Of a stretch of DNA of 32,000 bases, positions 1 to 32,000 are shown one piece after another; positions within the stretch are counted from its first letter, which is position 1, and each line of letters opens with the position of its first letter. The position numbers and the translations under genes are program-made. This DNA is from Formosa sp. Hel1_33_131 (lineage in GTDB: Bacteria > Bacteroidota > Bacteroidia > Flavobacteriales > Flavobacteriaceae), in contig NZ_CP017260.1 of NCBI RefSeq assembly GCF_001735745.1, positions 2,190,001 to 2,222,000 of the forward strand, in the 5' to 3' direction. The notes under the pieces were generated by a model. That model searched no databases and was not told where the DNA came from. It saw nothing but the letters and a program-made list of their open reading frames with translations.

Positions 1-1083
1 CATAAAATTCGCGACAAAGCGGTGGCCTTTAACGGTCATATTACAATCTCTAATTTTGACAGCAACGAATCTGAAGGGTCTCAAGTGCCTGTCTCTAAAA
101 ATCAAAATTTTTATCCAGAATTTAACTCTGTTGAGGGCGTGTCTCACATCCAAGCAGTTGCCAATAAATTTGGAATTATTAGAACCAACACCGATTTTGA
201 AGGTCTGTTTTTAAAAGGGGTAGGAACGGATTACGATTGGCGGTATTTCAAAGAGTTTCTAATAGAAGGACGCCTTCCAACATACACTCAAAAATACAGC
301 AACGAAGTTTTAATTTCTAAGTATTTGGCAGACCGGTTGGGGTTTGTAGTCGGGGAGACCTTTCAGATGTATTTCATGAAATCCGACTCAAGCAAGCCGC
401 CAAGCATCATGAAATATGCCGTGGTGGGCATCTTTAATTCGGGCTTTGAAGAATTAGACAAAACCTATGTCATTGGCGATATCAATCATGTGCAACGCTT
501 GAACAGATGGACTAAAGATCAGATTGGAAATTTTGAAGTTTTCATCACAAATTACAACGACTTAGATCGCCTCGGAAAAGAAGTGTATGCGCAAACGCCT
601 TCGACTTTAGATGCGATGACGGTGAAACAAAAATATGCCACCATCTTTGAATGGATTCCTATTTTTACTACCAATATCTATGGAATTATAGGCATTATGA
701 TTCTTGTGGGCGCCATCAATATGATCACAGCATTGCTCGTTTTGATTCTTGAACGTACCCAAATGATTGGAATTCTGAAAGCCTTAGGAAGTAGCAATTG
801 GAGCATTCGAAAACTATTTTTGTACAATGCATCTTATTTGATAGCCTGTGGATTGTTTTGGGGCAACCTTATTGGGATTGGAGTTTTGTTACTTCAAAAA
901 CAATTTGAGTTTCTAAAATTAGATCCTTCCGTTTATTATGTGACCGTTGCTCCTGTCTATCTCGATTGGACGTATGTGGTTTTACTCAATTTGATGACCT
1001 TTGTTTTATGTCTATTAATGTTGCTCATTCCTTCGTTTTTAATTAGTAAAATCGTTCCTGTAAAGGCCATTCAATTCGAATAA
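1..1083 (+). CDS. FtsX/LolC/LolE-family ABC transporter permease, C-terminal part (5' end lies upstream of the window)
   Basis: Frame 1 is open from base 1 (HKIRDKAVAFNGHITI...), so the GTG at 22 in the ORF track is not the real start. The C-terminal region has an FtsX-type motif, ERTQMIGILKALGSSNWSIRKLF, flanked by hydrophobic helices. Stop at 1081-1083. Confidence 0.7.
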   Translation, partial: HKIRDKAVAFNGHITISNFDSNESEGSQVPVSKNQNFYPEFNSVEGVSHIQAVANKFGIIRTNTDFEGLFLKGVGTDYDWRYFKEFLIEGRLPTYTQKYSNEVLISKYLADRLGFVVGETFQMYFMKSDSSKPPSIMKYAVVGIFNSGFEELDKTYVIGDINHVQRLNRWTKDQIGNFEVFITNYNDLDRLGKEVYAQTPSTLDAMTVKQKYATIFEWIPIFTTNIYGIIGIMILVGAINMITALLVLILERTQMIGILKALGSSNWSIRKLFLYNASYLIACGLFWGNLIGIGVLLLQKQFEFLKLDPSVYYVTVAPVYLDWTYVVLLNLMTFVLCLLMLLIPSFLISKIVPVKAIQFE

Positions 1084-1102
1084 AAACTTCTGTATTCCAG
1101 AT

Positions 1103-1132
1103 TTGTATCCCGAAAAATTTAACGTATATTTG
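1103..1132 (+). promoter_or_regulatory. Putative Bacteroidetes-type promoter (-33 TTG / -7 TAnnTTTG)
   Basis: TTG at 1103-1105, a 19-nt spacer, then TATATTTG at 1125-1132, 15 nt before the ATG at 1148. Confidence 0.45.
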
Positions 1133-1147
1133 CGGCAAAGATAGAAC

Positions 1148-2128
1148 ATGAAGTACGCCGAAAATATTTTAGAAACCATAGGGAACACGCCATTAATTAA
1201 GATGAACGTCCTCACTAAAGAATTGCCGTGTTTGGTTTTGGCAAAATACGAAACCTTTAATCCGGGGAATTCTGTAAAGGATCGCATGGCGTTACAAATG
1301 ATTGCGGATGCGGAAGCCGATGGCCGTTTGAAACCCGGAGGGACGATTATTGAAGGAACCTCAGGAAATACGGGAATGGGCTTGGCATTGGCTGGGATCA
1401 TAAAAGGTTACAAATGTATTTTTGTACTTGCAGACAAGCAGTCCAAAGAAAAAATGGATATTTTACGCGCCGTTGGTGCTGAGGTCGTGGTCTGTCCAAC
1501 CTCTGTAGAACCAGAAGATCCACGATCGTATTATTCCGTTTCCAAACGCTTGGCAGAAGAAACACCCAACTCATGGTATGTGAATCAATACGACAACCCG
1601 AGCAATTGCAAGGCACACTTTTTGAGTACAGGCCCCGAAATATGGGAGCAAACCGACGGGAAAATAACCCATTTTGTGGTAGGTGTTGGAACTGGAGGTA
1701 CAATCTCAGGGGTTGGAAGTTATTTAAAAATGAAAAACCCGAACGTTAAAATTTGGGGTGTAGATACCTATGGAAGTGTGTTTAAAAAATACCACGAAAC
1801 AGGTGAATTTGACGAAAAAGAAATTTACTCGTATGTCACCGAAGGCATCGGTGAAGATATTTTGCCTTTGAATGTCAACTTTGGAGTCATTGATGGTTTT
1901 ACCAAAGTTACTGATAAAGATGGCGCGGTCTATACCCAACGGTTAGCAAAAGAAGAAGGCATGTTTTTAGGGAACTCTGCAGGCTCTGCGATTAAAGGGG
2001 TGCTTCAACTGAAAGAACATTTTAAACCCGAAGATGTAGTGGTCGTTTTATTTCATGACCATGGCAGTCGTTATGTAGGTAAAATGTTTAATGACGATTG
2101 GATGCGTGAGATGGGTTATATCGATTAG
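1148..2128 (+). CDS. PLP-dependent cysteine synthase / cystathionine beta-synthase family enzyme
   Basis: 326 aa with fold-type II PLP motifs: NPGNSVKDR (PLP lysine), GTSGNTG (Asn loop) and GVGTGGTISG (phosphate-binding loop). Confidence 0.85.
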   Translation: MKYAENILETIGNTPLIKMNVLTKELPCLVLAKYETFNPGNSVKDRMALQMIADAEADGRLKPGGTIIEGTSGNTGMGLALAGIIKGYKCIFVLADKQSKEKMDILRAVGAEVVVCPTSVEPEDPRSYYSVSKRLAEETPNSWYVNQYDNPSNCKAHFLSTGPEIWEQTDGKITHFVVGVGTGGTISGVGSYLKMKNPNVKIWGVDTYGSVFKKYHETGEFDEKEIYSYVTEGIGEDILPLNVNFGVIDGFTKVTDKDGAVYTQRLAKEEGMFLGNSAGSAIKGVLQLKEHFKPEDVVVVLFHDHGSRYVGKMFNDDWMREMGYID

Positions 2129-2187
2129 ACCTAAATCCGTGGATTCTCTACGCTATAAAGCTCTCTATGAGCAGTATAAACTTTTAA

Positions 2188-2225
2188 AAATCACCTATTT
2201 TTTTGGAAATAGGTGATTTTTTTTA
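2188..2225 (+). terminator. Rho-independent terminator after the cysteine synthase-family gene
   Basis: 13-bp perfect stem AAATCACCTATTT (2188-2200) / AAATAGGTGATTT (2207-2219), followed by a T-run. Confidence 0.75.
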
Positions 2226-2238
2226 TACGTTTACCCGC

Positions 2239-2361
2239 TGCAAAGTCTCCCGACTTAGCGCAACTACAAAAAAGTAAAATGCAAATTGAATATTGTAAAC
2301 AATAAGTTTTAAACGGAAAAGCATTGATAATTATATAAGCTCAAAGTCGGGAGACTTTGCA
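2239..2361. repeat. MITE-like palindromic element with perfect 18-bp terminal inverted repeats
   Basis: TGCAAAGTCTCCCGACTT (2239-2256) is the exact reverse complement of AAGTCGGGAGACTTTGCA (2344-2361). The 87-bp interior is AT-rich and non-coding. A related 22-mer occurs at 28123-28144. Confidence 0.6.
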
Positions 2362-2575
2362 CAGCACGGGACTTTGCGCAGCACGGGGATTTACGTTTGT
2401 AAATAGTTTTGATCTAATGAGGACTGAGGACAGTGAAATCATAATTTTAATAACTAAAAAGCATTGATTATCAGTATTATAAATAAAGTAATTTAACAAT
2501 CAAACATATTAAAAATATAGGAGCTAGTACCGATATACAGTAGTTGTAAGTAATGCCGAAAAACCCAGAAACTGA

Positions 2576-3370
2576 ATGAATAAAACGATATTTGAAATTA
2601 CCAAAATGGATTGTCCTTCAGAGGAAAATCTAATCCGAATGAAATTGGACGGAATTTCGAGCATTGCGAATTTGGGCTTTGATATTCCGAATCGGAAATT
2701 GACTGTTTTTCACAGCGGAGAAATTGACCTAATCGAAAAGTCAGTTATCGAACTGAATTTAGGAGGGAAAAAAATCTCAACTGAACAAACCGACCAAACA
2801 GAATTTAAAGAAAACAAAAACCAAAAAAAGCTACTTTGGTCTGTACTTGTTATAAATTTTGCGTTTTTCATAATCGAAATGACAACAGGAATTATCTCAA
2901 AATCTATGGGACTTGTTGCCGACAGTTTAGATATGCTTGCTGACAGTTTTGTGTACGGAATAAGTTTGTTTGCGGTTGGAGGAACAGTAATAAAGAAAAA
3001 ACGGATTGCCAAACTTGCTGGATATTTTCAAATAATACTTGCGATTATTGGATTTGTAGAAGTTTTAAGAAGATTTTTCGGAGACGAGAAACTTCCCGAT
3101 TTTTCGACAATGATTATCGTTTCGATTTTCGCACTTATCGCAAACGGAATTTGTCTTTATATTTTGCAAAAGTCCAAGAGTAAAGAAGAGGCACATATGA
3201 AAGCAAGTATGATTTTCACCTCGAATGATGTGATTATAAATTTAGGAGTAATACTTGCAGGAATTTTAGTGCATTATTTGACTTCTAATAAACCTGACTT
3301 GATTATTGGAACAATCGTTTTTGTATTGGTAATTCAAGGAGCATTTCGGATACTGAAATTGAGTAAGTAA
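2576..3370 (+). CDS. Cation diffusion facilitator (CDF) divalent-metal efflux protein with an N-terminal HMA-like domain
   Basis: 264 aa. The N-terminal ~70 aa carry the single-Cys HMA variant motif KMDCPSEENLIRMKL. Hydrophobic helices follow, with ADSLDMLADS (DxxxD metal site) typical of CzcD/ZitB-type CDF proteins. Confidence 0.8.
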   Translation: MNKTIFEITKMDCPSEENLIRMKLDGISSIANLGFDIPNRKLTVFHSGEIDLIEKSVIELNLGGKKISTEQTDQTEFKENKNQKKLLWSVLVINFAFFIIEMTTGIISKSMGLVADSLDMLADSFVYGISLFAVGGTVIKKKRIAKLAGYFQIILAIIGFVEVLRRFFGDEKLPDFSTMIIVSIFALIANGICLYILQKSKSKEEAHMKASMIFTSNDVIINLGVILAGILVHYLTSNKPDLIIGTIVFVLVIQGAFRILKLSK

Positions 3371-3566
3371 GCGGGAAGCACTACTTACAACAACGGTAAC
3401 CGTTGCACAAGTCCTCTAAAAAAATAAAAAACCTTCCTTTTTAAGCCGATGTAGGGGGTGCCATATTAAAAAATGAGTGTGCTATTTTGTTTTTTTGAGG
3501 GGCTTACACAAGACCAAAAGAACTTTGTGTGGGTAGTAAATTCAGAGAAAACAACTCCTCCACTAG

Positions 3567-3797
3567 CGCGAACATCTTTTGCTCGTGCCCATTAATAAAC
3601 GTAAAAAATTGGAAATAAAACACAATATAAAGAACAAGGTTCAGATGATTTTAGAAAAGGAACGAATTATCCTAAAACCAATTGGGAGTCCACGAAAAAA
3701 TTGGGAAAAAGCCTTTGAGGAAATGTCTAAAAATAATGACGACACCTTGCTTTTCAATGACGTATTTGAAGATCAAAACTTTGAGGAATGGTATTAA
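3567..3797 (+). pseudogene. MazE/AbrB(SpoVT)-type antitoxin remnant lacking the N-terminal DNA-binding strand
   Basis: The C-terminal part (KVQMILEKERIILKPIGSPRKNWEKAFEEMSKNNDDTLLFNDVFEDQNFEEW) looks like MazE-family antitoxins. The frame opens only at 3567 after a TAG, there is no KIGNSxG-type N-terminus, and the ORF track needs a TTG at 3579. Confidence 0.5.
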
Positions 3798-3871
3798 AAC
3801 AGTATAACCGATTATCAAAATCTGATATACAGAAATGCAAAGAGGTCATCCAAGAAACGTTTGTGAACTAA
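3788..3871 (+). pseudogene. PemK/MazF-type toxin remnant (27 codons; internal deletion)
   Basis: An ATG at 3788 overlaps the end of the antitoxin remnant, which is typical mazEF coupling. It encodes only MVLKQYNRLSKSDIQKCKEVIQETFVN: a toxin-like N-terminal hexapeptide joined to a C-terminal-helix-like tail, with the ~80-aa core missing. Confidence 0.4.
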
Positions 3872-3903
3872 AACATAAAGTTGCTAAATTTAGAAACTTT
3901 ATG

Positions 3904-3911
3904 TATATTTG
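3904..3911 (+). promoter_or_regulatory. Putative -7 box (TAnnTTTG) for the RelE/XRE module
   Basis: TATATTTG at 3904-3911, 21 nt upstream of the TTG start at 3933. Confidence 0.4.
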
Positions 3912-3932
3912 TATTAATAAGATATCTATCTA

Positions 3933-4262
3933 TTGGAATATTTCAAAACAATATTTTTAGAAAGTGCGGCTGGTTTTATAAAAAATTTGGATGCTAAAAC
4001 CCGAAAGAAAATATTTTATAATATTAGGTTGGCTGAAAAATCCAATGACCCTAAACTCTTTAAAAAATTAACTGATGATATTTGGGAGTTTAGAGTTCGG
4101 TTTTCAAACAATCAGATAAGATTATTGTCATTTTGGGACAAAAGAGACAACGAAAATACGTTAGTTGTTACAACAAATGGCTTTGTCAAAAAAACGCAGA
4201 AAACTCCCAAAACGGAGATTAATAAAGCGAAAAAAATAAGGAGTGAATATCTAAAATATTAA
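3933..4262 (+). CDS. RelE/ParE-superfamily toxin (Gp49/HigB-like, toxin-first module)
   Basis: 109 aa with a TTG start. The KLFKKLTDDIWEFRVRFSNNQIRLLSFWDK and GFVKKTQKTPKTEINKAKKIR pattern is typical of Gp49-like RelE toxins. An HTH antitoxin gene follows 4 nt later. Confidence 0.7.
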   Translation: MEYFKTIFLESAAGFIKNLDAKTRKKIFYNIRLAEKSNDPKLFKKLTDDIWEFRVRFSNNQIRLLSFWDKRDNENTLVVTTNGFVKKTQKTPKTEINKAKKIRSEYLKY

Positions 4263-4266
4263 GATT

Positions 4267-4587
4267 ATGACAAAATTAAAATCATACAGCTTATCCGAAA
4301 TGGAAGATAAGTATATAGGAAAGAAAGGTACTGAAGAGCGAGATGAATATGAATATGAATTGCGTATGGATTTGTTGGGTCGTATGATAAAAACCACCCG
4401 AAAAGAACGCAACTTAACTCAAGAAAAATTAGGAGAAATGATTGGCGTTAATAAATCTCAAATATCAAAACTTGAGAATAATGCAAACAGTGCTAGAATT
4501 GAAACCATAATTAGAGTGTTTAAGGCATTAAAAGCTGAAATTCAATTCAATGTAAAACTTGAAAACAACAGAGTTGAAATAGCTTAA
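4267..4587 (+). CDS. XRE-family helix-turn-helix antitoxin (HigA-like)
   Basis: 106 aa with a Cro/C1-type HTH (RKERNLTQEKLGEMIGVNKSQISKLENN). It sits immediately downstream of the RelE-like toxin. Confidence 0.75.
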   Translation: MTKLKSYSLSEMEDKYIGKKGTEERDEYEYELRMDLLGRMIKTTRKERNLTQEKLGEMIGVNKSQISKLENNANSARIETIIRVFKALKAEIQFNVKLENNRVEIA

Positions 4588-4735
4588 GCTAAACGCTTAA
4601 CAACTTATAAGTAAAACAACTCTAAAAGAGATAGAACAAGATTTTGTCCGACCCAAATTGTTACGATTTTAAAGCAGTTTGTGAAACCCCATTTAGATAA
4701 TTTGGTAGCTTAAAAACTTTTTTTATCTTAGTGGG

Positions 4736-6013
4736 ATGCAAGAAGACTTCCTACATTATGTCTGGCAGCATAAAAAAATGAGCCTCAAATCGTTAAAAAC
4801 CACTACTCAGGAGTCAATAACTCTGAAGGCAGTTGGTTTAGCAAATGTCAATTCAGGCCCCGATTTTTTTAATGCTCAATTAAGTATCGGCACCCAGTTG
4901 TGGGCGGGTAACGTAGAGATTCATATTAAATCTTCCGATTGGTATGTGCATCACCACGAGACCGATGCTGCTTATGACAGTGTAATTTTGCATGTGGTTT
5001 GGGAACACAATATGGAAATATACAGAAAGGACAACACGCCGATCCCAACCCTAGAGCTCAAAAATTACGTCCTTCCACACACCTATAAAAACTACAACAC
5101 CTTATTAAATCAAAAACAATATTGGATTCCTTGTGAACCTAATATGAAGGAAGTAGATTCTTTCACCATTAACCATTGGCTGGAGCGTTTGTATTTAGAG
5201 CGCTTGGAAGGAAAGTACAAAGCCATTGAAGCACAACTCATTGAATCGAAACAAAATTGGGAAGCCGTATTGTTTTGGCAATTGGCCAAAAATTTTGGAC
5301 TTAAAGTCAATGGCGATGCGTTTTTAAGCATTGCAAAATCAATGGATTTTTCGGTCATTCGAAAATCACAATTTGAAGTTCACCAACTTGAAGCCTTATT
5401 TTTTGGACAATCGGGGCTTATGGAAACCGAAGCACAAGATGCTTATATCTCTGAATTGAAAAGCACTTATACCTTTTTGAAAACCAAATTTTCAATTTCA
5501 AATAATGGCGTACTCCCAGTTCAGTTTTTTCGATTGCGCCCTCCTAATTTTCCAACCATCCGACTGGCACAACTAGCGGCACTCTACAGTCGGAGTTCAA
5601 ATTTATTTTCAAGCATCATTGAAGCCCAGTCCTTAGATCAGTTGTATTCTATTTTTGAAGGAACCACTTCCAAGTTTTGGGACACGCACTACACCTTTGA
5701 GAAGACCTCCAAATCCATCCCAAAAACGTTGACAAAATCATTTATGAATTTATTGATTATCAATACCATCATCCCTATCAAGTTTGCCTACAATAAATAC
5801 AATCGACAAACCAATCAAGAAGATGTAGTGGCAATTATGCGCAAAATCCCTATGGAGCACAACAGCATTGTCGATAAATTTCATACCCTCTATGCGTTTG
5901 GAAAAACGGCTTTCGATTCTCAAGCGTTGATTCAATTAAAACAAAACTATTGTTCAAAAAATAAATGTCTTCATTGCGCGATTGGTAGTGCACTTTTGAA
6001 TCGAAATTCATAA
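4736..6013 (+). CDS. DUF2851-family protein
   Basis: 425 aa. The N-terminus MQEDFLHYVWQHKK and the overall length resemble the DUF2851 proteins conserved in Bacteroidota. Assignment is from memory of the family, not a search. Confidence 0.6.
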   Translation: MQEDFLHYVWQHKKMSLKSLKTTTQESITLKAVGLANVNSGPDFFNAQLSIGTQLWAGNVEIHIKSSDWYVHHHETDAAYDSVILHVVWEHNMEIYRKDNTPIPTLELKNYVLPHTYKNYNTLLNQKQYWIPCEPNMKEVDSFTINHWLERLYLERLEGKYKAIEAQLIESKQNWEAVLFWQLAKNFGLKVNGDAFLSIAKSMDFSVIRKSQFEVHQLEALFFGQSGLMETEAQDAYISELKSTYTFLKTKFSISNNGVLPVQFFRLRPPNFPTIRLAQLAALYSRSSNLFSSIIEAQSLDQLYSIFEGTTSKFWDTHYTFEKTSKSIPKTLTKSFMNLLIINTIIPIKFAYNKYNRQTNQEDVVAIMRKIPMEHNSIVDKFHTLYAFGKTAFDSQALIQLKQNYCSKNKCLHCAIGSALLNRNS

Positions 6014-6021
6014 ATTGCAGT

Positions 6022-6249
6022 ATGAAATTATTTTACAACGGACTTTTCAATTTACAAAAATATGGGTTCTACGTTTGCCAACGGATAGCCGATCGTTTTG
6101 GGATGCGTGCCAAAGTCGTCCGAACCTCCTTCATCTACCTCACATTTGTAACCCTTGGTTTTGGATTTGCCTTTTATTTATTCTTAGCGTTTTGGATCCG
6201 TATAAAGGATTTGATATACACCAAAAGAACCTCCGTTTTTGATATTTAA
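6022..6249 (+). CDS. PspC-domain small membrane protein
   Basis: 75 aa. YVCQRIADRFGMRAKVVRTSFIYLTFVTLGFGFAFYLFLAFWI matches the PspC-domain pattern of an amphipathic segment followed by a TM helix. Preferred over the overlapping 6015-6242 frame. Confidence 0.6.
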   Translation: MKLFYNGLFNLQKYGFYVCQRIADRFGMRAKVVRTSFIYLTFVTLGFGFAFYLFLAFWIRIKDLIYTKRTSVFDI

Positions 6250-6254
6250 TAGCT

Positions 6255-7289
6255 ATGAATAATCCTTTTATAAAACTTTACAAATCTAAAATTAGCACAG
6301 CGATTATATTGTTGGTGTTCCTGCTTTTCACGGGGATCGTAGGCTTTAAGGTTCTGTCCGATTTTTCATGGGTTGATGCGTTTTATATGACTGTCATCAC
6401 CATCACTACGGTTGGTTTTGGAGAGGTGGCTCCCTTAGATTCAGATACTAAAATATTTACTATTTTCTTGATATTAACCAGTGTCATTATTGTTGGATAT
6501 GCGCTCACAATTATCACAGAATATATAATTTCTAAAAATGTTATTTCCGAACTAAAACATAAGAAGATGCAAAAAAAAATTGATGCACTGTCCAATCATA
6601 TTGTGATATGTGGATTTGGAAGAAATGGGCAGCAGGCTGCCAAAAAATTATTGACACACAACCGTTCTTTTGTGGTTGTGGAATCCAATAAAGAGACTAT
6701 AGACAAGCATCAAAATGAAGACATTCTCTTTGTTTATGGCAATGCCAACGATGACAATGTGCTTCAATCAGCTGGAATTGAACGCGCAGAGTGCTTAATT
6801 TCTGCCTTGCCGAGTGACTCTGACAATGTGTTTGTTGTGCTGTCTGCACGTCAAATGAACAAAACCGCACGCATTATCAGTCGTGCGTCTAATGAATCCT
6901 CCTATAGCAAGCTTAAACTTGCAGGCGCCAACAACGTCATTTTACCTGATAAAATTGGAGGAGATCACATGGCTTCCTTAGTAGTTGTACCAGATTTGTT
7001 AGAATTTATTGACAACCTTTCGATTGTTGGAAATGACACGATTAATATAGAGGAGATTGCAGTTGGAAAATTATACGATACGTCTATTATTAAAACGATT
7101 CAAGATTTAGACCTAAGAAAAAAAACTGGATGTAACGTGATAGGATACAAAGATGAAATAGGACACTACATCATCAATCCAGAAGCCAATCAAAAATTAG
7201 TCCCCAACTCTAAAGTGATTGTTTTGGGACGTCCTGAGCAAATTCAAAAATTGAATAGTACTTATAATATTGATGTATTTACAGAATAA
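6255..7289 (+). CDS. Potassium channel with RCK (TrkA-N/TrkA-C) domain
   Basis: 344 aa. K+ selectivity filter TTVGFGE, a Rossmann GxGxxG (ICGFGRNG), and a C-terminal TrkA-C-like segment. Confidence 0.85.
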   Translation: MNNPFIKLYKSKISTAIILLVFLLFTGIVGFKVLSDFSWVDAFYMTVITITTVGFGEVAPLDSDTKIFTIFLILTSVIIVGYALTIITEYIISKNVISELKHKKMQKKIDALSNHIVICGFGRNGQQAAKKLLTHNRSFVVVESNKETIDKHQNEDILFVYGNANDDNVLQSAGIERAECLISALPSDSDNVFVVLSARQMNKTARIISRASNESSYSKLKLAGANNVILPDKIGGDHMASLVVVPDLLEFIDNLSIVGNDTINIEEIAVGKLYDTSIIKTIQDLDLRKKTGCNVIGYKDEIGHYIINPEANQKLVPNSKVIVLGRPEQIQKLNSTYNIDVFTE

Positions 7290-7306
7290 TGACTGTCATT
7301 TTTTAT

Positions 7307-7314
7307 TATATTTG
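7307..7314 (+). promoter_or_regulatory. Putative -7 box (TAnnTTTG) for the antitoxin/ParE module
   Basis: TATATTTG at 7307-7314, 25 nt upstream of the ATG at 7340. Confidence 0.4.
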
Positions 7315-7339
7315 TAAGGTTAACTAAATATTTATACAC

Positions 7340-7555
7340 ATGGATTTAGAAACTAGAAAACATGAATTCATTCAAAAACTACTAAATGTAGAAGAAAGTG
7401 TTTTTGATAAACTAGAAAGTTTTTTAAACAAATCAACTTCAAGAGGAATTAGTTTAAGTCAATACAATAAAGAAATTGACGAAGCCAATGCACGTATTGA
7501 TGCAGGAGATTTTCTCACTCAAGAAGAGGTTGAGAAAATTGCCAATCAATGGTAG
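7340..7555 (+). CDS. Putative antitoxin partner of a RelE/ParE toxin
   Basis: 71-aa acidic helical protein. Its stop (TAG 7553-7555) overlaps the ATG (7549-7551) of the downstream ParE-like frame. Called by position and size only. Confidence 0.5.
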   Translation: MDLETRKHEFIQKLLNVEESVFDKLESFLNKSTSRGISLSQYNKEIDEANARIDAGDFLTQEEVEKIANQW

Positions 7556-7855
7556 CCCACAAAAAAAATAGTTGTTTGGGATAAAAAGGCACTGAATCAA
7601 TTAAAGGAAGCTTATAACTACCTCAAAGAAAAATCCATTCTTTCTGCAAATAAGGTAATAACTAGAATTCTTGAAGAAGCTAAAAATCTTTATAAAAGTC
7701 CAGATATTTACGAATTAGATCGATTTAAAGCTCATAACGATGGTAATTATAGAGCATTTGAAATTTATAGTTTTCGTATAGCTTATCGAATTACAGAAAC
7801 TGAAATTAGAATTTTAAGAGTTCGACATAGTAGTAGAGAACCCAGAAAATATTAG
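7549..7855 (+). pseudogene. RelE/ParE-family toxin gene interrupted by a frameshift in an A8 run (absent from the ORF track)
   Basis: A 100-codon open frame (7556-7855) encodes ..KKIVVWDKKALNQLKEAYNYLKEKSILSANKVITRILEEAKNLYKSPDIYELDRFKAHNDGNYRAFEIYSFRIAYRITETEIRILRVRHSSREPRKY, which is ParE/RelE-like. It contains no in-frame ATG, GTG or TTG. The only ATG (7549) is in another frame and stops after 11 codons. Removing one A from A8 (7561-7568) joins the two frames. Confidence 0.7.
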
Positions 7856-7993
7856 ACAAAAGAGCAACGTCACCTACTTTTGTTAAAGGTTAAGATGAAA
7901 TAGTTTTTAATCTTTAAACCGCTACCAAATTTTAATATTTCATATTTTTTCACCATATTGTTCGCTTATTAATCACGACCATAAATTTTCCCT

Positions 7994-9595
7994 ATGAAAA
8001 CATACATTCAAACTATAATTGCTTTGATTTTACCATTTATGTCTTTTGCACAAGAAAAAGGATTAGATGAAAAAATTGACGAAGCATTTCAGCCAGTAGC
8101 AGATGCTTTTTTTGATGCTATATTCTTTCCTATATATAAAGGAGATACAATTACAATTCCATTTGTATTGGTGCTATTAGTAGGTAGTGCATTGTTCTTT
8201 ACTATATATTTTGGATTTCCAAACATTCGTTTTTTCGGAAAAGCAATTAATGTTGTTAGAGGGAAATATGATCATGTTGACCATGGTGTTGCAGAAGCGA
8301 TGTACGGAGATTCTACGCCGGGTGGCGATGCTATTGAAACTATTAAAGATGAAAGTGCGGATGGCGAAGTAAGTCATTTTCAGGCTTTGGCAACGGCGGT
8401 TTCAGGAACGGTTGGAAATGGAAACATTGCAGGGGTTGCTTTAGCGATTGCTTTAGGAGGTCCAGGCGCAACTTTTTGGATGATTGTTTGTGGATTATTG
8501 GGAATGTCAACGAAGTTTGTAGAATGTACTTTAGGAGTTCAATTTAGAGATGTAGGAAAGGACGGAACCGTATATGGAGGTCCTATGTATTATATAAGTA
8601 AAGGTTTAAAATCGAGAGGTTTTGCTAAAATTGGAAAAGTAACCGCTGCTATTTTTGCAGTCTTCTGTATTGGAGGTTCTTTTGGGGGTGGTAATGCTGC
8701 ACAATCCAATCAAGCGACGATTGTTATTAAAGAGTTATTTAATTGGGACAGTACTGCTGCGGGTGCGATCGTTGGAGTTGTATTAGCAGCTTTGGTTGGA
8801 GTCATTATTATTGGAGGTATCAAGCGTATTGCGCAAGTCACTGAAAAAGTAGTGCCTTTTATGGCCGTTATGTATGTGGTAGCGTGTTTGTATATCATCT
8901 TATCTAATTTCACTTTAGTGGACGATGCCATTAGTCTTATTGTTAGAGAAGCATTTAATCCAACTGCTTTTGGAGTTGGATCCGTTATTGGAGTTGTGAT
9001 CGTAGGATTTCAAAGAGCTGCATTTTCAAATGAAGCTGGAGCAGGATCTGCTTCTATTGCACATTCAGCTGTTAAAACAAAATATTCAGCATCTGAAGGG
9101 TTGGTAGCACTTTTAGAACCTTTTATTGATACGGTTGTCATTTGTACTATGACCGCCTTGGTGATTGTGATTTTTAATTTTGGAGGATTCTTCGAATATG
9201 GTGGCGATGGCTCTGGAGTTGTATTTATTGAGGGAGTCGCTTATGAAGGCGCAGGAATCACATCCAAAGCTTTTGCACAATACATACCTTATTCTAATAT
9301 ATTCTTAACGATTGCTGTGGTATTGTTTGCGGTATCGACGATGATTTCATGGTCTTACTACGGCTTACAATCTTGGAAATTTTTATTTGGAAGAGGAAAA
9401 GTAGCTGATTTAGTTTATAAATTATTATTCTTACTGTTTGTAGTCATTGGAGCTGCGGCAAGTATGGGATCTATCTGGAAATTCTCTGATGCAATGATTT
9501 TCGCAATGATCTTCCCGAACATGGTTGGATTGTTCTTCTTATACCCTGTTGTAAAGAGAGAGTTAACTAAATATTTAAAAGCTATCAAGAAATAG
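7994..9595 (+). CDS. Alanine/glycine:cation symporter (AGCS family, sodium:alanine symporter)
   Basis: 533-aa polytopic membrane protein. The N-terminal region (FFTIYFGFPNIRFFGKAINVVRGKYD), QALATAVSGTVGNGNIAGVA and FSNEAGAGSASIAH are characteristic AGCS segments. Confidence 0.85.
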   Translation: MKTYIQTIIALILPFMSFAQEKGLDEKIDEAFQPVADAFFDAIFFPIYKGDTITIPFVLVLLVGSALFFTIYFGFPNIRFFGKAINVVRGKYDHVDHGVAEAMYGDSTPGGDAIETIKDESADGEVSHFQALATAVSGTVGNGNIAGVALAIALGGPGATFWMIVCGLLGMSTKFVECTLGVQFRDVGKDGTVYGGPMYYISKGLKSRGFAKIGKVTAAIFAVFCIGGSFGGGNAAQSNQATIVIKELFNWDSTAAGAIVGVVLAALVGVIIIGGIKRIAQVTEKVVPFMAVMYVVACLYIILSNFTLVDDAISLIVREAFNPTAFGVGSVIGVVIVGFQRAAFSNEAGAGSASIAHSAVKTKYSASEGLVALLEPFIDTVVICTMTALVIVIFNFGGFFEYGGDGSGVVFIEGVAYEGAGITSKAFAQYIPYSNIFLTIAVVLFAVSTMISWSYYGLQSWKFLFGRGKVADLVYKLLFLLFVVIGAAASMGSIWKFSDAMIFAMIFPNMVGLFFLYPVVKRELTKYLKAIKK

Positions 9596-9611
9596 ATATG
9601 GTTGCCCCCAA

Positions 9612-10478
9612 ATGAAATTTTACACCTACTTTTCACGCCAACAACGCTTGGCTGTCATCGTATTGATGCTCGTTATCATTTCGATGCAACTCTCTTGGGT
9701 GTCTTATAATGAATTACGCGCAGATACTTTTGATATTGCACCCGAAACCTATTTGAAGTTTCAAAAAGAGGTGGACAGTTTAATAGCAAAACAACGGCAA
9801 AACTCTGCTCCAAAAATATATCCTTTCAATCCAAATTATATAACCGATTATAAAGGCTATTCCCTTGGAATGAGTGCAGAAGAAATCAATCGGCTGCATG
9901 CGTATAGAGCCAAAAATAAATGGGTAAATACAAATAAAGAATTTCAACGTATTACCAACGTATCGGATTCACTACTTAAGAAGATAGCCCCTTATTTTAA
10001 ATTCCCCGACTGGGTGACGAAATCCACTAAAAAATCGTCATCAACCGCTTCTACTTCTACCAATACATTTGCGAAAAAAATCGATTTAAACAAAGCAACC
10101 GCCAAGCAGCTTCAAAAGGTGCACGGCATTGGTGCTTTTTATTCCGAACGGATCGTACGATTAAGAGATTCTTTTGAAGGCGGGTTTATTTCGGATCTCC
10201 AATTACAAGGAATTCAAGGGTTGACCCCAGAAGTGATTGTGAATATTCTTAAAGATTTTACAGTCAAAACGCCAAGGGTTATCGAAAAAATTGACTTAAA
10301 TTCTGCCACAATTGCACAATTAGTGAGCATTGAGTATATCGATTATGAACTGGCGTATGAGATCATAGAATTGCGAATGTTAAGAGATGGTTACAGTGCT
10401 ATTGAGGAATTAACAAAAGTTAAAGATTTTCCCACGGAAAAGTTAGAAATTATTAAATTATATTTGTCACTCAACTAA
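9612..10478 (+). CDS. ComEA-like helix-hairpin-helix DNA-binding protein with an N-terminal membrane anchor
   Basis: 288 aa with two HhH units (IDLNKATAKQLQKVHGIGAFYSERIVRLR and IDLNSATIAQLVSIEYIDYELAYEIIELR) and an N-terminal hydrophobic helix. Confidence 0.7.
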   Translation: MKFYTYFSRQQRLAVIVLMLVIISMQLSWVSYNELRADTFDIAPETYLKFQKEVDSLIAKQRQNSAPKIYPFNPNYITDYKGYSLGMSAEEINRLHAYRAKNKWVNTNKEFQRITNVSDSLLKKIAPYFKFPDWVTKSTKKSSSTASTSTNTFAKKIDLNKATAKQLQKVHGIGAFYSERIVRLRDSFEGGFISDLQLQGIQGLTPEVIVNILKDFTVKTPRVIEKIDLNSATIAQLVSIEYIDYELAYEIIELRMLRDGYSAIEELTKVKDFPTEKLEIIKLYLSLN

Positions 10479-10485
10479 ATTAGAT

Positions 10486-11625
10486 ATGGATTTTAATTAT
10501 TCAGAAGAACAGAATTTGATTGCCAATGCTGCTAAAGAATTTGCAGAGCAATACATCAGACCACACATCATGGAGTGGGATGAATCTCAGCATTTCCCTG
10601 CAGATGTACTTCACAAAGCTGGTGAAATGGGTTTTATGGGGGTTTTTATCCCTGAAAAATATGGAGGTTCTGGATTTGGATATCACGAGTACATTGCTAT
10701 TATCGAAGAAATATCTAAAGTAGATCCTTCAATAGGACTGTCCATTGCTGCACATAATTCACTTTGTACAGGCCATATTTACTATTTTGGAAACGAAGCT
10801 CAGAAGCAAAAATGGCTTCCAAAACTAGCCACAGGGGAGTGGATTGGTGCTTGGGGACTCACAGAACACAACACAGGGAGTGATGCTGGGGGAATGAATA
10901 CAACCGCTATTAAAGATGGTGATCATTATATATTAAATGGTTCTAAGAATTTCATCACGCATGGCCGTAGTGGGAATATCGCTGTGGTGATTGCCCGAAC
11001 GGGCGAAAAAGGAGACTCTCACGGGATGTCCGCTTTTGTGGTTGAGAAAGGAACACCAGGTTTTGCCTCTGGTAAAAAAGAAGACAAATTAGGAATGCGT
11101 GCGAGTGAAACCGCTGAATTAGTATTTGATAACTGCCGCATCCATAAAGACAACTTATTAGGAGAAGAAGGCGAAGGTTTTGTCCAATCTCTAAAAATCT
11201 TAGATGGTGGACGGATTTCTATTGGTGCATTATCCTTAGGAATTTCAAAAGGAGCCTATGAAGCCTCCTTAAAATATGCCAAAGAACGCGTTCAGTTTGG
11301 AAAACCTATTGCAAGTTTTCAGGGAATATCGTTCAAGCTAGCAGATATGGCAACAGAAATTGAAGCCTCAGAACTGTTGTTACACAAATCAGCTTTTTTG
11401 AAAAATAATGGAGAAAAAGTCACCACACTAGGGGCTATGGCAAAAATGTTTGCCAGTGAATCTTGTGTCAAAATAGCCAATGATGCCGTCCAAATTCATG
11501 GCGGTTATGGGTATACGAAAGACTATCCAGTAGAAAAATTTTACAGAGATTCAAAATTATGTACTATAGGAGAAGGGACCACTGAAATACAAAAGGTAGT
11601 CATCTCAAGAAATATTTTAAAATAA
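10486..11625 (+). CDS. Acyl-CoA dehydrogenase (short/branched-chain type)
   Basis: 379 aa with a full-length ACAD pattern (GAWGLTEHNTGSDAGG, catalytic-base region IGEGTTEIQ, QIHGGYGYTKDYPVEKFYRD). Confidence 0.9.
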   Translation: MDFNYSEEQNLIANAAKEFAEQYIRPHIMEWDESQHFPADVLHKAGEMGFMGVFIPEKYGGSGFGYHEYIAIIEEISKVDPSIGLSIAAHNSLCTGHIYYFGNEAQKQKWLPKLATGEWIGAWGLTEHNTGSDAGGMNTTAIKDGDHYILNGSKNFITHGRSGNIAVVIARTGEKGDSHGMSAFVVEKGTPGFASGKKEDKLGMRASETAELVFDNCRIHKDNLLGEEGEGFVQSLKILDGGRISIGALSLGISKGAYEASLKYAKERVQFGKPIASFQGISFKLADMATEIEASELLLHKSAFLKNNGEKVTTLGAMAKMFASESCVKIANDAVQIHGGYGYTKDYPVEKFYRDSKLCTIGEGTTEIQKVVISRNILK

Positions 11626-11628
11626 CTA

Positions 11629-11657
11629 TTGCAGAACAATAATTAAGTTTATATTTG
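11629..11657 (+). promoter_or_regulatory. Putative promoter of rpsU (-33 TTG / -7 TAnnTTTG)
   Basis: TTG at 11629-11631, an 18-nt spacer, then TATATTTG at 11650-11657. Confidence 0.5.
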
Positions 11658-11692
11658 CACACGAAATCTAAAAGAGGGGAGGTTAAAAGACT

Positions 11693-11887
11693 ATGTTAAT
11701 AATACCAATAAAAGAAGGAGAAAATATAGACAGAGCGCTAAAACGTTTCAAGCGAAAGTTTGATAAAACGGGAACAAAGCGATCTTTACAAACGCGCAAG
11801 CAATTTATAAAGCCATCTGTGAAACGTAGAGCACAAATTCAAAAAGCTCAGTACATTCAAGGATTAAGAGACGCTGAAAACCTATAA
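11693..11887 (+). CDS. rpsU: 30S ribosomal protein S21
   Basis: 64-aa basic protein; ALKRFKRKFDKTGTKRSLQTRKQFIKPSVKRR is the S21 signature region. Confidence 0.95.
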   Translation: MLIIPIKEGENIDRALKRFKRKFDKTGTKRSLQTRKQFIKPSVKRRAQIQKAQYIQGLRDAENL

Positions 11888-11909
11888 GTTTTCAAAATCA
11901 ATACAAGTC

Positions 11910-11939
11910 AAAGCACCTTTTCATTAAGGTGCTTTTTTT
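11910..11939 (+). terminator. Rho-independent terminator after rpsU
   Basis: Stem AAAGCACCTT (11910-11919) / AAGGTGCTTT (11926-11935), followed by TTTTT. Confidence 0.75.
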
Positions 11940-11981
11940 GTTTAAAACAGTTTCAAGACTGCATAGTAAATGTTAAAAAAT

Positions 11982-12011
11982 TTGGTCAATTCATTTTTTT
12001 TATTAACTTTG
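11982..12011 (+). promoter_or_regulatory. Putative promoter (-33 TTG / -7 TAnnTTTG)
   Basis: TTG at 11982-11984, a 19-nt spacer, then TAACTTTG at 12004-12011, upstream of the ATG at 12035. Confidence 0.45.
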
Positions 12012-12034
12012 ATTCAACCCAATCTTATATAACT

Positions 12035-12421
12035 ATGAACACAAAATCTTTTTTCCTATCCGGTATCGTTGGTACCATTGTTTGTTTCCTTCTGGGATTC
12101 CTTTTTTACGGTCTCATTTTTTCAGATCTTCACACTGAAGATACTGATCCAGACATGCTATTCATTTTTCTAGGCTGCTTATTTTATGCCTTTACATTCG
12201 CACTCATTTTTAGCCGTTGGGCACACATTACTACGTTTAACTCAGGTGCCAAAGCGGGTTTCTTAATTGGTCTTCTGTGGTCACTTAGCGTAAATTTCTT
12301 TATGAGTTCTTCCGAGGGTGTTTTAGATTCTAATTTTGCGATTATGATCGCTATTGACGCAGTGTCTGCTGCCATCATGGGCGGCGTGATTGCTTTGGTC
12401 ATAGGAAAGACAAAAGCCTAA
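12035..12421 (+). CDS. Small integral membrane protein (about four TM helices; possibly DUF1761-like)
   Basis: 128 aa with four hydrophobic stretches. The GFLFYGLIF motif near the N-terminus is reminiscent of DUF1761. Weak assignment. Confidence 0.45.
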   Translation: MNTKSFFLSGIVGTIVCFLLGFLFYGLIFSDLHTEDTDPDMLFIFLGCLFYAFTFALIFSRWAHITTFNSGAKAGFLIGLLWSLSVNFFMSSSEGVLDSNFAIMIAIDAVSAAIMGGVIALVIGKTKA

Positions 12422-12519
12422 AACATTTGAAATACTATAAATCTCCCATTGGAAACCTTATGTTTTTAGTGGGGAGTTCATAATATTTTGTGTATCTTGG
12501 AATGGTAAAATAAAAAGGA

Positions 12520-13407
12520 ATGCGCGTCCAAAAATTTATTGATTACTTACTGCTAGAGAAAAAATATTCTCCACACACAGTTGTAGCCTATCAAAATGAT
12601 ATAAAAGCATTTCAAGTGTTTTTAACTCAGGAGTTTTCCGATTCAGAAGTTTCAACTGCCAATTACTCACAAATACGATCTTGGATTGTTCAACTGGTAG
12701 ATCGTACTATTTCCAATCGAACCATCAATCGAAAGATATCGTCCTTAAACAGTTATTATAAATTTTTATTGAAGACCCAATCTATTGAAACCAATCCTTT
12801 AATGAAGCATAAAGCGCTGAAGGTGAGTAAAAAGATACAAATACCCTTTTCTGAAACAGAAGTTAATTCCGTATTGAATAGTATTCAAACAGACACTTTT
12901 GAAGGATTAAGAGACAAACTTATTGTAGAGCTTTTTTATTCTACGGGGATGCGTCGCATAGAGTTGGCACAACTGCAACTCCAAGACGTTGATTTATCTC
13001 AAGGACAGATAAAGGTATTAGGAAAGCGAAATAAAGAACGCTTTATCCCGTTATTGCCTTCCGTCATGGATACGTTTGAGAGTTATCTTTCGGAACGTTT
13101 AAAGCTGGAAAGTATAAAAGACCCCTCCATTCTTTTTCTAACCAAAAAAGGAACGAAGGTCTATGAGGTGTTGGTGTATAGAATCATTACACGTTATTTT
13201 GACAGCGTTTCATCTAAAGTTAAAAAAAGTCCGCACATTTTGAGGCATTCTTTTGCGACCCATTTATTAAACAATGGCGCAGATTTAAATGCTGTTAAGG
13301 AACTTTTAGGACATTCGAGTTTGGCAGCGACTCAGGTCTATACCCACAACAGTGTTGCAGAACTCAAAAAAGTATATGAAAAATCACACCCTAGGAATTT
13401 ATCCTAG
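12520..13407 (+). CDS. Tyrosine recombinase, XerC/XerD-like
   Basis: 295 aa with an N-terminal SAM-like core-binding domain. The catalytic region has GMRRIEL (Arg), HILRHSFATHLL (H-x-x-R) and LLGHSSLAATQVYTH (His/Tyr). Confidence 0.85.
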   Translation: MRVQKFIDYLLLEKKYSPHTVVAYQNDIKAFQVFLTQEFSDSEVSTANYSQIRSWIVQLVDRTISNRTINRKISSLNSYYKFLLKTQSIETNPLMKHKALKVSKKIQIPFSETEVNSVLNSIQTDTFEGLRDKLIVELFYSTGMRRIELAQLQLQDVDLSQGQIKVLGKRNKERFIPLLPSVMDTFESYLSERLKLESIKDPSILFLTKKGTKVYEVLVYRIITRYFDSVSSKVKKSPHILRHSFATHLLNNGADLNAVKELLGHSSLAATQVYTHNSVAELKKVYEKSHPRNLS

Positions 13408-13436
13408 GATTATAATCTAACCTTAAAAATTACACT

Positions 13437-13739
13437 ATGAAAGTACACACACAATCCGTTAATTTTCATGCCGATCAAAAATTAATTGACTTTATTCAGA
13501 AACGAATGGACAAATTAGATTTATTTTTTGATAAAATCATTAAATCAAATGTTTATTTGAAGGTCGAAAATACATCCGCAAAAGAAAATAAAATATTTGA
13601 AGTTCAGCTCTCCATCCCTGGTGATATCATCGTTATAAAGAAGGTTTCTAAGACTTTTGAAGAGGGATTAGATGCTGCTGTACATTCATTAGAAAGACAG
13701 TTAAAAAAGCGAAAAGAAAAATTAAGACAATTTTCGTGA
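13437..13739 (+). CDS. hpf: Ribosome hibernation promoting factor / RaiA family (short form)
   Basis: 100 aa; the pattern MKVHTQSVNFHADQKLIDFIQKRMDKL ... DAAVHSLERQLKKRKEK is typical of HPF/YfiA. Confidence 0.85.
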   Translation: MKVHTQSVNFHADQKLIDFIQKRMDKLDLFFDKIIKSNVYLKVENTSAKENKIFEVQLSIPGDIIVIKKVSKTFEEGLDAAVHSLERQLKKRKEKLRQFS

Positions 13740-13758
13740 AAATTTTACAAAAAATGTT

Positions 13759-13787
13759 TTGAAACAAGAAAAATATATATACATTTG
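13759..13787 (+). promoter_or_regulatory. Putative promoter of the tRNA-tuf operon (-33 TTG / -7 TAnnTTTG)
   Basis: TTG at 13759-13761, an 18-nt spacer, then TACATTTG at 13780-13787, about 50 nt before tRNA-Thr. Confidence 0.5.
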
Positions 13788-13839
13788 CAGTCCGTTAGAA
13801 ATAGCGGGCTTTTTTAGTGCCTAATTGTACTGAGGAAAA

Positions 13840-13913
13840 GCCGATGTAGCTCAGCTGGCTAGAGCAGCTGATTTGTAATCAGCAGGTCGTGGGTTCGAGT
13901 CCCTCCATCGGCT
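13840..13913 (+). tRNA. tRNA-Thr (anticodon UGU)
   Basis: Hand-folded cloverleaf: acceptor GCCGATG/CATCGGC, D-arm GCTC-AGCTGGCTA-GAGC, anticodon arm GCTGA-TTTGTAA-TCAGC, T-loop TTCGAGT. There is one U-U mismatch in the T-stem. No CCA is encoded. Confidence 0.85.
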
Positions 13914-14006
13914 CTGAAATATTGAATAGCGCACAGGGAGTTAAAAGAATGTAATACACATTGTTTTAGCTTGGGACGAGAAGTTTATCCTGAGTGTCGT
14001 CGAAGG

Positions 14007-14024
14007 GAGTCCCTCCATCGGCTC
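14007..14024 (+). repeat. Orphan copy of the tRNA-Thr(UGU) 3' end (att-like direct repeat)
   Basis: GAGTCCCTCCATCGGCTC at 14007-14024 is identical to 13897-13914, which is the T-loop 3' part, the acceptor 3' strand and one further base of tRNA-Thr. Confidence 0.8.
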
Positions 14025-14060
14025 AAGTTCTTTTAAAGAGTGAAATATAATTTAAATTGA

Positions 14061-14142
<82 letters not shown>

Positions 14143-14171
14143 CATTTTGAATGAATGGATTAAATTAAATT

Positions 14172-14244
14172 GCGAGAGTAGCTCAGTTGGTAGAGCGTCA
14201 GCCTTCCAAGCTGAATGTCGCCGGTTCGAACCCGGTCTCTCGCT
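14172..14244 (+). tRNA. tRNA-Gly (anticodon UCC)
   Basis: Acceptor GCGAGAG/CTCTCGC, anticodon arm TCAGC-CTTCCAA-GCTGA, and T-arm GCCGG-TTCGAAC-CCGGT. Confidence 0.9.
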
Positions 14245-14257
14245 CAAGGCGAATGTT

Positions 14258-14275
14258 GTCACGCTTCGGCGTGAC
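14258..14275 (+). other. Perfect hairpin in the tRNA-Gly/tRNA-Thr spacer
   Basis: GTCACGC-TTCG-GCGTGAC (7-bp stem, 4-nt loop). It shares its core, TCACGC..GCGTGA, with the hairpin in each unit of the tRNA-Trp-derived array. Confidence 0.7.
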
Positions 14276-14294
14276 CTTTCGCTCTATTTTTTTG

Positions 14295-14366
14295 GCCGGT
14301 GTAGCTCAGGGGTAGAGCGTTTCCTTGGTAAGGAAGAGGCCACGGGTTCAATTCCCGTCATTGGCT
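14295..14366 (+). tRNA. tRNA-Thr (anticodon GGU)
   Basis: Acceptor GCCGGTG/CATTGGC (two G-U pairs), anticodon arm TTTCC-TTGGTAA-GGAAG, and T-arm ACGGG-TTCAATT-CCCGT. Confidence 0.85.
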
Positions 14367-14440
14367 CTTTTTTTTGATTAAATGAATTGAATATAATAAG
14401 ATTACTAAATATTAATATAACTAAGAATAAATTTTAAAAC

Positions 14441-15628
14441 ATGGCAAAGGCAACTTTCGATCGTTCAAAACCACACTTAAACATTGGTACCATTGGACAC
14501 GTAGATCACGGTAAAACAACTTTAACTGCTGCTATTACTAAAGTATTAGCTGATGCAGGTTTCTCAGAAGCAAGATCATTCGATCAGATTGATAATGCTC
14601 CAGAAGAAAAAGAAAGAGGTATCACAATTAATACTTCTCACGTAGAATATGCAACAGCAAATCGTCATTACGCTCACGTTGACTGTCCAGGTCACGCGGA
14701 TTACGTAAAGAACATGGTTACTGGTGCTGCACAAATGGATGGTGCGATCTTAGTAGTTGCTGCTACAGATGGTCCTATGCCACAAACTCGTGAGCACATC
14801 CTTTTAGGACGCCAAGTTGGTATTCCAAGAATGGTTGTATTTTTAAATAAAGTTGACATGGTTGACGATGAAGAGCTTTTAGAGCTTGTTGACATGGAAG
14901 TAAGAGATTTATTAAACTTTTACGATTACGATGGTGATAATGGACCTGTTGTATCAGGATCTGCACTTGGAGCTCTTAACGGAGAGAAAAAGTGGGTTGA
15001 TTCTGTATTAGAGCTTATGGAAGCTGTTGATGTATGGATTGAATTACCAGTTCGTGATGTTGAAAAAGATTTCTTAATGCCTATTGAAGATGTATTCTCA
15101 ATTACAGGTCGTGGTACAGTTGCTACGGGTAGAATTGAAACGGGTATCGCAAATACTGGAGATCCTGTTGAGATTATCGGTATGGGTGCTGAAAAATTAA
15201 ACTCTACGATTACAGGAATTGAAATGTTCCGTCAAATATTAGATAGAGGTGAAGCTGGAGATAATGCAGGTATCTTATTAAGAGGTATTGAAAAATCACA
15301 GATTTCTAGAGGTATGGTTATTACCAAGCCAGGTTCAGTAACTCCACATGCTAAATTCAAAGCTGAGGTTTATATCCTTAAAAAAGAAGAAGGTGGACGT
15401 CACACTCCATTCCATACAAACTACCGTCCACAGTTTTATGTGCGTACAACAGATGTTACAGGAAATATTGCTTTACCATCAGGAGTAGAAATGGTAATGC
15501 CAGGAGATAACTTGACAATTGAGGTTGATTTAATTCAAGCAATTGCAATGCATGTTGGACTTCGTTTTGCGATTCGTGAAGGTGGTAGAACTGTAGGTGC
15601 AGGTCAGGTGACTGAGATTTTAGACTAA
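14441..15628 (+). CDS. tuf: Translation elongation factor Tu
   Basis: 395 aa with [18 protein letters not shown] and NKVD GTPase motifs, and EF-Tu-like sequence over the full length. Confidence 0.98.
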
Positions 15629-15650
15629 TATTATTAGACTAATACTTGTA

Positions 15651-15678
15651 AAGGTGTCTCGATTTATCGAGATACCTT
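15651..15678 (+). terminator. Stem-loop after tuf (possible attenuator or processing hairpin)
   Basis: AAGGTGTCTCGA (15651-15662) / TCGAGATACCTT (15667-15678): a 12-bp stem with one G-U pair and a TTTA loop. No strong T-run follows, so read-through is likely. Confidence 0.4.
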
Positions 15679-15689
15679 AACTTGTATTT

Positions 15690-16219
15690 ACGGGTTTAGC
15701 TCAGTTGGTATCACGCCTAAGGCGTGACAAAACCAGGGAGTTGAATTTAAAAAGATTGAAAGACTAGAGCATAGTAATTGATGTTAGAGTCGAATACGGG
15801 TTTAGCTCAGTTGGTATCACGCCTAAGGCGTGACAAAACCAGGGAGTTGAATTTGAAAAGATTGAAAGACTAGAGCATAGTAATTGATGTTAGAGTCGAA
15901 TACGGGTTTAGCTCAGTTGGTATCACGCCTAAGGCGTGACAAAACCAGAGAGTTGAATTTGAAAAGATTGAAAGACTAGAGCATAGTAATTGATGTTAGA
16001 GTCGAATACGGGTTTAGCTCAGTTGGTATCACGCCTAAGGCGTGACAAAACCAGAGAGTTGAATTTGAAAAGATTGAAAGACTAGAGCATAGTAATTGAT
16101 GTTAGAGTCGAATACGGGTTTAGCTCAGTTGGTATCACGCCTAAGGCGTGACAAAACCAGAGAGTTGAATTTGAAAAGATTGAAAGACTAGAGCATAGTA
16201 ATTGATGTTAGAGTCGAAT
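15690..16219 (+). repeat. Tandem array of five 106-bp tRNA-Trp-derived pseudo-units
   Basis: Unit starts are at 15690, 15796, 15902, 16008 and 16114, an exact 106-bp period. Units differ at only two positions. Each begins with ACGGGTTTAGCTCAGTTGGTA, identical to nt 1-21 of the adjacent tRNA-Trp gene. Confidence 0.95.
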
Positions 16220-16292
16220 ACGGGTTTAGCTCAGTTGGTAGAGCACTGGTCTCCAAAACCAGGTGTCGGGAGTTCGAGTCTCTCAACCCGTG
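16220..16292 (+). tRNA. tRNA-Trp (anticodon CCA)
   Basis: Acceptor ACGGGTT/AACCCGT with G discriminator, D-arm GCTC-AGTTGGTA-GAGC, anticodon arm CTGGT-CTCCAAA-ACCAG, and T-arm GGGAG-TTCGAGT-CTCTC. Confidence 0.92.
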
Positions 16293-16367
16293 CTAGGTAA
16301 TTGGAGAAGTGAAACAACTTTAGTGAAACCGAATAGTAAGCGTACTCAAATTAAAAAATATAAGACA

Positions 16368-16562
16368 ATGGCAGGTATAGTAGAATATGTAAAAGAATCA
16401 TTTGGAGAACTTAAAAACAATGTAAGTTGGCCAACATGGGCTGAAGGACAAAGTCTAACAGTACTTGTGGCGGTTTTTTCAATTATATTTTCTCTAGCTA
16501 TATGGGGTGTGGATACGGTATTCGCAGGTGTTATTGAAGAATATTTTAACTGGATCAAATAA
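16368..16562 (+). CDS. secE: Preprotein translocase subunit SecE
   Basis: 64 aa from the ATG at 16368 (MAGIVEYVKESFGELKNNVSWPTW...), with one C-terminal TM helix and the conserved position before nusG. The 16263 start in the ORF track lies inside tRNA-Trp and is rejected. Confidence 0.9.
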   Translation: MAGIVEYVKESFGELKNNVSWPTWAEGQSLTVLVAVFSIIFSLAIWGVDTVFAGVIEEYFNWIK

Positions 16563-16570
16563 TACTACTG

Positions 16571-17143
16571 ATGGAAGAGACTAAAGTTGAACAAACTAAA
16601 GTAGAGAAGAAGTGGTATGTTGTTCGTGCAGTAAGTGGACAAGAGAACAAAATCAAAGCCTATATCGAAAATGAAATTTCGCGTTTAGGTTTAGAAGCTT
16701 TTGTAGAGCAAGTTTTAGTGCCTACTGAAAAAGTGATCCAAATTAGAAAAGGTAAAAAAGTTCAAAAAGAAAAAGTATACTTCCCTGGTTATATAATGGT
16801 ACAAGCGAATCTTAGTGGTGAAATTCCTCACATTATAAAGTCAATTACAAACGTGATTGGTTTTTTAGGTGAAACTAAAGGAGGAGAGCCAGTGCCCTTA
16901 CGTCAATCAGAAGTAAACAGAATGTTAGGTAAAGTAGATGAACTGTCATTAGAAGCAGATCAAAACGTTGCCATTCCTTTTGTAAAAGGAGAAACAGTCA
17001 AAGTGATCGACGGTCCATTTAATGGATTTGATGGTACTGTAGAAAACATCAATGAAGAAAAACGCAAGCTTGAAGTCATGGTGAAGATTTTTGGAAGAAA
17101 AACACCATTAGAATTAAGTTATATGCAAGTAGATAAAATTTAA
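16571..17143 (+). CDS. nusG: Transcription termination/antitermination factor NusG
   Basis: 190 aa with an NGN domain (KKWYVVRAVSGQENK) and a C-terminal KOW motif (GETVKVIDGPFNGFDGTV). Confidence 0.95.
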   Translation: MEETKVEQTKVEKKWYVVRAVSGQENKIKAYIENEISRLGLEAFVEQVLVPTEKVIQIRKGKKVQKEKVYFPGYIMVQANLSGEIPHIIKSITNVIGFLGETKGGEPVPLRQSEVNRMLGKVDELSLEADQNVAIPFVKGETVKVIDGPFNGFDGTVENINEEKRKLEVMVKIFGRKTPLELSYMQVDKI

Positions 17144-17218
17144 TAATTGTTACACAAATATTAAGATTCGGGTTTATAGCTTCCAACTTATAATAACGAG
17201 TCACACTAAATTTAAAAA

Positions 17219-17659
17219 ATGGCAAAAGAATTAGGTAAAGTAGTCAAACTACAAGTAAGGGGAGGTGCAGCGAACCCGTCGCCACCGGTCGGACCCGCTT
17301 TAGGTGCTGCTGGAGTTAATATCATGGAGTTCTGTAAGCAATTTAACGCAAGAACTCAAGATAAGCCTGGTAAAGTTTTACCAGTGGTTATTTCTGTTTA
17401 CAAAGACAAATCATTTGACTTTGTAATCAAAACACCTCCAGCTGCAGTACAATTATTAGAAGCGGCCAAAGTAAAAAAAGGTTCTGGCGAACCAAACAGA
17501 AAAAAAGTAGCAAAAGTAACTTGGGATCAAGTAAAAACGATTGCTGAAGACAAAATGGTAGATTTAAATGCATTTACGATTGGGTCTGCTATGAAAATGG
17601 TAGCAGGAACAGCCAGATCAATGGGTATAACTGTTAAAGGTGGTGAAGCACCCAATTAA
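17219..17659 (+). CDS. rplK: 50S ribosomal protein L11
   Basis: 146 aa; [20 protein letters not shown] is the L11 signature. Confidence 0.97.
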
Positions 17660-17674
17660 TCAAAATTATTTGAA

Positions 17675-18367
17675 ATGGCAAGATTAACAAAAAAGCAAAA
17701 GGAAGCAGTTGCTAAAATTGATAAGAGTAAAATCTACAGTCTTCAAGAGGCTTCAGTTTTAGTAAAAGACATTACAAACACAAAGTTTGATGCATCTGTT
17801 GATTTAGCAATTCGTTTAGGAGTAGACCCTCGAAAAGCTAATCAAATGGTAAGAGGGATTGTATCTCTTCCGCATGGAACTGGTAAAGATATGAAAGTAC
17901 TTGCATTAGTAACTCCTGATAAAGCTCAGGAAGCTAAAGATGCTGGTGCAGATTACGTTGGTTTAGAAGAATACCTTGACAAAATCAAAGGTGGTTGGAC
18001 AGACGTTGACGTCATCATCACAATGCCAAGTGTTATGGGTAAATTAGGACCATTAGGTCGTGTATTAGGCCCCCGTGGTTTAATGCCTAACCCAAAGACA
18101 GGAACTGTAACAATGGACGTTGCTAAAGCAGTAACAGAAGTGAAAGCAGGAAAAATAGATTTCAAAGTTGATAAGACTGGAATTGTACATGCAGCTATAG
18201 GAAAAACATCTTTTTCTGCAGACAAAATTCAAGACAATGCTCAAGAGCTATTAACAACTATCATGAAGTTAAAACCAACATCATCAAAGGGGATTTATGT
18301 GAAAAGCATATTTATGTCGAGTACTATGAGCCCTAGTATTGCTGTGGATTCAAAAGTGAGTAGTTAA
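17675..18367 (+). CDS. rplA: 50S ribosomal protein L1
   Basis: 230 aa; [19 protein letters not shown] and [15 protein letters not shown] are L1 motifs. Confidence 0.97.
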
Positions 18368-18378
18368 ACAATTTTATT

Positions 18379-18900
18379 ATGACAAGAGAAGAAAAATCAA
18401 AAGTAATCGAAGCGTTGACTGTAGAATTAGCTGAGAATTCAAATTTATATTTAACAGATATTTCAGGTTTAAACGCAGTAGCTACTTCAGCCTTACGACG
18501 TGCTTGCTTTAAAGCAAACATTAAGTTAGCAGTAGTAAAGAACACCTTGCTTGAAAAAGCGATGGAAGCTTCAGATAAAGATTTCGGAGATTTACCTAGT
18601 ACGTTAAAAGGTAATACCTCAGTTATGTATTCTGAAACTGGAAATGCACCAGCAAAAGTAATCAAAGCTTTTAGAAAAAAATCGGAAAAGCCGTTCCTTA
18701 AAGGAGCCTTTATCGAACAAGCGGTTTACATTGGTGATGATCAATTGGATATGTTAGTTGACATTAAGTCTAAAGAAGAACTTATTGGAGACATCATTGG
18801 ATTATTACAATCGCCTGCTAAGAACGTTGTTTCAGCACTTCAATCAAGTGGTGGCAAATTATCAGGTATCCTAAAAACATTATCTCAGAAAGAGGGATAA
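18379..18900 (+). CDS. rplJ: 50S ribosomal protein L10
   Basis: 173 aa in the conserved position between rplA and rplL, with an L10-like N-terminal domain. Confidence 0.92.
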   Translation: MTREEKSKVIEALTVELAENSNLYLTDISGLNAVATSALRRACFKANIKLAVVKNTLLEKAMEASDKDFGDLPSTLKGNTSVMYSETGNAPAKVIKAFRKKSEKPFLKGAFIEQAVYIGDDQLDMLVDIKSKEELIGDIIGLLQSPAKNVVSALQSSGGKLSGILKTLSQKEG

Positions 18901-18965
18901 TCAAAAAGAGTACGCACTTTTTACAATTATATATTATATTAAAAATTTATTAAAACGATAGAAAA

Positions 18966-19340
18966 ATGGCAGATTTAAAAGATTTCGCAGAACAATTAGT
19001 AAACTTAACAGTAAAAGAAGTTAACGAACTAGCAACAATTTTAAAAGAAGAGTACGGTATCGAACCTGCAGCCGCAGCTGTAGCAGTCGCTGCTGGACCC
19101 GCTGGTGGTGGAGAAGCTGCTGAGGCGCAAACAGAATTCGATGTAATTCTTAAAGCCGCAGGTGGATCTAAATTAGCAGTAGTTAAATTAGTTAAAGAAT
19201 TAACTGGTTTAGGTTTAAAAGAAGCTAAAGGATTAGTTGATGACGCACCAAGCGCTATCAAAGAAGGTGTTTCTAAAGACGAAGCTGAAGGCTTAAAAAC
19301 TTCTTTAGAAGAAGCTGGAGCAGAGGTTGAGCTTAAGTAA
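18966..19340 (+). CDS. rplL: 50S ribosomal protein L7/L12
   Basis: 124 aa with an Ala/Gly-rich hinge and a C-terminal domain containing [24 protein letters not shown]. Confidence 0.97.
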
Positions 19341-19364
19341 GCTTACCACTTAATTCCATACATT

Positions 19365-19412
19365 GGTTTAGGTCCTAGAGTCATACACTCTATGACCTAA
19401 ACCCTTTTGTGT
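19365..19412 (+). terminator. rplL-rpoB intergenic attenuator / partial terminator hairpin
   Basis: GGTTTAGGTC (19365-19374) pairs with GACCTAAACC (19394-19403). An inner stem TAGAGT/ACTCTA has a 5-nt loop. CTTTTGTGT follows. Confidence 0.6.
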
Positions 19413-19467
19413 ATAATTTATGTACACACATAAATATTTATTTTTTTAATCAATAATTCGTCCATCG

Positions 19468-22400
19468 ATGTTAGCAAAAAAAGCTGAAAGATTAAATTTC
19501 TCGTCTATTAAAAATAGAACAGAGTATCCTGATTTCTTGGATATTCAGATAAAATCCTTCCAGGATTTTTTCCAGTTAGAGACAAAATCAGAAGAAAGAG
19601 GAGATGAAGGGTTGTACAACACCTTCATGGAAAATTTTCCAATCACTGATACACGTAACCAGTTTGTATTAGAATTTTTGGATTATTTCATCGACCCACC
19701 AAGATACTCACTAGAAGAATGTATCGAAAGAGGTCTTACATATAGTGTGCCTTTAAAAGCACGTTTAAAATTATTCTGTACAGACCCTGAACATGAAGAT
19801 TTTGAAACTATAGTACAAGATGTTTACCTTGGTACAATTCCTTATATGACGCCAAGTGGTACTTTTTGTATCAATGGTGCAGAACGTGTGGTAGTGTCAC
19901 AACTTCACCGATCGCCAGGTGTTTTCTTTGGTCAATCTTTTCATGCTAACGGTACAAAATTATACTCAGCTAGAGTCATTCCTTTCAAAGGATCTTGGAT
20001 TGAATTTGCGACCGATATCAACAGCGTTATGTACGCTTATATCGATAGAAAGAAAAAATTACCTGTAACCACTCTTTTCAGAGCCATTGGTTTCGAAAGA
20101 GATAAAGATATTCTTGAAATTTTTGACCTTGCAGAAGAAATCAAAGTTTCAAAATCAGGATTAAAAAAAGTACAAGGACGTAAGCTTGCGGCACGTGTAT
20201 TAAATACATGGCATGAAGATTTTGTGGATGAAGATACGGGTGAAGTTGTTTCTATTGAAAGAAACGAAATCATACTTGATCGTGATACCATCCTTGATAA
20301 AGATAACATAGAAGAAATTCTAGAAACGGCTGCAAAAACAGTTCTTTTACACAAAGAAAGTGCACAGCAAGGTGATTATGCAATTATCCATAACACACTT
20401 CAAAAAGATCCAACCAACTCTGAAAAAGAAGCGGTTGAACATATTTATAGACAATTACGTAATGCTGAGCCGCCTGATGAAGAAACGGCGCGTGGTATTA
20501 TCGACAAATTATTCTTTAGTGACCAACGTTACAACTTAGGTGAAGTAGGTCGTTATAGAATGAATAAAAAATTAGGTCTTGATATTGGAATGGACAAGCA
20601 AGTGCTTACCAAAGAAGATATCATTACCATCATTAAATACTTAATTGAGTTAATCAACTCTAAAGCTGAAATTGATGATATTGATCACTTATCTAACCGT
20701 CGTGTTAGAACTGTTGGTGAGCAATTATCATCTCAATTTGGTGTTGGTTTAGCGCGTATGGCAAGAACCATTCGTGAGCGTATGAATGTACGTGACAATG
20801 AAGTATTTACTCCGATTGACTTGATTAATGCGAAAACATTATCATCAGTCATCAACTCCTTTTTTGGAACCAATCAGCTGTCTCAATTTATGGATCAAAC
20901 CAACCCACTTGCAGAAATTACGCACAAGCGTCGTTTGTCTGCGCTAGGGCCCGGTGGTTTATCAAGAGAGCGTGCAGGTTTCGAAGTTCGAGATGTGCAC
21001 TACACACACTACGGACGTTTATGTCCAATTGAAACTCCTGAAGGACCAAACATTGGTTTGATTTCTTCTCTTTCTGTATTTGCAAAAGTGAATTCAATGG
21101 GATTCATTGAAACGCCTTACAGAAAAGTTGAAAATTCAGTTGTAGATATTAAAGGAACTCCTATATATTTAAGTGCTGAAGAAGAGGAAAATCAAATGAT
21201 TGCGCAGGCAAGTATTCCTGTAGATGAAAATGGTAAAATTACTTCTGAAAAAGTAATTGCACGTCAAGAAGGTGATTTCCCAGTGATCGATCCCTCTCAA
21301 GTAAATTATACGGATGTTGCACCAAACCAAATTTCGTCAATCTCTGCGTCGTTAATTCCTTTCTTGGAACATGATGATGCCAACCGTGCATTGATGGGAT
21401 CTAACATGATGCGTCAAGCTGTACCATTATTAAGACCACAAGCTCCTATTGTTGGAACTGGATTGGAACGTCAAGTAGCGTCCGATTCTAGAGTCTTGGT
21501 AAATGCTGCAGGTTCTGGTGTTGTGAAGTATGTAGATGCAAACAAGATCACAATTAAATATGACAGAACAGATGAAGAATCATTAGTTAGTTTTGATTCA
21601 AACATTGTTACATATCCATTAACTAAGTTTAGAAAAACCAATCAAGGAACGTCTGTAAACCTTAAAGCCATTGTTAAAAAGGGTGATAAAGTTAAAAAAG
21701 GACAAGTTCTTACTGAAGGGTATGCGACTCAAAACGGGGAGCTTGCACTAGGTAGAAACATGAAGGTTGCTTTTATGCCTTGGAAAGGGTACAACTTTGA
21801 GGATGCAATTGTAATATCTGAACAAGTGGTTAGAAATGATGTATTCACATCGATTCATATTGACGAGTATTCTCTTGAAGTAAGAGATACAAAACTTGGT
21901 AATGAAGAACTCACAAACGACATTCCTAATGTTTCTGAAGAGGCGACTAAAGACCTCGATGAAAATGGAATGATACGTATTGGAGCTGAAATCAAACCAG
22001 GAGATATCCTTATCGGAAAAATTACTCCTAAAGGGGAATCAGACCCTACACCAGAAGAAAAATTATTAAGAGCTATTTTTGGAGATAAAGCAGGCGATGT
22101 AAAAGATGCATCACTTAAAGCGTCTCCATCACTTCACGGAGTTGTTATTGAGAAAAAATTATTCTCAAGAGCAGTTAAAGACAAACGGAAACGTGCTCAG
22201 GATAAAGAAGATATTTCTAAATTGGAAGATCAGTACGATACTAAATTTGACGATTTACAGTCTGTTTTAGTTGAAAAACTCTTTAGTATTGTTGGTGGAA
22301 AAACAGCGCAAGGTATTTCAAATGACCTTGGAGAAGATGTATTCCCTAAAGGAAAGAAATTTACACTTAAGATGTTAAATGCCGTTGATGATTATGCGCA

Positions 22401-23280
22401 TTTAGTTTCAGGTAAATGGACAACTGATGCTACTAACAATAAGTTAGTTTCAGAATTGATTCATAATTATAAAATTAAAGAAAATGACCTTCAAGGTGGT
22501 TTAAGACGTGAGAAGTTTACAATCTCTGTAGGAGATGAACTTCCAGCGGGTATCATCAAACTTGCGAAAGTTTACATTGCTAAAAAACGTAAACTTAAAG
22601 TAGGTGATAAAATGGCGGGTCGTCACGGAAATAAAGGTATTGTTGCACGTATTGTACGTCAAGAAGATATGCCATTCCTTGAAGACGGAACTCCAGTAGA
22701 TATCGTACTAAACCCACTTGGTGTACCATCGCGTATGAATATTGGGCAAATTTATGAGACTGTTTTAGGATGGGCTGGACAAGATTTAGGAAGAACGTAT
22801 GCCACTCCAATTTTTGATGGGGCTACATTGGATCAAATCAATGAGCTTACAGACGAAGCAGGAATTCCAAGATTTGGACATACATACTTATACGATGGTG
22901 GAACAGGAGATCGTTTTGATCAAGCTGCAACCGTTGGAGTTATCTATATGTTAAAGTTAGGACATATGGTTGACGATAAGATGCACGCACGTTCTATTGG
23001 ACCGTACTCTCTTATTACACAACAACCATTAGGTGGTAAAGCACAATTTGGTGGTCAGCGTTTTGGAGAAATGGAAGTTTGGGCATTAGAGGCTTATGGA
23101 GCATCTAGCACGCTTAGAGAAATCCTTACCGTGAAGTCGGATGATGTTATTGGACGCGCCAAAACATACGAAGCGATCGTTAAAGGAGAACCAATGCCGG
23201 AACCGGGATTACCAGAATCATTCAACGTATTAATGCACGAATTGAAAGGTTTAGGACTAGACATAAGATTAGAAGAATAA
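19468..23280 (+). CDS. rpoB: DNA-directed RNA polymerase subunit beta
   Basis: 1270 aa with conserved beta-subunit blocks such as [16 protein letters not shown]-like [12 protein letters not shown], and [18 protein letters not shown]. Confidence 0.98.
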
Positions 23281-23312
23281 TAGAATTTAATTCATTATCA
23301 TAACCATATATT

Positions 23313-26300
23313 ATGGCAAAAAAGCAAGATAATATTACAGTACAGAGATTTAATAAAATCTCAATTGGTTTAGCCTCTCCAGAGTCGATCTTAGGAGCGT
23401 CTCGTGGTGAAGTTCTTAAACCAGAAACAATTAACTACAGAACCCACAAACCTGAACGGGATGGTTTATTTTGTGAGCGTATTTTTGGCCCTGTAAAGGA
23501 CTACGAATGTGCTTGTGGAAAATACAAACGTATCCGTTATAAAGGAATTATTTGTGATCGTTGTGGGGTAGAAGTTACCGAAAAGAAAGTGCGTAGAGAT
23601 CGTGTGGGACATATCAACCTTGTGGTGCCTGTAGCACACATCTGGTATTTCCGTTCTTTACCAAACAAAATAGGTTACTTACTTGGATTACCATCTAAGC
23701 AATTAGATATGATCATCTATTACGAACGTTATGTCGTAATTCAACCAGGTAATGCCGTGAACGCTGAAGGAGAACCCGTTAAAAAAATGGATTTCCTTAC
23801 AGAAGAAGAATACTTAAATATTCTTGAAGTTCAACCGCAAGAAAATCAATACTTAGACGATACAGACCCTACTAAATTTATTGCCAAAATGGGAGCTGAA
23901 TGTTTAATCGACCTTTTATCAAGAATTGATCTTGATACTTTGTCTTTTGAATTGCGTCATAAAGCCAATACAGAGACTTCTAAACAACGTAAAACGGAAG
24001 CGTTAAAGCGTTTGCAAGTTGTAGAATCTTTGAGAGAATCGAACTTAAATCGCGAGAACAAACCGGAGTGGATGATTATGAAAGCCATCCCAGTAATTCC
24101 ACCAGAATTACGTCCATTAGTTCCTTTAGATGGAGGTCGTTTTGCAACTTCTGATTTAAATGATTTATACCGTCGTGTCATCATCCGTAACAACCGTTTG
24201 AAACGATTGGTTGAAATCAAAGCTCCTGAAGTCATTTTACGTAATGAAAAACGTATGCTTCAAGAATCGGTAGATTCATTGTTTGATAATACACGTAAAT
24301 CATCTGCTGTAAAAACAGATTCTAACCGTCCTTTAAAATCACTTTCAGATTCATTGAAAGGGAAGCAAGGTCGTTTCCGTCAAAATTTACTTGGAAAACG
24401 TGTGGATTATTCAGCACGTTCGGTAATTGTTGTTGGACCAGAATTAAAATTATTTGAATGTGGACTGCCAAAAAATATGGCAGCTGAATTATACAAGCCT
24501 TTTGTAATTAGAAAATTAATTGAAAGAGGAATTGTTAAAACGGTTAAATCTGCAAAGAAAATCATAGACAAAAGAGAGCCTGTAGTTTGGGATATATTGG
24601 AAAATGTTTTAAAAGGACATCCAGTATTGCTAAACCGTGCGCCTACCTTACACCGTTTAGGAATCCAAGCATTTCAACCAAAACTGATTGAAGGAAAAGC
24701 AATCCAATTACACCCATTAGTATGTACGGCCTTTAATGCCGATTTTGATGGAGATCAAATGGCAGTGCATTTACCACTTGGACCCGAAGCAATCTTAGAA
24801 GCACAACTTTTAATGTTAGCGTCTCATAATATTTTGAATCCAGCAAATGGTGCACCAGTAACTGTTCCTTCACAGGATATGGTATTGGGTCTGTATTATA
24901 TGACCAAGTTACGTATGTCAACTCCTGAAGTTCCAGTTTTAGGACAAGGCTTAACGTTCTACTCCCCTGAAGAAGTGATCATTGCTTACAACGAAAAACG
25001 TGTTGATTTGAATGCGCAAATTCGTGTAAGAACCATTGACTTTAACGAAGAAGGTGAATTAACCACTCAAATTATTGAAACAACCACAGGTCGTGTACTT
25101 TTCAACGAAAAAGTACCCGCTGCGGCAGGATATATCAATGAGGTTTTAACAAAAAAATCTTTAAGAGATATTATCCATGATATTTTAAAAGCAACGTCTG
25201 TTCCTGAAACAGCGGCATTCCTTGATGAAATTAAATCGTTAGGATACAATTTCGCATTCAAAGGTGGATTGTCATTCAGTTTAGGAGATATTATTATCCC
25301 GCCAGAAAAACATACCATGATTGCTGCAGCTAACAAGCAAGTGGACGGTATTATGGCAAACTATAATATGGGACTGATTACCAATAACGAACGTTACAAT
25401 CAAGTTATTGACATCTGGACCTCTACCAATGCTGAATTAACTGAACTCTCCATGAAGCGTATTAGAGAAGACCAACAAGGGTTCAACTCTGTATATATGA
25501 TGCTTGATTCTGGAGCAAGGGGATCGAAAGAACAAATTCGTCAGTTAACTGGTATGCGTGGATTGATGGCAAAGCCTAAAAAATCCAATGCCGGTGGTGG
25601 TGAAATTATTGAAAATCCAATTCTTTCTAACTTTAAGGAAGGACTTTCAATTCTTGAATACTTTATCTCTACACACGGGGCTCGTAAAGGTCTTGCCGAT
25701 ACGGCATTAAAAACAGCAGATGCTGGTTACTTGACACGTCGTTTAGTAGATGTATCTCAAGATGTGATTGTCAACTCTGTTGACTGTGGTACACTTAGAG
25801 GTATTTCAGTAAAAGCGTTAAAGAAAAACGAAGAAATCGTTGAAACTCTTGAAGAAAGAATCGTTGGACGTACGTCATTAAATGATGTCTATGACCCACT
25901 CACAGAAGAAATTCTAGTAGCGGCAGGAGATCATATTTATGAAGCTCAAGCGAAAAAAATCCAACAGTCTCCTTTAGAAGCTGTCGATGTTCGTTCACCA
26001 TTAACATGTGAAGCTAAAACCGGAATTTGTGCGAAGTGTTACGGACGTAACCTAGCAACAGGTAAAATGGTTCAGCGAGGTGAAGCTGTAGGCGTTGTGG
26101 CAGCACAATCTATTGGAGAACCAGGAACACAGTTAACATTGCGTACGTTCCACGTTGGAGGTATTGCAGGTAACATTTCTGAAGAAAATAAATTAATCGT
26201 CAAATTTGATGGGATTGCAGAAATTGAAGATCTTAAAACTGTAAAAGGTAAAGACAAGGATGGAAACGTAATTGACATCGTGATATCTAGAACCTCTGAA

Positions 26301-27614
26301 ATTAAATTAGTTGACAAGAAAACTGGGATTGTTTTAAGTACAAACAACATTCCTTATGGTTCGTCAATTTTTGTTAAAAGTGGAGACAAGATTAAAAAGG
26401 ACACAGTGATTTGTCAATGGGATCCATATAACGGAGTTATTATTTCTGAATTCTCAGGAAAAGTACGTTATGAAAACATTGAGCAAGGTGTTACCTATCA
26501 AGTTGAAATTGATGAGCAAACAGGATTCCAAGAAAAAGTTATTTCTGAATCTAGAAACAAAAAATTAATTCCAACCTTACTCGTAGAAGATGCTAAAGGA
26601 AATCTTATAAGATCTTATAACTTACCATTAGGGGCCCACATTATGGTCGATGACGGTGAGAAGATTAGCTTAGGAAAAATTTTAGTTAAAATTCCACGTA
26701 AGTCTGCTAAGGCAGGGGATATTACAGGAGGTCTTCCTCGTGTAACCGAGCTTTTCGAAGCACGTAACCCTTCCAACCCAGCAGTTGTAAGTGAAATTGA
26801 TGGTGTTGTTTCTTTTGGTAAAATAAAAAGAGGGAATCGTGAGATTATCATCGAATCTAAATTAGGGGATATTAAAAAATACCTTGTTAAATTATCCAAT
26901 CAAATCTTAGTACAAGAGAATGATTTTGTAAAAGCAGGGATGCCATTATCAGATGGTTCAATTACACCTAACGATATCTTAAACATCAAAGGCCCATCGG
27001 CTGTTCAACAATACTTAGTAAATGAAGTTCAAGAAGTTTACCGATTACAAGGGGTGAAAATTAACGACAAGCATTTCGAGGTAGTGGTAAGACAAATGAT
27101 GCGTAAGGTACGTATTAAAGATTCTGGAGATACCATCTTCTTAGAAGATCAATTGGTTCATACTTCTGATTTTATTAAAGAAAACGATGAGATTTTCGGT
27201 AAGAAAGTGATTGAAAACGCAGGTGATTCTGAAAACCTTAAGGAAGGTCAAATCATTACAGCCCGTGTCTTAAGAGATGAAAATTCTTTACTGAAACGTG
27301 AAGATAAGGCAGTCGTTGTTGCAAGAGATGCAAGTCCAGCAACCGCAACTCCAATCTTACAAGGAATCACAAGAGCTTCTTTACAGACCAAATCGTTTAT
27401 CTCTGCGGCATCGTTCCAAGAAACTACTAAAGTTCTTAACGAAGCAGCTGTGAATGGTAAAGTGGATACTTTAGAAGGCTTAAAAGAAAATGTAATTGTT
27501 GGACATAGAATTCCAGCAGGTACAGGATTGAGAGCTTATGAAAATATCATTGTAGGTTCTAGTGAAGAATTCGAAGAATTGATAGAAAAGAAAGAAGAAT
27601 TAAACTTTAATTAA
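23313..27614 (+). CDS. rpoC: DNA-directed RNA polymerase subunit beta'
   Basis: 1433 aa with a zinc-finger region ([23 protein letters not shown]) and the catalytic [12 protein letters not shown] motif. Confidence 0.98.
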
Positions 27615-27619
27615 GCCCT

Positions 27620-27937
27620 ATGAACACTCCAAAAGACCCTTCGAAAAAAGGACAGATTAATATTGAGTTAGACGATACGGTAGCGGAAGGTACCTATTCA
27701 AACCTAGCGATTATCAACCATTCTGTTTCTGAATTTGTAGTGGATTTTGTGAGCATCATGCCTGGGACGCCAAAAAGCAAAGTGAAGTCACGTATTATAC
27801 TGACGCCTCAACATGCAAAGCGTCTTGCAAAAGCCTTACATGAAAATGTAAAACGGTTTGAGCAAGCGCATGGCGAAATTAAAGATTATGAGCAACCTCC
27901 AGTCCCGCTTAATTTTGGGCCAACCGGACAAGCTTAG
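27620..27937 (+). CDS. DUF3467-family protein
   Basis: 105 aa in the position immediately after rpoC that is conserved in Bacteroidota. YSNLAIINHSVSEFVVDFVSIMPG resembles the DUF3467 core. Assignment is from memory. Confidence 0.6.
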   Translation: MNTPKDPSKKGQINIELDDTVAEGTYSNLAIINHSVSEFVVDFVSIMPGTPKSKVKSRIILTPQHAKRLAKALHENVKRFEQAHGEIKDYEQPPVPLNFGPTGQA

Positions 27938-27951
27938 TTCTTATTACATAT

Positions 27952-27986
27952 AAAAAAATCTCACTGAAAAGTGAGATTTTTTTTTG
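27952..27986 (+). terminator. Rho-independent terminator ending the rpoBC-DUF3467 operon
   Basis: Stem ATCTCAC (27958-27964) / GTGAGAT (27971-27977), flanked by an A-run and a 9-T run. Confidence 0.8.
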
Positions 27987-28122
27987 ACTTATAGTTTCCC
28001 TAAATCTTGTTGCGAATGGGGACTAATACGCAACATAGTTCTGTAGCTAGCAAAGTCTAAAGTTCACCCCATTCTTTTTTATTAACAAGATAATAGTTAT
28101 TTTCTAAAATGTAAATCTAAAG

Positions 28123-28144
28123 GCAAAGTCTCCTGATTTTGAGC
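28123..28144 (+). repeat. Solo copy of the MITE-like repeat end
   Basis: GCAAAGTCTCCTGATTTTGAGC matches the reverse complement of 2339-2360 (GCAAAGTCTCCCGACTTTGAGC) at 20 of 22 positions. The 9-mer GCAAAGTCT also occurs at 28050-28058. Confidence 0.6.
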
Positions 28145-28157
28145 GATCTTTTTTTAA

Positions 28158-28424
28158 TACTCCGCTAAGTCGTTTATCAAGAGGTCTCCTTTGTATTGGT
28201 TCGATCAATTAAATGAACCCATGCTTGTTATTCACGGTTCAGATGATAAAAAAGTAAATATAGAACATTCCAAAAGGTTGATGGACAGCTTAGAAAAGTC
28301 ACCAAATAAAATAACGCCTTTTTTTGTAGAAGGAGGGAATCATTCCCTGTCGAATTATACCCAAATAAGAAATGACACCATCGCCAACTGGTTTCATTAT
28401 TATTTGAAAAGCAACAAAAATTGA
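28158..28424 (+). pseudogene. C-terminal fragment of an alpha/beta-hydrolase (S9 peptidase / dienelactone-hydrolase-like)
   Basis: The frame opens at 28158 after a TAA. ..SPLYWFDQLNEPMLVIHGSDDKKVNIEHSKRLMDSLEKSPNKITPFFVEGGNHSLSN carries the Asp and His parts of the catalytic triad. The nucleophile elbow and everything N-terminal to it are absent. Confidence 0.6.
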
Positions 28425-28440
28425 AGCTGTTTGAAATTAA

Positions 28441-28474
28441 AAAAAAACTTGTCATTCTGAATTTATTTCAGAAT
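28441..28474 (-). terminator. Probable terminator of prfC (minus strand)
   Basis: Perfect hairpin ATTCTGAA (28454-28461) / TTCAGAAT (28467-28474) with a 5-nt loop. On the minus strand it is followed by GACAAG and then a 9-T run (28440-28448). Confidence 0.6.
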
Positions 28475-28558
28475 CTTAAAGTATTAAAATCAATAATATA
28501 GAGAAGCTGAAACGAGTTCAACTTGACAAGAAAAGAATTTTTGAGACTGGCTTTCCCC

Positions 28559-30145
28559 CTAAAACTCAGACGTCAAATGGAATTTTATAGAAGGATATTT
28601 TTGTTCGGTCATTTGTAGCGAAAAGATTGAATCCGCAAAGAACACCAATTGCCCGTGTTTGTCAGTCGCTAAAAAGCGTTGCTTGACACGTTTAAATTCT
28701 ACAAATTCTGGATGGTTCACACTCTCAGGTTCAATCCAACACGCTTTGTGTACATTCAAGTTTTCATAACTACACTTCGCACCATATTCATGCTCCAAAC
28801 GGTATTGAATCACCTCATACTGGAGCGCACCCACAGTTCCAATCACCTTTCGACCATTCAAATCTAAGGTAAAAAGCTGAGCAACTCCTTCGTCCATCAA
28901 CTGATCAATTCCTTTATACAACTGTTTAGACTTTAAAGGATCCGCATTGTTGATGTAGCGGAAATGCTCTGGTGAAAAACTAGGAACTCCTTTGTAGTTC
29001 AAAAATTCGCCTTCTGTCAGCGTATCCCCAATTTTGAAATTCCCCGTATCGTGCAAGCCAACAATATCCCCCGGATAGGAAATATCTACAATCTCTTTCT
29101 TTTCAGCAAAAAAGGCATTTGGACTCGAGAATTTTAATTTTTTATTATGACGTACATGAAGGTATGGTGTATTGCGCTTAAATTCTCCAGAAACAATTTT
29201 AATAAACGCTAAGCGATCTCGATGGTTAGGATCCATATTGGCATGTATTTTAAATACAAAGCCCGTAAATTTCTCCTCCTTAGGATCGACCAGTCGTTCT
29301 TCACTGTGTTTTGGACGGGGTTCTGGAGCGATGGATACAAAACAATCCAACAACTCACGAACTCCAAAATTATTCAATGCCGAACCAAAAAACACCGGTT
29401 GTAAATCGCCATTCAAATAATCCTCTTTATTAAAATCTGGATAAATACCTTCCACCAATTCCAACTCCTCCCGAAGGGTTTCTGCGGCGGTATCTCCAAT
29501 AATCGTATTTAAAGCAGGATCAGAGACATCAGAAATTTTAATTGTTTCTTCAATATCCCGTTTACTATCTCCCGTAAATAAATTGATGTTTTTTTCCCAA
29601 ATATTATAAATACCTTTAAAATCATACCCCATCCCAATAGGGAAACTTAGGGGCACCACTTTAAGGCCTAATTTTTGTTCAATCTCATCTAATAAATCAA
29701 ACGCATCTTTTCCTTCACGGTCCATTTTATTGATAAAAACGATGATGGGAATGTTCCGCATTCGACACACTTTCACTAATTTTTCGGTTTGTTCCTCAAC
29801 TCCCTTGGCAACATCAATTACTACAATCACACTGTCCACAGCGGTCAGGGTTCTAAACGTATCTTCTGCAAAATCCTTGTGACCAGGCGTGTCCAAAATA
29901 TTAATTTTGATGCCATTGTATTCAAATGCCAAAACAGAAGTTGCCACCGAAATTCCACGCTGGCGTTCAATTTCCATAAAGTCACTCGTAGCGCCTTTTT
30001 TAATTTTGTTGCTCTTAACGGCACCCGCTTCTTGAATCGCCCCTCCAAAAAGAAGTAGTTTTTCAGTCAGGGTTGTTTTTCCCGCATCGGGATGCGAGAC
30101 AATACCAAAAGTACGGCGGCGTTCAATTTCACTTAAAAAAGACAT
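28559..30145 (-). CDS. prfC: Peptide chain release factor 3
   Basis: 528 aa with a GTPase domain ([27 protein letters not shown]) and RF3-like sequence over the full length. Confidence 0.95.
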
Positions 30146-30290
30146 AAAAAGATAATTTTGGCAAAGATACCATTATTCCCTAAAAAATAGAGTAGGGCAC
30201 TCTAAAGATATAAGGAGCTCCCATAAAAATTCTACAGCATAAAAAAAGGCACAAAATGAATTATACCCTTTTAATGGAATCTTTTTAAAA

Positions 30291-30650
30291 TTAAACGCCT
30301 AACACAATAGAAGCCTCTATCCCTAATTTTTTACTGATGGTTCTAGCGACTTTCAAAGTAGGCTCACTTTTTCCTGTCAGATATTCACTGACTCTTGAGG
30401 TACTGACTCCTAAAAGTTCTGATAACAATTTTTGATTTAAACCTCTTTCGGTCATTCGTAATTTGACGACTTCTGTAAGCGACGGTTTTTTTACGGGATA
30501 ATTCTCTTCTTCGTAGGCAGCAACAAGGTCGGACAATAAATTAAGTTCTAAATATCCTTTAGCATTTTGATTTTCGATGTTGTCAGAAACCAGTAATAGC
30601 TCTTCTACACGCTCTAAAATGGCTTTATATTGTGGTTCAGTATGTATCAT
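30291..30650 (-). CDS. higA: HigA-type antitoxin (XRE helix-turn-helix)
   Basis: 119 aa with a C-terminal HTH (GLNQKLLSELLGVSTSRVSEYLTGKSEPTLKVARTISKKLG). It starts 2 nt after the stop of the upstream HigB-like gene. Confidence 0.7.
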   Translation of the reverse strand: MIHTEPQYKAILERVEELLLVSDNIENQNAKGYLELNLLSDLVAAYEEENYPVKKPSLTEVVKLRMTERGLNQKLLSELLGVSTSRVSEYLTGKSEPTLKVARTISKKLGIEASIVLGV

Positions 30651-30652
30651 CT

Positions 30653-30949
30653 TTATATAGTTTTAATATCCTTAATTTTATCATTTGCTGCGTGTGTACC
30701 AATAAAACGGATATACACCTTTTGAGCATTAAATGATATGATTGCAATTAACCTATAAGCGTTTCCTTTAACGTTAAACACATATCTATGATTTCCTACA
30801 TAATCTACGCTATTAAAGTCATTCTTAATATCTGTAAGATTTTGCCAAGATTTTGCTGTTATTGTATGATACCAAACATTTAAAGGTGCTTGTGTATCTG
30901 GATGTTTTGTCGCAAATTCTTGGATTCGTTTGTAGGTCACAATACGCAT
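30653..30949 (-). CDS. higB: HigB-type toxin (RelE superfamily mRNA interferase)
   Basis: MRIVTYKRIQEFATKHPDTQAPLNVWYHTITAKSWQNLTDIKNDFNSVDYVGNHRYVFNVKGNAYRLIAIISFNAQKVYIRFIGTHAANDK matches the HigB_toxin pattern. The ATG at 30949 is preferred over the one at 30973, because a -7 box overlaps the longer start. Confidence 0.7.
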   Translation of the reverse strand: MRIVTYKRIQEFATKHPDTQAPLNVWYHTITAKSWQNLTDIKNDFNSVDYVGNHRYVFNVKGNAYRLIAIISFNAQKVYIRFIGTHAANDKIKDIKTI

Positions 30950-30970
30950 GAGCTCCTTTTTTAAACAATA

Positions 30971-30978
30971 CAAAGATA
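30971..30978 (-). promoter_or_regulatory. Putative -7 box (TAnnTTTG) of the higBA operon
   Basis: The minus strand reads TATCTTTG (plus strand CAAAGATA, 30971-30978), 21 nt upstream of the ATG at 30949. Confidence 0.4.
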
Positions 30979-31060
30979 GTATTAAATTTTGTTTTTCAAA
31001 ATAATATCACAAAAAACAAAATAATTTTACACAAAAAACAGATACTTAATCAGGCTGTAC

Positions 31061-31975
31061 CTAAACCGTTAACGTATCACTTTCACTCCCTTTAAGCGTT
31101 TTAGCATCAAAATAAAAATCTATTTTCCCGAGGTAGAGTCCATAACATCCCACTTGATTGACAAGCACAGATTTCCCAACCGCATTGGTTTCTACAGTGG
31201 GTTTGTCTAAAAAAGTATGGGTGTGACCACCAATAATCAAATCGATGTCTTGAGTTGCTTTGGCCAATTTTATATCCGATATTTTAGAAGGTGATTTTTT
31301 ATATTCGTAACCAAGGTGCGACAGGCAAATGATTAAATCACAAGCTTCCTCAGTCTTTAAAATACGGCTCATATCTTGAGCAATTTCAATCGGGTCTAAA
31401 TAGTTAGTTTCTTTATAAGCTTCTTTATTGACCAGTCCATCAAGTTCAATCCCCAATCCAAAAACGCCAATTTTAATTCCATCTTTTACAAACGTTTTAT
31501 AAGGTTTGACATGCGTATCCATCACCGTATTTGAGAAATCGTAATTCGCAGAAATGAAATCAAATTTTGCGTGTGGAAGTTGTGCGTAAAGCCCGTTAAT
31601 TCCATTGTCAAAATCATGATTACCGATGGTTGCAACATCGTACTTTAACATACTCATCAGTTTGAATTCGAGTTCGCCTCCATAAAAGTTAAAATAGGGA
31701 GTCCCTTGAAAAATATCTCCAGCATCCAAAAGTAAGGTATTTGGATTTTCGTTTCTTAAGTTTTCCACAAGCGTTGCACGTCGAGCAACGCCCCCTTTGT
31801 TCGCGTTTCGTCCGTCGTTGGGACCAAAAGCCTCAATATGACTGTGCACATCATTCGTGTGAAGAATGGTGATTTTGGTCGCTTTCGCTTCTGAACAAGA
31901 TGCCAATCCCAAACCACTTAAAGATATAAATGCTGTGGAAGCAGCTGTTTTTTGAATAAAATTTCTACGTTTCAT
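31061..31975 (-). CDS. Metallophosphatase of the 5'-nucleotidase/UshA N-terminal type; predicted Tat-exported lipoprotein
   Basis: 304 aa. MKRRNFIQKTAASTAFISLSGLGLASC combines a twin-Arg-like signal with a lipobox Cys. Calcineurin-like motifs are present: DVHSH, GDIFQG, GNHDFD and GGHTH. Confidence 0.85.
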   Translation of the reverse strand: MKRRNFIQKTAASTAFISLSGLGLASCSEAKATKITILHTNDVHSHIEAFGPNDGRNANKGGVARRATLVENLRNENPNTLLLDAGDIFQGTPYFNFYGGELEFKLMSMLKYDVATIGNHDFDNGINGLYAQLPHAKFDFISANYDFSNTVMDTHVKPYKTFVKDGIKIGVFGLGIELDGLVNKEAYKETNYLDPIEIAQDMSRILKTEEACDLIICLSHLGYEYKKSPSKISDIKLAKATQDIDLIIGGHTHTFLDKPTVETNAVGKSVLVNQVGCYGLYLGKIDFYFDAKTLKGSESDTLTV

Positions 31976-32000
31976 GCGTCTATAGTTATTTGTTTTTTAA

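Follow-up and report, generated by a model that had tools for sequence, protein, structure and literature searches.

A tandem array of tRNA-linked repeats between tuf and tRNA-Trp in Formosa sp. Hel1_33_131 and related Flavobacteriaceae

Repeats linked to tRNA genes have been known in Escherichia coli since 1978, and their origin and function are not understood. The 178-bp repeat of tyrT reportedly goes back to Egan and Landy (1978) and the tRNA-linked repeats to Rudd (1999). In E. coli, 22 tRNA-linked repeats (TLRs) are located in tRNA or rRNA operons at 10 loci, with 1-5 of them per locus, and the last 18-19 bp of each one repeat the 3′ end of the upstream gene exactly (PMC8144298). They are without known function, with the exception of three rrn-linked TLRs, which bind Hfq and CsrA in vitro (PMC8144298). 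The tyrT-tyrV region of E. coli K-12, checked in this work, contains the 178-bp repeat 3.1 times and one more between tyrT and tyrV, together with six copies of the 19-mer of the tRNA-Tyr 3′ end and the small tpr ORF. As a positive control, the same region gave four matches to the RtT covariance model (RF00391), with 133-137 bits.

Two other kinds of elements come close to such repeats. The att repeats of integrative elements (phages, ICEs and genomic islands) normally correspond to the 3′ part of a tRNA gene; the DNA enclosed by them, kilobases in length, is that of the element and encodes an integrase. REPs number in the hundreds, are scattered over the whole genome and have no fixed association with tRNA ends. 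In the partial tRNA genes left by integrative elements, a direct repeat of the tRNA segment flanks the inserted DNA beside the intact tRNA gene (PMC9897764).

The locus of this study belongs to Formosa sp. Hel1_33_131 (contig NZ_CP017260.1), and the window is the whole analysed stretch of 32,000 nucleotides (positions 2,190,001 to 2,222,000 of the contig). The operon in it has the order tRNA-Thr(TGT), tRNA-Tyr, tRNA-Gly(TCC), tRNA-Thr(GGT), tuf, tRNA-Trp(CCA), secE, nusG, rplKAJL and rpoB (table 1). The spacer from tuf to tRNA-Trp measures 591 bp, and 530 bp of it are occupied by five tandem units of 106 bp. Tandem Repeats Finder locates the repeat at positions 15689-16240 with a period of 106, 5.2 copies, 99% matches and zero indels. 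This output and that of ARAGORN agree in all respects with the five unit starts and the spacer and array lengths that a first-pass annotation had read from the letters.

Table 1. Features of the operon and of the tRNA-linked repeats (positions in the window)
Feature	Position	Strand	Basis or remarks
XerC/D-like tyrosine recombinase gene	12520-13407		Sole recombinase gene nearby
TLR-like element after tRNA-Thr(TGT)	13915..14024	+	Ends in 18-nt copy of the tRNA 3′ end (14007-14024); module GAGAAGTTTATCCTGAG..GTCGAAGG
tRNA-Gly-linked 39-nt unit	14246..14284	+	GCGAAUG (resembles acceptor 5′ strand), hairpin TCACGC-TTCG-GCGTGA (14259-14274), copy of tRNA-Gly 3′ end
tuf (EF-Tu)	14441..15628	+	395-aa ORF, 5′ neighbour of the array; Pfam GTP_EFTU domains on the identical gene in related contigs
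Hairpin 3′ of tuf, terminator-like or stabilising	15651..15678	+	AAGGTGTCTCGA-TTTA-TCGAGATACCTT, 12-pair stem; terminator scan
Unit 1	15690..15795	+	Variant G48, A60
Unit 2	15796..15901	+	Variant G48, G60; form seen as the single unit in most relatives
Unit 3	15902..16007	+	Variant A48, G60; A48 in none of the other contigs
Unit 4	16008..16113	+	Same sequence as unit 3
Unit 5	16114..16219	+	Same sequence as unit 3; abuts the real tRNA-Trp
Hairpin module TCACGCC-TAA-GGCGTGA	15923..15939 (unit 3); others at 15711, 15817, 16029, 16135	+	17-mer match count
Predicted sense-strand RNA hairpin of unit 3	15903..15961 (unit positions 2-60)	+	Folding energy, shuffles
tRNA-Trp(CCA), functional gene	16220..16292 (or 16293)	+	ARAGORN; Rfam tRNA 68.8 bits
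25-nt insert in tRNA-Trp trailer, lineage-specific	16309..16333	+	GTGAAACAACTTTAGTGAAACCGAA; spacer comparison; not in 95%-identical L001, L004
secE	16369..16562	+	Downstream context
nusG	16571-17143		After secE; downstream context

The hairpin behind tuf is followed by AACTTGTATTT and then by unit 1, and a hairpin of like form stands 3′ of tuf at the same position in the species whose spacers were read. All five units start with a perfect copy of the first 21 nt of tRNA-Trp, continued by TCACGCCTAAGGCGTGA, so that the description of this head and hairpin given at first reading is confirmed; the sixth repeat start is that of the real gene itself, with the same first 21 nt. Every unit start has a U at position -1, like the real tRNA-Trp. 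Differences among the units are confined to position 48 (G, G, A, A, A from the first unit to the fifth) and position 60 (A, G, G, G, G). The 17-mer TCACGCCTAAGGCGTGA finds 10 matches on both strands of the window, against 0.04 expected, and in the 32-kb window the hairpin is confined to the flanks of tRNA-Gly and tRNA-Trp.

Between the 21-nt tRNA repeats there are only 85 nt and no element genes. The longest ORFs of the array are of 31 aa (a TTG-started frame, one per unit) and its period is not divisible by 3, in line with the earlier statement that the array is non-coding. Its exclusion from CRISPR arrays is equally sound: the units adjoin each other directly and match at 99% along their entire 106 bp, and the sole match to a CRISPR direct repeat is noise (E 9.8). 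Neither ARAGORN nor the Rfam tRNA model (E ≤ 10) detects any tRNA resemblance in the units, the only hit being the real gene at 16220. No terminal inverted repeats were found on the unit, nor any other copy of it in the 32-kb window; on what the window shows, a MITE or an IS-derived element appears a poor fit.

The array is the same kind of object as the E. coli TLRs, with the opposite polarity, and is not a member of RtT. The first-pass annotation knew of no described element of this architecture, but the TLRs are a precedent (PMC8144298). As in E. coli, the array adjoins a tRNA gene inside a tRNA operon, and one end of this tRNA recurs exactly, over ~18-21 nt, in every repeat. The number of tandem repeats per locus is 1-5 in TLRs; the Trp array has five in the window and 0-2 in relatives. 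In both cases the interior is a rearranged tRNA remnant, function is not established, and each repeat has a short basic ORF, namely tpr in E. coli and the 31-aa TTG frame in the Trp array. On the contrary, the Trp array copies the 5′ end of the tRNA (21 nt) and is placed upstream, whereas TLRs copy the 3′ end and are placed downstream. It also differs in having no sequence similarity to RtT, in its host phylum (Bacteroidota) and in the construction of its unit around a perfect GC hairpin common to other repeats of the operon. The 3′-end copy typical of TLRs is found in the element after tRNA-Thr(TGT), which ends in 18 nt of this kind.

With respect to integrative elements, the Trp array too has a repeated tRNA segment next to an intact tRNA gene, but it repeats the 5′ part, in tandem, with the short gene-free interval given above. 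The likeness to REPs and BIMEs concerns short GC-rich hairpins, transcribed intergenic regions and highly expressed operons, with occasional clustering. Unlike in REPs, the hairpin of the Trp array is tied to tRNA flanks: hairpins of the form CACG[CT]-N3-8-[GA]CGTG were found only at ≤250 nt from tRNA genes (17/17 in 597 kb, 95 loci), and several of these 17 are the tuf terminator itself. A REP-type palindrome thus fits poorly as well.

Rfam at permissive thresholds returned only tRNAs and noise in window positions 13500-17000 (E ≤ 10) and in five related loci (E ≤ 1), and the RtT (RF00391) model had no match in the same regions at the same thresholds. Exact searches of viral contigs for the hairpin with its flank and for the 3′ module gave 0 matches, and two units compared by BLASTN with phage and plasmid collections had none. 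In these searches the unit matched no Rfam family, IS, MITE, phage or plasmid; a match to a known Rfam or IS/MITE family had been named at first reading as removing its novelty. In the literature, nothing was found on the module sequences or on repeats at tuf, tRNA-Trp or secE in flavobacteria.

The sequence comparison supports that the units are colinear, rebuilt copies of tRNA-Trp and its trailer and that their amplification came after the divergence from the gene. This order of events had been proposed at first reading, and both the unit variants and the near-colinear runs speak for it. Plain alignment of unit positions 22-106 with the tRNA and its trailer is not significant, either globally (z 0.67) or locally (p ~0.14). 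When only near-colinear diagonals are taken into account, the longest exact run is 10 nt (p 0.0012) and the summed runs amount to 24 nt (p 0.0002). The runs in question are CAAAACCAGG (10 nt), GGGAGTT and, in the trailer, GTAATTG. Since they are significant, descent of the unit from tRNA-Trp and its trailer is supported; the claim that tRNA homology resumes behind the hairpin stands on these diagonals, but not in plain global or local alignment. A simple model in which the unit arose by tandem duplication, with the GGTA sequences of the D-loop and of a tuf-terminator hairpin as its endpoints, was rejected, as the sequence behind the hairpin mismatches the prediction of that model.

Two further readings of the unit were retained in part. 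The 3′ acceptor sequence is indeed absent, but a G.U-rich complement, GAGUUGAAUUUG, is predicted to pair with the tRNA-like 5′ strand. GGGAGTT was taken for a remnant of the T-arm, and as a colinear match this stands, but according to the folding model the same segment is also the 3′ strand of a long sense-strand hairpin and doubles as the partner strand of the tRNA-like head.

Relatives of the window were gathered from public assemblies through exact matches to SecE, NusG and the neighbouring transporter protein. This yielded ~25 different metagenome contigs from the population of the window, with 97-100% identity to it. Most of them have one unit. Two units are present in five cases (L005, L007, L091, L093 and L119), in which the variants differ and stand in different orders. 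Contig L096, with 99.25% identity over secE-nusG-rplK and identical SecE and NusG, has zero units, and the same applies to the sister lineages L001 and L004 (95% identical) and L011. The empty site is clean in L096, L001 and L004, consisting of tuf, 61 nt and tRNA-Trp. The first-pass annotation had put forward a decoy, an insulator or satellite DNA as candidate roles. As SecE and NusG can be identical between strains with and without the unit, a dispensable element is favoured. The variation in copy number that had been anticipated is thus real within 97-100% identity, with 0, 1 or 2 units.

The unit is also found in sister lineages, whose identity to the window is ~88-91% for secE-nusG-rplK and ~93% for the final 600 nt of tuf; they have either one unit or two diverged units of 104-105 nt (L102, L106, L109, L114 and L115). 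Therefore, the unit predates the species of the window and has been repeatedly lost and amplified. The tuf-tRNA-Trp spacers of relatives accordingly hold 0, 1 or more units, which answers the question raised at first reading about spacers elsewhere. In a test for purifying selection against the L106 lineage, 4 of 85 nt of the unit differ; third positions of tuf differ by 19-21% overall, but near the array the background is itself low, with 10% for the final 150 nt of tuf and 8% for secE. The tRNA-Trp trailer shows an identity of only 57-61% between lineages.

Five units were seen in the window alone, all related contigs found having 0, 1 or 2. It was therefore considered whether the unit is real and the count of five an assembly artefact, produced by over-expansion or mis-resolution of the tandem repeat. 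The limit of two units in all other contigs is in favour of this explanation, as are the identity of units 3-5 and the break of the short-read contig L100, which starts exactly at a unit start. On the other hand, the window has three distinct unit variants in ordered blocks, which argue for at least three real units, and contigs of long-read appearance resolve one and two copies with different variants. The difference between one and two copies is unlikely to be a collapse artefact, because many contigs look long-read (Flye-style names, frameshifted genes). The usual error of short-read assembly at repeats is collapse, and an expansion runs against it. An artefactual count is for these reasons considered improbable. 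The exact pattern of the unit-to-unit junction had 0 matches in the metagenome contigs, where the two-unit sister lineages differ at the junction.

In a wider comparison, the tuf-tRNA-Trp spacer was measured in 87 loci, 77 of them belonging to the 80 Flavobacteriaceae species retrieved by way of NusG. Its usual length is 59-68 nt (~60 of the 87), and it consists of the hairpin, then GACTTGTATTT, then tRNA-Trp. About 13 species have longer spacers; in most of these a copy of the tRNA-Trp 5′ end (9-14 nt) comes first and a GC hairpin next. Cultured relatives with a unit at this site include Gelidibacter maritimus and G. japonicus. Across the family, the tRNA-Trp 5′ copies at this site range from 9 to 21 nt and each is followed by a hairpin. 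An unbiased metagenome pattern (ACGGGTTTA, 85-115 nt, then tRNA-Trp) retrieved 15 further loci of several types. Tandem arrays of tRNA-Trp 5′ pseudo-copies are present in L102, L105, L112 and L115; for instance, L105 combines two types in its three pseudo-units, and the two tandem units of L112 differ from each other. The array of the window is consequently not an isolated oddity, as tRNA-Trp 5′ pseudo-copies occur in many Flavobacteriaceae and repeats at tRNA-Gly and tRNA-Thr occur in its own operon.

The hairpin itself is shared more widely than the unit. The 17-nt hairpin of the window is found complete (17/17) in L104, arranged differently, and in nearly identical form in L103, which matches the window unit over the first 45 nt and not beyond. 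In both loci ~39% of the tuf third-codon positions differ from the window; the hairpin is kept despite this difference, and therefore the module is either constrained or mobile. Its placement varies: after nt 21 in the window, after nt 9 and CCTG in L044 and L104, and in replacement of the T-arm in the Gly units. The stem is kept across genera and between Gly- and Trp-linked units, and the loops vary (UUCG, GAAA, UAA).

These observations bear on the view that the units are footprints of a tRNA-targeting mobile element. It could take the form of a small palindrome (TCACGC..GCGTGA) able to insert itself into copies of tRNA, or of the scar of an integrative element whose att overlaps the 5′ part of the tRNA, the 21-nt repeats being att or target-site duplications. 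An insert bounded by direct repeats of tRNA ends (21 nt in the window and 9-14 nt in other species at this site), the 17-18 nt 3′-end repeats downstream of tRNAs, the different tRNA positions of the hairpin according to lineage and the patchy distribution of pseudo-copies and hairpins across genera are all consistent with such an element. However, terminal inverted repeats are missing and no integrase or transposase is specific to filled sites, since the XerC/D-like gene is also present in relatives with empty sites. Viral contigs, phage records and plasmids gave no match, the hairpin is never away from tRNA flanks in the 597 kb of related loci, and several of these hairpins are merely the tuf terminator. 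Moreover, loops of 3-7 nt are unfit for the core site of a double-stranded recombinase. The att scar does not fit, given the 85-nt interval, the lack of phage, plasmid or viral matches and the recombinase gene at empty sites, and a mobile origin in general is regarded as improbable.

Companion repeats are present at other tRNA genes of the same operon. In the tRNA-Gly-linked unit the hairpin replaces the T-arm and its stem is the same as in the Trp array; relatives have 0, 1, 2 or 3 tandem copies of it. The insert after tRNA-Thr(TGT) is 93 nt long and is present in 0 or 1 copy among close relatives. The 3′-type units at Thr, Gly and Trp have a conserved core, GAGAAGUUUAUSCUGAGCNNAGUCGAAG. Among close relatives, the Trp, Gly and Thr repeats vary independently of each other.

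The sense-strand RNA of the unit is predicted to form a long hairpin, which comprises a 12-bp outer stem (CGGGUUUAGCUC with GAGUUGAAUUUG, including 5 G.U pairs), a 5-bp stem (UUGGU with ACCAG) and a 7-bp GC cap (GUCACGCC-UAA-GGCGUGAC). The minimum free energy is -35.5 kcal/mol for the sense strand (z -6.2) and -20.6 for the minus strand. When positions 1-38 are fixed and the rest is shuffled, the fold is still exceptional (p ~0.002), and the contiguous run of 12 bp has a p of ~0.006. Substitutions in relatives mostly keep the pairing, among them the one-sided changes U8.G to U8-A, U12-A to U12.G and C23-G to U23.G. Covariation in an alignment of 11 window-type units was not above controls (61/500 shuffles as good), the variation in it being too little. 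For the CCTG-type sister family, RNAalifold supports two local hairpins only. The sequestration of the tRNA-like 5′ strand did not emerge as a general rule in a duplex-energy test of 11 family representatives (Fisher p 0.10).

The units could alternatively be functional structured RNAs, with a dose set by copy number and a release from the tuf-tRNA-Trp precursor by RNase P, RNase III or RNase E. Variants of this explanation see the ~60-nt hairpin as a processing or insulating module between the tuf mRNA and tRNA-Trp/secE-nusG, as a stabiliser of the tuf 3′ end, or, through protein recognition of the GUCACGCC hairpin, as a sponge. A precedent for a protein sponge is offered by the sRNAs of the rrn-linked TLRs in E. 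coli, which bind Hfq and CsrA in vitro (PMC8144298), and by analogy these TLR-derived sRNAs lend the functional explanation some credit. The predicted sense fold, with its five G.U pairs and a much weaker counterpart on the other strand, points in the same direction. So do the preserved pairing after one-sided changes and the hairpin stem retained across genera and between Gly and Trp units with varying loops. The outer helix of 12 bp has the length of an acceptor/T-stem minihelix and a U stands at -1, which would suit RNase P. Against function, the units are missing in L096, in spite of its identical SecE and NusG, and in the sister lineages L001, L004 and L011; covariation is not above the controls, sequestration across families is not significant, and Rfam has no match. 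A functional RNA is judged possible, if rather unlikely.

The most probable explanation is a tandemly amplified, dispensable tRNA-linked repeat, most likely without an essential function of its own. The Gly and Thr repeats (0-3 copies and 0 or 1 copy, respectively) behave likewise, the phenomenon recurs in other Flavobacteriaceae, and the layout of the TLR at tyrT of E. coli is analogous. There is no signature of a mobile element, and the sense-strand hairpin is stronger than chance. The persistence of the unit in lineages down to ~88-91% identity over secE-nusG-rplK speaks against dispensability, and the intact hairpin in L104, at ~39% difference in tuf third positions, argues against pure junk. 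Its conservation across genera may keep a functional reading alive.

A dispensable repeat would have originated from one 106-bp pseudo-copy of tRNA-Trp and its trailer directly upstream of the real gene, presumably rebuilt around the GC hairpin module that is also found in the other tRNA-linked repeats of the operon. Homology of 106 bp between neighbouring units, and of 21 bp between the last unit and the gene, allows whole units to be added or removed. Judging from the anatomy and the polymorphism, unequal crossing-over or replication slippage would gain and lose whole units and so produce 0, 1, 2 or 5 copies. The clean empty sites in L096 and L001 are what a deletion through the direct repeat would leave. 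Through the same exchanges, the 21-nt block may stay in full agreement with the tRNA sequence, which is under selection.

As to expression, the array is presumably co-transcribed with tuf, tRNA-Trp and secE-nusG, because the 62-nt spacer of species without the array leaves no room for a promoter. The sense RNA of each unit would then form a hairpin of ~24 bp in which the tRNA-like 5′ strand is engaged, according to the predicted fold, and cleavage by RNase P at the true 5′ end of the tRNA would free the array from it.

A broader proposal is that the tRNA operons of Flavobacteriaceae hold a functional family of tRNA-end-mimicking RNA modules processed into dosage-dependent small RNAs; this is considered distinctly unlikely. 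Such a family, built around hairpins of conserved sequence and thus more than junk, would include the 5′-type at tRNA-Trp, the minihelix-like type at tRNA-Gly and the 3′-type at Thr, Gly and Trp, with candidate roles in titrating a hairpin-binding protein or an RNase, or in tuning the output of tRNA-Trp/secE-nusG. If true, the modules would be counterparts of the E. coli TLRs, and tRNA-linked repeats would constitute a cross-phylum class of functional elements.

Independently of function, the same kind of object as in E. coli is found in a distant phylum and can form 5′ of a tRNA gene as well as 3′. Its units are gained and lost within a natural population at >99% identity, and its hairpin is common to repeats at other tRNAs. 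The array belongs to a broader group of tRNA-end repeats in Flavobacteriaceae that has so far gone undescribed. The occurrence of 0, 1, 2 or 5 copies in otherwise identical backgrounds, with several independent families at one site, provides a comparative system that bears on the choice between neutral by-products of recombination and processed regulatory RNAs.

The array is also a length-variable marker inside a highly conserved gene cluster used in phylogeny, and short-read assemblies break or collapse there. A scan for sigma-70-type promoters, which does not cover those of Bacteroidota, gave 11 sites against 10.1 expected. Units 2-5 contain a weak site, TTGAAA-17-CATAGT, with 9/12 agreement to the sigma-70-type (not Bacteroidota) consensus.

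Downstream of tRNA genes in many genera lies a conserved module of the 3'-type, GAGAAGTTTATSCTGAGCNNAGTCGAAG, located 3' of tRNA-Thr(TGT), tRNA-Gly and tRNA-Trp. In every case a 17-18-nt copy of the adjoining tRNA's own 3' end comes after the module. The 5 nt in front of the module are complementary to the T-stem strand contained in that copy (GGGAC/GTCCC, GAGAC/GTCTC and GAGGC/GCCTC), and within the module a compensatory change from CC..GG to GC..GC is found. The window region and five related loci gave no match to Rfam for this module, and an exact search of viral contigs returned 0 matches.

Features of the window and their counterparts in related loci or contigs (L-numbers)
Feature	Position in window	Other loci	Basis
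Tandem repeat, 17 nt x 2.1	2353-2387		Tandem Repeats Finder
Gp49/HTH gene pair, HigB/HigA-like toxin-antitoxin	about 3930-4590		Homology to L117 4940-5594
3'-type module element	13915-14024	L014, L015, L032, L044 (three sites), L046, L062, L066, L070, L075, L076, L086, L089, L104, L111, L113	
tRNA-Gly-linked 39-nt unit	14246-14284 (hairpin 14259-14274)	L007 2116-2232, L074 905-1040	
Tandem repeat, 24 nt x 2.3, immediately upstream of tuf	14376-14432		Tandem Repeats Finder
Putative 31-aa ORF, TTG start	15778-15873, then one per unit up to 16191		
25-nt insert, tRNA-Trp to secE trailer	16309-16333		
Tandem repeat, 22 nt x 2.1	30997-31040		Tandem Repeats Finder

The tRNA-linked repeats (TLRs) of Escherichia coli, as seen at the K-12 tyrT-tyrV locus (L116), have a layout in common with the flavobacterial 3'-type module at 13973-14024 of the window. 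In both, GAGAAG comes after the T-stem 5' strand and leads into an insert with ..GAGT at its end, beyond which lie the T-stem 3' strand and the acceptor 3' strand. The E. coli version reads GGAAGGAT-GAGAAGC...GCTGAGT-AATCCTTCC and that of the window GGGAC-GAGAAGT...GGGAGT-CCC. This common layout could be due to chance, or to the same mechanism of T-loop interruption.

In the 39-nt unit linked to tRNA-Gly, a 5' strand resembling that of the acceptor stem is combined with the variable-loop sequence GAAUGUCG and a copy of the 3' end, and a TCACGC..GCGTGA hairpin stands where the T arm would be. As a whole it resembles a tRNA-Gly minihelix. The number of tandem copies is 0-3 in close relatives; three diverged copies are present in Gelidibacter maritimus and G. 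japonicus, and related units are located in four further loci (L031, L035, L107 and the sister lineage L114).

A second hairpin module, TCCCGATA-N-TATCGGGA, was observed in three settings near tuf and tRNA-Trp. Several species (L044, L078 and L041) have it as the core of their tuf terminator hairpin, it is nested in the tuf terminator loop within the tuf-tRNA-Trp spacer of L080, and it is placed inside the D-loop of tRNA-Trp pseudo-copies in L071 and in two loci from the metagenome pattern search (L105 and L112).

In the array of 106-bp tRNA-Trp pseudo-copies, the putative ORF spans the unit boundary and recurs once in each unit. Its product would be the basic MMLESNTGLAQLVSRLRRDKTRELNLKRLKD, and the ORF is reminiscent of E. 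coli tpr, the small protamine-like ORF within the tyrT TLR.

Around tRNA-Trp, lineages with secE identities of 96-97% show no more than 57-61% identity in the tRNA-Trp to secE trailer. The trailer insert, which includes a GTGAAAC direct repeat, is missing in L001 and L004 and changed in L096, all three being loci with 0 units. Against the sister lineages L106, L114 and L115, third-codon-position divergence is 22-40% in mid-tuf and decreases to 10% in the final 150 nt of tuf (15478-15628) and 8% in secE (16369-16562), a drop which suggests recombination or an unusual constraint around the tRNA-Trp locus.

Both the window and its relatives have the Gp49/HTH pair upstream; in some of the relatives (L118 and L125) extra genes, including RadC, lie nearby.
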